Assembly: GCA_963695345.1 (NCBI GenBank)
Contig: OY968769.1
Coordinates: forward strand, 160,001-224,000
Length of the DNA: 64,000 nucleotides
Reading direction: 5' to 3'
From: an uncultured Methanomassiliicoccales archaeon
Lineage (GTDB): Archaea > Thermoplasmatota > Thermoplasmata > Methanomassiliicoccales > UBA472
The notes beneath the pieces were generated by a model. That model was not told the DNA's origin and ran no database searches. It saw only the letters and a program-made list of their open reading frames with translations. This document shows, piece by piece, positions 1 to 64,000 of the stretch. A program made the position numbers and the translations under genes. Within the stretch, counting starts at the first letter, position 1. Every line of letters starts with the position of its first letter.

Positions 1-257
1 AAGAATTACATTTTTATAGTAAACGCTTCGAGTTGAAAAGTGCAGGTCGTATACTTTTCCTTCCTCCGATCAAACCTATCTTGACGTCATTTCTATGATG
101 ACAATCGGGTAGAGCCATTGAGCTCACTGGCCATATCAATGGGTCTGTGCTTTGCCTTCTGTGCCACCTTTTTACCATAGACGTAGTTTCCATAGACGTA
201 GCCTACAGTTACATGTTAACCGGATTACCTCGAACACGTTTCTAGGCATCAGATAGA

Positions 258-813
258 ATGAGGGCAAAGCGAGTTCTGGTGGCAAAAAGGCCGGTCGTCC
301 ATCCGATGGAACCGAAGAGGACCGGATGCAATTACTCTCGTTCTGAGGACAGCCTCCTGTTCGAATGTCGCGGCTGCCCTCAAGGCGAAGGACCTGAATG
401 ACATCGTGTGCCTGAAGCGGGTGATCTCCGTGATGGCCGAGCAGAGCGATGTGGAGGAGGTCGTCCTCTCCGGCGACTGGGAATCACTGTACCGGGATGG
501 TTGCGTTCGGGTACTGAACGCCTATGCCGAACTTGTCCGAACCTGCCGCTCAAGCAGCCTGATGACATCGGGAGGGGAGCAATGTCAGACATGTCCGAAC
601 GACCCCCGGAAGTTGGCGGCCGCTATCGCCGATCGGGCCCCGATGCCGTGGGACGACCTGCGCCGTCGGGCCACCTCCGCCAACGTACGTCCCGGCTGCT
701 ACGCTTGCGCCGCCTCCACCGCATCCTTGATGACGCGCTTGGAATCCATCACCAAGGGTATAGACCGGACCGTGGCCAAGGAAGCCTTCCGCATTGTGGG
801 GGTTTCCGAATGA
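258..813 (+). CDS. Cys-rich hypothetical protein at the head of a pilus/secretion operon (frameshift near 385)
   Basis: ATG at 258 reads MRAKRVLV...FECRGCP, then shifts into ORF 406-813 (CLKRVI...CQTCPNDP...CYAC). Its stop overlaps the next ATG (ATGA). Confidence 0.55.
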
Positions 814-2532
814 TGCCCCGAATCATAACCGACCAGGTCGCTGTCCGCCATCCCAATGAGGTTCCCAGAAGCGTCCGCCAGCTGTTAGGCCGGGACCGTA
901 TGAAACGCCCCCGTTTCTCGCAATGCTGGACATTGCCATCGCAGGCCAACGGGTCCACGGCATTGGAAGCGTACGCGGTCTCCGATTCCCAGATCCAGAT
1001 ACTATCCCGGGGCACGCAGACGTTCTATCATGTCTCGCCTTGGGAGTACAACATCCCGAAGGAATGGTCGCTCACGGTACAGGAGACCATCGACGCTGTT
1101 TCGAATTGCCCTCCAGCAGACGTCTCCTTGTCGTACGAGGAGCTGCGACGATACGTCAGGGAGACCGCTGGCCGTTCCATCCGGAGGATCGCCCAAAGGG
1201 ACCGGGTCGACCTCGGATCCGACGAGAAGGAGAAGACATCGATCATCGAGAAGCTCGCCAATGTGACCGCCAGGTACACCGTAGGATTGGGGCTTTTCGA
1301 GGTCCTTCTGGGGGACGACCGCATCGAGGACATCTATGTAGATGCGCCGAGCCAGGACAACCCGGTCCATGTGACCGTCGGAGGGATTAAGGGGATGCGG
1401 GACGGTGGTCCGCTGCCAGACCAACATCGTCGCCTCGCGCAATGAGATCGATGGGCTGGTCTCACGTTTCAGGCAATACAGCCGGCGTCCCTTCTCCGAG
1501 GCGTTCCCGGTCCTGGAGACAGACGCTGTCGGGTTCGACGCCCGCGCCACGTTCATCGGCAAACCGCTTTCACCCAACGGGACCGCCCTCGCCCTCCGGA
1601 GGCACTCACGGAGCGTCTGGACCTTGCCCCGGTTCATCTTCAATGGGACCGTCGACGCCATGACCGCTGGCCTGATATCCTTCCTCATCGACGGGCGCAG
1701 CACCATCCTGTTCTGCGGCCCGCGAGGATCTGGCAAGTCCTCTCTGCTTTCAGCCTCGCTCTTCGAGTTCCCCATCAGCCAGAGGATCCTTACCATCGAG
1801 GACACCATGGAACTCCCCTGTCGCCAGATGCAGCGCCTCGGATTCAAGGTGCAGTCGCTGCTAGTGGAGAACCGCATGGGACAGGACCAGGAGGACAGGA
1901 CGGACGAGGCCCTGCGGGTCTCGCTGCGCCTGGGCGAATCCGCGATAGTTCTGGGAGAGGTGCGGGGAAAGGAGGCTATGACCTTATACGAGAGCATGCG
2001 CACCGGCAAGGCCGGTTCGTCGGTGCTGGGAACGATCCACGGTGATTCTGCCCGATCGGTCTTTGAGCGGGTCGTCCATGATCTTGGAATATCCGGTGAG
2101 GCGTTCAGCGCCACCGACATGGTGATCACGCTCGGCCTCAACCGGATCGCCGGAGGGCAGCGCCAGGAACGCAAGGTGCTGGAAGTGGCCGAATGCGCCC
2201 GGTGCAGGGGCATAGGCGAATTCGACAGGCTCGTGTTCTTCGACAACGCCGCCGGCGCCCCTGTCTTCGACCGCTCCTTCCGTTCGGAGTGCATTTCCCG
2301 CATCGCCTCCTCCTGGAACATCAGCTACCAGGAGGCGATGCTCAACATCGAGGCCCGGGCCCGTATGAGGCAGGTCCTGGTCGACGCCGCGAAGGCCGGT
2401 AGGATGGAGCACCTGGGACCGGAATGGACCTGCAAATGCAACGAGTTCTTCTGGAGCCGCGTGGAGTCGGAGGAACGGGACTACGATGCGATGGTGAAGG
2501 ATTTCTCCCAGCTGGTCCTGGGAGGAATGTGA
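810..2532 (+). CDS. Type II/IV secretion (TadA/VirB11/FlaI-like) ATPase, frameshift near 1400
   Basis: LLGDDRIEDIYVD motif, Walker A GPRGSGKS, TIEDTMEL, Walker B IVLGEVRG, His box GTIHG. Confidence 0.9.
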
Positions 2533-2533
2533 G

Positions 2534-4287
2534 ATGTCGGTTTTCATCGGGAAGGAACGGACAGCGCCGGAATGGTTCTCCGCCATGTTCAAAACGAAGA
2601 GGACAGAGGCACAATCCGATTGGATGCGGAGGCATAAGGTGACCGAAGGCGCGCTCCGAGCCAGGGCATACCGGATCTTTGCCGTGATCGGTATCGCGGG
2701 CACGGTGGTTCTCGCTATGTTGAGCGTCATTTTCGGACCTCCTGCCCTCCTCTATCTCCTGGCGCCGTTCTCACTGTTCCTGATCATCGTCCCTTCACTG
2801 GTCATGGGCTCTCCGGCCAACGGGGCCAAACGCGAGGAGCTGGATATGCTGAGGGAATCCCCTACGGTAATTGGGGCGATGTCCATGAGCATGCAGCTCC
2901 AGCCATCCTTGGACCGGGCGGTGGCATTCGCATCGCAATGCGACGACGGGTCGCTGAACCTGCGCCTCAGGACGCTTCTGTGGCAAGTGCTCACCCGGGT
3001 GCGGTACGACCTTCCCACCTCCATGATGGAGTTCGCCTCCACCCTCACGGATGAGAACGAGAGTCTGCGCCAATCGATCCACCTGTTCATTTCCGCCACC
3101 CACGAGTCCTCCCGGGAAGGAATGGACCGTCTGCTCGACAAGGCCAATACCCTGGTCATCGACGGGGTGAAGGACCGGGTCGAACGCTACGTTGCCTCGT
3201 TGGCCATGCCCACCATGGTCTTCTTCGCCTTCGGCATTCTGCTCCCGGTGATGATGTTCTCCCTGGTGCCCCTTCTCACCCTCGGTAACGTATCGTCCAT
3301 CGGTTCCGCGAAAAACGCCGCCCCGATAATCACCGACCTTGATCTGGCACTTCTGCTCCTGGTGGTCTTCCCGGCCGCCTCGTTCCTATACTCCCGCTCC
3401 ACCCTTTCCCGGAACCCTCTGCAGAGCGTTGGACGGCTGGAGATAGCCCTCGGCGGGAAGGCCATCGGGGCCATCATCGCGTACATCGTTGCCATGTCCG
3501 TTCTCACAGTGCTGATGTCCAGCTCCTTTCCGGAAATGCGTCTTGGTGGCGGGCGTATGCCTGCCCTCGGCATATTTCTACCTGCGATTCAAGTCCGATG
3601 CACGTCCAGGCATCCAAGTTGCCGGGGATCGAGAAGGATTTCGTCAACGCGCTTTACCAGATGGGGAACAGGATGACCACCGGCACCAGCTTCGATGTCG
3701 CGTTCGAGGAGGTGGCCCGTTCCCGTTCCTCTTCCGCTTTCGGGGAGTTCGCCCGCAGGACCAGATACAAATGCCTGACCACCAGGCAGGAACTCTCCGC
3801 CATCATCTCCAATGACGAAGAGCTGCAAAGCCTGTCCCCGCTGGTCAGGAACGCCGTTGTTACCGTGGCCGAGTGCGCCGCCTCCGACCCGCAGGCGGCA
3901 GGCAAGGTCGCCCTTAACCTGGCCCAGTATCTATCCGACCTGCGCACCTGTCAGGCGAAGATACGCGAGAAGCTGCAGAGCGTGGTGGACATGATGACCT
4001 CGACCAGCGCCATCTTCGCGCCGATCGTCCTGGGCATAACCGGCAGCCTGTTCTCCCTGGTCGGAGTCGTTTCACCCGGTTCCGGTTCGGTGCAGAACAT
4101 GACCTTGATCGGAGGTGCCTACGTGGTCGAGCTGACCTTCATCGTCTCCTTCTTCACCGTGTTCCTGATGGGCGGTAAGAATTGGACCGAGGTCGCCTAT
4201 CGGTTCTTCACCAAGGCCCCGGTCGCCGTCATCGTGTTCATTTCAGTTTCACTAGTCGCTCGGGGAGGCCTGACGCAACTTCTGTGA
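2534..4287 (+). CDS. TadC/GspF-like membrane platform protein (two T2SS-F-like halves), frameshift near 3545
   Basis: Multiple TM segments, directly downstream of the secretion ATPase. ORFs 2534-3676 and 3598-4287 join. Confidence 0.75.
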
Positions 4288-4675
4288 CCCAGAAGATGTC
4301 CTTCTCATCCGCCTCCAGTATCTCGACGGACAGCTGTTCCTCGTTGTGCTTGGTCATCAATCCATCGATCCGCTGCCGCTCGGATTCGAGCAGCCTTATC
4401 TCCAGCGTCTTCGTGGAATCGACGAAATGGACCACCGGCAGATGACCATCCCGGACCACGATGTTGTTCTTGCCCAATGTGCAACCGGTGGTGAACTGGA
4501 TGCCGTCGATCAAACATGACATGGGAGGGTGCCTGCCGGTGAAGACCACTGCCGTCATCCTGCCCCCGAACCTCTCGCGGGCCATCTTACCCATGCGATA
4601 GCCGATGACCACATACGGTCCGAGATGTCCGTGGAAGCGCTTCAGCGGGATCAGTTCGTCAGGCAGTTCGGTCAT
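4238..4675 (-). CDS. FmdE-family (formylmethanofuran dehydrogenase subunit E-like) protein
   Basis: FHGHLGPYVVIGYRMG and CLIDGIQFTTGCTLGKNNI motifs. Confidence 0.85.
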   Translation of the reverse strand: MTELPDELIPLKRFHGHLGPYVVIGYRMGKMARERFGGRMTAVVFTGRHPPMSCLIDGIQFTTGCTLGKNNIVVRDGHLPVVHFVDSTKTLEIRLLESERQRIDGLMTKHNEEQLSVEILEADEKDIFWVTEVASGLPERLVKLK

Positions 4676-4848
4676 GATCCGCGTTAATAATCACGAGCTA
4701 GATGAAGATTGCCAAGGTCAGTTCCAGGATATGGCATATCGATTCTCATCTCTGGTGGCTTACCATGTCCTGACGCGTGGAGAACCGCGTTCTCTGCGCG
4801 CTGTCGTTAAAAAACGTTAATTACTTGGCCGCGTCTGCTTGGGACTGG

Positions 4849-5418
4849 ATGAGCGACCGGAGATCACCGTTCCAGAAGTGGAAACTGACCATGCTGGCAA
4901 TTTTCGTGGCGTGGCTAGCGGTCATCCTGATCGCCCCCCTGTCACTGCCGACCGGAAGCGTGAAGGACCTGTCCGGAGCGGTGGGAAGACTGGACAATCC
5001 CGGGCAAGAGGCCAGGATGAACCTGTTCGCCCAGATCGTGTATACGATGGGCGACATCGAATGCCATCAGATCGCCGAGCGCTCGTACTACCTCAACGGC
5101 AACGAGCTGCCGATATGCTCCAGGGACGTCGGGTTATCAATCGGGCTATTGGTCGGAATGCTGATCGGCCTATTGTACGCCAGACGCATCAATCCTACCA
5201 TTCTGGCACTGGGCATCCTGCCTTTATTGATCGACGGCGGGCTGCAGTCGGTATCCAGCTATCAATCCAATAACACCCTCCGGATCGTCACCGGCATCAT
5301 CGCTGGCGTGGTGGTGGCACTGCTTCTGTGCGAGTTCGCCGCTAGATATCTGGAGGTCGGTCGGAACGGGACCGCTAAGAACAGTGAGCCAGACAACGTC
5401 CCCAAAGAACAGTCCTAG
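4849..5418 (+). CDS. DUF2085-family membrane protein
   Basis: CHQIAERSY...PICSRDVG and P..IDG..Q...SNN.LR..TG motifs, with TM helices. Confidence 0.8.
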   Translation: MSDRRSPFQKWKLTMLAIFVAWLAVILIAPLSLPTGSVKDLSGAVGRLDNPGQEARMNLFAQIVYTMGDIECHQIAERSYYLNGNELPICSRDVGLSIGLLVGMLIGLLYARRINPTILALGILPLLIDGGLQSVSSYQSNNTLRIVTGIIAGVVVALLLCEFAARYLEVGRNGTAKNSEPDNVPKEQS

Positions 5419-5538
5419 GGCGTTTCCAGCGTTATACGCAGAGGCCATATCGGCAAAATCTATATATAGAGTAGTCCCAATTGGAGTTGTGACAGATTTG
5501 TCTGTTCATCCTTTTACCAATTCTGGAAGGTGTGATGT

Positions 5539-6192
5539 ATGGTAGAGGCTACAAAGACGGGTACGACCACCATAGGAATCGTCAACAATGACGGAGTAGT
5601 GCTAGCTTCGGAGCACCGCGCGACAATGGGCAACTTTATCGCCCATAAGGAAACGCAGAAGGTCTTCAAGATCGACGATAACCTTGGACTTACCACGGCT
5701 GGATTGGTCGGCGACGCGCAAGTGCTCGCCCGCTATGTCAAGGCGGAGGTCGAGCTGTACAAGCTCAGACGCCAGGCGCCCATGTCGGTCAAGGCTGCGG
5801 CAACATTGATGTCCAACATCCTCAGGCGGGGCGGGGGGTCCCAGGGATTCTACTACGTTGGACTGATCGTCGGCGGTCATGACAACGAGGGAGGCCACGT
5901 GTATTCCCTGGATGCCGCGGGCGGATCGATCCCGGACAACTACATTTCCGTCGGTTCCGGCTCACCGTATGCGTACGGTGTCCTCGAGGACCACTATAAG
6001 AAGGACGTGTCCCTCAGCGACAGCATCGACCTGGCCATCAGGGCGCTGAACGCCGCGATGAAGAGGGACTCAGCAAGCGGTGATGGCATGGCCATCATCA
6101 CCATAACCAAGGATGGTTATGTGGAGGTCTCCGATGAGGAGATCTCGAAGCGGGCTTCGCGCATGGGCATCAACGTGCCCAAGCCGAACTAA
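5539..6192 (+). CDS. psmB: Proteasome beta subunit
   Basis: Short propeptide followed by KTG|[18 protein letters not shown] and RDSASGDG. Confidence 0.97.
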
Positions 6193-6240
6193 ACCCCTTT
6201 CCAAAAACCTTACTGTTGTTAATAGCCAAAAGTTGATTTC

Positions 6241-8148
6241 ATGAGCGCCGAGAGAATTCTGGAAGATGCCCGAGAACAGGTACGCAAGATAGTACCGTCG
6301 CACATCAACATTACTTCGATTGACTTCGAGGGCCCGGTAGTGGTCATCTACACCAAGGACATGGATGCCTTCGCATCCAACAACGATATCGTCCGTCAGC
6401 TGGCACAGGGATTGCGGCGGCGCGTCGCCATAAGACCGGACGCCTCACTGCTGGCCGATCCAGACATCGTGGAGAAAAAGATCCGCGAGATCATTCCGGA
6501 GGAAGCCCAGATAACCGACATATTCTTCGAGCCGGAGACCGGCGAGGTGACCATCGAAGCGATCGCGCCCGGCCTGGTCATAGGCAAGCAGGGCGCCATC
6601 CTGAACGAGATCAAGAAGGAGGTCGGTTGGGCCCCCAAGGTGGTCCGGGCACCGCCGATACCGTCAAAGACGGTCTCCGAGATACGTTCCTACCTGAGAC
6701 ATATCCAGACCGAACGCAAGGATTTCCTCCGGAAGACCGGGAGGAGGCTGGCCCGGCAGAAGTACGAGGGAGAGTCCTGGATACGCCTGACCGCGCTCGG
6801 CGGTTTCCGTGAGGTCGGACGCTCTGCCTCACTGCTCTCGACCCGGGACTCGAAGATCCTGATAGACTGCGGACTGGACGTCGGCGCCGACGGCGCCACG
6901 CCATACTTCAGCGCCCCTGAGATCCAGCCGCTGGACCAGATCGACTGCGTGGTCATCACCCATGCTCACCTGGACCACTGCGGCCTCCTGCCGGCACTGT
7001 ACAAGTACGGCTTCGATGGGCCGGTCTACTGTACCGCCCCGACCCGGGACCTGATGTCGCTACTTCAGCTGGACTACATCAAGGTGGCCAATTCCGAGGG
7101 AAAGAAGAGCCCCTATGAGTCCGCCCAGGTCCGGGACGTGGTCAAGCATTGCATCCCTCTCAAGTACGGCGAGACCACCGATGTGGCGCCCGACATCCGC
7201 CTGACGTTCCAGAACGCCGGGCATATCCTAGGTTCGGCCGTCTGCCACTTCCATATCGGGGACGGCCTTTACAACATCGCCTTCACCGGCGACATGAAGT
7301 TCGAGCGGACCTGGCTCTTCAACGCCACGGTCAACAAGTTCCCCCGGCTGGAGACCCTGATCATCGAATCCACCTACGGCGGCTACCATGACATCCAGCC
7401 GAGCCGGGTCGAGGCGTCGACACAGCTGCGCGACATTGTGGTCCGGACCCTGGAAAGGAAGGGAAAGGTCGTCGTGCCGGTCTTCGCCGTCGGACGTTCC
7501 CAGGAAGTGATGCTGGTAATAGAGGAGCTGGTCCGGACCGGCAAGATCGACAAGCTGCCGGTCTACCTGGACGGAATGATCTGGGAGGCGACCGCGATCC
7601 ATACCGCCTACCCCGAGTTCCTGAACTCGCAATTGCGCACCCAGATATTCCAGATGAACCAGAACCCGTTCCTGTCGGACATATTCAAGCGGGTCGACTC
7701 GCAGGAGATGAGGGAGAAGATCCTTCACGACCCGGACCCGTGCGTCGTGCTCGCCACCGGCGGCATGATGAACGGCGGACCGATCCTCGAATACGTCAAG
7801 AACTGGGCGGACGATCCGAACTCGACGCTGGTGTTCGTCGGTTACCAGGCGGAAGGGACGATCGGACGGAAGATCCAGAAGGGCGTGAAGGACCTCACGA
7901 TGATGGAGAAGGGCAAGCCGATCACCGTCGAGTTCAAGATGGACTCGGAGACGATCGACGGGTTCTCCGGCCACTCGGACCGGCGCCAGCTGATCAACTA
8001 CATCGCTACCCTGGAACCGAAACCGGAAAGGATCATCATCGGACACGGCGAAGAGCACAAATGCCTGGACCTGGCTTCGGCGTTGTACAAGAAGTTCAAC
8101 ATCGAGACCCGCGCCCCGATGAACCTCGAGACCATCCGGATGAAGTAG
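6241..8148 (+). CDS. fttA: KH-domain beta-CASP ribonuclease aCPSF1 (transcription termination factor FttA)
   Basis: Two KH domains, GGFREVGRS, HAHLDH, AGHILGS, FSGHSD. Conserved position after psmB. Confidence 0.95.
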   Translation: MSAERILEDAREQVRKIVPSHINITSIDFEGPVVVIYTKDMDAFASNNDIVRQLAQGLRRRVAIRPDASLLADPDIVEKKIREIIPEEAQITDIFFEPETGEVTIEAIAPGLVIGKQGAILNEIKKEVGWAPKVVRAPPIPSKTVSEIRSYLRHIQTERKDFLRKTGRRLARQKYEGESWIRLTALGGFREVGRSASLLSTRDSKILIDCGLDVGADGATPYFSAPEIQPLDQIDCVVITHAHLDHCGLLPALYKYGFDGPVYCTAPTRDLMSLLQLDYIKVANSEGKKSPYESAQVRDVVKHCIPLKYGETTDVAPDIRLTFQNAGHILGSAVCHFHIGDGLYNIAFTGDMKFERTWLFNATVNKFPRLETLIIESTYGGYHDIQPSRVEASTQLRDIVVRTLERKGKVVVPVFAVGRSQEVMLVIEELVRTGKIDKLPVYLDGMIWEATAIHTAYPEFLNSQLRTQIFQMNQNPFLSDIFKRVDSQEMREKILHDPDPCVVLATGGMMNGGPILEYVKNWADDPNSTLVFVGYQAEGTIGRKIQKGVKDLTMMEKGKPITVEFKMDSETIDGFSGHSDRRQLINYIATLEPKPERIIIGHGEEHKCLDLASALYKKFNIETRAPMNLETIRMK

Positions 8149-8266
8149 GTCAAAGCCCGGTAATCGGCATTTTCCATCCCCGCCGCAGACTGCGGGCATG
8201 GATCCATTCGATTTTCCATACCACATACGCTAGATTTTCATATGTGGAACTCCTCGAATCACCGAA

Positions 8267-8689
8267 ATGAAAGAAGGAATGAAGACCGCGATTGCGGCAA
8301 TTTCCATGATCCTACTGTTGATCTGTTTCATCATTTCTACCGCACTGACCACCGGTTCTCTGAGATCGCTCGTTCTCGGTGTCTTCCTTGGCGGTACATT
8401 CCTCTTCCTGGTCTCGACCGGAATGGCGATGATCTTCGGACACGCAGGATTCCTGCTGACCGGATGGAACACGATGACCCCGGAAGAGAGGTCCCGTTAT
8501 GATGAGAAAAAGATGCTCAGGTTCGGAGGAATCCTCATCATCGTGACCTCGATGGGGATCCTGCTCTCGCTCCTCAGCTTCACCTTCGGACAGCCTTGGT
8601 TAGGATGGATATTGCTGGTTTTGAGCTTGACCGTTGTGTTCGCTGGTGCGGTCCACATGGGAAGGAAAGGCAACATCTATTCCGTCTGA
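8267..8689 (+). CDS. Small membrane protein, DUF3784-like
   Basis: Four hydrophobic helices and an LLTGWNTMTPEERSRYD motif. Confidence 0.65.
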   Translation: MKEGMKTAIAAISMILLLICFIISTALTTGSLRSLVLGVFLGGTFLFLVSTGMAMIFGHAGFLLTGWNTMTPEERSRYDEKKMLRFGGILIIVTSMGILLSLLSFTFGQPWLGWILLVLSLTVVFAGAVHMGRKGNIYSV

Positions 8690-8814
8690 GCTCGGTTTCT
8701 CCGAAGCTTTAGGCGATTGGGTCGATGGTGAACGATCGAACATGATGCCCCCTCTATCGCCGAAACGACAGGGTAAAAAAGGGAACCTCGCAATGTTGTG
8801 CTCTCTCGGACCGA

Positions 8815-9744
8815 TCATAGCCCTGGGATCTTGGTTTCCTTACCTTCCTCGCCCAGAAGGATCACCCTGCTGTCGTCCTTCCTCTTGATGACCGACATGC
8901 CCATCTCCTCCCCCACCTTCTCCCCGAACTGGATCACATCGCCGATGGAAGGCATGTTGTCCATGGTCATCCGGCGCCGCGAATCGCCCACGAACACGTA
9001 TCCCTTGGGCTCGATGAACAGGGGGTCGGCGATCGCGTCAAGCTTGGCGTACTCCTTCTCCCATCCCAGGTTCCAGTCTTTGACCAGCGTGTGCCTTATG
9101 ACGGTCCTGGTTTTCAGTGATGGGAACAGCTCCAGAGTGCGCATCAGCCTCTTCCATCCATCCTCTATGCGGGGAACGCAGAGCCTCTTGTACAGCTCTT
9201 CGTTGGGCGCCGCCACCGTCACGTACAGCTGGGTCGGCAGCGTGTCCATCTTTTCCAGCACTTCCGGGAAGGTGCCGTTGGTCACCAGGAACGTGGTCAT
9301 GCCCCGGCGTGTGCACAGGGCGATGAAATCGGACAGGTAGGGATACATGGTCGGTTCTCCCGCCAGCGATATCGCCACCTGTTTCGGCTCGCGGCACTCG
9401 TCCCACATCTGCCTGGTGCAACGAGGATCTCCCTTGAACCCGGAGACCAGCTTGCGCTGCTGCTCGATGAGCGTGTCCAGCATCTCCTCCGGTTCCTTCC
9501 ATTCGTGGACCGTGGACTCGAACCCCCGCACCCTCCAGCAGAACAGGCAATTGTGGGTGCAATCGTTCACCGCCGGGGTCATCTGCAGGCAGCGGTGCGA
9601 CTTGATCCCATAGAAATCCTGCTTGTAGCACTGCCGTCCACGCAGCATGCTCTCCTTCATCCAGTGGCAGAGCTTGACCGCCGCATGGCCGCCGTTGGTC
9701 CGGTATCCCTGCTTGTCGAGGATGGACCTGAGGTCGTCCTTCAT
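8815..9744 (-). CDS. taw1: 4-demethylwyosine synthase Taw1/Tyw1 (radical SAM)
   Basis: HAAVKLCHW, CYKQDFYGIKSHRCLQMTP, CxxxCxxC (CTHNCLFCWR), SLAGEPT. Confidence 0.95.
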   Translation of the reverse strand: MKDDLRSILDKQGYRTNGGHAAVKLCHWMKESMLRGRQCYKQDFYGIKSHRCLQMTPAVNDCTHNCLFCWRVRGFESTVHEWKEPEEMLDTLIEQQRKLVSGFKGDPRCTRQMWDECREPKQVAISLAGEPTMYPYLSDFIALCTRRGMTTFLVTNGTFPEVLEKMDTLPTQLYVTVAAPNEELYKRLCVPRIEDGWKRLMRTLELFPSLKTRTVIRHTLVKDWNLGWEKEYAKLDAIADPLFIEPKGYVFVGDSRRRMTMDNMPSIGDVIQFGEKVGEEMGMSVIKRKDDSRVILLGEEGKETKIPGL

Positions 9745-9746
9745 GC

Positions 9747-11294
9747 TCAGCCCTCGAAATCGAACAGCGATTTCTGTTTGGTCTTCTCTTCCGTCGCCGT
9801 CTCCGCCCTTTCCGGTTCCGGTTCCTTTTTCGGCTCCGCTTTCGGCTCCACCCTCACCGGTTCCGTTTTCGGCTCCGGTGCCCTCTCCGCCGCTTCCAGC
9901 AAAGGCTCGGACTTCTTCCGCCCCTTCTTCTTCTTTTCGGCGGACTTGGGGCGGCTCTCATCCTCCTTGATGGCGCCGGTCGCGTTCCCCTTGATGACGG
10001 TGAGCTCCTGCATCAGTTGCTTCACGGCGGCCGAGTCCACCTTCTGGTCCAGAAGGTACGCCGCCTCCTCCTGCTGCACATCCAGCCGGATGGACATGTT
10101 CAAACGGAACTCCTTGTTTGCCTGGTACAGCGTTTGGAAATAGGGAAGGATGTCGGTCTGGGTCTGGGCCTTGGACGCGTGGCACTCCCGGCCGATCTTC
10201 AGTATGACATCCCCTTCCACCCCGCGGGCGTTCTTGGACGATGCCAGACGCATGATGTTGAACGGGAACCGGTACTGCACCCAGGCATGGTACAGCTTCT
10301 TCTTCGCCAGGGTAACGCCTAATGCCATGTTGTCCGTGGCATACGACCAGAACCCGTAGTACTGGCGGCGGCTCACCCGCCCGAGGAAGATGTCCGCCCG
10401 GGAGAGCCGTTCGAACGCCCTCTCCAGATCGGCGTGGTCCTTGTACTCCAAGGGCACGTTCTCGTCAAGCCATTTGAGAACGAAATCGGGCGCCTCCCCG
10501 ATGTCCATCATCGTGCGCTTTGCCTTCTGGCCGTTGCTGCCGTGGAGGATCTCGCCCATCAGGTCGTACATCGATTTGGTGGACAGCCGGGAATCCATGA
10601 CATTTGCGTCGTCGTCCCCGACGCTGAGCGCCCCCAATGAGACCGCCTGCAGGTCCCGCACCGCCGCCCTCATGTCCCCATTGGCGTTCTCGGCGATGTG
10701 ATCCAGGGCCTTTTCGGATATCTCGACACCCTGATCCTCGGCGATCCGGCGGAGCACCGTCTTCATGGTGTTCGCGTTGATCTTGTTGAATGAAATGGCC
10801 TTGGCCGACTTTATGGCCGAGCTGCGCCGGCTCAGCGCGTACAGATCGTTCACGATGAGAATGACCGGCTGTTTGGTCGTCTGGATCAGCTCCGCGATCG
10901 CCGGTACGCCCCCGTGGTCCTCCCGGCCGAACACGTTGTCCGCCTCGTCCAGTATGATCAGCTTGTGCCTTCCGTCCTTGGTGGAGAGGAACTCCCCGGT
11001 ATCGCTGAACGTCTCCCCGACCGCGCCCCTGATGGCTATCCTTTGGATCGAATCGGCATTCCGGTGGTCGGAAGCGTTCATCTCCACCACTCCCCAGCCC
11101 ATATCCCTCGCCAGCGCCAGCGCGGTGCTGGTCTTTCCGATCCCCGGAGGTCCCTTCAGGACCACCGCTTTGTCCCGCGGCCGCCCCTGTTCCCAGGACA
11201 AGGCCCAGTCCTTCAGCTCCTTGACCGCCTTAGGATTCCCTACCACGTCCTTCAGGCTCTTAGGCCGGTAGAGCTCGGTCCAATCGTCACCCAT
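9747..11294 (-). CDS. rfcL: Replication factor C large subunit
   Basis: WTELYRPKSL, GPPGIGKT, EMNASD, DEAD, GDMRAAV and a C-terminal PIP box QKSLFDF. Confidence 0.95.
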   Translation of the reverse strand: MGDDWTELYRPKSLKDVVGNPKAVKELKDWALSWEQGRPRDKAVVLKGPPGIGKTSTALALARDMGWGVVEMNASDHRNADSIQRIAIRGAVGETFSDTGEFLSTKDGRHKLIILDEADNVFGREDHGGVPAIAELIQTTKQPVILIVNDLYALSRRSSAIKSAKAISFNKINANTMKTVLRRIAEDQGVEISEKALDHIAENANGDMRAAVRDLQAVSLGALSVGDDDANVMDSRLSTKSMYDLMGEILHGSNGQKAKRTMMDIGEAPDFVLKWLDENVPLEYKDHADLERAFERLSRADIFLGRVSRRQYYGFWSYATDNMALGVTLAKKKLYHAWVQYRFPFNIMRLASSKNARGVEGDVILKIGRECHASKAQTQTDILPYFQTLYQANKEFRLNMSIRLDVQQEEAAYLLDQKVDSAAVKQLMQELTVIKGNATGAIKEDESRPKSAEKKKKGRKKSEPLLEAAERAPEPKTEPVRVEPKAEPKKEPEPERAETATEEKTKQKSLFDFEG

Positions 11295-11513
11295 GTCGCC
11301 CCTAGCTATGTAGGAAATGGATTTATAATTAGGCCTAGGCCCGCCCTATTGTCCGGTCCGTCTGAGCTTCCAGGATAGACAAGGACACCTGACATAGTCC
11401 TCAAGGATCATGATCCATACGTCACCGGGCGACCCGGATTTCTCAGTGGCACCTTATTATCAGATCGAACCTTTCACGAAACAACATCTTTAATAATCCC
11501 GGCAAATCAAGAA

Positions 11514-11858
11514 ATGATAAAAATGATCGAATACGGAGATCTCTCAAAGGATGCAAAACAGGTCTTAAAACTGACCATGGTTTATCCACATCTGAGTTCC
11601 AACCTTAAGGCGGTCATGGATATGGGAGAAGGCCCGTCGATGGACGACCCATTCTTCAGGAACGGCCTCACCGAGTTGAGGAACGCGGGACTGATCGACC
11701 TGAATTCCCCGGTTTCCGATGACAGGCTGCTGACCCCCCTGGCCTACCAGATCGTGCCGAAGGAGGTCCTGACGAACACCCTGGATGAGGCGAGAAGGTC
11801 CCTGAAGAAACTGATGGAGGACAACTCCTTCAGCCAGAAAGGAAGATCATTCTACTGA
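11514..11858 (+). CDS. Hypothetical protein, possibly winged-helix
   Basis: Intact 114-aa ORF with host-like codon usage. The LTELRNAGLI...LTP pattern resembles a wHTH wing. Confidence 0.5.
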   Translation: MIKMIEYGDLSKDAKQVLKLTMVYPHLSSNLKAVMDMGEGPSMDDPFFRNGLTELRNAGLIDLNSPVSDDRLLTPLAYQIVPKEVLTNTLDEARRSLKKLMEDNSFSQKGRSFY

Positions 11859-12116
11859 GGATCGGCTAGATGGTGCCGGTGATGGGACCGGCAAAAGAAA
11901 CCCCCTAATTTTTGAACGGGTCGATCCTTTATAGATCAATGATTAATGACCTCTCAGTTCTTCACGTCGTTGATAGACAGTCATGATCGGTGATGAAAAG
12001 GAACCGTTCATTGATCCCTAAAACGTGATCGGAATAGGCTGTTCCTTTCATCGTGAATTGTAGAAAAGTGAGGAAAGGGTTTCTAAGAGGTTGGGACGGC
12101 CAGCTGGCCGGTGGGA

Positions 12117-14591
12117 TCACTGCTTCCACTTGCTCTTCGGCTTGACCCTGCGCATCACCACTATGACCGCCACTGCGATCACCACTACCGCGATCACTCC
12201 GGCGATGACGAGCAGCATCAACGATGAGTCGTCGGTGGAGGCGGTGGAATATGCGTTGATCGAGAACTCCTGGGACATCACCGATGATCCTTCCGAGTTC
12301 ACTGCCACGACCTTATAGAAGAGCGTGTTGGTGTTGCCGACCGTCGTGTCGTTGAACAGCAACGACGTACCGGAGACCTCACCTACATAGGCTTCAGCGC
12401 CGGACGATTCACCGCGGTATATGACATACTTGGTGACGTCCGATCCCCCGTTCGATGTTGGGGATATCCAGGTCAGCCTGACGAAATGGTCTCCCCTGGT
12501 GCCGTTGACATTGGACGGGCTGGTCGGGGTGGTGATCGAGACCGCGTAGAGCAGGTCGCTGGTATTTGCCGCGTAGTAGCTCACGTGGTACCGGTCGTAC
12601 TTGTCCACCGCCATCGATAGGGATGCCCCGATCGGCGCCGTGTCCACGTCCGAGCTCATCCATATCCCGTTGACCTTCCCTATCACCCTCAGGGTCGAAT
12701 CGGACGGCGAGCCCAATGAGATGGCAATCTTCGGATTGCCCTTCGAGTCCAGGTTGATGGATGTGTCGGAAACGATCATGTTGGCCAGGACGATGTCCTT
12801 GGCGGACCAGCCCGATGCCTGGTATGAGCGGTACACCAGCTCGTTCGTGCCCACGATGTAGTAGCTCACGTGGATCTGGTTAGCGGTGTCGATGAGCACG
12901 GACAGCCCGGAAACCACCCGCGGATCGACCACGGAGTTGATCCAGGTGCCATCCTTGTTGGTCACCATTTTCAGACCCTGTGAGGTCGTGTAAACGATGT
13001 AGACCTTGTTGTTCGAGTCCAGGAGGATCGTGGCGTTGGTGTTCATTATGTGGTCGGTGTCACGCGGATTGATGCTCTTGCTGTCGTTCACGTATTCCGC
13101 GACGATCAGGTTCTGGCTGGAATCATCGCGGTATGCGATGAACAGCGTCCCATTGCCCCCGACGACGATGGAGCTGACGGAACCGAACTCTCCGGTGTCG
13201 ACGGTGCTCAATACCCAGTTACCGTTGGCGTTCGTGGCGTACTTGAGCTGGTTCGCGCTGTTGTTGTAGAAGCTGACATAGACCTTGCCGCTCTGGCTCA
13301 GGGCGAGAGCTGGTTGGATTGCGTGGTTGGATATCAGCGCGTCCTGCCATCCGCCGTTGGCGTTGGTCACATAGAACAGTTTGGTGTCATTCGGATCGGT
13401 CCTGTCGGTGTACACGATATGGGTGTTGCCGGCACTGTCCATCGCCATGACGTTCTGTGAGCCTACGTCCCCGACGGTCTCCAGCACGTTCAGCGCCCAG
13501 TTCGAACCGCTCGATGTCACATACATCAGGTGGCTGGAGGCGCTCATATAGGCCACGTGGACCTTGTTGTACGAATCCATGTCAATCGAGCATACGCCGT
13601 TGGAGTATACCGACGAATCGACGACATAGGTCGTCCATGCGCCCGCCGCATATTTGGCGTACTTCAGGGTGGCGTTGGCCTTGTCATAGTATGCCAGGTT
13701 CATATCGAGGTTCGAGTCCATGGTGATAGCCGAATAGGGCGCTCCGATCACCGCATCGACGTCGACCGGGGCAGACCAGGAACCGGCGCTGCCTTCGATG
13801 CTCTTCAACAGTTGGTGCGTCTGGTCATAGTAGACCACCATGACCTTGCCCGATACATTGTTCATCGAGAGGGCGGTGAATGGCGCCACCAGTCCGGTAC
13901 CGGCTATCTGCTCGTTTCCCCAGATGCCGTTGGCGTTGGAGGCGAATCTCAATTGCGAGTTAACGCTCTCGTAGTAGCTGACGTAGTTCTTTCCATTGTT
14001 GTCCACACCTATCGAGATCCCCTGACCGGAAATCCCCGTGCTGTCGATGACAATGGGTGCGCTCCAGATGCCAGCGACCCTTTCCGCGTACATGACCTTC
14101 TGACCGTTCGAGTCCTGGTAGGCCATATGGACGTTTCCGAGGGGTTCGACGGCCAATGAGACATACTTGCCACCGGAGTCAACAATGGTCGGAGAAGACC
14201 AGGAACCGCTTGTCTTGAAAATGTAGTTGAGCTTATTGTTGGCGCTGTCATAGTATGCCAGATGGATCGTTCCGCTTGAGTCGGACGCTATCGAGCTGTA
14301 CATACCGTTGTTTGCTCCAGCTATCTGAGTGGTCTTCCAGGACCCATCAGCATTGGTGGCGTACATTAGCACAGACAGGCTTGAATCGAAATAACTTATG
14401 TGAATGAATCCCGAGGGATCAACCGTCTCGGAAAGCCATTGCTGAGTTGTGCTCTTGTTGTCTATCGTTCCCTTTTGCCATGAAACATCTGGCAATTGGG
14501 CCACAGCTGCTTGTGCCGGCGCGACCAGGACGAACCCGAACAGAATCGGGAGCATCATGATTGCCACTACGGCTGCTATCTTTGCCTTCAT
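12117..14591 (-). CDS. Cell-surface beta-propeller-repeat protein with FN3 domain and C-terminal membrane anchor
   Basis: Signal peptide (AQA), ~14 repeats of D..G..HI.Y......L.YA....G.W, FN3 (LTWISPTSNGGSDVTKYVIYR), TM plus basic tail. Confidence 0.85.
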   Translation of the reverse strand: MKAKIAAVVAIMMLPILFGFVLVAPAQAAVAQLPDVSWQKGTIDNKSTTQQWLSETVDPSGFIHISYFDSSLSVLMYATNADGSWKTTQIAGANNGMYSSIASDSSGTIHLAYYDSANNKLNYIFKTSGSWSSPTIVDSGGKYVSLAVEPLGNVHMAYQDSNGQKVMYAERVAGIWSAPIVIDSTGISGQGISIGVDNNGKNYVSYYESVNSQLRFASNANGIWGNEQIAGTGLVAPFTALSMNNVSGKVMVVYYDQTHQLLKSIEGSAGSWSAPVDVDAVIGAPYSAITMDSNLDMNLAYYDKANATLKYAKYAAGAWTTYVVDSSVYSNGVCSIDMDSYNKVHVAYMSASSHLMYVTSSGSNWALNVLETVGDVGSQNVMAMDSAGNTHIVYTDRTDPNDTKLFYVTNANGGWQDALISNHAIQPALALSQSGKVYVSFYNNSANQLKYATNANGNWVLSTVDTGEFGSVSSIVVGGNGTLFIAYRDDSSQNLIVAEYVNDSKSINPRDTDHIMNTNATILLDSNNKVYIVYTTSQGLKMVTNKDGTWINSVVDPRVVSGLSVLIDTANQIHVSYYIVGTNELVYRSYQASGWSAKDIVLANMIVSDTSINLDSKGNPKIAISLGSPSDSTLRVIGKVNGIWMSSDVDTAPIGASLSMAVDKYDRYHVSYYAANTSDLLYAVSITTPTSPSNVNGTRGDHFVRLTWISPTSNGGSDVTKYVIYRGESSGAEAYVGEVSGTSLLFNDTTVGNTNTLFYKVVAVNSEGSSVMSQEFSINAYSTASTDDSSLMLLVIAGVIAVVVIAVAVIVVMRRVKPKSKWKQ

Positions 14592-15024
14592 TTTCGTATC
14601 CCATCCCCTTCGCACCTTAGGTGCAGATCTAGGTCAATAAATAACACTATGGATATTTATATTGTGGCTCGCCTTTTGTGGACGATTCCTGGAATATGAT
14701 GGCGAAGTATCGGCCAGCAATATGAATTTGTGCAGTGGACTTTATCGTATTTCCTAATCGGAAAAAGTCATGAGACAGGGGAATGGACGCAGGATTTGAA
14801 TATGATCGGTTAGATCGGTCGATGGCTTTCTGATCGGGGTCCGTCAATCTCTGCGGTCAATGATGCAATGCAGACATCAATGACCGGTCTAGACCCTGAT
14901 TGTCAATTTATTACATCAACATTGTTAACAAAACTCAAGAGCTGGCCCTGACCGAAACATTGAACATCATCGAAATCTAATTGAAATTGACGCATGAAAG
15001 ACCGGTTCAATCCGTTCACAAAAC

Positions 15025-15699
15025 ATGTCGCCACTGAGAAGGATCTCATTGTTGGCGGACGTGCTCAATATCCTTACCTTTGTCTCGATGCCATCCTTCA
15101 TTCTGTACGACCAGGTGAGGGGTGCGGATTACATCCTGGGGACGGGCCCTGATGCGGCCGCCACCTTAGGCGGTATTCTGGAAATCATCGTAGCCCTCGC
15201 AGGCATAGGAACCGCCGTGGTGCTGTTTCTGATGCTCAGGAAGCAGAATGAAACTCTCGCGCTCGGACTCGTCGGCTCACGGATTTTGGAAGCCGGCACC
15301 ATCTTTGTCGGTGTCGCGTTCATCCTATCGATAGTCAGTCTGCGGCAACCGGGGCGGGATCAGATGCGCTGACCATCAGCAAGATGCTGTTCACGCTTTA
15401 TGACCGCATATTCCTACTCGGACAAAGCTTCATCCCGGCGATAAACGACCTGTTATTGGGATTCTTGTTGTACAAATCGCGGCTGGTGCCGCGAGCCCTT
15501 TCCCTGATCGGGATCGTCGGAGCGGGACCCCTTGTCTTTGCCTACCTTGCCATCATGTTCGGCCTCATCGGACAACACGATTCCTCGATCGGGTTAGGCG
15601 CGCTGCTTGTTCGCGGTATTTGAATTTACCCTGGGTGTCTGGCTCATCGTCAAAGGTTTCGATCCCAAGGCCGTCGCGAAATTGGAGTCTGAAGGATGA
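15025..15699 (+). CDS. DUF4386-family membrane protein (frameshifts near 15350 and 15615)
   Basis: SRILEA, LLYKSRLVPR..S.IG and EF.LG.WLIVKGF motifs across three frames. Confidence 0.7.
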
Positions 15700-16649
15700 T
15701 GCCGTACTGAGTTGGAATGGGTTGCATATAGGGCGAAGCGTACCAACGGGCTGGTTTGGTCATATGAATACCAGAGCAACTATGTCAGTTCCTTATCAGG
15801 AATATGACCAATTTAAATCAGACGAGCTTTGACCGAGAATTCAAGAATCATGAGCGGACAGATCAATTACGCACAACCATTGGAGAAGGAGGCAAATGCC
15901 CGGACCTTTTCAGAATCAGGATGATTGGCAAATAGTATGAGAAATCGGATTTGGTAATGGTTTGAATTCAATTCAAACGATGACGAGATGAAATCGATTG
16001 TCTTTCAGTTTGTTTGCCAATTCGCTCGGCATATCATGGTTTTATCGACTAATTTTGCATCGATGTAACCATTAATTATTAAGTTCAGACCTAAACAATA
16101 ATCGTGTGTTGAAAATGTCCCGAATCGATCTTGATCGAGCCTTGATCATGGAGTCGCCAATGCCGTCCTTGAAAATTGCTCGAAATCCGACTTATAAATA
16201 GTTTATTTTTTATTAATAATATTACAATATAACAATTACATTTTATTATATTTATATAGTAACTATTTTCTTATTATAGATAATTTAATAGAAATATGAT
16301 CTAAAACGAATTGGGAAACATTTATTAGTGATTGAACTGTAGAAAAGAAAAAGTAATCATGTCCATTGCTTGGATTGCAGAAGCATATCGAATTGTAATC
16401 AATGTTAAACAGCAATTGAATCTCATGAATACCATTAGAATCTCAATCATTAATGTGTAAAATATTCCCAAAAAAGTATCCAATATTCTATATTTATAAC
16501 AATGAATTTATTGATTATTGATATTAATATATTATTATCTATATTTACATATTCCATGATTATACACTGCAACAATTCTCTGAATGGTCAGCAGGAGGAC
16601 AAGATTCGACTTACTGAAATTCTATATTAGAGGTCCGTTATCCTAGGGC

Positions 16650-17291
16650 GTGCATCTCAGCATAGCTTGCGATTTCGACGGGACAATTACTACCGTAGAT
16701 ACGGCCGAGTTAACCCTTAGAAAATTCGCTGCCGGAAAATGGGAAGTTTTCGATGCCCTTCTTGAAGAAGGGAAAATATCCCTCGAAGAATGCATGGTAG
16801 AACAGTTCAAACAGATCAAGGCCCCGAAAGAGGACATCATAAGAGTTCTCGACGCTGCGGTTGGACTTAGACCAGGCATTGAAAACTTGATCGAGTTCTG
16901 CAAGAACAAAGAGATCGAGTTCACAATTCTAAGCGCAGGCCTTGACTTCTACATCGACCATATCATCACGAAATACCGATGGGATCAGGTCAGAAGGGTG
17001 TCCGGCAAGACAAACATGGAAGACGGGATAGTTGTGGAATTCCCAAAACATCATTTTTCCGATTCCAGGACCTTCAAGGAAGATTTCGTCCGGGTCCAGA
17101 AAGAAATGTCCAAGGATGTATGGTATCTTGGAGACGGGACGTCCGATCGGGAAGGGGCGATTGCCGCCGATATGGTTTTCACAGTCACCGGTTCTCGACT
17201 GTCTGAGATAATGAAAGCGAAGGGGAAGATCCATCGGGATTTCCAGGATTTCTTCGAAGTCCTCACATTACTGAAGAATTCCCTGGCGTAG
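16650..17291 (+). CDS. HAD-IB family phosphatase (MtnX-like)
   Basis: DFDGTIT, ILSAG and YLGDGTSD motifs. Confidence 0.85.
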   Translation: MHLSIACDFDGTITTVDTAELTLRKFAAGKWEVFDALLEEGKISLEECMVEQFKQIKAPKEDIIRVLDAAVGLRPGIENLIEFCKNKEIEFTILSAGLDFYIDHIITKYRWDQVRRVSGKTNMEDGIVVEFPKHHFSDSRTFKEDFVRVQKEMSKDVWYLGDGTSDREGAIAADMVFTVTGSRLSEIMKAKGKIHRDFQDFFEVLTLLKNSLA

Positions 17292-17590
17292 AGTGGAACT
17301 TTCCTTCTTCATCCCATAATGGCCTAAATGTTCCTTCATGGATGACTCAGGTCCTTCGAATGTACATATTGATGAAAATTGTGAAATAGTTTAGCATGTA
17401 TTGATAATTAACAAATTATTATAGCTACAATCTAAACCGTTCTCATCCCAATTTTAATAGCTTAAGATAAATCATCTCTCCCAGGTTCATCTTTCTATCC
17501 TACGACTGAGGACTCTTCGTTTTCGAGAATGTAAGTTTGGCGAATCCTATTATCATATCCCGCAGCATTGATTGATAAGGCGAACATCCT

Positions 17591-18983
17591 TTGAGAACTG
17601 GAATCAAAGACGAGAAGCTTATTCTTGTTTCATCCATGGTGGTAATTGTCGTAGTCCTTTCTGCATTCGGCTATGGATGGATATCTCGTGAGGAGTCCAG
17701 GACCGGAGGTATGGGCGAGAAATGGCATGTGGCAGTCTCTGATACATACCAACCGGACTTGGATATCATAAGACCGGATGGGTCAATGCTTTTCACCGAT
17801 ACCGAACATCACCTGATATCACTGGTCGATCAAAATGGTGTAGCCATATGGACCCATTATTATGGATCAGAGCTGATCTACCGACAGGTTGTGGGCAACG
17901 ACATCTACCTGATCGATGTTGCGAAAAATGGCAATTACTCCTTGGAATGCATCGACCTGAACGGCGTTTGGAAATCCTCGACGCCTTGCCCGGCGGTCTT
18001 TGGTTTTGTTCCCGGAGACGACGGCGCAATCTACGCCTACGGTTATGAAAACGGCAATTCCTCTATATACAATATAGAAGGAGGATCGATCAAATGGATC
18101 TTCACTCTGAACGGATCGTTGGGTGTCTACAAGGTGTGGAATGATGGAAATGTCCTACTGAAACACATTCACTATGATTCAGACTACGTCATCAATTCGT
18201 TAAGAATTGGCTATGACGTGGATGAGGCGATATTAATTTCCCCGGAGGGCGTTGCCCAATGGACCGTGCAATTTCCCACGGAGCACGGATTCTACGGTTC
18301 ATCCGATGCCCATGTCGCGGACAACGGAACGATCTCATGGCTTACCAGTATGATGGGATGAGACAGACCCGGGGATACTCGCTGGTTGGTGAACTGCTCT
18401 GGACCATCGAATGAGACGATCAACCTGTCATCTCCTGAGGAAGCCCACTATGGATGCCAATCCATGGGCGGCGATAGTCGACATGAGTATATCGAAAGGA
18501 TCTACAAGGCGGATCAGGCCAATCCCTCCAACAACTGGGAAATATTGTTGAATGACACCATGGGTGGTTCGATCTATAATCTGGAAGGGATCGAGGTATT
18601 CTTGTCGAACGATGGCCAGGCGTTTGGTATCGACCCGAACGGTACACTGCTCTGGCATATCACCACAATGGTGAGTAGACACCCCTCAGTGCTCTGTCGA
18701 CCCAGAACAGGGTTTGCTGGTACGATCGGATAGCCTGGTCACGAAGATCGGCTTGGATGGATCATACTGGACCTACGATGGGCTGGACTCATCCGTCAAG
18801 GATGTGAGGTTCGGGCCGAACAGCACTGTATATGTATTGACCGATGACAAAATGGTCGTTCTTTATAGACCGACCGTGTCCACCCCGACCCAATACCTGA
18901 TCGTTATGCTATCTGTGGACATGCTGATAGTCCTGAGCTCGGGTGTGTGGATAGCAGATCGGATGATGAAGAAGCCGTATTAA
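17591..18983 (+). CDS. Membrane-anchored PQQ/BamB-like beta-propeller protein (frameshifted)
   Basis: N-terminal TM, repeated D.NG...W motifs over three ORFs, C-terminal TM plus KKPY. Confidence 0.6.
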
Positions 18984-19033
18984 AAATGCGAATCCCAGTG
19001 CCTGCCCTTGGGAGGGCAGGTGGGGGGTTCGGG

Positions 19034-19189
19034 TTATTTCTGTTCAGTTGTATTCGATTGGGCCGATTCGTATAGATCGGACAGTTCGTTGAGGAACTGA
19101 TCGTATGTCTTCCGGAACTTCAGTTTGTAGAGCCGGTCCCGTGTCGCAGGTGTCACCTGTATGCTGGTTTTCTTCTCCTCTTCGTCCAT
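19034..19189 (-). CDS. Small ribbon-helix-helix-like DNA-binding protein
   Basis: TSIQVTPATRDRLYKLK..KTYDQFLNEL matches the archaeal RHH/antitoxin pattern. GGAGG RBS upstream. Confidence 0.65.
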   Translation of the reverse strand: MDEEEKKTSIQVTPATRDRLYKLKFRKTYDQFLNELSDLYESAQSNTTEQK

Positions 19190-19639
19190 GTTGATCATTT
19201 GCCTCCGAACGAAGAGTCCCATCCCTTCGATTAGCTAACCCCGCCATAGCGCCTATAGCACTATGTAATTTGAATGACACTATAAAACAATGCCTGTTAA
19301 ATTTCCATATATTGTATATCAGACCATATGCGACAATTGAAATGATGGTCCAATTGTCCCGTACAATGCCGATGATATTGTGGAGAACGATAGTTTGTTG
19401 TGCAGAATTGCGTAAAATAGTGAACAACGGTCTCCCGAATGTCTACTTGTTAGGCAGGCTTTTCGCACGAAAAGCCCAGGATTTTCGTGCACGGGAGCTC
19501 GAAGAGCGAATTGTTCAATTTAACGGCGTTAAGAGCATTTTCCCTAGACCGCTCTCGATCAACCTATCGAGCGATCTTGGCATTGAATGATATGGTGTTA
19601 GCACTGTACATGGTCCTTTCGATTGATAGACATTGTCTA

Positions 19640-20456
19640 TCACGGAGCCGGACTTCTTCCCTGTTCCTCGAGATCGCGCAGGTACTTCAAGCGCCGGGCG
19701 ATGTAGGGTCCGCTTTCCTTTCCGAACGGAACGTACTCGGAGACGAGCAGGTTGTTCTGCGCAAAGGCTAGCTTCGTCCGGTCCGCTAGACCCTTTGAGG
19801 AAACTGAACTCGGTCCTGCACGGATCGACCACCCCGGAGAGCTCCATCCAATCGAGCAACTCCGAGTCGTGCGTCGCTACGCAATAGGGTTTGGCCAAGA
19901 AAGTGAGGGCTTGGGTCAGCAATTTGTAGCTTTCGCCGATCATGTGCCTATCGGCGGTATCGCCGAGGTAGGCGCCCTTGACCAGTCGGAAACGTATGTT
20001 CTCGAGGCTGGACAATTCATCGAGGTCGTCCAATGTCCTCTTAAGATATGCTTGAAGTGCCAGTGTGACAGGCATGCCGGCGGCGGCACAGGCTTTGGTG
20101 ATTGAGATGGTTAGGTCAACGCTCTGTTTCCCTTCCATGTCGATCTCGAACCCGACCGCCTTGTCAAGGGCCGCCCTGGCCAGGTCCATGGTGTTCTTTT
20201 TACACAGATCCTCATCGAACATCCCACCGAGGGCGCTGAGCTTGATCGAGATCGATGCGTTGAGCTTGTTCTGGTGTGATCTGGCCTATGCATTCCAGAT
20301 AGGCTGCCTTGGCAGAATCGGATCCATCTTTTGTGGTGGCGAACTCTCCCAGCACGTCTATGATGCATCTTATTCCCTGGGAATTCCGGGCCCGGCACCA
20401 TTCCAGTGTCGTCGCCCAATCGGGGAGGGTCCAGCGGTCAGGTTTCCGACGTCCAT
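19640..20456 (-). CDS. Proline dehydrogenase family protein (several frameshifts)
   Basis: IDVLGE, SIKLSALG, IDME, QAYLKRT, RLVKGAY, VATHD and EYVPFG...YIARR motifs. Confidence 0.85.
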
Positions 20457-20506
20457 GCAGTAGGTAGCGAAATCATGCCAATAAATAGGTATCATACGTC
20501 GAGCCG

Positions 20507-21349
20507 TCAAAGGACCGCCGGAGGCTGGATCTCCGTATCTAGGATCTTCACTCGGCTCTTCTTCTGGTCACGGATCCGGGAAGACAAGAGCCTCTGGACA
20601 TCGTTGAACGTGGGAATGTCGACAATGGCTCGGTGGGTTGTTTTCACCATGATGCCGTCCCAACGCCTGAAACCGGCATAGGCTGGGTTCCTCAACAATC
20701 TGGATATGGAGTAGATGGTCCATCCGTTCCCCCTCCGGGTCCGAACGTCCTTCTGGTTCAGCCCCTCCGCGATCTCCTTCATCTTCCGGCCGGCCAGATA
20801 GGAGGCGAAGACTTCCCTCACGACCTCGGCCTCGGCCTCGACTATGGCGAGATCGTCCTCCTTGATGCAATAGCCATATGGAGGGTTGAACCCCAGCAGC
20901 CCGGTTCCCGACTCAGCCTTCTGGGCCATGCCCATGTAGGTCCGTTCTCCGATCTGTTCCGATTCCAGTTGGGCGATGCGCTGGATGATATCTACCACGA
21001 AACGGCCGACGGCGTTGGAGGTGTCCAGGGACTCGTTCATGCTGGTGAACTTCTTGCCCCATTTCTCCAGGTCCTCCATCATGGTCATGAAGTTCTTCGA
21101 GTTACGGTGGATACGGTCCATCTTCATGACCAGGATCAGGTCCCAGCGGTCCTTGTCCGCCATCATCCTTTGGTATTCTGGCCGCTTGGTGTTGCGTCCG
21201 CTGTGGCCATCATCGATGTAGAACTCGACGATATCCCAACCCTGAGCCTCACAATAGGCCGCCAGCCGTTCCTTCTGGGCGTCCAGAGAATAGCCCTCTC
21301 TAGCCTGATCGTCAGTGGAAACCCTGGTATAGATCGCAGCTTTCACCAT
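20507..21349 (-). CDS. Serine recombinase (resolvase catalytic domain plus recombinase DNA-binding domain), copy 1
   Basis: IYTRVST (catalytic Ser), SGRNTKRP, KMDRIHRN, PPYGY, IAEGLN...W...I..LLRNPAY. Confidence 0.92.
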   Translation of the reverse strand: MVKAAIYTRVSTDDQAREGYSLDAQKERLAAYCEAQGWDIVEFYIDDGHSGRNTKRPEYQRMMADKDRWDLILVMKMDRIHRNSKNFMTMMEDLEKWGKKFTSMNESLDTSNAVGRFVVDIIQRIAQLESEQIGERTYMGMAQKAESGTGLLGFNPPYGYCIKEDDLAIVEAEAEVVREVFASYLAGRKMKEIAEGLNQKDVRTRRGNGWTIYSISRLLRNPAYAGFRRWDGIMVKTTHRAIVDIPTFNDVQRLLSSRIRDQKKSRVKILDTEIQPPAVL

Positions 21350-21447
21350 GGCCAGTTCCCATCATTTTCCAGTTTGGTTAGTATCGCGGTGACTCGATTT
21401 AGATTTATAGTCATATGATAGGGCCGATATCGAATTGTATGGCTTGA

Positions 21448-22281
21448 TCATACCGCCGTCACGGTCGCCTGTGCCGATACAGGAGTAGAGGATCCAGGCA
21501 TTTTTCTTGAACATTTGGCGAGAAGTTCCTGGACCTCTTCATATGTCGTCATGTCGACGATCTGGGCGTGCTTGCCCTTCTGCAATATCATGTCCCAAAC
21601 GGAATAGCCAGTGTATATCCGGTTGGTGAGGATGCCATAGACGGTCGCCTTCTCCCATTTGGAGGCGTGCTTGGTCGGAACCTGCAAGAGGTTCAGTCTG
21701 GCGGCTATCTGGGATAAGGTGCAGCAGTCCTGGTAATCCTGGAATATCTGCCTGACAACCTCTGCCTCACCGGGTATCAATACCAGATCGTGCTCATCCC
21801 AGGCATAGCCATAAGGAGCGGGGAAACCCAAGAGACCTTTGCCTTTCTTGGCCTTCTGGGTCATGCCTACCTTGACCCTTTCACCGATCTGTTCAGATTC
21901 CAGCTGGGCAATGCGCTGTATGATATCCATGACGAAACGGCCCATGGCGGTTGTGGTATCGAAGCTCTCCTGCATCGAGTTGAACTCCTTGCCAGAATCC
22001 TTGAGCACGTTCATCATCAGAGTGAAATTGATCGAGTTACGGTGGATACGGTCCATCTTCAGAACCAAGAGAACATCCCACTTGTCGATCTCTGACATCA
22101 TCGATTTGTATGCTGGTCTTTCAATCGAACGGCCACTGTGCCCTTCATCCACATATTCGCCCGCGACCGCCCATCCACGCGCCTTGCAATAGGCGTTGAG
22201 CCGTTTGACCTGGGCTGCGATGCTGAACCCTTCCTTTGCTTGGTCTTCCGTCGAAACCCTGGCATAGAGAGCAGCACGCAT
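21448..22281 (-). CDS. Serine recombinase, copy 2
   Basis: LYARVST, SGRSIERP, KMDRIHRN, APYGY, IAARLN...W...V.GILTNRIY. Confidence 0.92.
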   Translation of the reverse strand: MRAALYARVSTEDQAKEGFSIAAQVKRLNAYCKARGWAVAGEYVDEGHSGRSIERPAYKSMMSEIDKWDVLLVLKMDRIHRNSINFTLMMNVLKDSGKEFNSMQESFDTTTAMGRFVMDIIQRIAQLESEQIGERVKVGMTQKAKKGKGLLGFPAPYGYAWDEHDLVLIPGEAEVVRQIFQDYQDCCTLSQIAARLNLLQVPTKHASKWEKATVYGILTNRIYTGYSVWDMILQKGKHAQIVDMTTYEEVQELLAKCSRKMPGSSTPVSAQATVTAV

Positions 22282-22293
22282 CGCCTTCTCACC

Positions 22294-22358
22294 TTGTCAG
22301 ACATTATTGGCTCAATAATCAATAATAATCCGACAATAAGCCGACATCTGTCTGACAA
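22294..22358. promoter_or_regulatory. Nested inverted repeats upstream of the recombinase pair
   Basis: TTGTCAGACA (22294-22303) / TGTCTGACAA (22349-22358), ATTATTG-gct-CAATAAT (22303-22319), and three (C/T)GACA units ~10 bp apart. Confidence 0.6.
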
Positions 22359-22643
22359 CTATTAATATCCTTCATCATCAATTATCATTCTAGACATCAT
22401 ACATATAATAATTTAGCTAGTTACGTTACTATAATAAATAATGCTTGATGGTTCCATTATTGAAAGCTATTTATTAATTGAAAACCTTGTTTGACATTAT
22501 TTAATTAATCAAATAACGATAATACATTCATTATTATCAGCCAATCCCTTTCCGAAACTTTAATACCCAAGATTGAATCCTCGTGACTACGTCGCAAGGG
22601 ACATTGTAGGATCCTGAACGGCAATATTAATGGGGGCCGTATC

Positions 22644-22952
22644 ATGGCTGACAAGAAAATCGCTGAACTTAAGGACAGGGAAGAGGCCACCATCGAAGTG
22701 ACCGTAACAAAGATTATGCCAGTTCGTCAATTCACAAAGAAGGACGGCGGACAGGGAAAAGTCAGGAACGTAAGCGTCAATGATGAAACCGGTTCCTGCA
22801 GAATCGCGCTCTGGGACGCCGACGCCGATATGATCGAGACCCTGGGCATTGCTGAGGGGACGAAATTGAAGTGTGTCAATTGCTTTGTCAAGCAAACGGA
22901 CTTCGGTATCGACATCTCCAGGGGACGGAAAGGAACGATAGAAAAAATCTAA
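22644..22952 (+). CDS. Single OB-fold ssDNA-binding protein (SSB/RPA-like)
   Basis: R.F.KKDGGQGKVRN..V.DETGS.RIALWD archaeal OB-fold signature. Confidence 0.85.
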   Translation: MADKKIAELKDREEATIEVTVTKIMPVRQFTKKDGGQGKVRNVSVNDETGSCRIALWDADADMIETLGIAEGTKLKCVNCFVKQTDFGIDISRGRKGTIEKI

Positions 22953-23173
22953 TCCGTTCAAACCTTTTTAATTATCGTTAGTTACGATATCACATTTATT
23001 TATTTATGAACTAGCAACAATAGGCTAGAATCGATTTTTTCTGAACCATCCAGTATCATATTCGCATCATATTTGATTTATTGTTAATAATAATTATTGA
23101 TATATTAATCAACGATTATGACCAAAATAGGAAAACTAGAATATGAAAAATAAGGAAAGGGGAAGAGAGCCCA

Positions 23174-24750
23174 TTACGGCTCATTCTTCGTTTTGATCCT
23201 AAGCGCAACGACACCGACTATCGCCACACAGACCAATGCGATCAACGCGATCATCGCCCAGAGGTCGGTCGAATCCTGCGAAGAGGTGCCCACTATTGTG
23301 TTCGCCGCCGTTTGCGTTTCCGTGGTCTCTACCTTACCCTCTGTGATGTTACCAATCGCCTGACTGGCCACGACCGGGTCGGTTGGCGCCAATGTCATTA
23401 CGGTGTTCATCTGGGCTACGTCCATTATCTCACCGCTCACCTGATCCATTGTGCTATCGGAAGGGGTCTCGGTCACTTCGGTCGCCGGAGCGGCTGCAGC
23501 GGGAGTGTCGGTTGTCGATGGAGTCCGGTCACTTCGGTCGCCGGAGCGGCTGCAGCGGGAGTGTCGGTTGTCGATGGGGTCTCGGTCACTTCGGTCGCCG
23601 GAGCGGCTGCAGCGGGAGTGACAAGGAATGGACTGAGTATGCCGTTGGTGGGTATGCTCATCAGGCTCGGCAGGTCGAACTGTGGATTCAGCGACAATCC
23701 GGTTATGAACTCGGTGTTCGGTGAATAGTAGATGTGAGTACCAGTGCGCGACTCCACGACGTCGAATACCGTATTGCCCTTGTTGTAGCAAGTTTGGTCG
23801 GCATTGCTTACCCCGACACAGGTCATGCATGTTTTTAGATCGAGAGATACTGGGCCGAACGCGCCTTTGTCGAGCGGGATGCTGCCCAAGGACGTGAGAT
23901 CCTTCAGATAGAGCGTACCGTTGAATGCCGCTGCGTCCTTGTCGATCTTACAGAGTATTGAATTGGGAAGGCCAGTCTCCTTGAAGACTCCATCGATCTT
24001 TCCCTTCACGGTCATGGTGGTGTCGACATTCCAGGTGTTCCCCACGCACATCGGGAAATCAAGTAGCTGCAGTGCCGGACAGAACTCGATGGTGTCATTC
24101 AGGGTGAGGTGCAGTGACTCATGGACATCTAAGGCATTATAGGTCACCTGCACATTGAGGGCGTCCAATAGCGAGCCCATCGATGGCATGCAATCAACCT
24201 TCAGCGACAAGCTCTGGTCGACGGCAGTGTTGGATACGATGCGTTCGATACCCATGGTCGATTTCTCAACGGTCACGGTTCCACATGAAGTAACTGTGAG
24301 GCACAGACTGACCGCACCGCTCACTGAGGTCTTCACATATTTCATGTCATTAAGGCTGTAGACTCCGGAAACCGGTAAATCACCGCATATTTTGACGTTA
24401 ACGCATGCCCACATATGGATGGCGGCGCTGTATCCCAGGACATAGGTGTCGTCCGTTACTTCGGTCACCTTGAACACTACATAGGAACAGGCCTTGCCTT
24501 TGACATCGAGATTCTCGATGGTAAGGTCATGGCCCAGAACGGCCAATTCCTTTTCGAGCGCGCATAGATTGTCCTTCGCCACGCTGGCTAGGTCTATCTC
24601 ACCGCTGATCGCCCAGGTCTGACATTTGGTCCAGGTTGGGGTGGGGGCAGACTCGCCCTGTGCCATGACCGCGCCAGATGAAATGATCAACATGGAAAGT
24701 ATAGCCAAAACCGAGATTATTTTTGCAGAATTGTTGTAGGGAATTCTCAT
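23174..24750 (-). CDS. Secreted, membrane-anchored surface protein, Cys-enriched paralog (1-bp frameshift inside a repeat)
   Basis: Signal peptide, beta-rich body, Thr/Pro/Ala linker, C-terminal TM plus basic tail in ORF 23174-23830. Collinear with 25590-26957. Confidence 0.8.
23463..23620 (-). repeat. 57-bp coding tandem repeat, ~2.8 copies (TPAAAAPATEVTETPSTTD)
   Basis: GGTCACTTCGGTCGCCGGAGCGGCTGCAGCGGGAGTG occurs three times. The middle unit is 1 bp short. Confidence 0.9.
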
Positions 24751-25589
24751 GGTGATAGAAGATATATCTCACCTAATAAGTTAGTTTTGTTTAAAATCAA
24801 AAAAGAATAATTGAGAAGCAAACCTTTTATAATAGATTCGGAAAACTAGGATAATAATTCAGTAATTGAAATATTAAATGACCGTGTCTGAAATTATGAT
24901 CCCAAGTGTGAAGTTCGAGAATTGATGCCAAGATTGGTCCTTTTGGGGCTAGATACACCTTCATATTAGCTGCCCATTCCCGGAAGTACTCTGCCTTTAT
25001 TGGCTGGTTTACCGGGAGTCTACCTGGAGACGATAACGGCGCCGATGCTCAGGATAATTGTAGCGACCAACAATAATGTCCCTTGATATTGATATTGATA
25101 ATCACGATCTTAGCGAAAAATGGATGGAAAAATGGACGGCGAGGAAGGCCAACGATTGACGTGATTAAGATTGAGCGGGTTCATAGTTATTTTAAAAAGG
25201 TCGGTAACGAGGAGAGCCTAGAATGATGTGTCATGGTTCCGGATCCTTCATGATCGCACTAAATGAGACGGATCGGAGACATCAAACACTGGCATTGAAG
25301 GGAGACCGGATTGAACGAGTGACGAAGAGAATGATTGATCAAGTCTAACCATTCTGACAAATATAATGTTATTTACATTTAATAATTTATTAGTTTAGTA
25401 TATGATAACCAACGATTTTCATCGAAAACCATTGATAGCCAGTGTTTTGATGCATGAATACTTAATCGACAATAATAAGATAAAATATTATATTATAGAT
25501 AAATTTGAATATGATGATTGTAGAAATGGACGGATGGTTACGAAGGAGATGAAGAAAAGAGGAATGGGTTTGAAGGGTTTTTCTGCACA

Positions 25590-26957
25590 TCAACGGCTCT
25601 TTTTCTTAAGGACCCAGAACAGTAGGACGGCGCAGACCAGAGCGGCGATTGTCACTAGCCCTATCCAGAAAAGACCAGTGATGGGGCCGGCCGGTGAATC
25701 CGTCGTTCCAGAGCCCTCCGGGATAACCAGAGAGACTGGCTCGATCCCCTGGATGGCTCCTATCTGGGATATCTCGCTGGTGGCGTTTGTCGGGTTGGCG
25801 GATTCGATGGAGATGTCGGTTTTCAGGTCAAGGGCGCTGGTGATGCTGTTCTCTGGAAGGGGCATTACCCCGTTCAACATGTCCATCTGAGGTTTCACCA
25901 AGGCACCGACCAGGAACTCGCTGTCCGGTGAGTAGAACAGGTGGACCCCGGTCTGCTTTTCCTCCACATCGAACACCGTCCTGCTGTCTCCGGCACCTTC
26001 GATCGATTCTGTCCCAACGCATTCCATCGCCGCGGTGATATCCTGTTCCATCGGGGATATGGTGCCGTTAGAAATCTCGATGCTACCGAGCTTTGTCAGG
26101 TCCTGGACAAGGACCGAGCCGGTGAACGGACCGTTCTTTGTGGCAAATGCGGATGTCATCGATGAGGGCAGACCGGTAGCGTTGAAATACCCCGTTGCCG
26201 ACCCTTCCAGGGTCATGAGGGAATCGATCCCCCATTTGTCCCCCACGGTCATTGGGAACTTCAGGATCTGCAACGAGGGGCTGAAATCTACGCATGATGT
26301 TAGTCCCAGGTGCAGCCTCTCATCGACCTTGAAGTCATCATAGTTCATGTTGACGGTTATTCCGTTCATGTTGATGGTGGAAGAATAGGTCGGGAAATTC
26401 GAGGCCTCGAAGGTCAATTGCTCATCCAAATATGTGAGGGATGTCATGCCGCTGATCGCCATGGTGGCCTTGTCGATGGTCACGAATCCATGCGAGGTAA
26501 GGCATAGGTCCAGGCAAGCCAGCATCGTGACGGTCTTGTTCTCGGTGGTCATGTAGGCCAGTTTATAGGTCCCTTCCGCGGGCAGATCCCCGGAGATGTT
26601 CAGACCGATTTCTCCATGGATGCGGACCCCGATGCTGAATTCTAGAAGGTATGTGTCCTGTTGGACATCAGCCACCTTGAATACCATCCAGGCTCCAGCT
26701 TTTCCCTCCAATTGGATATGATCCACACTGATGTTCCCGCCCAGCAGGGCCAAGGCATCCTGCAGAGAGCCGATGTTCTCCTGAAGCTCACTTTCCAGGT
26801 CCCTCTCCCCGCCGACCGCCCAGGTCTGATTCTTGGTCCACGTGGGCAGAGGGGCGGTTTGATCGTCCGCAATGACCGCGGACGAGGAAATGATCACTAG
26901 AGAAAGGACAACGAAGAAGGAAAGCATCTTCCCGGTCGCACGACTGGTAATCCTCAT
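25590..26957 (-). CDS. Secreted, membrane-anchored surface protein, paralog of 23174-24750
   Basis: MRITSRATGKML signal peptide, shared AP.PTWTK.QTWA, GDLP, FPM.VG..W and TVFDV.E..TG.H..YSP..EF..G motifs, TM plus KKKSR. Confidence 0.8.
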   Translation of the reverse strand: MRITSRATGKMLSFFVVLSLVIISSSAVIADDQTAPLPTWTKNQTWAVGGERDLESELQENIGSLQDALALLGGNISVDHIQLEGKAGAWMVFKVADVQQDTYLLEFSIGVRIHGEIGLNISGDLPAEGTYKLAYMTTENKTVTMLACLDLCLTSHGFVTIDKATMAISGMTSLTYLDEQLTFEASNFPTYSSTINMNGITVNMNYDDFKVDERLHLGLTSCVDFSPSLQILKFPMTVGDKWGIDSLMTLEGSATGYFNATGLPSSMTSAFATKNGPFTGSVLVQDLTKLGSIEISNGTISPMEQDITAAMECVGTESIEGAGDSRTVFDVEEKQTGVHLFYSPDSEFLVGALVKPQMDMLNGVMPLPENSITSALDLKTDISIESANPTNATSEISQIGAIQGIEPVSLVIPEGSGTTDSPAGPITGLFWIGLVTIAALVCAVLLFWVLKKKSR

Positions 26958-27172
26958 TAAAACAACAGTGACGTGGCATGATATCTTTGTTTTGAGCATT
27001 CTAGGGGAAAATGAAATAATGCACCGCCAAGAATGGACCGTTCGACGAAGTTTCGTTACAAAATGTTTGCGGATCCGTTCGATGATTTGATGATCGACTT
27101 GGACAGATAGATCGAAAAAAGAGTGAAAGGAAAGGGATTTGATTAAGGTGTTTTGGGACGCTCGGAATGCGT

Positions 27173-28831
27173 TCAGCCCATTCCCGGCATGCCCATTCCC
27201 GGCGGCATTCCACCCTGTGCGCCTGGCGGCATCGGGGGTGCCTTCCTGGAGGCGATGACGTCGTCGATCCTCAGGATCATGTTGGCGACCTCTGCCGCCG
27301 ACTTGACCGCCTGGGTCTTGACGCGGAGCGGCTCGATGACGTTGAGCTTCAGCATGTCGTCCGGCTTGCCGGTGTCCAGGTTGATGCCCATGTTCTTGCC
27401 GTTCTTCTTCTCGTGCGCGCTCTTCAGCTGGATGACGACATCGATGGCGTCCAGTCCAGCGTTCTCGGCGAGGGCCCACGGGATTACGTCCATGGCGTTG
27501 GCGAAGGCCTCGATGGCCAGCTGCTCCCTTCCTCCGACGGTGGAGGCGTAGGATGCGAGCCTGAGGGACAGCTCGATCTCAGGGGCTCCAGCTCCCGGAA
27601 CGACCTTGCCGTCCTCGAGTGCCACTCCGACGACGCGGAGCGAGTCGTGCATGGCGCGCTCGACCTCGTCGATGACGTGGTCGGTGCCGCCACGGATGAT
27701 GATGGAGATGGCCTTCGGGTTCTTGCAGTCGGTGATGAATGTCATCTCTGCCTCGCCGATCTTCTTCTCCTCGACCTGTCCGGCGGTTCCCAGGTCAGCC
27801 GAGGTCAGCTCGTCGATGTTGCCGACGACGTTGGCTCCGGTGGCCTTGGAGATCTTTTCCATGTCGGACTCCTTGAGGCGCCTGACAGCGAAGATATCCT
27901 GCTTTGCCAGGTAGTGCTGCACCAGGTCGTCGATGCCCTTCTGGCAGAAGACGACGTTCGCGCCGGCGGCCTTGATCTTGTCGGCCATCTTCTTCAGGGT
28001 CGCCTCTTCCTCATCGAGGAAGCGCTGCATCTGGGACGGGTCGCGGATCTGGATCTTGGCCTCGACCTCGGTCTTCTTGATCTCCAGTGCGGCGGAGAGC
28101 AGGGCGATCTTGGCCTTCTTGACGACCTTGGCCATCCTCGGGTGCACGCGCTCCTTGTCGATCACGATGCCCTTGATGATCTCGGTGTCAGCGATGGATC
28201 CGCCGGTCTTCTTCTCCACCTTGATGTTGTCGACGTCGACGGTCCACTTGCCAGCGCTGTTCTTCTCGGCGATGGCCTTGATGGCCTGGACGCTCAGGTC
28301 GGAGAGGAAGTCCCTCTGTCCGCCCACGCTCTTGCCGGTCATGGCGGTCATGGCCACCCTGGTCAGCATGTCCACGTCGTCGACGGAGACCGGGACCGCG
28401 ATGGTGTCCAGTATCTTCAATGCCTCAGCGGCCGCCATCTTGTACCCGTTCGCGATGATCGTCGGGTGGATGTTCGACTCGATGAGCGCCTCTGCCTTCT
28501 TCAGGAGCTCGCCGGCGATGATGACGGACGATGTTGTCCCATCCCCGCACTCGCTGTCCTGGGTCTTTGCGACCTCGACGACCATCTTGGCCGCCGGGTG
28601 CTGTACATCGATCTCCTTCAGGATCGTTACGCCATCGTTTGTGATGACGACGTCTCCCATGGAATCAACCAGCATCTTGTCCATGCCCTTTGGTCCCAAG
28701 GTCGATCTTACAGCGTCAGCGACGGCGCGGGCGGCAGCGATGTTGTTCGTCTGCGCGTCCCTGTTCTTCGATCTCTCGGTCCCTTCTCGGAGCACGATGA
28801 CCTGTTGACCATTACCCATTCCGTATGACAT
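27173..28831 (-). CDS. Thermosome (group II chaperonin) subunit
   Basis: [24 protein letters not shown] and a GGM-rich C-terminus. Alpha versus beta is not resolved. Confidence 0.97.
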
Positions 28832-30482
28832 TAGAAATCCTCCGTGTGGGCGGTATTTTAGTGCTTCTATATAAGGTTTTCTTGATCAGCTGCCCTCCCC
28901 ACTTGTGTGTGGCATAGGCAATGGACCTCTCCGGCCAGCTCAGCTGGAGATTTCGGTGCAGTTCGGCATCGATGCGGGGATATGGAACGTCGATACCAGC
29001 CTTCTTGAGCTTCGCGAACGCCCGCTCACGGAAGTCGGATAGCGCCTTCTTCCGGACATTGGCATCGTTGACCCAGATGTAGCAGACGAAGTCGAGCCAA
29101 GAATCGTTGAACCCGGTCAAGATGACCATGGGGATGAAGCCTGGTTCGTGCGATGCGTCTGGGAATTCGATCGCCGCCTCGAGCAGAAGCCCTTTGACCT
29201 TCTCCACGTCCGCGTCGTATGGTATGTGCAGGTCCGCGCGGAGACGCATCTTCCTGTCTGGACGGATCACGTTCGTGACCCTCTTCATGGCCATGATGTT
29301 GTTCGGGATGACCACGGTGGTCGCGTTATCATTGTCATAGAGGCGGGTCGAGCGCAACCCTACCTTGATCACCTGGTAGACCTTACCGCCATCTAATTTC
29401 ATGAGGTCGCCGGGTTTGTATGGCCGGTCCACCATGATCTCCATGCCCCCGAAGAAGTTCGATAGGGTCGGTTTCGCCGCCAGCCCGATGACCATTCCCA
29501 TGAAACCGAGCGTAGCCAGCAGCGCAGTCACATTGTAGCCCAGCCGGTACAGGACGATCGTCAATCCGATCAGGGGTATGATTATCGCACCGGTCTTCTC
29601 GGCGACATTGACCACCACATCGTCATACTCGACCTTCGACCTGGCGGCGGCGCTTTTACCGTACTCCAGGACGATGCTGTCGAAGACCCCGTAAGCCCAC
29701 CAGGTGAGCATCAGCACGGTCAGGACGAAATAGCCGTTCTCGATGCCCGGCAGCCATTCCCTTGGCAAAGCCAGTATCTCAAGCGAGGTCTTCGTCCCGT
29801 ATCCAAGGACGACTATGAAGAGAGGCCATTTGCTGACCTTCAGAAGCCGATCGTCAAGTTGGGTATCGGTCTTGCGGGTCAGGAACTTGACCGTAGGGAA
29901 AAGGACCATGATGAACGCGGCGGCGATACCGGCCCAGATGAGCACCGATATGAGGAACGTGACCGGGCTTTCATTCAACGGTGCCGGAAGCGGATTGGGA
30001 AACTCGCCCAATATCTTGTTGAATTTTGACTCCTCGCCATAAAGTGAGGCGACGTGGAGGGCGGCGGCCTTGGAAACGATTATCTCGCTTGCGGGATCGT
30101 CCATACGGGTTATGTTCAGCGAAACGGCGAAGGAATGGTCGGCCAAGGGGGCCAAGGTCGAGGCGGTCACGCTCAGCAGCACCTCAGCGTTCTCCCCCGG
30201 ACCGATGACCAGGTAGCTGGGATGAGTGGTCACCGTCAGGTAGTCCGGGGAGGCTCCGGCATAGGTGTCCACGAGAAGTGATGAGTTGCCGCCGTTGAAT
30301 ATGCTCCAGCGGAAGGTGGCTGTATCCCCCGCGGTGATGGATTTTTGATAATTATCTACGTCGAACACCTCGGCTCCGGTGGGTTGAGCCAAAGAGACCG
30401 AAGGCAACATCAGGAGTGAGAATACCGCGACCGCCAGGACCATGGCGAACACCCACCCGGAGACACTGAATACCCTTCTCAT
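28812..30482 (-). CDS. MscS-family mechanosensitive channel with an N-terminal extracellular Ig-like domain
   Basis: [31 protein letters not shown] and IPNN motifs. The 3' end may be shorter because the ORF runs over the thermosome promoter. Confidence 0.88.
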
Positions 30483-30581
30483 GCGGAACGCTGGGGGATG
30501 AATATGGACCATATTAATCATTGGCCTGTCCGAAGAAGCAACTGGAGAAGGATTTAATATCCCACAGACCAACTCGAACGC

Positions 30582-31310
30582 GTGCCGGAGGAAGGGTTCG
30601 TCGTCGAAGGATTGGTGAAACGTTTTGGCGACAACGTCGCCGTGGACGGAGTCTCGCTGAAGGTCGACCGGGGGGAGATATTCGGACTGCTCGGTCCGAA
30701 CGGCTCGGGCAAGACGACGCTCATCCATTGCCTGATGGGGATATATCGCTTCGAAGGGACGGTCTCGGTCCTCGGCCACCCGATACCGAGGGAGAAATTG
30801 GCGGCCCGGAGGCGGATCGGTTTCATGCCCCAGGAGATCGCCATATACAATGATCTAAGCCCCCTGGAGAACGCCTTGTTCTACGGGAGGATCTATGGCA
30901 TGGAGGATGAGGCGATTCGCAGGAAGTTCGATGAGCTATGCCGTCTTCTGCAGCTGGAAGATAAACGGGACCGGACGGTCAGGACGCTTTCAGGAGGGCA
31001 GAAACGGCGGGCATCGCTCGGAATCGCGCTGCTGACCGACCCGGACCTGATCGTTCTGGATGAACCGACGGTTGGTGTGGACCCTTTGCTCAGGCGTGAG
31101 TTCTGGCGGTATTTCGAAGGTCTGCGCTCGAAGGGCAAGACCCTCCTGATCACCACCCACATCACCGACGAGGCGCTTCGGGTCGGCCGGGTGGGGATGA
31201 TGCTTCAAGGCAAGCTCATCGCCACCGGGACGCCCAAGGACCTTATGGATTCGGCCCAGGTCGAAACACTGGAGGACCTTTTCATCAGATATGAGGGAGG
31301 AGTGAAATGA
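30582..31310 (+). CDS. ABC-2 exporter ATP-binding protein
   Basis: GPNGSGKT, LSGGQ, LDEPT and TTH motifs. Confidence 0.95.
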   Translation: MPEEGFVVEGLVKRFGDNVAVDGVSLKVDRGEIFGLLGPNGSGKTTLIHCLMGIYRFEGTVSVLGHPIPREKLAARRRIGFMPQEIAIYNDLSPLENALFYGRIYGMEDEAIRRKFDELCRLLQLEDKRDRTVRTLSGGQKRRASLGIALLTDPDLIVLDEPTVGVDPLLRREFWRYFEGLRSKGKTLLITTHITDEALRVGRVGMMLQGKLIATGTPKDLMDSAQVETLEDLFIRYEGGVK

Positions 31311-32419
31311 GGGCGCCGTTCGCGATCGCATTGCGGATCGTTCGCCAGCTGACCAGGGACCGGCGCACCATCGCCATGATATTGGTGGTGCCGATCATCA
31401 TCATTCTCCTGTTCGGCTATGCCCTTCAGGGAGAATCCCACAACAATCCGGTGATCATCGTTAACCTGGATAAGGTGACGGCCGGCAACGTCAGCATAGG
31501 CGACAGGATGGTGGAGCATCTGAGATCGGACGATCGCGTCGAGGTGCGGGAGGTCACCGATGACTTCGCCTACGCCATCCAGAAGGTGCATGACCGTACG
31601 GTGCGGGGGGCGATTCTGATACCGGAGAACACCAGCCATCCGCTCCTGCATCTGGGAACCCCTTCTGTCATCGTGGTGGCGATAGATGAGGCCGAGCCGT
31701 CGATATCGTCGAGCATCATCGCCGCCACGAACCAGGCCTTGCAGACATCCCTGAGCGAGAGCGGCGTCGTTGTGCCCATCGAGGTAAAGACCCAGCTCAC
31801 CTGGGGATTGGATACACCGAGGGGACTGGATATCTCCCTACCTCCGGTCATCGGGTTCGTCATCATGTTCCTGGTCCTGCTCTTGTCGTTGTTGCTCTTG
31901 GTTCGTGAGGACACCGAGGGGACGAAGGCGAGGTTCTTTGCCGCACCGGTCTCCAGATGGCAGATACTGGGCGGTTATGTACTTGGCATGACGTTCTTCG
32001 GCCTGCTCATTTCAGCGGTGGTGATGTCGATCTCGCTATTGGTGTTCGGGGTGACGATAAGGGGAGACCTATGGCTGGTGGCCTTCCTGATCTTCCTTTT
32101 CGCGGTCGGCGTGGTGATGTTGGCGGTGCTGCTATCGCGGTTGGCCAAGAACGAGTTCCAGGCGGTCCAGCTGGCGCCGATGATAGCCCTGCCCTCCATG
32201 GCGCTGTCCGGGTTCATAGTGCCGGTGGCCACGCTCCCCGGATGGTTGCAGGTGGTTTCGAACTTCATCCCGTTGACCTACGCGATCGATGCTCTAAGGA
32301 CGGTGATGCTGAGAGGCGGCGGGGTCCAGGACATTGCCTTGGACCTAGTCGCCTTGGGCATATTCGCGCTATTGGCATTTGTCGGGGCGGCACTCGTATC
32401 CAGGGAGACGATCGCATGA
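31307..32419 (+). CDS. ABC-2 exporter permease
   Basis: RDRRT start, six TMs, LSG..VP...LPGWLQ..S..IPLTYA. Overlaps the ATPase stop. Confidence 0.92.
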   Translation: MRAPFAIALRIVRQLTRDRRTIAMILVVPIIIILLFGYALQGESHNNPVIIVNLDKVTAGNVSIGDRMVEHLRSDDRVEVREVTDDFAYAIQKVHDRTVRGAILIPENTSHPLLHLGTPSVIVVAIDEAEPSISSSIIAATNQALQTSLSESGVVVPIEVKTQLTWGLDTPRGLDISLPPVIGFVIMFLVLLLSLLLLVREDTEGTKARFFAAPVSRWQILGGYVLGMTFFGLLISAVVMSISLLVFGVTIRGDLWLVAFLIFLFAVGVVMLAVLLSRLAKNEFQAVQLAPMIALPSMALSGFIVPVATLPGWLQVVSNFIPLTYAIDALRTVMLRGGGVQDIALDLVALGIFALLAFVGAALVSRETIA

Positions 32420-32585
32420 ACGACATAATGACGAAACGATCCAATATCGGTCATGCCGAGGTCGGTCTTCGTTAGGCTGAATGACTTCCTCACGACCAGG
32501 GATTCCCGGTCAATCGTTCCTTATGAAATATTCATCAGAATGTTAGAAATGGGGGTGTGAACATCAGCCCTTTGAGGAAGGAAAC

Positions 32586-32876
32586 ATGGACGGGACGCGC
32601 TCTTCGAGATTCGCCAAGGCGGGAGTGGACATCGATGGATCTTGCACGGTCAAGCCGAGCAACTGCGAGAAATGCGGAGCGGAACTGAAGAAGCGCGACT
32701 CAGGCTGTGGCTGCAATACGGACGTGGTTTGCCCCAAGTGCGGATACTGCAACTACTGCCATGGGACCAAGAAATGCCAGGAAGAATGCTGTGCTTCCGG
32801 AGCGGAGAAAACCCTTCAGACAAAATGTAAAGTGTGCATGGACACCGGCGAGTGCCAACAGTGCCTTTACCGGTGA
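32586..32876 (+). CDS. Small Cys-rich (16 Cys in 96 aa) metal-binding protein
   Basis: GAGGAAGG RBS, multiple CxxC, CxC and CC motifs. Confidence 0.7.
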   Translation: MDGTRSSRFAKAGVDIDGSCTVKPSNCEKCGAELKKRDSGCGCNTDVVCPKCGYCNYCHGTKKCQEECCASGAEKTLQTKCKVCMDTGECQQCLYR

Positions 32877-33012
32877 GGTGCCTGATAGAAACATGGTCTC
32901 TACCTGGTCATGTCGCCATCTGCTGTATCGGCAGGGACTGATTTCTCGCGCCCATTGCCTTTAATAATTTTCAATGAAAATAAAATGTTTTAAGGTCCTG
33001 GAGGACCGCTGA

Positions 33013-33141
33013 TTATTTCTTCTTGCCTTTGGCCGGTTCTGCCTTTCCCTTGGAGTTCCAGGAAGATCCCTTCTTTTCGGCGGTTCCTGCCTTCACGTCT
33101 GCCATTTTTGCTGCCTCTGCGCCCTTCTTCTTCTTGTTCAT
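33013..33141 (-). CDS. 42-aa Lys-rich small protein (not in the ORF track)
   Basis: MNKKKKGAEAAKMADVKAGTAEKKGSSWNSKGKAEPAKGKKK*, GTGA RBS-like sequence upstream, host-like AAG codons. Confidence 0.6.
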   Translation of the reverse strand: MNKKKKGAEAAKMADVKAGTAEKKGSSWNSKGKAEPAKGKKK

Positions 33142-33330
33142 ATAATTCACATCCAAATATTGCAGGCAGGATCAGGGCGACGGAAAGATCCTCGTCAAAG
33201 AACACCAAAACTACGAGCTTAGATGGTCAAGGTTGGCCATATTTATAGTCTATCGCTTTCAATGAAGAGTTCCCCGACATCAAGCAGACTCAGAGAAATC
33301 GTTTTTATGGGTCCGATGTAATCAGCCCCC

Positions 33331-34068
33331 ATGGCCGAGTTGGATGTCGTGGACTGGGAAGGGTTGATCGCCAAGGTCAAAGGTCCATGCGGAGGATGTC
33401 CGAGGAACGCCACGAAAACCCCCCTGTTATTCAACCGGAAAGCGTCCCTGGGCAACGTCGAGTTCATCGTGGTTTCCCAAGAGCCTGGATTCTGGATGAA
33501 TTCATCTCAGGATGGAAAGGAAGAGGATCTTCAGGACAATTGTGCAGGAAAGGGAATAAGCGATACTTCCAGATGTGCAAGAAAGCCAATCCCCTGAGTA
33601 AGGTGTTGGAGATTTTCGATAATTTCGATCCCTGCAATTCTAAGGTGTACTGGACACATGCGTTGAAATGCATTCCGAACAAGAGCGATCGAGATATCAA
33701 CAAAGAATGGAGACGAGCTGCGACCAGATGCAAGGAGATGTTTCTCGATGAGTTCGAGAATCCTGGGAAAAACGAACCTCAATGTCATTGCATTCGGGAA
33801 ATACGCACTTGAACTTTGCCTTAATGTCCTGGACGATCAAGACATTGACCAGGAATTGAGCATCAGCGACTTCATGCAGGGCCACCGGTTGCCTTTGATC
33901 TATAAGCTAAAATTTAAGAATGGAGTAACTAAAACGATAACGTTGTTCATATTCACAAACCCGTCCAGCGATGTGGTCAAGATATCCAAGAGCGGAGGGA
34001 GGATGACCACAGAGGAGATACAGGAAATTGAGACAAAACGGATCCGCGAAATTCTTGGAAAAACATGA
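33331..34068 (+). CDS. Divergent uracil-DNA-glycosylase-superfamily protein (two frameshifts)
   Basis: CxxC, IVVSQEPG, VYWTHALKC.P, C..., IAFGKYA and NPS: the family-4 UDG layout with altered catalytic motifs. Confidence 0.6.
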
Positions 34069-34264
34069 AATGGCATTTTAAGGAGATCGTCAACTGCGGA
34101 AATGCAGAATGTACCACTCGACATTGCCGAGAACAAGCTAGATAAATGGCTTTATGCAGCTAGTTGTTCTCCAAAGAATTTTTCCAATATGTACCAGGGG
34201 AGAAGCTTAAAGGGAGCAATATCTTCCTACGTACGAATGAGAATATTCTGTCCGAGGATCAATA

Positions 34265-35491
34265 ATGTCAGATTCTGAAGTACCCGGCACTTATGTGGAA
34301 GAGACCTCGTTGACGGCAGAACCGATCGAGGCGCTCGGAACCGGCACGGTCGCGTTCATCGGCGGATCAGTTAAAGGGCCGATACTACAACCGACACTGG
34401 TGACCGATTGGGATCAATTCGAAGGGATTTTTGGTGGCGCGGACTTTTCCAAAAAAGGATTCTGTCTTGGGCATGCTGTCCACTTGTTCTTCCTGAACCA
34501 AGGCCAAGCGGCATATATAGTTCGAGTGGCCGAGGAATCACATCTCGAATCCTCGGGACGTAATAGTGTGGCATACCGGACCGGCCTACCCTGCTTGGAG
34601 AGCATTGATGAGGTAAATTTAGTGGCCATGCCCGATGCCATTGACATATTGGACCAGCAAGAATTAGTCAGACATTGCGAGAAGCTGCGTTACCGCTTCG
34701 CCATCCTTGATTCCCCTCCCGACCCTGAGATGCCTGGGGATGCACACGACGTCATATTGCGTAGGGATAAGATGGAATCGGTAAAGGGCTACGCGGCCAT
34801 CTATTGCCCCTGGATACAGGTGCAGGACGCCGAGACCAAACAGACCCGGATGGTCCCACCGTGCGGGGCTGTCGCCGGTGTCTATTCCAGAACCGATTCC
34901 CAGAAGGGTGTTCACAAGGCACCTGCGAACGAGCCGGTCATCGGAGCCGTGGACACCGAGGTGGCAATGGACCAGAGGGAGATGAACGATCTCAACCGCC
35001 TCGGCGTCAATGTGATCCGGAAGTTCACCGGGCGCGGGTTGCTGGTGTGGGGTTCCCGAACCACCTCAAACGATCCCATCTGGAAATATGTCCAGGTCCG
35101 AAGGACGGTCAACCACCTGGAACGATCGATCTCCAAAGGGACAGAATGGGCCGTCTTCGAACCCCATGACGAGATCACCTGGTCTGAGGTTAAGAGGTCA
35201 GTGGACGAATTCCTGACCAGATCGTGGAAGGATGGGATGTTGCTGGGCACGAGACCGGAGGAGGCCTTCATCGTCCGTTGCGACCGTACCACGATGACCC
35301 AGGCAGACATCGCCAATGAAAAGCTGATCATCGAGGTCGGTGTCGCGCTGATAAGGCCATCGGAACTCATGATATTCCGTGTTTCCCATGACATGGAAAG
35401 GGTGGGCCCGAGGAAGCTGGTCGATAAGACGCTCGATGCTCCCAAAAAGAAGAAGCACTACTATATGGCCAGGACGATGCCGAAGGACTGA
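34265..35491 (+). CDS. Contractile tail sheath protein (Afp/PVC/eCIS-type)
   Basis: PGTYVEE, AFIG..KGP, RFAILD, PPCGAVAG.Y.RTD..GVHKAPANE, LN..GVN.IR, WGSRT, W.Y..VRR, WAVFEP and AFIVRCDRTTMT motifs. Confidence 0.93.
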   Translation: MSDSEVPGTYVEETSLTAEPIEALGTGTVAFIGGSVKGPILQPTLVTDWDQFEGIFGGADFSKKGFCLGHAVHLFFLNQGQAAYIVRVAEESHLESSGRNSVAYRTGLPCLESIDEVNLVAMPDAIDILDQQELVRHCEKLRYRFAILDSPPDPEMPGDAHDVILRRDKMESVKGYAAIYCPWIQVQDAETKQTRMVPPCGAVAGVYSRTDSQKGVHKAPANEPVIGAVDTEVAMDQREMNDLNRLGVNVIRKFTGRGLLVWGSRTTSNDPIWKYVQVRRTVNHLERSISKGTEWAVFEPHDEITWSEVKRSVDEFLTRSWKDGMLLGTRPEEAFIVRCDRTTMTQADIANEKLIIEVGVALIRPSELMIFRVSHDMERVGPRKLVDKTLDAPKKKKHYYMARTMPKD

Positions 35492-35510
35492 ACTTTTTAT
35501 TGGAAGACCT

Positions 35511-36368
35511 TTACGAATCGAATGCCTGCTCCAGCCTCAATGAATGCTCGGCGCATGCCTTTCCTATCATCTTTTCCAATGACCGGGCGCTGTCCCGATC
35601 CGCCAAGGCCTTCTGGTACCGGTGGTTATAGGGTTCTGTCCCCATGAGCGGCAGCCTTGCCATGGCCTCTACCATCCCTGGCCGGTATCGCATCCGATCG
35701 ACCATCAGTCTCTTGGTGCCAGTAGCGGCGATCGACCGGACCAGGTCGTTAAGGTCGCCTTCCACCAGCATCGGCAGGACCGGCCCGACCATCGCATAGG
35801 TGTTCAGTCCGGCCTCGGTGATCTTCCGGAGAGCTTCGAGCCGGACCGATGGAAGAGGCGCCCCAGGTTCGAAAGCTCGTGAAATCCTGTCGTCGACCGA
35901 GGTTATGGTGATGCCCACTTCCGGTCTCTTCGTCGACGCTATCAGCTCGATATCCCTCACGACCAGGTCGGACTTGGTCAAGATCGAGATCGGATTGTCG
36001 TGACGGACGATCTCCATCAGGCATTTCCTTGTGACCAGACAGCTCTTCTCCAGCGGCTGGTAGGGGTCGGTGACGGTCCCGATGCCGATCACTCCCCGCT
36101 TATTCCTGATCTCCTTGGCCAATAGCGTGGGCAGGTTCGAACGCACCCCGACCTCCTTCCCCCATTTCACCGGGTCCTTGTGCAGCACGTCCGGCGCAAA
36201 GCAGTAGATGCAGTCATGCTCACATCCGACATATGGATTGAGTGCGTAGTCCATCCCGGGCAGGTTCGACCTGGGCAATGCGGTCGACGCCCTTACTTCG
36301 TACGCCTTTACGGTGGGCAGAGGCATTCTGTCCTCCATCATGAAGAAGTCCAGGTCACGCGTAATCAT
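35511..36368 (-). CDS. SPL-like radical SAM protein (Rv2578c/DNA-repair-associated type)
   Basis: LNPYVGCEHDCIYCFA, GTVTDPYQP.E, LTKS, RD and FEPGAP....RL motifs. Confidence 0.88.
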   Translation of the reverse strand: MITRDLDFFMMEDRMPLPTVKAYEVRASTALPRSNLPGMDYALNPYVGCEHDCIYCFAPDVLHKDPVKWGKEVGVRSNLPTLLAKEIRNKRGVIGIGTVTDPYQPLEKSCLVTRKCLMEIVRHDNPISILTKSDLVVRDIELIASTKRPEVGITITSVDDRISRAFEPGAPLPSVRLEALRKITEAGLNTYAMVGPVLPMLVEGDLNDLVRSIAATGTKRLMVDRMRYRPGMVEAMARLPLMGTEPYNHRYQKALADRDSARSLEKMIGKACAEHSLRLEQAFDS

Positions 36369-37650
36369 CGATCCTCCTCTGCCTCATGAAGTCCTTCACG
36401 ACCTCGCTGGTCTCGATCCACCGGGACAATGGGATGTCCATCCTTCCCTGCACATGGGCCAGCGCCTCGTTCATCGTGTTGAACTTCGAGGGAGGCATGG
36501 TCAGCGCCTTCCGGACGTTCTCGCGCACGTTCCACACACCGACCGGCATGATGTAACCCGGATGCGCCTCGCGGAATATGACCGCCCCGGCCTGGCGGCG
36601 CTCTTTCATTAGAACTTCGTTGCAGGCCATGCGCGCCGCGTAGTAGCAGCCGCCTATCTCAGCGTAGTCCTTTCTCCCTTCGTAGAACTCGTGTGACGAT
36701 ATGATCTCGATCTGCTTGCCCAGGGGGTTCCAGACCGTGTTCGGGTACCAGGCCTCGATCAGCTCATAGCGCCACGACGTGGGCATGAACATGACGCACC
36801 AGCGGTTGTCCAGCTGGTCCCAGTCATAGATGCGGAACTCGTTGATCAGCGGATACGTCTTGGTATGCTTGAGCATGTCCTTGCCGATCATGTCGTCGAC
36901 GGCGGTGATGCTCCACCGGGTCGGCACCAGCTTGCGGTTCTTCTCCAGGCCGAACGCGCCCACGCTGAACGCCTTCTGCAGCCGGGAGATCATGACGCCG
37001 TTCTTGTACAGGTCGGTGACCGCCTGTGTTGCCAGCAGGTCGGTGTCGTAGTACGCTTTCTCGATCTTGTGGTCGTACTTGGGGTTGGTGATGCTCAGCT
37101 TCTCCAGACGAGCGGAGGGACCGAACGGCTGGATCTCGTCGTCCAGGACTATCTTGCCGGATGGACGTTTGGCGAAGTTCGCCTCGACGTCGACGGAGTT
37201 GATGGAAAGGCCTAGCTCCCGGGTGAAGTCGACTATCTTGCCCCCGTTCTGGAAGTCCTTCACCGAGACGCTGTATTTGCCTCGTACCAACTTGAACCGG
37301 AAGTCGACTATCTCCTGGATCGATTTTCCCATCCACTGTTCAGGAGTGTCCATGATGGAGGTGTCGCCCATCTCCGGCGGGACCAGTGGCCCGATGTCTA
37401 CCTTTGGATAGCCATAGCGGCCTACGAAGACCCCTGGGGGCGTACTGCCTGCCAGGTCCAGGCTGTCAATGAGCTTGCGGGTCCTCGACTGGGAATAGAA
37501 CTTGACCATCAACGCGCAGGTGGGCTTGCCGCAGAGGTTCTTGGAACCCTTGCAGATGACGCAGGGGCTTCCTCGTGAAGGGGCTGCGCTGGTCGATGCC
37601 AATGAATTGAACAATGCCTTTGAACCGACTGGAGCGCTGGGCGTTGCCAT
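36355..37650 (-). CDS. nreA: Nre-family archaeal DNA repair protein
   Basis: CxxCKG...LCG...C, VFVGRYGYPKV.IGP, LVPTRWSITAVD, GGCYYA, PVGVWNVRE and a C-terminal PIP-like QRRIDDY. Confidence 0.93.
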   Translation of the reverse strand: MATPSAPVGSKALFNSLASTSAAPSRGSPCVICKGSKNLCGKPTCALMVKFYSQSRTRKLIDSLDLAGSTPPGVFVGRYGYPKVDIGPLVPPEMGDTSIMDTPEQWMGKSIQEIVDFRFKLVRGKYSVSVKDFQNGGKIVDFTRELGLSINSVDVEANFAKRPSGKIVLDDEIQPFGPSARLEKLSITNPKYDHKIEKAYYDTDLLATQAVTDLYKNGVMISRLQKAFSVGAFGLEKNRKLVPTRWSITAVDDMIGKDMLKHTKTYPLINEFRIYDWDQLDNRWCVMFMPTSWRYELIEAWYPNTVWNPLGKQIEIISSHEFYEGRKDYAEIGGCYYAARMACNEVLMKERRQAGAVIFREAHPGYIMPVGVWNVRENVRKALTMPPSKFNTMNEALAHVQGRMDIPLSRWIETSEVVKDFMRQRRIDDYA

Positions 37651-37924
37651 TATGTTCCATTGCTAGCCGGAACGGGGTATTTGACCTTAACCCCCGGCTC
37701 ACCGAATGGATATGATGCAAGGGACGCGGTCGAAGGGCCCCAGGAGATAGCCATTCGAAGTTCGCTCATTGGGGGCCTAAGAATTCATTCCTATTTACAG
37801 GGCAGAGCGAGGTAGGCAGGTTCGGGGAAAGGGGTGTGCTGAAACTCGACAATCCGCCTCTCCAACAGCATACCTGTAAAGCATGATATTCGTTCATTGC
37901 ATCATTTTATGATAAACTGGGACA

Positions 37925-40514
37925 ATGGGGTTGCTCAAAGGACTAAATCATTCTTTTAAATGGGGGTCGAAAATGTTGGAGAATGGAAAGATCGTCGTCG
38001 CAGGTGATGTGACCATAGATTGGATACAGTGGGTAACGAAACAAGGCGAATATCCAGATGGCACAATATCGTTTAACTGGACCTTGTTTCCGGGCACACG
38101 AATGAAGGCTGAGCCGGGGGGAGCCATTCTTATAGCCCGAATGGTGAGAACGGCGACGAACGTCGAGGTCGCGACCCATGAATTGTCAGGTATCGAAAAC
38201 ATTCCTCCGGAAAAGGTCCTCCATTCCATTGTCCTTCTCGATTCTTATCCTATTACTGTCGAAGGAAAGGAGAAGGTCTATCGTGTTAAGCAGCAAGGTG
38301 GCTTCAGCGGGCCTCTGAACGGAGGATTGAGGCCGCTACCAATAGTCAATGACGATGCAGGCACCCGTCTGGTCATCCTGGACGATGCAGGAAATGGTTT
38401 TCGCGACGATCGGACTGAATGGCCACAGGCGATCCTGAAAAATGGAAAATGAACCGATGATCATCCTCAAGATGATTCGACCTCTGGCCTCAGGAGCTTT
38501 ATGGGACCATCTGGTGGCCGAACATGCGGAGAATCTGATAGTCGTCATAAATGCCAACGACCTCAGGGAGATGGGAGTCAATATCAGTGGACGACTCTCC
38601 TGGGAGCAGACCGCTGAGGACTTCTCATGGCAGATTGTCAACAATCCCCGAATAAGGTCCCTCGCTGCCTGTAAGAACCTCATAGTGCGATTCGGGCTGG
38701 ATGGGGCAATTCAATACTCGAACAATGATGGTAAGATCAAGGCTGCTCTTTTTTTCGATCCAAAATCATGCGAAGATGAGTTCAAAGAACATCTAAAAGG
38801 AGAGATGCAGGGTGAGATGGCGGCCTTCGTGGCCGCGCTCGCCTCGAGAATTAATGGTGAAGGTTTAGATGGTATCGAAGGCGGGATATGCGATGGCATC
38901 CTAAGGTCCAGACAGCTGCTGAGATCGGGGTTCGGGCCCGCCAATAGGGAACCTGCTTACCCCATATCGGCAATCTTCGGATCGAGCATCGATGCGAAGA
39001 CCATATGCAAGGTTCACATACCAACTTTCATTAACAAAGGGTCGAACGATGGAGACAACTGGAGGATACTCGAGGAGTGCACCAGGGGACGATTGGAGTC
39101 CATCGCCTACCAAGCGGTTCTAAAACCGACCGAGGAGTCTATGGACGCGGCTCCCAACGCCAGGTTCGGGGCGCTTTTCACCTTCGATAGGATCGAGATC
39201 GAGAGCTATCGCAGCATCAGGAACCTGATGACCGAGTATCTGGAACGGAAGGATGCCAAGGCTCCTCTCTCCATGGCGGTGTTCGGACCGCCGGGTTCGG
39301 GAAGTCATTCGGGGTGACACAACTGGCAATGGGCATCGATCCCGAAAGGGTTGTCAAAATGGAGTTCAATGTCGCCCAGTTCACCTCCGTCGATGACCTT
39401 ACCGACGCGTTCCACAAGCTAAGGGACCTGGTACTTGAGGGTAAGGTCCCCTTGGTATTCTTCGACGAGTTCGATGCCTCGTTCAATGGGGAACTGGGAT
39501 GGCTCAAGTATTTCCTGGCCCCGATGCAGGACGGCCTGTTCAAGGACGGGGAGACGATGCACCCTGTTGGCAAATCGATCTTTGTCTTCGCTGGAGGGAC
39601 GAGCAACACCTTCCAGCAGTTCTCCAGGGAGCACCGTCGATGGATAGACGGTTGACGATGAAAGCATGCTGAAGAAGTTCAGGGAAGCAAAAGGAACGGA
39701 CTTTGTCAGCAGACTAAGAGGCTACGTCAACGTCATGGGACCGAACCGTGCTGGGGATGACGACGCGTTTTTCATCATCAGGAGGGCGCTGCTCTTCCGT
39801 TCTCTGCTGGAGAGAAAAGCACCGCAAATTTTCGATGACCGCGGAAACGCGCGGATCGACCCGGGAGTTCTGCGCGGCTTCCTGAAAGTCCCGACGTACA
39901 AGCACGGGGCGAGATCGATGGAGGCGATCATCGATATGAGCATACTTGCGGGGAAGATACGTTACGATCAAGCGTGCCTGCCGCCGGCCAAACAGCTCGA
40001 TCTCCATGTCGACTCGGCGATGTTCTCAAAGCTCGTCCTGCGTGATGTTCTCTTCGGCGACGCAATGGAACGTCTGGCGAGAGCGATATACGAACAATAT
40101 CACATCGATCAGAAGGATAAGCAGTACCCCGACGAAGCGGCCATGCAGCCGTGGGGAAGCTTGGGGGAGGACCTAAGGCGATCCAATCGAGAGCAGGCGC
40201 AACAGATCCCTGAAAAGCTCCTACGTATTGGCTACGATTTCATGCCATTTTCAGAGAGACCAACAACATCCCTCGTCCTATCAGACGAACAACTTGAGGT
40301 CCTCGCAGAAATGGAGCATCAGAGATGGGTCGCTGAACGATTGGAGGAAGGATGGACCTATGGAAATCCACGAGACCCGGAAAGGAGGGTCAGCCCTTAC
40401 CTGGTTCCCTGGCAGGAGCTAAACGAGGAAGTGAAGGGCTGGGACAGGAACGCGGTGAGAAAAATTCCCGATCTTCTAATGATGGCGGGTTTCGAGGCAT
40501 ATAGATTACAATGA
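37925..40514 (+). CDS. PfkB-like/AAA-ATPase/RyR-domain protein (frameshifts near 38440, 39300, 39655)
   Basis: IVVAGDVTIDW (ribokinase-like start), Walker A GPPGSG(KS) split by a frameshift, Walker B VFFDEFD, FLAPMQDG, DFVSRLRG, and C-terminal RyR EHQRW..ER..EGW.YG...PYLVPW.EL. Confidence 0.8.
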
Positions 40515-40841
40515 ATTTGAGGACTTGTGGCTGACAAAGCATTCCAAGAATTTCGACATAGTTTGAATGCGATCCACCATGATTTACATGGCGCCAATCG
40601 ATAGCCCATTGCTCAAGATACGAACTACTATCAATTCCATTTAAAGAAGGTTAGTCCATCTTCATTATTAATATAATATATTTAAAGGAATTAAAGTTAC
40701 GTTCGGCAACAACCTTTTGGAAGGGCGGGACGAATGCTCAATTGAAATGAGCTCCCTAGCCTCCTATTTATTCCATTGTTAGTCATTATCTAGTTACACA
40801 ATTATGGTTTGCAGAGATCGGGGGCAGGGGAGGTCCAATTC

Positions 40842-41546
40842 GTGTTTGGTAAACCGAATATTGTGAAGATGGAGCAGAACAAAGATATCGAGGGGCTCAT
40901 CAAAGCGTTGATCTATGAAAAGGATGACAAGATCCGATCTGACGCTGCCGTGGCCCTCAGCCACATAGGAGACCTTCGTGCCGTTGAACCTTTATTGAGA
41001 GCAACAAACGATTCTGACCATCGCGTTCGTTCAGTGGCAGCGGTTGCCATAAACGATATCCGGAAAAATCATAGTAAAGAAGATGGAGAAAAAACGGTCA
41101 GACCAGAAAAAGGTGCAATTTCTTCTAACAATTCTGCGATTGAAAGTAAAGTCGAAAAAAAAACTGAGGGAGGCCATCCAAAAGATGTTTGGGGCGGTTC
41201 CGAACCGATTGATGGAAGAGTCGATGACACCAAGAAGCGTTCCATCACTGTCTTCGTCTCCTCCACTTTCAGAGACATGCAGGCCGAGCGGGACGATCTC
41301 CTAGAAGAGGACTTCTCCGAACTTAGGAAAATCTGCGAACAGCGTGACGTGACATGGGGAGAGGTCGACCTTCGCTGGGGCATAACCGATGATGAGAAAG
41401 CGGAAGGAAAGGTCCTTCCCATCTGCCTGGCAGAGATCGATCGCTGCAGACCTTACTTCATCGGTATGCTCGGGGAGAGATCCGGATACGGTTCATGTGG
41501 TTCATTTGCGCTATTTTGTCAGCTAGATTTTATAAATTCTCGGTAA
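40842..41546 (+). CDS. HEAT-repeat plus N-terminal part of a DUF4062 (TIR-like) domain
   Basis: DIEGLIKAL...RSDAAVAL..IGDLRAVEPL (HEAT), then VFVSSTFRDMQAERD...VDLRWGI...ICLAEIDRCRPYFIGMLGER (DUF4062). Confidence 0.85.
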   Translation: MFGKPNIVKMEQNKDIEGLIKALIYEKDDKIRSDAAVALSHIGDLRAVEPLLRATNDSDHRVRSVAAVAINDIRKNHSKEDGEKTVRPEKGAISSNNSAIESKVEKKTEGGHPKDVWGGSEPIDGRVDDTKKRSITVFVSSTFRDMQAERDDLLEEDFSELRKICEQRDVTWGEVDLRWGITDDEKAEGKVLPICLAEIDRCRPYFIGMLGERSGYGSCGSFALFCQLDFINSR

Positions 41547-43066
41547 GAACTTGCGAATTATGGAGGCTTCTACTGAAGCAGGCATGCCTATACAGCCAAG
41601 CTAACGTCCTCTATTTCCAAGGCGATCCGGTAGGGGCCATGGCGCTCTACAAGGAACAGGAGCGGATATGCCGGGAAATGGACTACAAGGACAGCCTACG
41701 AGCAAGCCTTGGGAGCCAAGCGAATATTCTTTGTGATCGAGGTGAGCTGGACGGAGCTATGGCTCTGCATAAGGAAGAGGAACGATTGTGCCGGGAACTG
41801 GGCTACAAAGATGGCCTACGAGCAAGCCTTGGGAGCCAAGCTGGCGTTCTATACATTCGAAACAATCTTGACGGAGCTATGGCTCTGCATAAGGAAGAGG
41901 AACGATTGTGCCGGGAACTGGGCAATAAGGATGGCCTGCAGAGATGCGTGGGCAACCAGGCAAATGTTCTTCGTGTTCGGGGAGAGCTGGATGGAGCAAT
42001 GAGGCTTCTCAAGGCACAGGAATGCATATGCCGGGAATTGGGTAACAGAGAGGGCTTGCAGAAATGCCAGGGCAACCAGGCGAAGGTCCTTCGCGCTCGG
42101 GGGGACCTGGTTGGCGCTATGGCGCTCTACAAGGAACAGGAGCGGATATGCCGGGAAATGAGCAAAAAGGAAGGCCTGCAGACGTGCCTTTGGAACCAAG
42201 CTCTCATCCTTCGCGCTCGGGGGGACCTGGTTGGCGCTATGGCGCTCTACAAGGAACAGGAGCGGATATGCCGGGAAATGAGCTACAAAGATAGTCTGCA
42301 GGCATGTCTGGGCAACCAGGCGACCCTCCTTTGTGATCAACGCGAGCTTGTCGGAGCCATGGCACTATACAAAGAACAGGAGCGGATGTGCCAGGAAATG
42401 AACAACCGGGACGGCCTGCAGATATGTCTGGGCAACCAGGCAAAGGTACTTCGCGCTCGAGGGGATCGGGACGGGGCCATGAGGCTGCTCAAGGAACAGG
42501 AGCGGATATGCCAGGAAATGAACAACCGGGACGGTCTGCAAAAGTGCCTCAGCGAACAGGCGATCGTCCTTTGCAGTCGGGGGGACCTGAATGGAGCCAT
42601 AGCGTTCCACATAGAACAGGAGCGGATGGGCCGCGACATGGGCAATAAGGAAAACATATCGAGAAACCTAGGCAACCAAGCTGGTGCCCTCTTTACCCGG
42701 GGAGATCTGGACGGATCCATGAGGTTGCTCAAGGAACAAGAGCGAATGTTCCTAGAAGTGAACAACCGGGACGGCCTGCAGATATGTCTGGGCAACCAGG
42801 CAAAGGTACTTCGCGCTCGAGGGGATCGTGACGGGGCCATGAGGCTGCTCAAGGAACAGGAGCGGATGTGCCGGGAATTGGGTGATAAAGAGAGCCTTAC
42901 CAATGCCCTCATCAAGCAATCCCTTCTTCTAGCTGAATTGAAACGATCGAAGGAGGCCATATTGATCGCCGAGGAGGCATATAGAACCGCATATGAACTT
43001 CGCAATTTCGCTCTAGCCAAACATATTGAATCGATGCTAATTCGAATTCGTAATGAAACACCATGA
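41495..43066 (+). CDS. TPR-like solenoid with 11 near-identical 40-aa repeats
   Basis: Repeated G.LDGAM.L.KEQERICRE.GN.DGLQ.CLGNQA..L. Confidence 0.85.
   Translation: MWFICAILSARFYKFSVRTCELWRLLLKQACLYSQANVLYFQGDPVGAMALYKEQERICREMDYKDSLRASLGSQANILCDRGELDGAMALHKEEERLCRELGYKDGLRASLGSQAGVLYIRNNLDGAMALHKEEERLCRELGNKDGLQRCVGNQANVLRVRGELDGAMRLLKAQECICRELGNREGLQKCQGNQAKVLRARGDLVGAMALYKEQERICREMSKKEGLQTCLWNQALILRARGDLVGAMALYKEQERICREMSYKDSLQACLGNQATLLCDQRELVGAMALYKEQERMCQEMNNRDGLQICLGNQAKVLRARGDRDGAMRLLKEQERICQEMNNRDGLQKCLSEQAIVLCSRGDLNGAIAFHIEQERMGRDMGNKENISRNLGNQAGALFTRGDLDGSMRLLKEQERMFLEVNNRDGLQICLGNQAKVLRARGDRDGAMRLLKEQERMCRELGDKESLTNALIKQSLLLAELKRSKEAILIAEEAYRTAYELRNFALAKHIESMLIRIRNETP
41581..42920 (+). 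repeat. 120-bp coding tandem repeat, 11 copies
   Basis: For example GGCGCTCTACAAGGAACAGGAGCGGATATGCCGGGAAATG is identical at 41641, 42121 and 42241. The period is exactly 120 bp. Confidence 0.92.
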
Positions 43067-43324
43067 AAGATGTCGAGTGGATTCATCGACTCAATTGATG
43101 GTCCAGCAATGCGGCATCGGCCATCTATCTGCGATTCAACTTGGGCAAATATTCGCTCATGATTGTGAGAGTGTGAATATTGCCTCAGGTATCGACATTG
43201 ATCCCGCTTTTCATCTCATACTCAGAGTAATGTTAGGCCGTTTGTTAGGCGCGTTATGGATATTTCAGGCCATCACTATTTGATATGATATAAGAGCAGA
43301 TATCATTGCCAGACATACCCTTTC

Positions 43325-46000
43325 TTAGTCAATCCTCTCCTCTACCAGTTCCCCCGTCTCGGAATTGATCCAGAGAATCGGTCGATTTAGACTGCGGGCG
43401 TATCGTACTGTCTCTCCGGTACCGCCTCGACCTGCCGCCTCGTCACCATTCCATATGGCTATCAGGACGTCGCAATAGTCTACGACGTATCTCCCGGCTC
43501 GTTCGTACGCCTCCTCTCTGGATTCTGTATGGGAAATGACCTCGACCGAGGCCGCTTGCCCAATATATCCTTCAAACTCCGCCTTTGAATCCGAGGATCT
43601 GAAATCCAGCAAGTAGTCCTCTTCTGGCATAGGTAGAATTGCCTCAATGATCGTTCTATGATCGCTATCCGAAGCATCGATTTCAAGCGCCTCTTTCACG
43701 ACGAGACGATCGGCCCCTTCCGCCAGCGGGGTAAGGATCACTCGATTGACCTTGCCGTTCCTAATGGCAAAGGACCAAATGCTATCCGTTCGAGCTATGG
43801 CCTGCCTTGTCCTCTTGCGTATATCATCTATCATTTCAGTTCGCAGATTCCTATGTCCAGTAACCCCTATGCGTATGGTTTCCAACGGGAACGGATGCTC
43901 CAAATATTTCTCATCCCCATATGCGCGCTTTAGAAGTGAATGGTCGGATTCCAGGATCCCTTTTTCCACCTCAATGCGGTAAATCGTAAGGTCGCCCCTT
44001 GCCAGGATTGAAGGCCATTCTGAGATCTCTTTGTCGACATTGTTATGAAATCTCAATATCGCATCCCTCTCCTTCGAGTCGAATTCGAACCTCTTGTTTT
44101 CAATTGGTCCCGTTCCTGATATTCCGCATCCGGCTGCTTTTACGCACGATTCTATCAGCCAGGCCTTATTCTGATATCTTGTCTTCTCTTGGGCATCCAA
44201 TGTGAACCAGAATGGGGCCTTTCGATTCGGAGGCTGCTTGTTATGATCGTCGAAGAAGATGGTTTGGGCGATAATGTCGTTAATGTCCATCTTGCATATT
44301 TTCTGGTAGACCCCAGCGAGGATCATGGGTATGTTACGGACTGAGCTTAGATCTTTGAATCTATCCGCGTCGTCCAATCTATCCCATTCAACCATGCTCC
44401 TATGCTGCTTCTTCTTCTTTCTCTTGTAAGCCCACCATCGTTCGTGTTCCATCCTGGATAGCCTGTCCAGCTCAAAGGGACTGAACTCAAATGGTTCCTC
44501 GAGCCAATCAGTTAAGGTCTCGACCTGACAGTTGATCGCCCTCATCTTTATGGAAATGCCATCGGCCTGAGCCCGGTTGTCATCTTTGAACTCCTCGCTT
44601 AATGGTCCCCACGGCAGCAACGAATCCTTCTTTGGTTCGCCCCTATGTTCGTTTAGGTACTCTTCATGGATCACTTGGGCGATGAGCTCGTTAGTGCCGT
44701 GCTCGATAAGCCCTCTGGTGCACACACTGTCCCATAGACCGAAGAAATGGACGTTCCCGACCATCGTCGTTTCCTTATCTTCGCTAAGGAGTTTAGCCAG
44801 ACCGTCGATCGTGTTCAACCGAACGACGATCGGGACGTTGAGAATCAGCTTCCTGAGCCCAATTGCATGCGATAGACCGACCTTGTCATCAGCGAGGCAG
44901 ATGAAGGCGCAAGAAAGGGGTTGTCCAACCTTAAGTTCAGATGATAGGTCCTTTCCAATGCCGTCATCTGAATTGAGATGTGAATCGATTCCTTCAATGA
45001 GGCAGACATCTTCAAGGAAGGATATGTCGGAATAGAGATTTCATTCTCTTTTTGGCGGCCTTATCCACGACCGTAATGGACAGTCGGACCCCGGATTTCT
45101 TGAATGTTCTTATCCATTTTCTGGCCGCCCCGATCAAAATTTTCTCGCCCATATCTCCCAGGCCAAGGATCAATATGTGACCATTAGGTAGCTGATCATC
45201 TTGAATATCTGGATATGGAAAATGCTCGTTAAGCACCATCCTGGCGCCCTGTTCCCAGAAATTGAAGAACTCCAATCTGATGTTCTTGTGATTGGTGTTC
45301 AGTTCCCGGGTCTTCATCAGTGTTCGGAGTTGCTCATCCTGGACGTGAACATAACAGGTTAGAGGGTCTGAACTGCGCCCATCGACCAGTTTCAACGCAT
45401 GGAATCCGATATCTGCGTTCCCATCATCAGAACCGATGGAGGGAACAATGAACCTGGCTCTTTTTATTCCAGCCTTTTCCAGAACGTCCTCATCCGTGGC
45501 ATCGCCATAGAGTATTAGGGAGTTCGAGTCCTTTTCATCCTCAAGGAATCCATTGTTCTTGTTCTTCTCTATGATCACCACCTGATATTCACTCTCAAGG
45601 GCCTTGACGAAACGGGAACCTACTTTGCCCGCACCGCAGATAATGACGTGGTCGCCGCAGGACATCAGCAATAAACGGCGCAATGGTTCGGAAAATGCTT
45701 TCGAAACTATCAAAGACGCAGTCCATAGGGAAAAGAACAGCGCGGTCCAACGAGCGATGTCGAGAAGCATGGAATAGGCATTGCCAGACCAATCGAGCAG
45801 GCCAGATCGGAGTAAGAACAGTTGGAATGTATAATAGATAGTGTCTGGCCAGGATACGTTCATACCTTTGTGGACAAAATATTCCTGGAAACCGAAATAG
45901 CCAAAGATGACCGTGATCAACCATGCAAAGGCAAAGACATACAGACCGAACCGCCGAATAAAACGACCGAGCGGCTAATTCCTCTTCTTATTCCATTGAT
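43325..46000 (-). CDS. 2TM channel-like / TrkA_N (x2) / RyR / SLOG multidomain protein (frameshift near 45030, start uncertain)
   Basis: TM-DTIYYTFQLF-TM; HVIICGAGKVG, GDATDEDVL..AGI and HILILGLG.MG; RyR IAQVIHEEY..PW..L.EEFKDDNR..A and SRMEHERW; SLOG IGVTGHR, LAEGAD, AY..AG..VVD.CDVLIAIWNG....GGT...V.YA. Confidence 0.8.
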
Positions 46001-46482
46001 CATTTTGCGCTCGATCGATATATTACGAGGGGCGGTCACATCTTCAGCATCATTCTCTATTAGTTTATATTTTCTCAATATTTTTTATTTAGCCTGAGCT
46101 TGACCAGTTGGACCTCTGAAATTTCACTAGTTTTTGAATCTGACAGGAGATTGCTAGAGGCAGGAACTCAAATGAAATCGCCCAAAGACGGGCGATTGCT
46201 AGGTCGCACATAGATATTCGGCCAAAATGGCCTTGTTAACCGGGCGATGGGAGGAGGCCTTGCAGATGTTCATGGACTCCTTTTTCGAACGGTTCATGAC
46301 CTATGTCGAATTGGATGAGGAAAAGCTTAAGCCAAATGAAAGAGAACAACGAGATATTCTCCGTATGATGATTCCTGATTGGCAAAGACAATTGGAGAGA
46401 GTCGGCCAAAAATAATTGGAAAACGTTCAAAGCGCTATCGACCAGTCAAAAATCTAACCCGACCTGAGCCGGACGAAGTTCC

Positions 46483-46737
46483 CTATTGGACCAGCTCGAT
46501 TACGGCTACTGCACTTTGTCCGGTGGTGTCCGCCTCTATTTCCTTCCTGGTCACATCCTTTTCATAGAGCCGTATCTTTCCATCCGGGAGGTTAATTATC
46601 TGGAGAGTGCTGGCTTGTTTGACCACCTGCTCCGAATGTTCCAAGCTTCTGTAGATGCCTTCGATCTTTCTGATCGTACTGTCATCACTGCCAGTGTAAT
46701 GTTCATTCCTACGAATTCTGTATGCCGTTTCTGCCAT
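46483..46737 (-). CDS. Hypothetical 84-aa protein
   Basis: Intact ORF with a TATA-like TAAATATATA upstream. No recognisable motif. Confidence 0.45.
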   Translation of the reverse strand: MAETAYRIRRNEHYTGSDDSTIRKIEGIYRSLEHSEQVVKQASTLQIINLPDGKIRLYEKDVTRKEIEADTTGQSAVAVIELVQ

Positions 46738-46973
46738 TTCAATCGCTAAGATTACTCCATTCGATGTCTATATATATTTAAGGATGGAAAAAATCCAGCT
46801 AAAAGGGGCATGCGATGAGGGTTAAGCCCCCATATATAAGGCAGGGAGCTCCCTAGCTCCATCCCTCGATCTCGATGAAAATAAGATCCGCTTGATGAGA
46901 AAGTCGGACAAGTGGATATCACTTTTATGGACGGGCTCGTGTTTACAAATGGCGATGTCAAGTGGCGATAGCA

Positions 46974-47105
46974 ATGAATTGGGGAACGCTGGGGCTCGGA
47001 TCGGTCGTGGCATTCGTCATAGGTTGGTTCCTATTTGGCCTGCTTGGCGCGGTGATATTGGCGATCATTGTTCTAGTTCAAATGGGAATACTGAAATTCA
47101 GATAA
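46974..47105 (+). CDS. 43-aa hydrophobic membrane peptide A (not in the ORF track)
   Basis: MNWGTLGLGSVVAFVIGWFLFGLLGAVILAIIVLVQMGILKFR*, similar to 47323-47493. Confidence 0.7.
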   Translation: MNWGTLGLGSVVAFVIGWFLFGLLGAVILAIIVLVQMGILKFR

Positions 47106-47322
47106 TAGGTGAAATAATGGCCCAGCTGAGACCTGCCGTTTTCAGTTGGAATCTCTTTCCCAGTCGTTTGGGTGATTCCTTACCATTCATACGATGGAAT
47201 GAATATATCACTCAGGTGGTCTAACCTTGTATGAAATCTAACAGATAATCCATTGAAAAGAAACTGGTGAAGGTCGACACTTTAATTAGGCATGGGCTGC
47301 GCTTCATTCGTCGGGTGATGGA

Positions 47323-47493
47323 ATGGCTATGAGCATGAATTGGGGAGCAATAGGAATTATCGGAGTCGTACTATTTCTGATCGGCTGGTATTTTTTTAGT
47401 TTACTGCCCGCCGTATTAATTGCACTAGCTGTAGTCGTCTTGATGAGCATTCTGAGAATAGGCTGGAAAAGACCGAATCCTAAAGAGAAGTGA
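47323..47493 (+). CDS. 56-aa hydrophobic membrane peptide B (not in the ORF track)
   Basis: GGGTGA RBS, then MAMSMNWGAIGIIGVVLFLIGWYFFSLLPAVLIALAVVVLMSILRIGWKRPNPKEK*. Confidence 0.7.
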   Translation: MAMSMNWGAIGIIGVVLFLIGWYFFSLLPAVLIALAVVVLMSILRIGWKRPNPKEK

Positions 47494-47599
47494 GAATATT
47501 ATTTGAAAAGGGATCAAACATATCTGTTGGACAAGTTCACTGAAGAGGGGATCGTTCCTCACGATCATAACGCTGCAGAACGTCATGGGCATGGACTCG

Positions 47600-47800
47600 G
47601 ATGAAATCGGAGATAGCATCAAGCATATCACTCAGGTGGCTGGTTCGCGTTCAAACCGACCGATCTGAGGCGGACGTTCGGGTCACACACCGTGGTTGCA
47701 GCATAGACATCGTGACAAATCGCGGGGGTATGAGGCACAGGTCCCCGGACTTGACCTCCCGGTGCCATTTCGGAGGACCGAGGACATGTTCTCGACGGCT
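47600..47800 (+). pseudogene. Tyrosine recombinase/integrase C-terminal remnant
   Basis: FKPTDLRRTFG (47650-47682), then after a shift GCSIDIV...MRHRSPDLTSRC, matching the box II H-LRR..H..T..Y pattern in degenerate form. Confidence 0.55.
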
Positions 47801-47904
47801 ATGGACAATCTTGTACCAAACACGCCGAGCCGTTCTAAACACATGTTCATATTATCCTAACCCAGGGTGCGCCGAATAGCGACGAATGATGCTGGTAGCC
47901 TCCA

Positions 47905-48315
47905 TCAGGCCAGCTTCTTCCCCACGTTCGGACCCGGGGTCTGATCGTAGATCGATCCGGGCTCCATGTACCATACCCCGATCACCGTGATACCGCGTGA
48001 CTTGACCTTCTCGTTCATCATGTCGAGGAGCGGGCCGGACGTCTTGTACTCCTTGATCATCGCGTGCACTTGGAAGGCGTTGCCGCCGGTGACGATAAGG
48101 ACCACCGGCCTCTCCCCGTTCCTCTGCATACCCTCCATGTTGAGGTGGGTCTTTTTCATGAACACCACTCCAAACACGATGTTGTTCGGGTCCGGGGCCA
48201 TCATGCTTCCCAGCGGAATCGCGTTTACCTCACCATCAGGCGTTTTCGTCGCAAGCACCTTCACGCTCGTGGGATCGTTGAGCGCGTTCATGACTTCTTC
48301 AGGCAGAGCTACCAT
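47905..48315 (-). CDS. Pyridoxamine-5'-phosphate oxidase-like FMN-binding protein
   Basis: VLATKTPDGEVNAIP, FMKKT..N and IYDQTPGPNVGK motifs. Confidence 0.85.
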   Translation of the reverse strand: MVALPEEVMNALNDPTSVKVLATKTPDGEVNAIPLGSMMAPDPNNIVFGVVFMKKTHLNMEGMQRNGERPVVLIVTGGNAFQVHAMIKEYKTSGPLLDMMNEKVKSRGITVIGVWYMEPGSIYDQTPGPNVGKKLA

Positions 48316-48425
48316 GGGATTATCACCAGGACATTCATTGCACCAAGGATACGATGAACCTTTGCCCTAGGTCTTTTATTCAGAGGGCTGATATGACTCC
48401 GAGATCGTAAGATCTGACAGGGGAA

Positions 48426-51069
48426 ATGGAAAAAATGCGGAAAGAGGAAGTCTCCAACACCGGGCTCCCCGGCCTGGACAATATCCTGAACGGAGTCATA
48501 CTGGGAGATAACGTTGTCTTTCAGGTGGACACCATTGATGACTATTCCCGTTTCGTGAAGCCATTTTGTATCGAGGCGGGGAGGCGAAACAAGGATCTGA
48601 TCTACTTCCGTTTTGCCAACCACAAGGAAGTGATCCCCGAGGGATACAGCGACCACGTTTTTGTGCTGCACCCCGAGCAAGGATTCGAGATTTTCATCTC
48701 TGATATTTTCAATGTCATTGAAAGATTCGGGAAAGGGGCATTCTATGTCTTCGATTGCCTGTCAGAACTATCCGTCGATTGGTACAGCGACCGCATGCTG
48801 GGCAACTTCTTCATGCTGACCTGCCCCTATCTCTACGATTACAAGACGGTCACCTATTTCGCACTCGTCCGCAACCGCCATTCCTCGTTTGCCATCGATG
48901 CCATCCATAATACCGCACAGGTCGTCATGGACGTATTCAATCACAAGAACGAGATATATGTCCACCCCCTGAAAGTGGATGGCAGGCGGTCAAGAACCAT
49001 GTACATGCTGCATCGCTGGGAAGGGGAGGAATTCAAACCCGTCCTGACCAGCACGATGACGGCGGAGATCCTATCGGGGGTTCCTCAACCATGGTTGGAT
49101 TTCTCCATGCACCAGCGGGACATATGGACAAGAAGTTTCTCGCTGGCACAGGAGATGGTCAATACCACAGAGTCTGACGGATCGGAGGAGTTGAAGAGCA
49201 GTCGCCTCTTTGACCGATTGGTACGCATGGCCATAACGAGGGATGCTCGACCGTTGAGGCTGATCGAACAGTACCTCGATTTCTCGGACGTCGTTGACAT
49301 CGGAAAGCGCATGATCGGGACAGGGCTGATCGGCGGAAAATCCGTCGGGATGCTGCTGGCTCGCGCCATCCTGAAGAAAAATAACGTGGAGTGGTCGAAC
49401 AAGCTCGAGCCTCATGATTCCTTCTTCATCGGTTCGGACGTGTTCTACACATATCTGATCCAAAACCATTGCTGGTGGATCAGGCGAAAGCTCAACGATC
49501 CCGAGTCCGGATTTGTTCTGGACGCGAAGGCCAAAGAGCGACTGTTGACCGGGATATTTCCCAACGACATCGAAGACCAGTTCATGAAGATGCTCGAATA
49601 TTTCGGGCAGTCCCCCATCATCGTCCGTTCCTCCAGCCTTCTGGAGGACGCCTACGGGAATGCCTTCTCCGGGAAATATGAGAGCATCTTCTGCGCCAAT
49701 CAGGGGACGCCCCAGGTCAGGCTTGAGAACTTCTTGAACGCGATCCGCAAGGTCTATACGAGCACTCTGAGCGAAGAGGCCCTGGCATATCGAGAGCATT
49801 GGGGCCTGCTCGACCGGGATGAGCAGATGGCGATCCTTGTGCAGCGCGTATCCGGTTCCGTATATGATGATCAGTTCTTCCCCCAGATCGCCGGGGTGGG
49901 AGTATCCTACAATCCATACGTATGGAACAAGGAGATAGACCCCGAGGCGGGAATGATACGCCTTGTCTTTGGTCTCGGGACAAGGGCGGTTGACCGGATA
50001 GAAGACGATTACACCCGCATCGTGGCCTTGAACGCTCCATCAAGAAGGCCGGAATCCAGTTCCGAGGACATAAGGACGTTCTCCCAGAAAAGAGGAGACA
50101 TCATAGATCTGGCTGGAAATCGCCTCACGACAAGGTCTTTCGAGGAGGTGGTGGGAAAACTTCCCGATTATCCCATTGACATTTTCGCCTCCCGTGATCT
50201 TGCCTTGGAAAGGCGTATTCAGGATGCCGGAGGAAAGGAGGTCTTTTCGTGGATGCTTACTTTCGATGACCTGCTGTCCAAAGGGCCGTTCGTGAAAGAC
50301 ATGAGGGACATGATGAGCATCCTTGAAGATGCCTATGATCATCCGGTCGATATCGAGTTCACAGCAAACTTTTCGGACGTCTCCGATTACAAAATAAACC
50401 TCCTCCAGTGCAGGCCATTCCAGTCCAAGGGGAATATCTTGGCCGTGGAGAACCCGCGCTCCATCCCGAAAGACAGGATCGTCCTGGAATCCAAAGGACC
50501 GGTCATCGGAAGCAATAAGTCGGTCACCATCGACAGGATCATCTACGTTGTTCCGGAGGTCTATGGAAACATGAAAATGAGCGACAGATACGCGGTTGCC
50601 AGGCTTGTCGGGAAATTGACCCACTTGAAGGACAAGGGAGAAAAGCCGACCATTCTGCTTGTCGGGGCCTGGACGATGGGCAACGGCCGATCCCAGTCTG
50701 GGAGTCCCTGTCTCATTCTCTGAGATCAACACTGTCTCCGTACTCTGCGAAGTGGTCGCTATGCATGAAGGGCTGGTCCCTGAGGCATCCTTGGGGACGC
50801 ACTTCTTCAACGATCTGGTCGAGGTGGACATGCTCTATTGCGCAGTTTACCCCAAGAAGGATGGAGATACTCTGAACCAAGAATTCTTTGGCAAATCCGA
50901 GAATCGACTGACCTCCCTGTTGCCTGAAGCGAGTCCATACAGCTCTGCGGTCAAGGTCATCGATGGGAGCGGAGATAAGACCGGCCTTATGATCTGCGTG
51001 AATTCAGATGTGTCAAGACAGAGGCTGACCTGTTACCTCGACTCCAAGGAGGACAAGACCGATCAATAA
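48426..51069 (+). CDS. KaiC/RecA-like N-terminal domain fused to a PPDK/PEP-synthase nucleotide-binding domain (frameshift near 50665)
   Basis: TGLPGLDNILNG; IGGKSVG, PIIVRSSSLLED..G.AFSGKYES, GLGTRAV, VDIEF, LLQCRP, GPGRW and SLGTHFF motifs. Confidence 0.85.
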
Positions 51070-51196
51070 CATCCATGTCGGAACGAATGAGCGGTCAGCG
51101 TTGACGTCCCACCGACCAAGGGTTCTGCCTCTCAAACGACCTGGTCCATGCGTTACCGATGATCTAGCGTCCTGCTATCCAGCCGCACCCACCCGA

Positions 51197-52198
51197 TCAT
51201 CCAGCCCAGGCGATTATGTTAGTGCCGCCGGCTTCCGAATAGTCATCACCCTTGATGAACCGGACGTTGCTGGCGCTTATCTTGTAGTCCCTCTCCACCA
51301 GGATGTGGGAAATGTCGTTGGTGATGCTGGACGACGTGAAAACCCGGTCGCTGCCGGAGGATATGGCCGATTGCTCGCATGCCGCCATGAGCGAGGACAT
51401 GACCGCCCCTCGATCAGATATCCTCGGGTCGGTGAGCAGCAGCCGGATCGAGACCATGTGCAGCCCTTCCAGCGGGGCCTCCATGAGCAGCGCCACGCCC
51501 TTGGTGACGCCATCGTGATGGAATTGGAACGCCTTGCCGAGCGAGTGCTTCAGCACCATCCTGAACTCCGAGGTGCAGTCCATTCCCGGATAGACCACCG
51601 AGCTCAGTCCCTTTATCTCCTCGACATGCTCGGCCAGGTTGGCGTAGGTCAGTTCCTTGATGCCGACGACGAAATATCCTGCCGGCCGCAGCTTCTTTTC
51701 GGCGAAGACGGTGACGCCCACCGATCGATAACCCAGGCCAGCATAGAATTTCTTGTTCCGCTCGTTGTCGCTCATCGTCTCCACGCCGAGGACCCGGCAG
51801 CCTCGGGATTCCAGGTATCCGTGGCAGGCCTGCATGAGCGCCTTTCCGATTCCGGAGCCCTGGTGCACCGGAAGTACTTCCACCGGTCCGACCCATCCGA
51901 CGCTGCCCCACACATGACTATAGGCGGCGCCGACCACCTCATCGGCGAGCAATGCGACGTAGCAACCTAAAGGCTCTTCCTCGATGGCAGCCTGGACTAT
52001 CTTGGCCGGACGGATTGGGTAGTCCACCTCCCTTCCCAGGTCGTCCGAGGCGACCTTTGACCAGGCGGCCTTGCCGATGGCCTGCGCTAACGGAATGTCG
52101 TCTATGACCATGGGGCGAATGGTCACCGGACCTACCGTCCCTTTCGCCTGCACCACGAATCCCGTCCCGGCCATGGACGGCAAAACGACCTCTCCCAT
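51197..52198 (-). CDS. GNAT-family N-acetyltransferase (tandem GNAT)
   Basis: VLPVHQGSGIGKALM and NKKFYAGLGY motifs. Confidence 0.85.
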   Translation of the reverse strand: MGEVVLPSMAGTGFVVQAKGTVGPVTIRPMVIDDIPLAQAIGKAAWSKVASDDLGREVDYPIRPAKIVQAAIEEEPLGCYVALLADEVVGAAYSHVWGSVGWVGPVEVLPVHQGSGIGKALMQACHGYLESRGCRVLGVETMSDNERNKKFYAGLGYRSVGVTVFAEKKLRPAGYFVVGIKELTYANLAEHVEEIKGLSSVVYPGMDCTSEFRMVLKHSLGKAFQFHHDGVTKGVALLMEAPLEGLHMVSIRLLLTDPRISDRGAVMSSLMAACEQSAISSGSDRVFTSSSITNDISHILVERDYKISASNVRFIKGDDYSEAGGTNIIAWAG

Positions 52199-52326
52199 GA
52201 TAAACGTGATGGGATGAATGTCCCTGGCGGTATCGAAGGATGTGTCCGGCCGAATCTGAGTAGTCCGCCCCCACGTAAAGTAGGAAATAAGTCGATGTTC
52301 CAGTGTTGCCGGCATCGATGAGGTAA

Positions 52327-52716
52327 TCAATGCCGATGTTCTGGTATTCGTATGACATCATCACAATGAAAAATCACCATATCAACGTCCATTGGTCTTC
52401 TTGTATTGCTATTTGTCACACCAGGTGGCGGGTCTCTTCCAGTATTCGTCCGGTAGGCATTCTGGACAGCATTCCCAAAAGACCACTTTAGGAAGAATGA
52501 TTTCTTCTCATCAACGAAGAGATAACTATCCCGAAAAACCTGGTTCCCTTGTTCCTTTGGAACTCTGATATTTATTGCCAGCATATGGAAATCTTCCCAG
52601 GGTATGTTTTCTGAATTTCTTCCAAAACGCTGGTGGAGCATCACTCCTGAAGATGTTATTTCCACTGATTTTGGTCGCCGTATCAATTCCACCTCGAGTC
52701 CAGAGTACCAAAGCAC
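52327..52716 (-). CDS. Hypothetical low-GC membrane-associated protein (start uncertain)
   Basis: An in-frame hydrophobic segment lies upstream. PH-like pattern (P.SVEIT..G...IPWED). Confidence 0.4.
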   Translation of the reverse strand: MLWYSGLEVELIRRPKSVEITSSGVMLHQRFGRNSENIPWEDFHMLAINIRVPKEQGNQVFRDSYLFVDEKKSFFLKWSFGNAVQNAYRTNTGRDPPPGVTNSNTRRPMDVDMVIFHCDDVIRIPEHRH

Positions 52717-52918
52717 AAGAATTCCAATAGGTATGACGATAGCTACTGCGCGCCAGTAGAAACCATCTTCAATGGCAATTCATAGTAAGACGACTGCATG
52801 CATGTGATATACTAAATATCCAAAAGAGCAGATGCCGAAGGTTCATGGGTTATCCAGTAACTGGTTCTCCATTTTCACAACCTCCACCGATGAATCCGGA
52901 AAAGAACTAGAGGCGCCG

Positions 52919-53317
52919 TCACCACTTGATCTCGCGGTTGCACTTTGGACAGACGGCCGTTCCATGGGGGAACAGCTGGCCGCAATAGGGGCAGGCGTAG
53001 GTCGGGTTCTGGAGGATGGGCTGGGGCGGTCCGCCGCAGAAGGGTTTGCTCAGGAAGCCCACCATCATGACAACGAAACCGAGGATGGCGAAGACTATGA
53101 ACAGTGCGCCCAGATCGGAGTAACCGGTCACCGATTCCTGGAATGCGATACCGTATCGGTAGATCGTGTCCGTGTGCGTGACGGTGAAGGCCCAGACGGC
53201 AGCTCCAGTGAACACCGCGCCGAACAGCCCGCCAAGAATGGCCAATCCCTTTCGCATCCCACGGTCATGAGGCTCCGGATTAATGAGACTATCCTCATGA
53301 TTTACGGGATGGGTCAA
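52919..53317 (-). CDS. Two-TM protein with C-terminal zinc ribbon
   Basis: Two hydrophobic helices, then CPYCG...CPKC. Confidence 0.7.
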   Translation of the reverse strand: MTHPVNHEDSLINPEPHDRGMRKGLAILGGLFGAVFTGAAVWAFTVTHTDTIYRYGIAFQESVTGYSDLGALFIVFAILGFVVMMVGFLSKPFCGGPPQPILQNPTYACPYCGQLFPHGTAVCPKCNREIKW

Positions 53318-53362
53318 TTGCGACTAGGTCGGTCCGTTGTATCGGACCATATTCCTCTCGGA

Positions 53363-53746
53363 TCAGGGGGATAGGGGTTGCAGCAATCCGATCGGGTTCC
53401 CTTCCGGGTCGGCTATCCAGGCGATGAAACCGACGTTCGGGACCTCGGTCTTCGGTGCCAGCACCCGGCCGCCGCTGTTGACGGCCTTCTCCAGGTAATC
53501 GTCCACCGACTCCACGCTGTAATAGTTGATGGGTACCTGGCTGCGTTCCGTCCTCTTGTACATCCCGCCGTTGACGCCGGGCTCTTTGAGCATGCCCTGT
53601 TCATCGGTCGGTACCGTGTGGACCATGACGTACTCCACCTGCCCACTCAGGTCGATCAACTTCCAGTCAAAGACCGCCCTATAGAATTCCATCATCCTCG
53701 GCAGGTCGTCCGCCGGGATCTCGAAATGCACTATGGTGTGGTTCAC
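53363..53746 (-). CDS. VOC/glyoxalase family protein
   Basis: VHFEIPADD...FY..VFDW, NGG and DPEGNPIGL motifs. GGTGA RBS before the GTG start. Confidence 0.9.
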   Translation of the reverse strand: MNHTIVHFEIPADDLPRMMEFYRAVFDWKLIDLSGQVEYVMVHTVPTDEQGMLKEPGVNGGMYKRTERSQVPINYYSVESVDDYLEKAVNSGGRVLAPKTEVPNVGFIAWIADPEGNPIGLLQPLSP

Positions 53747-53780
53747 TGTTTCACCGCATGCACTTCTGACCTCCGGGGCC

Positions 53781-54554
53781 TTAATCTTTGCTTCCCCTTC
53801 TGGCACGAAGGCTGATCAGGGCGGCGGTGGCGCCGGCGGCGATCCCGTTGTCTATGTTCACCACGACCAGGCCGGGGGAGCAGGTCTGCAGCATCCCCAT
53901 CAGGGCCGCCTCGCCCTTGCCCCCGAAACCATATCCGACGGACGTGGGAACGCCAATGACCGGCACATCGGTGAGGCCGCAGATGACGGTCGGCAGCGCC
54001 CCTTCCATGCCGGCGCAAACGACCAGGACGTCCACGCCCTGCTCCAGCATGCGGGAGAGCGGGTCCAGCATCCGGTGCAGCGCGGCGACACCCACATCGT
54101 ATTCGGTGAAGACCTGGCAGCCCATGGCCTCGGCGACCGCCTTCGCCTCCTCGGCGACGGCTATGTCCGAGCTCCCGGCGGTAAGGATCCCCACCTTGCC
54201 CTTCATCACCGGGTCCTTCCGCTTGTCCACCACCACCATCCTGGAGGCTTGGATGTAACGCACCATGGATGGATCGACGACCCCACGGACAGCGTCGACG
54301 TGGGCCTGCGAGGCCCTGGAGACCAGAATCACGTCCCGGTCGGCCATGACCCTTTTCACGATGTCCGCCACCATGGCCGGCGTCTTCGTCTCACCAAAGA
54401 CTATCTCCGGAATGCCCCTGCGTGCTTCCCTGGCGTGATCGAAGCAGGTGTGTTCGCCGATGCGCTCAAGAAAATCGAGCTTGAGCAGCTGCTCTGCCCT
54501 TTCCTCGTCGATCTCCCCACGCCTCAGCTGTTCCAGGACATCGCGGATGCTCAT
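53781..54554 (-). CDS. larB: Nickel-pincer cofactor biosynthesis protein LarB
   Basis: REARRGIPEIVFGETKT, AGSSD..VAEEA, DVGVA, AGMEGALP, PTSVGYG and VVNIDNG motifs. Confidence 0.93.
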   Translation of the reverse strand: MSIRDVLEQLRRGEIDEERAEQLLKLDFLERIGEHTCFDHAREARRGIPEIVFGETKTPAMVADIVKRVMADRDVILVSRASQAHVDAVRGVVDPSMVRYIQASRMVVVDKRKDPVMKGKVGILTAGSSDIAVAEEAKAVAEAMGCQVFTEYDVGVAALHRMLDPLSRMLEQGVDVLVVCAGMEGALPTVICGLTDVPVIGVPTSVGYGFGGKGEAALMGMLQTCSPGLVVVNIDNGIAAGATAALISLRARRGSKD

Positions 54555-54635
54555 GTTTTTCCCGATGCGCTCCTTGCTTATATCCCCTTTTCCCCGGCGT
54601 TAGGTTTGAATACCAATTTCACCCCATCACTGCAC

Positions 54636-55448
54636 ATGACCCCGGAAGAGAAACTGTCAAGACTGCGCGATCAGCTAAGATCCTATGGGCCCTTGGCGGT
54701 GGCCTTTTCCGGCGGAGCTGACAGCACCCTTCTGCTAAAGGTGGCGCTGGATACCCTGGGCCAGGACAAGGTCGTCGCCTTGATCGGGGTCTCGGATACG
54801 TTCCCCAGGAGCGAACGGGAAAGGGCGGTCGAACTGGCGGAGCGTCTCGGTGCCAGGCACATCGAGGTCATGACCAAGGAGATCGACACCAGCGCTTTCG
54901 CGGAGAACACTGCGGAACGGTGCTACCACTGCAAGAAGGAGCTGCTCACGAAGTTCCTGTCGATCGCCAAGGAGGAGGGCTTCCTGGCGGTGGCCGACGG
55001 CAACAATGCGGACGACCTGAGAAGCTCGAGGGCCGGACTGCGCGCGGTCCGGGAGCTGGGAACGCACAGCCCCCTGGCCGATGTTGGGCTGACCAAGGAA
55101 GAGGTGCGCCACCTCTCGAAGGCGCTCGGACTGCCGACGGCCGTCAAACCGTCAAGCGCCTGCCTGGCCTCAAGGATCCCCTTCGGGACCAAGATCACCA
55201 GGGAAAAGCTGATCCAGATCGAGACGGCGGAGGAGTTCCTCCGCGGGTTGGGGATCGGCCAGCTTCGGGTACGCCATCACGGGGATGTCGCCCGGATCGA
55301 GGTGACCCCGCAGGAGTTCTATCTCGTTCTGAACAACCGGGATTGGATCGTCAAGGAGTTCAAGATGCTCGGGTTCGTCTACGTGACCCTGGACATCCAA
55401 GGGTTCCGCTCCGGAAGCATGGAAGAACCGCTCATCAGGAGTGAATGA
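54636..55448 (+). CDS. larE: ATP-dependent sulfur transferase LarE
   Basis: AFSGGADS, RCYHCK, CLASRIPFG, LRVRHHG and GFRSGSM motifs. Confidence 0.93.
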   Translation: MTPEEKLSRLRDQLRSYGPLAVAFSGGADSTLLLKVALDTLGQDKVVALIGVSDTFPRSERERAVELAERLGARHIEVMTKEIDTSAFAENTAERCYHCKKELLTKFLSIAKEEGFLAVADGNNADDLRSSRAGLRAVRELGTHSPLADVGLTKEEVRHLSKALGLPTAVKPSSACLASRIPFGTKITREKLIQIETAEEFLRGLGIGQLRVRHHGDVARIEVTPQEFYLVLNNRDWIVKEFKMLGFVYVTLDIQGFRSGSMEEPLIRSE

Positions 55449-56202
55449 CCTTCTTCACGGCGGTCAGCATCACGAACCAGTGGTTGATGTGGGCCTCGCC
55501 GGATGCCATCCGGTAGCCGAACTTGCTCTTCATAGCCTCGCTGAGCCCTTCCATCTGGCGCACAATCTCGCGGGCGTCCGCTTCCTCCGCCGTTCCGGTC
55601 AGCCGGTTCAACGGCAGGCTGCGCATGTAGGTCCTCAGCTCCCTCAGTTCCAAACCGGAATCGGAAAGCATTACCTTCCATTCGCTGGGACGATACTCCC
55701 TCACATGGGAACGGTCATGCAGCACATCCAGCCTGTTCATGATGTGATCGACCTCGTCATCCTCGGGCACGCTCCGGTCATCAATGGCCATGATCCCTCC
55801 CGGCCTAAGTACCCGGGACATTTCGGACAAGGCACCTCGGATGTCTCGGAAATGATGCGGTGCCCTTCTGCTCAGGACCAGATCGAACGTGTCATCCGGG
55901 AAGGGAATGGCCATGACATCGGCCTGGCACAGGTCCAGGTTGGGCGCGCCGTTCCGACGGGACAGGTCGTCCGCCTCCGCCAGCATCTCCGACGTGATAT
56001 CTATCCCGACCACCCTCCGGACGAACGGGGAGAACGCCATAGCCGCATTGCCCGTCCCGGTGGCCACGTCCAACACCAGTGTGTCCGGGTTCGGGTTGGC
56101 CATGCAGACCATTCCAGAAAGGACCTGCTGGTCGGCGTGCTCTGGACTGTTCCGATACCATTTTGCGTTCCTTCCGAAGATCTTTCTCGCGTCCTCGACC
56201 AT
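55435..56202 (-). CDS. Class I SAM-dependent methyltransferase
   Basis: VLDVATGTG, PFPDDTFDLV..R.APHHF and RVLRPGG motifs. Confidence 0.9.
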   Translation of the reverse strand: MVEDARKIFGRNAKWYRNSPEHADQQVLSGMVCMANPNPDTLVLDVATGTGNAAMAFSPFVRRVVGIDITSEMLAEADDLSRRNGAPNLDLCQADVMAIPFPDDTFDLVLSRRAPHHFRDIRGALSEMSRVLRPGGIMAIDDRSVPEDDEVDHIMNRLDVLHDRSHVREYRPSEWKVMLSDSGLELRELRTYMRSLPLNRLTGTAEEADAREIVRQMEGLSEAMKSKFGYRMASGEAHINHWFVMLTAVKKVIHS

Positions 56203-56526
56203 GGCTTCCCAGCATACCTAGCACGCTCCCTTGATTAGTATAGTTCGCTCATTCTTTCAAGAAACTGAGAATGGAAAGTTGCTCAGGAAGTCCGATCGTG
56301 TGGCTGAAATTGAGTTCCTCCTGGAGATGGTTTACATCCCTGCTCAATAAGAAGTTGTGTCGTCCCTCCCTCGTTTATTGAGCGTTTCCTCGACCCGGCT
56401 CCCTTCTGGATATGCAACCCTTTTTTGGCCAGGCGGGGAACGAAATACCATCTGGACAGTTTCTTGCTGTCAACAATTGACATTTGGATAAAATAGTGTA
56501 TAAATTGACACGTACTCATCAATTTC

Positions 56527-56814
56527 ATGGCATCTGCGAGCTACGATTCCGCTATCCGCTCACTATCGGTAGAAATCAATCAGAGTGTCGTCTTCAAGAC
56601 CCTGTTCAGCGCCGGGCTTTCACCCCAAGAGGCCGAGGTCTGGATCGGACGAGAGCTCATCGGTGCCACCAGCAATCAATTGTCAAGCAGGCTCCAGATC
56701 AGCGAAGCGGTCACGAACCAGGCATACAGGCGGGCAAGGACCAAGGCCATATATCTCGGGATCACGAAGGAATCGATGCTGGCGCTTTCGGAAGGATTCC
56801 GCATAATGATCTGA
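56527..56814 (+). CDS. LuxR/sigma-70 region 4-like helix-turn-helix protein
   Basis: GLSPQEAEVW...G.T..QL...LQISE..T.QAYRRARTK. Confidence 0.6.
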   Translation: MASASYDSAIRSLSVEINQSVVFKTLFSAGLSPQEAEVWIGRELIGATSNQLSSRLQISEAVTNQAYRRARTKAIYLGITKESMLALSEGFRIMI

Positions 56815-57015
56815 ACACAAAGACATGATGCCATGCCGCCTCCGTTCAGGTAAATGGACCGCGGCTTCGAACCTCTTAGCGGGATCTGTGCGGTCCCATC
56901 GTTCTCCCGGTCACTTTGGATCGACCATATGCTCGTTTGTCAGCCATTGTGGCAAGGTTATTGGCGGCGAGCCCCAAGGAAACCGTTGAATATCCGGCGA
57001 ATCGTATTCATCACC

Positions 57016-57585
57016 ATGAAGGTCTCGATCACTCTGCTTTCCTACGACCACGGCATTCTGCGTCAGGTACTGGATGTCTACAAGGACATCGTAGAGAAAG
57101 GATCGGTCGGGTTGCACAGGCAGATCGCCACCGAGGGGGCGGAGTTCCTGCTCATGTTCATGGACCACTTCCACCATGGCAAGGAGGAACGGTTCCTGTT
57201 CCCCGCCGCCATGTGCGCCGATCCAGAGCATACGAAGGACCTGCAGCAGCTTTTCGAGGACCACCGGACGGCGAGGATCTACGTCGAACGGATGTTGGAA
57301 TCGTTGCGGCCTGGAGGAGACGACCCGACGTTTTACGAATATGCCGGCAAACTGGTCGAGCACATGACCGCCCATATCCAGAAAGAAGAGGATACCGTCT
57401 TCCCAGGCATCGAGTCCACGATGGGCAACGAGGAGGACATGCGCGTCTACAAGTATTTTGAGGATTTCATAATGACCAACTTCAAGGAGGACCTCTATCC
57501 CTCATCGGAAGCGTTCGCGGCCAGGTTCCAGGATGAGGTGCTGGGGAAGAGTTTCTTTGAGTCCGGGAAGGTATCGGTCACATGA
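57016..57585 (+). CDS. Hemerythrin/HHE domain protein
   Basis: DH, HHGKEE..LFP, EDH and HIQKEE..VFP motifs. Confidence 0.9.
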   Translation: MKVSITLLSYDHGILRQVLDVYKDIVEKGSVGLHRQIATEGAEFLLMFMDHFHHGKEERFLFPAAMCADPEHTKDLQQLFEDHRTARIYVERMLESLRPGGDDPTFYEYAGKLVEHMTAHIQKEEDTVFPGIESTMGNEEDMRVYKYFEDFIMTNFKEDLYPSSEAFAARFQDEVLGKSFFESGKVSVT

Positions 57586-57586
57586 T

Positions 57587-58012
57587 TCAGGTCTTTGCCT
57601 TTTTGTATACGAATGCAAAGGCCAGGCATAAGCAGGCCAAGAGCAGATACAACATCTTTGGCCAATAGTCATCGGAGTCGATATGTAATCTCACCGGCGG
57701 CGAGAACACCCCCAATAGGATGAGCAGACCCGCCACCAGAAGGAAACCGATCGCTTTATAGTCCCTGGTCAGTGGGACATCGGATGTCTCGAGCCTTTCT
57801 GGCTCGGATTCTTCTTCGCCATCCTCTTCGAGTTCGATTCCTTCTTCGCCATCGACAAGGGAGTCCAGCGTTTGCGGAGATGGGGATTCGGGCTCGCTCT
57901 CATCACTGACCTTGGTTCCGCAAATATCGCAGAATAGAGACCTTTTCTTCAGGCCGTTCCCACAGTGATGGCAGGATTTGTGCATCATTCCCCCGGGGCT
58001 CATGGAAATCAC
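57587..58012 (-). CDS. Zinc-ribbon two-TM protein
   Basis: CHHCG...FCDICG, an acidic linker and two TMs. Confidence 0.7.
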   Translation of the reverse strand: MISMSPGGMMHKSCHHCGNGLKKRSLFCDICGTKVSDESEPESPSPQTLDSLVDGEEGIELEEDGEEESEPERLETSDVPLTRDYKAIGFLLVAGLLILLGVFSPPVRLHIDSDDYWPKMLYLLLACLCLAFAFVYKKAKT

Positions 58013-58244
58013 ACGCTTTAGTATTTCCTAGTCAAGTATCACGCTCAGCAGGAAGCTGAACATCGTTATTTCAGGATCCGTGCTCTGGTTGAAATTAATC
58101 GCAATGACAGTTGCCTTCCTATACCCGATCTGATCTGGGTCGGTTTTTCATTATCGAGCAGAGGAGGAAGGCAACACGAAGATTCGTGGCAAGTTGTCGG
58201 GAACAATCGAGATCTCGACGTGATCGAAGATGCTGTTGAAGAAA

Positions 58245-58356
58245 TGGCGCCGAGGAGGAGATTTGAACTCCCGAGGTGAAACACCAGTAGCTCTCTCGCG
58301 AACGCCGTTTGTCGGCGATTCGAGGCTACCGCCTTACCGGACTGGGCTACCTCGGC
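58245..58356 (-). tRNA. tRNA-Ser(CGA) with a 26-nt canonical intron (58293-58318) and encoded CCA
   Basis: Acceptor stem GCCGAGG/CCTCGGC plus GCCA, anticodon stem GTAGC/GCTAC, long variable arm, TTCAAAT T-loop, and a bulge-helix-bulge (CTCG/CGAG) at position 37/38. Confidence 0.95.
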
Positions 58357-58447
58357 CTAATTATGCTGATGGCTTTCCTCTATTTTAGTTTTGGTGAGAC
58401 GGAAACGACCGCCAAACTGATTAGAGGGCATTGCATACCTCGATGCG

Positions 58448-58657
58448 ATGCCTGATATCTCTGTGACCGTGGAACACCGGGGAAGCGCCACCATCGTAGA
58501 ATTACCCGAGGGCTCGAAGGTATCGGACGTCCTGGAGAAGATGAAGCTGTTCGCCGACGCCCACATCGTCATCAGGGGCAAAACGCCGGTGCCTCTCAAT
58601 GCCGAGGTCCTCGATGGGGAGACGCTCAAGGTCCTGCGGGTGGCCTCAGGCGGTTAG
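58448..58657 (+). CDS. MoaD/ThiS/SAMP ubiquitin-like sulfur carrier
   Basis: 69-aa beta-grasp pattern ending VASGG. Confidence 0.9.
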   Translation: MPDISVTVEHRGSATIVELPEGSKVSDVLEKMKLFADAHIVIRGKTPVPLNAEVLDGETLKVLRVASGG

Positions 58658-58663
58658 TCCCTC

Positions 58664-59509
58664 TCAGACGCCTTCATCCATTATCTTGCCAAGCAATGCC
58701 ATGTCCATTTGGGACAGCGCCTCGTCCACGAACCGGTCGAGGTTCGACATCCATACCTTCCTGATGTCATCCCCGGAACCGGAACATCCGGTGGACATCG
58801 ATAGACTGTCCTCCTCGGGGAACCGCATCCTCAGATACGGGAGGACGCCAAGGCAGGGGACCCCCATCTCCTTCTCCAACCGGTCGATGCCCTTGCCCAG
58901 GATCGAACCGTCACCCCGGAACCGGTTTATCACGAACCCTTTGACCAACCGTTTGTGCTCTTCCTGCAGTAGATGGTATGTTCCATATAACGCCGCGAAC
59001 ACCCCGCCCTTCTCGATGTCCCCGATGAGGATGACCGGGCTTCCAGTGATGCTGGCGGTGGTCATGTTGGCCACCTCATGCTTTCTCAGGTTGATCTCGG
59101 CGGGGGACCCGGAACCTTCCAGGATGATGTCGTCATGCGCTGCCGCAAGCCTGCCGAAACAATCATCGATCGCCTGAAGGAAAATCTCCCGGCCGACCCC
59201 CCTTTCCCGGTTCACGTCGACATACGGCCTTCCTTTGAGTATGACCTGAAGACCTCCCTCTCCCTTCGGTTTGAGCAGCACCGGGTTCATGTCCACGGAC
59301 GGCTCAATACCGCAGGCCCAGGCCTGGAACGCCTGGGAAATGCCGATCTCGCCGCCGTTGCCGGTGACGAACGAGTTCAGCGAGAGGTTGAGCGTCTTGT
59401 ATGGGGCGACATTGCGTCCCTGACGACGCAGGTAACGGCAGACCCCCGCGGTCAACAGGGTCTTTCCGACGCCGGAAGAGGTGCCCTGGAACATCACCTT
59501 GCGGGTCAT
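58664..59509 (-). CDS. CobQ-like synthetase domain only (no glutaminase domain)
   Basis: QGTSSGVGKT, MNPVLLKP, EGSGSPAEINL, DIEKGGVFA, INRFRGD and EEDS, then a direct jump to the terminal helix. Confidence 0.85.
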   Translation of the reverse strand: MTRKVMFQGTSSGVGKTLLTAGVCRYLRRQGRNVAPYKTLNLSLNSFVTGNGGEIGISQAFQAWACGIEPSVDMNPVLLKPKGEGGLQVILKGRPYVDVNRERGVGREIFLQAIDDCFGRLAAAHDDIILEGSGSPAEINLRKHEVANMTTASITGSPVILIGDIEKGGVFAALYGTYHLLQEEHKRLVKGFVINRFRGDGSILGKGIDRLEKEMGVPCLGVLPYLRMRFPEEDSLSMSTGCSGSGDDIRKVWMSNLDRFVDEALSQMDMALLGKIMDEGV

Positions 59510-61333
59510 TTCCTGACCTCCAGGCCGAGCATATTGAACACTTTGTCCATGTCCAAGGAATCCTGCAAGGCCGAAGCAATCCGCTCGATGCTTTCTTCGA
59601 CGGACGCGTCATACTCCTTGACGGCCGGCATGCCGTTCATCCCTGACCGGTCGTGACATGCCTTTGACAGAAAGAACCTGCGGAATGCCGGCAGGTCGAA
59701 CGATCCGTGAAGGTATGAACCCATGACCATGCCGTCGACCGACACCGCCCCGTCCGTGTGCTTGCCGGCGAGGTCCTCGATGTCGAACAGAGGCAACGAA
59801 CCGACCCGCTCGGTCATCCCCATATGGATCTCATAGCCGCGCACCGGACCGAGGGCCTCCTGCCCGATGATCTGTCCGGTCACCTGGACGGTCCTCTTGT
59901 CATAGGAGTCGAAATTGGTCACCACGTCAAGCAGGCCCAGTCCTTCGGTCGTCCCGGCCATCTTGCCCTCCAGACCCTGCTCGTCCCTGAGCTCGGCCCC
60001 CAGCATCTGGTAGCCGCCGCACACCCCGAGGATGGGGACCTTGCCCCGCACGGAACGGATCGCCTCATCGAAACCCTTCTCCCTCAGCCAGGCAAGGTCG
60101 TCGATGGTGTTCTTGGTCCCTGGGATGATAAGCGCCCCGCATTCATGGACCTCTGAAGCGTTCGTCGAGGAAACGCACTGAGACCCCGGTCTCCAGCGAC
60201 AGTGCATCGAAATCGGTGAAATTTGAGATTCGTGGCAGACGTACCACCCCGACGATGAGGGTTCCATCCTTTCTCCGTTCTCCCAGGAACATCGAGTCCT
60301 CGTCGGGAAGGTCCAGATCGATATGCGGTACGACCCCGAGGACCGGCACCCCGGTCAGCCTTTCGATCTCCTCGAATCCCTCCTGGAGCGATTCCGCCGA
60401 ACCGTGCATGTTGGTCACGATTATTCCGCCGAACATCTTCCGGTGCGCCTCGGGCAGCAGCATCAGTGTCCCGTACATGTAGGCGAACGCCCCACCCCAT
60501 TCGATGTTGACGACAAGGATGCAGCTGGCATCGGCTATCTCCGCCGTGCGCATGTTGACGATGTCGTGCTCGGACATGTTGATCTCGGCCGGGCTGCCCG
60601 CCCCCTCGATCACGATGAAGTCGGATATCCTCGATAGGAGCTCGATATTGCGGCGGACGATCTCCACACCCTCGGTGTCGGTGAACTCCCCGTAGTACTG
60701 CTTCACGTCCATGTCCCGGTAGGGGCGGCCTTCGACGATTACTTGGGATATCGCGTCTCCCTTGGGCTTCAGCAGGATCGGGTTCATGTGGCAGTTGGGC
60801 CGGACCCGGGCGCCCCGGGCCTGTAGCTCCTGGGCCCTGGCGATCTCCTCGCCGTCGTCGGTGACCACGGAATTGAGGGACATGTTCTGGGCCTTGAACG
60901 GGACCACCGAATAGCCCATGTTGGAGAAGATGCGGCAGAACGCGGTGCACATGAGCGATTTGCCGGCGCCGGACGTTGCACCCATGACCATGAGGCGTTT
61001 CGCCTTCTTGAAATGGCGACCCTCTAACTTTGTCTTGATCTCCTTGAGGTCCTGCTGCGATACTTCCTCGAATTTCCTTCCACCCATCTCTCGCAAGAAA
61101 TCGACAACGACCTCGTGACGGTGCATCCAATAGCATTCCTGACAGCTCCAGACCGGACCCTTCTTGCCTTCGACCATTTCTCCCAGGTCGGGGTCCATGC
61201 AAGGATAGAAAGGACAGAAGCAGAAGGAGCAGTTCTGCCCTTTGAAATGGCAGTGATACCATTCGCATGAGAGGTTGGTGCCGATGTCGCCGGCGGCAAG
61301 TTCCTCCGCGATCTTTTCCACGAAGTTTCTCAT
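59506..61333 (-). CDS. cobQ: Cobyric acid synthase CobQ with a fused N-terminal Cys-rich small domain (frameshift near 60195)
   Basis: CEWYHCH...CSFCFCPFYPC...WSCQEC..H; GATSGAGKS, PFKAQNMSLNS, ISNFTDFD, PGTKNT, GVCGGYQMLG, GYEIHMG and SYLHG motifs. Confidence 0.92.
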
Positions 61334-61532
61334 TTCAGACCTCCGATCCCCTTCGTCCCTATAAGTTGGATGAACCATCCAACATAATGGCGAATTCAGT
61401 ATGCGTTGACCATTATTAAAGTATCTCTGGAATCCGGGGAACGATGAATGTCGAGAATGCTGGAACATGAGTATTTACGAATGTTCGTTGATTTGTCCGA
61501 GTCCGCGTAAACGGTGTTTCAACGGGCGAAAC

Positions 61533-61540
61533 TTATATAA
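61533..61540 (+). promoter_or_regulatory. BRE/TATA box of dnaG
   Basis: CGAAAC-TTATATAA, about 25 bp before the start of the folded leader. Confidence 0.6.
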
Positions 61541-61561
61541 GTGCCGTTGCATACTTCAGGG

Positions 61562-61729
61562 TCCGGAAAAGCACTACGCTTTCCGATATCACATCTTCAC
61601 TATCATAACCCATTCACCCCCGTCTAAGCGGGACTCCCCAAAGAATGGCATGCCTGCGGGAGCGCTAAAGCAAGGCTTCCGTGGAGGATATTGCGGCTGG
61701 TATTAGAGAGTGTAGCGGATTTTCCAGGA
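61562..61729 (+). ncRNA. Putative structured 5' leader RNA of dnaG
   Basis: Long-range helix GGAAAA/TTTTCC, CTACGCTTTC/GAGAGTGTAG, GATATC/GGTATT, ATCTTCAC/GTGGAGGAT enclosing small hairpins. Confidence 0.55.
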
Positions 61730-61746
61730 AAAGAGGTGAATTAATC

Positions 61747-63296
61747 ATGAACATTGATCCCAGCACCACCAAGTACCTGGTCAGGGCGAGGCTCAACGCT
61801 GATGGCATCGTCGAGAAGCCAGACGTCGTGGGTGCAATTTTCGGACAGACCGAAGGTCTGCTCGGTGACGAACTTGATCTCAGAGACCTGCAGAAGAGCG
61901 GCCGGATCGGGAGGATCGAGGTCGACGTGCACTCGAAGCAGGGCAAGTCCGAGGGCGAGATCCTTATCCCGTCAAGCTTGGACCAGGTCGAGACCGTCAT
62001 CCTGGCCTCGGCACTGGAGACCATCGACCGGGTCGGACCGTGCAAGGCCAAGATCACCGTCGAGTCCATCGAGGATGTCCGCGTCGTCAAGCGCGCCAAG
62101 ATCATCGAGCGTGCCCGCGAACTGCTCACCGAGCTCATCAAGCAGTCCAAGACCAGCGGCATCGACCTGACCGAGAGCGTCAGGCAGTCGGTGCAGGTCG
62201 AGGAGATCATCTACTACGGCAAGGAACGCCTGCCCGCCGGACCGAACGTCCCGGACTCCGACGCCATCATCGTGGTGGAAGGGCGCTCGGACGTGCTCAA
62301 CCTGCTGAAGTCCGGCATCAAGAACGCCATCGCGGTCGAGGGCACCAACATCCCCAAGACCATCATGGACCTGTCCAAGGAGCGGGTCATCACCGCCTTC
62401 GTGGACGGGGACCGGGGCGGAGAGCTCATCCTGCAGAGAGCTGTTCCAGGTGGCCGAGGTCGACTTCGTCGCCCGTGCGCCGCGTGCCCACGAGGTCGAG
62501 GAGCTGACCCAGAAGCAGATCATGAAGTGCCTGCGGAACAAGATCCCCGGCGAGCAGTTCATGGAGATGTTCGGCCTGGAGGCGGACGGCACCGAGAAGA
62601 AGAACGGCCGGTCCGACAAGGCGGAGAAGCTGGAACGCTTCCAGAAGGAGGACAAGGCGGAGCGCGCCGCCGAGGATAAGCGGACGCCGAGGAGAAGCCC
62701 GCCGAGAAGCGCAGAGGCGCCGGCACCGAGGCAGGAGCGCGAGGAACGCCGCGAGGAGAGGCCCCGGCAGGACGCCAGGAGAGCCGCGAGGAGAGGCCCA
62801 GGCAGGAACGCCAGGAACAGCGCCGCGAGGCGCCGAGCACCGAGGCAGGAGCGCGAGGAACGCCGCGCCGAGAGGCGCGAGGAGCAGCGCGGCCGTGGCG
62901 GAGACCGCTACGAGAGGCGCGAGGAGAGAGCCCCGCCGATGCCGGTGGAAGCAGCACCTGAGATGGCCGCAGAGAGCTCGGACAAGGCCAAGAAGCTGTC
63001 CGCAGCCCAGGAGAAGTACCGGGCATGATCAACGAGCTGTCGTCCACCTCCAAGGCCAGGATCATGGACGCCCACGGGCGGCGATCCGCAAGGAAGTACC
63101 GGTGAAGGAGCTGGTCAACACCCTGAAGGGAGAGACCGAGCCCATCTCCGCCGTCGTCTTCGACGGCATCATCACCCAGAGGATACTGGACATCGCCGCG
63201 GAACAGAAGATCGGGACCATCGTCGGCACCAAGATGGGCAACATCACCAAGCAGCCCAGCAGCGTCGACGTCTGGACCAAGGACGATCTGAACTGA
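61747..63296 (+). CDS. dnaG: Archaeal DnaG (TOPRIM, exosome-associated), several frameshifts
   Basis: [42 protein letters not shown] and [10 protein letters not shown] motifs. Confidence 0.95.
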
Positions 63297-63298
63297 AC

Positions 63299-64000
63299 AT
63301 GACCGGAAAAGTGAACCTTCAGCGGGAACCCGACCTTCGGTCGATCGAGTCCACAGCGGACATCGAGATACCGACGGACCCGCTGATGCGGGTCATCGGC
63401 CAGGAAGAGGCCGTGACCCTGGCGCGCATCGCTGCCAAGCAGCGGCGCCATCTTTTACTGGTCGGACCGCCTGGATGCGGGAAATCCATGATCGCCCAGG
63501 CCCTTTCTTTACATTTATCCGCTCCCAAAGAGGAGATCCGCATCGTGCATAACCCGGAGAACCCGGAACGGCCCACGGTCGAGGTCAAACGGGAGGACGA
63601 GGTCCGCAAGGAACTGGAGTCCCTGGGTTCGCCGAGGGCGAGCTCATCGATCCGAAGAACGCGCCGATCAACGTCTCCGAACGTCTCGGCTACCGGTGCC
63701 GGAACTGCGGCACCTATTCCTCCCCGAAGGAGACGCACCTGCCCCAAGTGCGCCAAGACCAAGGGCGGGGACCAGCCCAACCAGGCCAACCCGTTCGGCG
63801 ACCTGATGACCGGACTTTTCGAACAGATCAACGCCGCCCAGGGGCAGACACGCCCCGGCGGGCAAGGAGAGGGTCACCACCACCCGGAAACGCTTCGGCA
63901 AGGAGGAGGTGGTGGTCTTCGAGCGCTGCGGCGAGATGATCCGGGTGCTCGACCAGAGCGCGCTGGAGAAGCGCCGGGAGCTGGAGAAGGTCTCGCCCAG
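63299..64000 (+). CDS. Archaeal LonB-like AAA ATPase with zinc-ribbon insert (partial, frameshifted)
   Basis: IPTDPLMRVIGQEEAV...AAKQRRHLLLVGPPGCGKSMIAQA, then YRCRNC...CPKC. Confidence 0.85.
   Translation, partial: MTGKVNLQREPDLRSIESTADIEIPTDPLMRVIGQEEAVTLARIAAKQRRHLLLVGPPGCGKSMIAQALSLHLSAPKEEIRIVHNPENPERPTVEVKREDEVRKELESLGSPRASSSIRRTRRSTSPNVSATGAGTAAPIPPRRRRTCPKCAKTKGGDQPNQANPFGDLMTGLFEQINAAQGQTRPGGQGEGHHHPETLRQGGGGGLRALRRDDPGARPERAGEAPGAGEGLAQ

Follow-up and report, generated by a model that had tools for sequence, protein, structure and literature searches.

The SLOG domain of ThsA, a Thoeris protein, binds 3'cADPR; a SLOG-like domain is also carried by TRPM channels, and ADPR and cADPR gate the eukaryotic TRPM2 and RyR channels. 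Type I Thoeris is described as a combination of the TIR protein ThsB with ThsA, which has the SIR2-SLOG architecture, while type VII combines a TIR protein with the SLATT effector ThsH, the signal being cADPR, and type X combines TIR with an ion-channel effector; RyR does not occur in the main text of the preprint on Thoeris types. The DUF4062 domain, which the original prediction had already considered to be TIR-like, is now reported by experiment to be a TIR-like NADase (10.64898/2026.05.01.722283; 10.64898/2026.09.04.749371). The DUF4062/NIR group of NADases is described as including the Avs2-type STAND proteins along with Swarozyc, Vulcan, Vesta and Evangelion, and proteins of DUF4062-STAND-TPR architecture are presented as self-contained Avs-type defences (Avs2) acting via NAD+ depletion; RyR, SLOG and SLATT have no occurrences in the two DUF4062 preprints. 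RyR domains of the phage proteins RyDEP and RyR Tad are reported to bind 2'cADPR, 3'cADPR and cADPR (PMC13232231; 10.64898/2026.06.04.730250), and RyR Repeat12 has been described as an ATP/drug-binding metabolic sensor. No described system with the same composition as the locus considered here was found in the literature searched.

This locus occupies 37.9-46.0 kb of the window, a 64,000-nucleotide stretch of DNA from an uncultured Methanomassiliicoccales archaeon. Our verdict is that it represents a hitherto undescribed Thoeris/Avs-like signalling variant, which is decayed in this genome; more specifically, we give a probability of about 0.55 to the view that the island harboring it carries a modular system of NAD-derived (conflict) signalling that has spread horizontally and is partly decayed in this copy. 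The three large multidomain loci that had been proposed (genes A, B and C) are all present at the positions assigned to them, every domain being confirmed by Pfam, homologue alignments and AlphaFold/Foldseek analysis, and RyR domains were indeed found in two of the three genes, A and C.

Gene A (37916-40511, plus strand) lies in four frame pieces, which are colinear with intact homologues of ~850 amino acids in length (63-74% identity in the alignment). Piece 1 (37916-38449, plus strand; likely start codon near 37973) corresponds to homologue residues 1 to ~165 and comprises the start of a ribokinase/PfkB-like domain, the fold being deduced from the AlphaFold model of P0121 (72% identical to gene A; pLDDT 93.4). 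As was revealed by homologue alignment, piece 2 (38439-39314, plus strand) completes this domain and continues through a linker into the Walker A motif; the motif is interrupted at its lysine codon by a frameshift within a short A run. Of 173 longer homologues matched for piece 2, the majority bear RyR. Piece 3 (39191-39652, plus strand) represents the AAA+ core, including Walker B and sensor 1 (homologue alignment; AAAcore HMM, 3e-59), PF00004 being present on some of the homologues, and piece 4 (39648-40511, plus strand) comprises the AAA+ lid and a Repeat12-like RyR domain (40020-40511). The latter was recognized by Pfam (E 2.7e-16, 60 bits at a cut-off of 27.4) and by phmmer comparison with the RyR repeats of PDB (E 5.8e-26), in which the H-x-x-W ligand motif was aligned. 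The P0121 model matched, in a Foldseek search, ribokinase/PfkB kinases, the AAA+ proteins Skd3, ClpB and ClpC, and Repeat12 of human RyR3.

Gene C (45974-43328, minus strand) consists of two pieces and encodes the predicted 2TM/TrkA_N/RyR/SLOG fusion, of which TrkA_N was verified by Pfam (E 1.2e-18), RyR and SLOG by the gene's own structural model. Piece 1 (45015-45974, minus strand) comprises a K+-channel-derived 2TM module, TrkA_N/RCK and a second Rossmann-like region (Pfam; alignment with P0014); no in-frame start codon ahead of TM1 was found in its ORF listing. The original designation of this protein as a channel is supported in part: piece 1 aligns end to end, with 31% identity, with the Kch-like P0014, a true K+ channel of the 2TM type, but in gene C the K+ selectivity filter is replaced, no GYG having been found in the 2TM module. 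Piece 2 (43328-45040, minus strand) encodes a linker, RyR (44273-44740) and SLOG (43328-43903); neither domain reaches its Pfam threshold (15.3 bits for RyR and 12.8 for SLOG), and separate HMMs detected them at 1e-49 and 1e-78. In the Foldseek analysis of the gene C model, the SLOG part matched YpsA (2nx2, TMt 0.71), then DprA, ShosA and ThsA-SLOG, and the RyR part Bt-hRyR12 and RyR3 R12. The SLOG part shares 40-47% identity with SLOG-SLATT proteins, and the same 2TM-RCK-RyR-SLOG fusion was revealed in P0002, P0041, P0073 and P0093.

Gene B (40794-43063, plus strand) is composed of two pieces. The first (40794-41543, plus strand) comprises HEAT repeats (HEAT_2, E 9e-8) and the N-terminal half of DUF4062 (41214-41498, E 1e-9), according to Pfam and homologue alignment, and the second (41396-43063, plus strand) a TPR array (TPR_MalT, 3e-16; TPR_10 and TPR_12) with repeat units of 120 nt at 41651-42877, resolved by TRF as rows of 2.9 and 8.4 copies with 75% and 70% matches. 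Piece 2 is 48% identical over 551 amino acids to the TPR part of an NLR from locus L117. In the alignment with 10 DUF4062 NLR homologues, DUF4062 homology in gene B ends ahead of the conserved S-x-T-E-x-E region, and both the catalytic Glu region and the whole NACHT/STAND NTPase module are missing, which amounts to an internal deletion of ~550 amino acids; a NACHT/STAND module stands between DUF4062 and TPR or WD40 in seven of eight tested DUF4062 neighbours of homologous loci. Since these parts are missing, gene B is probably a decayed sensor that can no longer signal in this genome, and the proposal that the DUF4062/TPR gene detects an invader and makes a nucleotide signal does not apply here.

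The gene neighbourhoods of homologues were surveyed from two sides. Within ±10 kb of 80 gene A relatives (out of 458 genomes having one), 2TM-TrkA_N(-RyR) was found in 9 loci, SLOG in 10, DUF4062 in 6, and at least one of them in 18; among 80 metagenome loci centred on SLOG, of which many were short, A was found in 20, 2TM-TrkA_N in 13, DUF4062 in 12, and any of the three in 31. Where a SLOG locus had at least 3 kb on each side, A was located within 3 kb of SLOG in 9 of 18 cases. Operons with all genes on one strand and gaps of 3-80 nt between them were encountered repeatedly in different phyla, with the order A, SLOG, DUF4062-NLR (L138, L159, L174) or A, SLOG, 2TM-RCK-RyR (L135, L149), and all four modules form one tight same-strand operon in L120 and L172. 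The modules are exchangeable: TIR and DUF4062 interchange at one operon position, with TIR-STAND-TPR placed after A in L026 and the order TIR, SLOG-SLATT, A in L019, and RyR and SLOG interchange at the same position in homologous operons, PfkB-AAA-SLOG standing instead of PfkB-AAA-RyR in L162 and L143. Thus, the association of the three genes is recurrent and modular across many phyla and is not a matter of chance.

An alternative that we consider possible, albeit doubtful, is that the three genes are single-gene modules, independent of one another, which merely share an integration hotspot or island; the intact relatives of B would then be stand-alone Avs-like NADases, A a stand-alone nucleotide-sensing ATPase and C a stand-alone ligand-gated membrane protein. 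As DUF4062-STAND-TPR proteins are described to work alone, the neighbouring A and C could be independent cargo of the island. In 62 of the 80 A-centred loci (those listed being for the most part Clostridia and other Bacillota) A had no partner within ±10 kb; within the same order, A homologues in four genomes (G064, G026, G040, G035) and 2TM-RCK-RyR homologues in four others (G072, G016, G009, G022) are likewise alone within this distance. Moreover, the three genes of the window have their closest relatives in different loci, and the trio is therefore not demonstrably inherited as a unit. Against independence stand, besides the recurrent operons, the close spacing of A and SLOG and the interchange of TIR with DUF4062, the Rosetta-stone fusions of RyR with SLOG (SLOG-RyR in L117, RelA_SpoT-(LSDAT SLOG)-RyR in L039 and L031, gene C itself and the P0041 group), of SLOG with the PfkB-AAA part of A (L162, L143) and of SLOG with 2TM-RCK-RyR.

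The accessory island (~10.1 kb, 37709-47857), in which the three genes are accompanied by a few small ORFs, is inserted as compared with the closed genome G007 of the same genus, which lacks it: Nre and the PPDK-like gene lie ~600 bp apart in G007 versus 10.8 kb in the window, and the flanks of the G007 junction map by blastn to positions 37708 and 47858, the two alignments sharing 21 nt of the G007 query. Imperfect direct repeats of ~22 nt, recognized from blastn and sequence inspection, bound the island on the left (37686-37710) and on the right (47856-47880), and the empty site in G007 contains one repeat copy. The GC content of 0.499 versus 0.56 for the genome agrees with the lower-GC island proposed originally. 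The whole 2.56-Mb genome contains two RyR domains, one DUF4062 and one SLOG of this family, all inside the 8 kb occupied by genes A, B and C. The expected defence-gene neighbourhood was not confirmed, as no known defence genes were found flanking the island (the flanks are Nre, radical SAM and PPDK-like genes), and PADLOC assigned neither A, C nor their intact homologues to any known defence family. This fits a housekeeping module of nucleotide-regulated ion homeostasis, in which RyR and SLOG would sense adenine nucleotides or NAD metabolites on behalf of an RCK-gated channel relative and an AAA+ ATPase, as do the TrkA_N/RCK domains and K+-channel descent of gene C, the metabolic sensing ascribed to Repeat12 and the commonness of A in Clostridia amid ordinary neighbours such as large generic clusters. 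We nevertheless regard this reading as improbable, given the insertion between direct repeats, the patchy distribution (9 of 151 genomes of the order, and none of the other 46 genomes of the family), the recurrence of the genes with TIR, DUF4062-NACHT, SLATT and RelA_SpoT-type domains and the lost selectivity filter.

The breaks in genes A and C are all located at short A/G runs. In this assembly, 24 of the 101 conserved ORFs with lengths of 300 amino acids or more are interrupted, among them ones whose proteins share 90-98% identity with G007, and an IleRS-like gene is split likewise. The frameshifts in both genes are therefore probably assembly errors; the completeness of this single closed contig is 85%. 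Indels aside, genes A and C seem to be intact. That the island is defunct in its entirety, with A and C likewise pseudogenes bearing real frameshifts, appears improbable on these grounds and because no other lesions were found, notwithstanding the real deletion in gene B, the four frameshifts in ~5.3 kb of A and C versus ~1.3 expected from the genome-wide rate, and a possible further break at the 5' end of gene C.

Taken together, the data are best read as a logic of the Thoeris/NLR-like kind, as was originally suggested, acting through a membrane effector, the modules recurring in operons across phyla. The intact form would comprise an NLR-like STAND protein in which an N-terminal domain that cleaves NAD (DUF4062/NIR or, in other loci, TIR) is combined with a TPR or WD40 sensor; the PfkB-like-AAA+-RyR ATPase; a SLOG protein, free-standing or fused with a SLATT pore domain; and a K+-channel-derived 2TM-RCK-RyR membrane protein. 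Presumably, the NLR would sense an invader, oligomerise and convert NAD+ to ADPR or a cyclic ADPR isomer, which the RyR and SLOG domains may bind, whereupon the channel-derived protein or SLATT pore would open and the AAA+ ATPase would be switched on, leading to cell arrest. In the window, the SLOG and membrane modules are fused as gene C, and the signal generator, gene B, is probably dead. The RyR domains had been supposed to couple the channel to the ATPase; as phage RyR domains bind cADPR isomers, they are more likely ADPR-type ligand sensors, and the exchange of RyR for SLOG in operons points in the same direction.

As compared with MthK/Kch-type 2TM-RCK K+ channels, gene C aligns with P0014 over TM1, the pore helix, TM2 and RCK, whereas TxGYGD is replaced in gene C and its close relatives, the channel role being putative. 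The RyR domains of A and C share the PF02026/Repeat12 fold with phage RyDEP and RyR Tad, and in sequence both have the H-x-x-W motif and a later Asp, as do these phage proteins; gene A RyR appears to have Ser at the expected position of the phosphate-binding His, as placed by eye on the PDB RyR alignments. RyDEP and RyR Tad are small and serve as anti-defence sponges or glycosidases, while in A and C the RyR domain forms part of a large host protein, either at its C-terminus or internally. Relatives of gene B (7 of 8) resemble PsAvs2, as described, in the order DUF4062, NACHT/STAND, TPR or WD40; gene B itself differs from the Avs2 type by its lost catalytic Glu region and NTPase and by an N-terminal HEAT segment, and the Avs2-type systems described so far deplete NAD+ without RyR or SLOG partners. 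With Thoeris, as far as described, the proposed system shares an NAD-cleaving TIR-type domain adjoining a signal-binding effector with membrane output; in L019, L026 and L032, a TIR protein lies directly beside SLOG-SLATT and A, and the SLOG fold of gene C matches that of type I ThsA (7uxs). Unlike Thoeris, the window lacks TIR, SIR2 and SLATT, the producer domain would be DUF4062 on a STAND NLR-like protein, and PfkB-AAA+-RyR and 2TM-RCK-RyR are present as extra partners.

The genes considered here lie in an accessory insertion of ~10.1 kb (window 37709..47857), the distance from the Nre gene to the PPDK-like gene being ~600 bp in a closed genome of the same genus that lacks the island (G007) versus 10.8 kb here. 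The G007 junction aligns to window positions 37708 and 47858, and since ~21 nt of it align to both flanks, an imperfect direct repeat is indicated at each border. The lower GC content originally ascribed to the island was borne out (0.499 against 0.56 for the genome). No integrase was found within the island, nor any tRNA gene at its border or elsewhere in the window. The only two RyR domains of the whole genome, its only SLOG domain of this family and its only DUF4062 domain are all located in the island. The flanks carry Nre, radical SAM, phage-sheath-like and PPDK-like genes, among which no defence genes were recognized; the proximity to defence genes by which the original prediction was to be checked was not seen at this locus. 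The sheath-like gene (34265-35491, + strand), standing alone outside the island, matches Phage_sheath_1 (7e-18) and the sheath C-terminal domain (2e-11), is kept in G007 at 70% identity, and may be a remnant of a contractile-injection system or prophage. Two paralogous ORFs inside the island (46899-47105 and 47290-47493, both + strand) encode membrane peptides of ~45-55 aa with a similar M-N-W-G start. Other patches of low GC content in the window, at 16001-17000 (0.35) and 22001-23000 (0.43; genome 0.56), may likewise be accessory insertions.

Gene A (37916-40511, + strand) is split into four frame pieces, which align colinearly, with nothing lost, to intact proteins of ~850 aa at 63-74% identity. 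Its homologues are named "RyR domain-containing protein" or "AAA family ATPase" in the source databases, and the nearest named one comes from a Methanomassiliicoccus MAG, so the host was rightly called an archaeon. The PfkB-like, AAA-ATPase and RyR domains proposed for this gene were all recovered. The RyR family PF02026 matched at E 2.7e-16 with 60 bits against the gathering cut-off of 27.4; it was the only domain that Pfam found on the window pieces, with no PfkB match. The AlphaFold model of a homologue 72% identical to gene A (P0121; pLDDT 93.4, alignment of 120 sequences) was found by Foldseek to resemble fructokinase, LacC, HldA, ribokinase and nucleoside kinase (E 4e-8 to 1e-6, TMt 0.48-0.64), the AAA+ unfoldases Skd3, ClpB and ClpC, and the human RyR3 Repeat12 domain with ADP and dantrolene bound. 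Kinases of the PfkB/ribokinase-like family carry the catalytic motifs GAGD/NXXE. The Walker A and Walker B motifs, which assign the protein to the AAA+ ATPases, are invariant across 120 gene A homologues; in the window copy, Walker A is interrupted at the Lys codon by a 1-nt indel. No homologue of gene A was matched in phages, and 3 of 72,556 plasmids carry one. Anecdotally, on a Methylobacterium plasmid (L214; NZ_CP107533.1, 1302-11679) the gene A homologue adjoins a ~2080-aa member of the SIR2 family, with an HTH gene and transposases alongside.

Gene C (45974-43328, − strand) encodes a membrane segment with TrkA_N, followed by RyR and SLOG. TrkA_N/RCK was recognized by PF02254 (E 1.2e-18), the NCBIfam TrkA and Kch models matching in part. 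The RyR and SLOG domains assigned to this gene were upheld by its own structural model (pLDDT 75.6 overall, >90 in these two domains) and Foldseek, despite Pfam scores under the cut-off: RyR scored 15.3 bits (1e-49 with a custom profile) and SLOG (cpYpsA) 12.8 bits, its cut-off being 26.2. The RyR domain matched 6uhs (TMt 0.47), 6uhe and 9l92, with a Bt-hRyR12 chimera and RyR3 R12 among the matches, and the SLOG domain showed the fold of YpsA (2nx2; E 2e-6, TMt 0.71), with further matches to DprA, ShosA, the 3'cADPR-bound ThsA-SLOG (7uxs), a MoCo carrier and LOG. The G-V-T-G-H-R, L-A-E-G-A-D-R and G-T columns of the SLOG family are nearly invariant. The last ~180 aa are 40-47% identical to SLOG-SLATT proteins of ~540 aa; the C-terminal two-helix SLATT domain, present in those relatives (PF18181) and at locus L026 (SLATT_1), is absent from gene C. 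As to the predicted membrane channel, the alignment speaks for descent from one: the first 320 aa can be aligned over their whole length with P0014, a bona fide 2TM K+ channel bearing an RCK domain. The T-x-G-Y-G-D motif that follows the pore helix of that protein and forms its selectivity filter is, however, replaced in gene C, and Ion_trans_2 gave no Pfam match at E up to 5. Because the filter residues are replaced, the term "channel" would denote ancestry here rather than demonstrated activity. At the 5' end of the gene (45975-46003, − strand), no in-frame ATG, GTG or TTG precedes the first transmembrane helix and an ATG is located ~30 nt upstream in a neighbouring frame, which suggests a further indel there.

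Gene B (40794-43063, + strand) consists of HEAT repeats, DUF4062 and an array of tandem 120-nt TPR units, the C-terminal repeat sensor being recognized by TPR_MalT, TPR_10 and TPR_12 of Pfam. Its DUF4062 domain is incomplete: the Pfam match spans profile positions 2-67 alone and, in an alignment with ten DUF4062 relatives, homology ends after the conserved G-x-R-Y-G, before the S-x-T-E-x-E block. Judging from its position, this block would be the site of the catalytic glutamate, which the accessible parts of two preprints place at E97-E108 in other DUF4062 proteins (10.64898/2026.05.01.722283; 10.64898/2026.09.04.749371). DUF4062 ends at 41498, ~100 nt ahead of the first TPR, and no central NACHT/STAND NTPase was found in between. 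When the NLR-like STAND protein of locus L117 (1215 aa), a DUF4062 relative, was compared with the whole genome, residues 31-114 and 668-1211 matched, and residues 115-667 (~550 aa) had no match anywhere in it; that stretch holds the NACHT/STAND NTPase in 7 of 8 gene B relatives. Because of the break in homology and this unmatched stretch, gene B is, as read from the alignments, an internally deleted NLR-like gene that has kept a HEAT segment, half of the NADase domain and the TPR array. The gene thus has the DUF4062 and TPR domains originally described for it, but not a complete NADase, the catalytic region and the NTPase being missing.

Whether the frameshifts of genes A and C are genuine bears on how this copy is to be regarded. 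Although assembled into one contig of 2.56 Mb, the genome is just 85% complete. As a control, 157 ORFs with a length of 300 aa or more were taken from 400 kb of G007 (99% complete), and 101 of them had an orthologue-like match here. Of these 101, 24 were broken across reading frames, the frame changing 34 times in 47,350 aa. Among the broken genes are some whose products are 90-98% identical to those of G007, and the middle part of an IleRS-like gene (G000:2448653-2450521) lies in a different frame from the rest. The breaks in genes A and C occur at short A or G runs. Considering the low completeness of a single contig and the proportion of conserved ORFs that are split, the frameshifts in the two genes are probably assembly errors. 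Real decay is a less probable but conceivable alternative, because four breaks are seen in ~5.3 kb of genes A and C versus ~1.3 expected at the genome rate. In any case, pseudogene calls in this genome need a same-genus control. Further frame breaks in the window were noticed at ~50638-50714, in the PPDK-like gene, and at ~1384-2529.

The shared neighbourhood expected for the three architectures was found in part. Gene A has relatives in 458 species-level genomes; the best 80 of these loci were surveyed with a ±10 kb flank and custom profiles, and they contained 2TM-TrkA_N(-RyR) in 9 cases, SLOG in 10 and DUF4062 in 6, with at least one partner in 18. The partnered loci belong to archaea, to two Eubacteriales MAGs and to 12 MAGs from bacterial phyla other than Bacillota, but in the other 62 of the 80 loci A has no partner, those listed being mostly from Clostridia and other Bacillota. 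In a SLOG-centred survey of 80 metagenome loci, many just 1-6 kb long, A was found in 20, 2TM-TrkA_N in 13, DUF4062 in 12 and any of them in 31; A lay within 3 kb of SLOG in 9 of the 18 loci having at least 3 kb on both sides.

The arrangement of the modules in these homologous loci (L-numbers) varies. Closely packed same-strand operons run from A through a small SLOG gene to a DUF4062-NACHT-TPR/WD40 gene (L138, L159, L174) or from A through SLOG to 2TM-RCK-RyR (L135, L149), and all four modules occur together in L120 and L172. TIR-bearing proteins take part as well: L026 has a TIR-STAND-TPR protein after A, L019 has TIR, SLOG-SLATT and A in succession, and a TPR-TIR protein adjoins A in L032. 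The domains also exchange places, with PfkB-like-AAA+-SLOG standing instead of the usual PfkB-AAA-RyR ahead of a 2TM-RCK-RyR gene (L162:1-1533, L143:1851-3955), and they fuse: SLOG with RyR in L117, and 2TM-RCK-RyR-SLOG, as in the window, in four homologous proteins (P0002, P0041, P0073, P0093). Directly downstream of A, a RelA_SpoT-(LSDAT SLOG)-RyR gene is found (L039:11646-14225, L031:12898-15624), which combines a RelA_SpoT nucleotide pyrophosphokinase domain with a C-terminal RyR and, in L039, a prokaryotic TRPM-type SLOG (LSDAT_prok); a DUF4062 segment begins 10 nt past this gene in L039. Near another A homologue, a 346-aa protein fuses a phosphatase of dual-specificity/polymorphic-toxin type to RyR (L027:7619-8659). 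Rare domains that adjoin, fuse and replace one another, as they do here, usually mark a modular signalling system, and the pattern is unlike that of chance neighbours.

The ligands of such a system are suggested by published work. In the available text of recent preprints, DUF4062 is described as a TIR-like NADase whose products are ADPR and nicotinamide (10.64898/2026.05.01.722283; 10.64898/2026.09.04.749371; and a further 2026 preprint), and the same DUF4062 preprints also present it as the N-terminal effector of the STAND protein Avs2. Phage RyR-domain proteins are reported, in the accessible portions of two other studies, to bind 2'cADPR, 3'cADPR and cADPR, the affinities ranging from nanomolar to sub-micromolar, and one of them cleaves the cyclic signals; the ligand is contacted through H-x-x-W, one more His/Lys and an Asp, all of them conserved in PF02026 (PMC13232231; 10.64898/2026.06.04.730250). 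The SLOG domain of ThsA is reported to bind 3'cADPR (10.64898/2025.12.03.692087). By eye, in an alignment that lacks the sequence of the phage protein RyDEP, the RyR domains of both A and C keep H-x-x-W and the Asp of a D-R motif, and the expected second His is Ser in A and His in C. Considering these reports and the residues kept here, an NLR-like sensor would release an ADPR-type product, RyR and SLOG would act as interchangeable receptors for it, and the output would be permeabilization of the membrane by the channel-derived 2TM-RCK protein or by SLATT, with an AAA+ machine bearing a ribokinase-like domain as a second output. The role first assigned to RyR, that of coupling the channel to the ATPase, gained no support in this analysis. 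A more far-reaching and tentative reading, to which we give a probability of about 0.4, goes further: the host RyR (Repeat12) domain would be a receptor of NAD-derived immune signals, which TIR- or DUF4062-tipped NLR-like proteins would produce and interchangeable RyR and SLOG domains would relay to a panel of effectors, namely the K+-channel-derived 2TM-RCK protein, SLATT pores, the PfkB-AAA+ machine, RelA/SpoT-like enzymes and a phosphatase.

Several observations speak against A, B and C forming one unit. In the same archaeal order, gene A was present in 9 of 151 sampled genomes, with none in the 46 other genomes of the same family, and it was alone in all four same-order loci inspected; 2TM-RCK-RyR genes (without SLOG) are also solitary in relatives. 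Co-inheritance of the three genes was considered as support and dropped, because their best relatives occur in different loci: those of A in an order-level archaeon, those of C in same-genus and same-family archaea, and those of B in metagenome operons. Moreover, DUF4062-STAND-TPR proteins can defend alone via NAD+ depletion, as stated in the available part of one preprint (10.64898/2026.05.01.722283).

For this genome alone the finding is modest, its copy being decayed, possibly inert, and placed in an error-prone assembly; the interesting part is the association at the level of the family. The PfkB-AAA+-RyR protein is widespread, as the 458 genomes indicate. The phage RyR studies name no cellular counterpart in their accessible text (PMC13232231; 10.64898/2026.06.04.730250), and the associations described here point to host proteins with the same domain, in which RyR is interchangeable with SLOG and located next to NLR-like proteins bearing TIR or DUF4062. 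If the receptor reading is true, the RyR/SLOG family would be a prokaryotic antecedent of channels gated by ADPR/cADPR, RyR and TRPM2 among them, and the carriage of RyR-domain sponges by phages would be explained. The findings are also relevant to the long-standing question of whether cADPR acts on ryanodine receptors via Repeat12.

Literature searches on the RyR domain in bacteria, archaea or AAA proteins, or on SLATT with RyR, returned nothing relevant, and no paper combined the RyR domain with SLOG. Among the papers listed for RyR with Thoeris, two deal with phage RyR anti-defence proteins and one with axon degeneration. The main texts searched make no mention of a host-side RyR together with SLOG, TIR or DUF4062. 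Predicted Thoeris architectures are collected in Table S1 of 10.64898/2025.12.03.692087, among which RyR effectors may already be present. PADLOC gave no system-level match on the window pieces and the intact homologues, and its version 2 has a model for neither A nor C, nor for the intact relatives of the two; the residual matches were generic TPR/HEAT, a weak ShosA (E 0.0087) and, on the neighbour in L026, TIR models. Taken together, the logic of the system is Thoeris-like and Avs-like. The nearest systems described, in the available part of that same preprint, are Thoeris types VII (TIR and SLATT with a cADPR signal) and X (TIR and an ion channel) (10.64898/2025.12.03.692087). The ThsB TIR of Thoeris was not found by Pfam on the window genes, although TIR occurs in the homologous loci L019, L026 and L032. 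Gene B shares the C-terminal repeat sensor of Avs-type STAND proteins but lacks their central NACHT/STAND NTPase, and gene C shares RCK/TrkA_N with the MthK/Kch-like channels, from which it differs in the selectivity filter.
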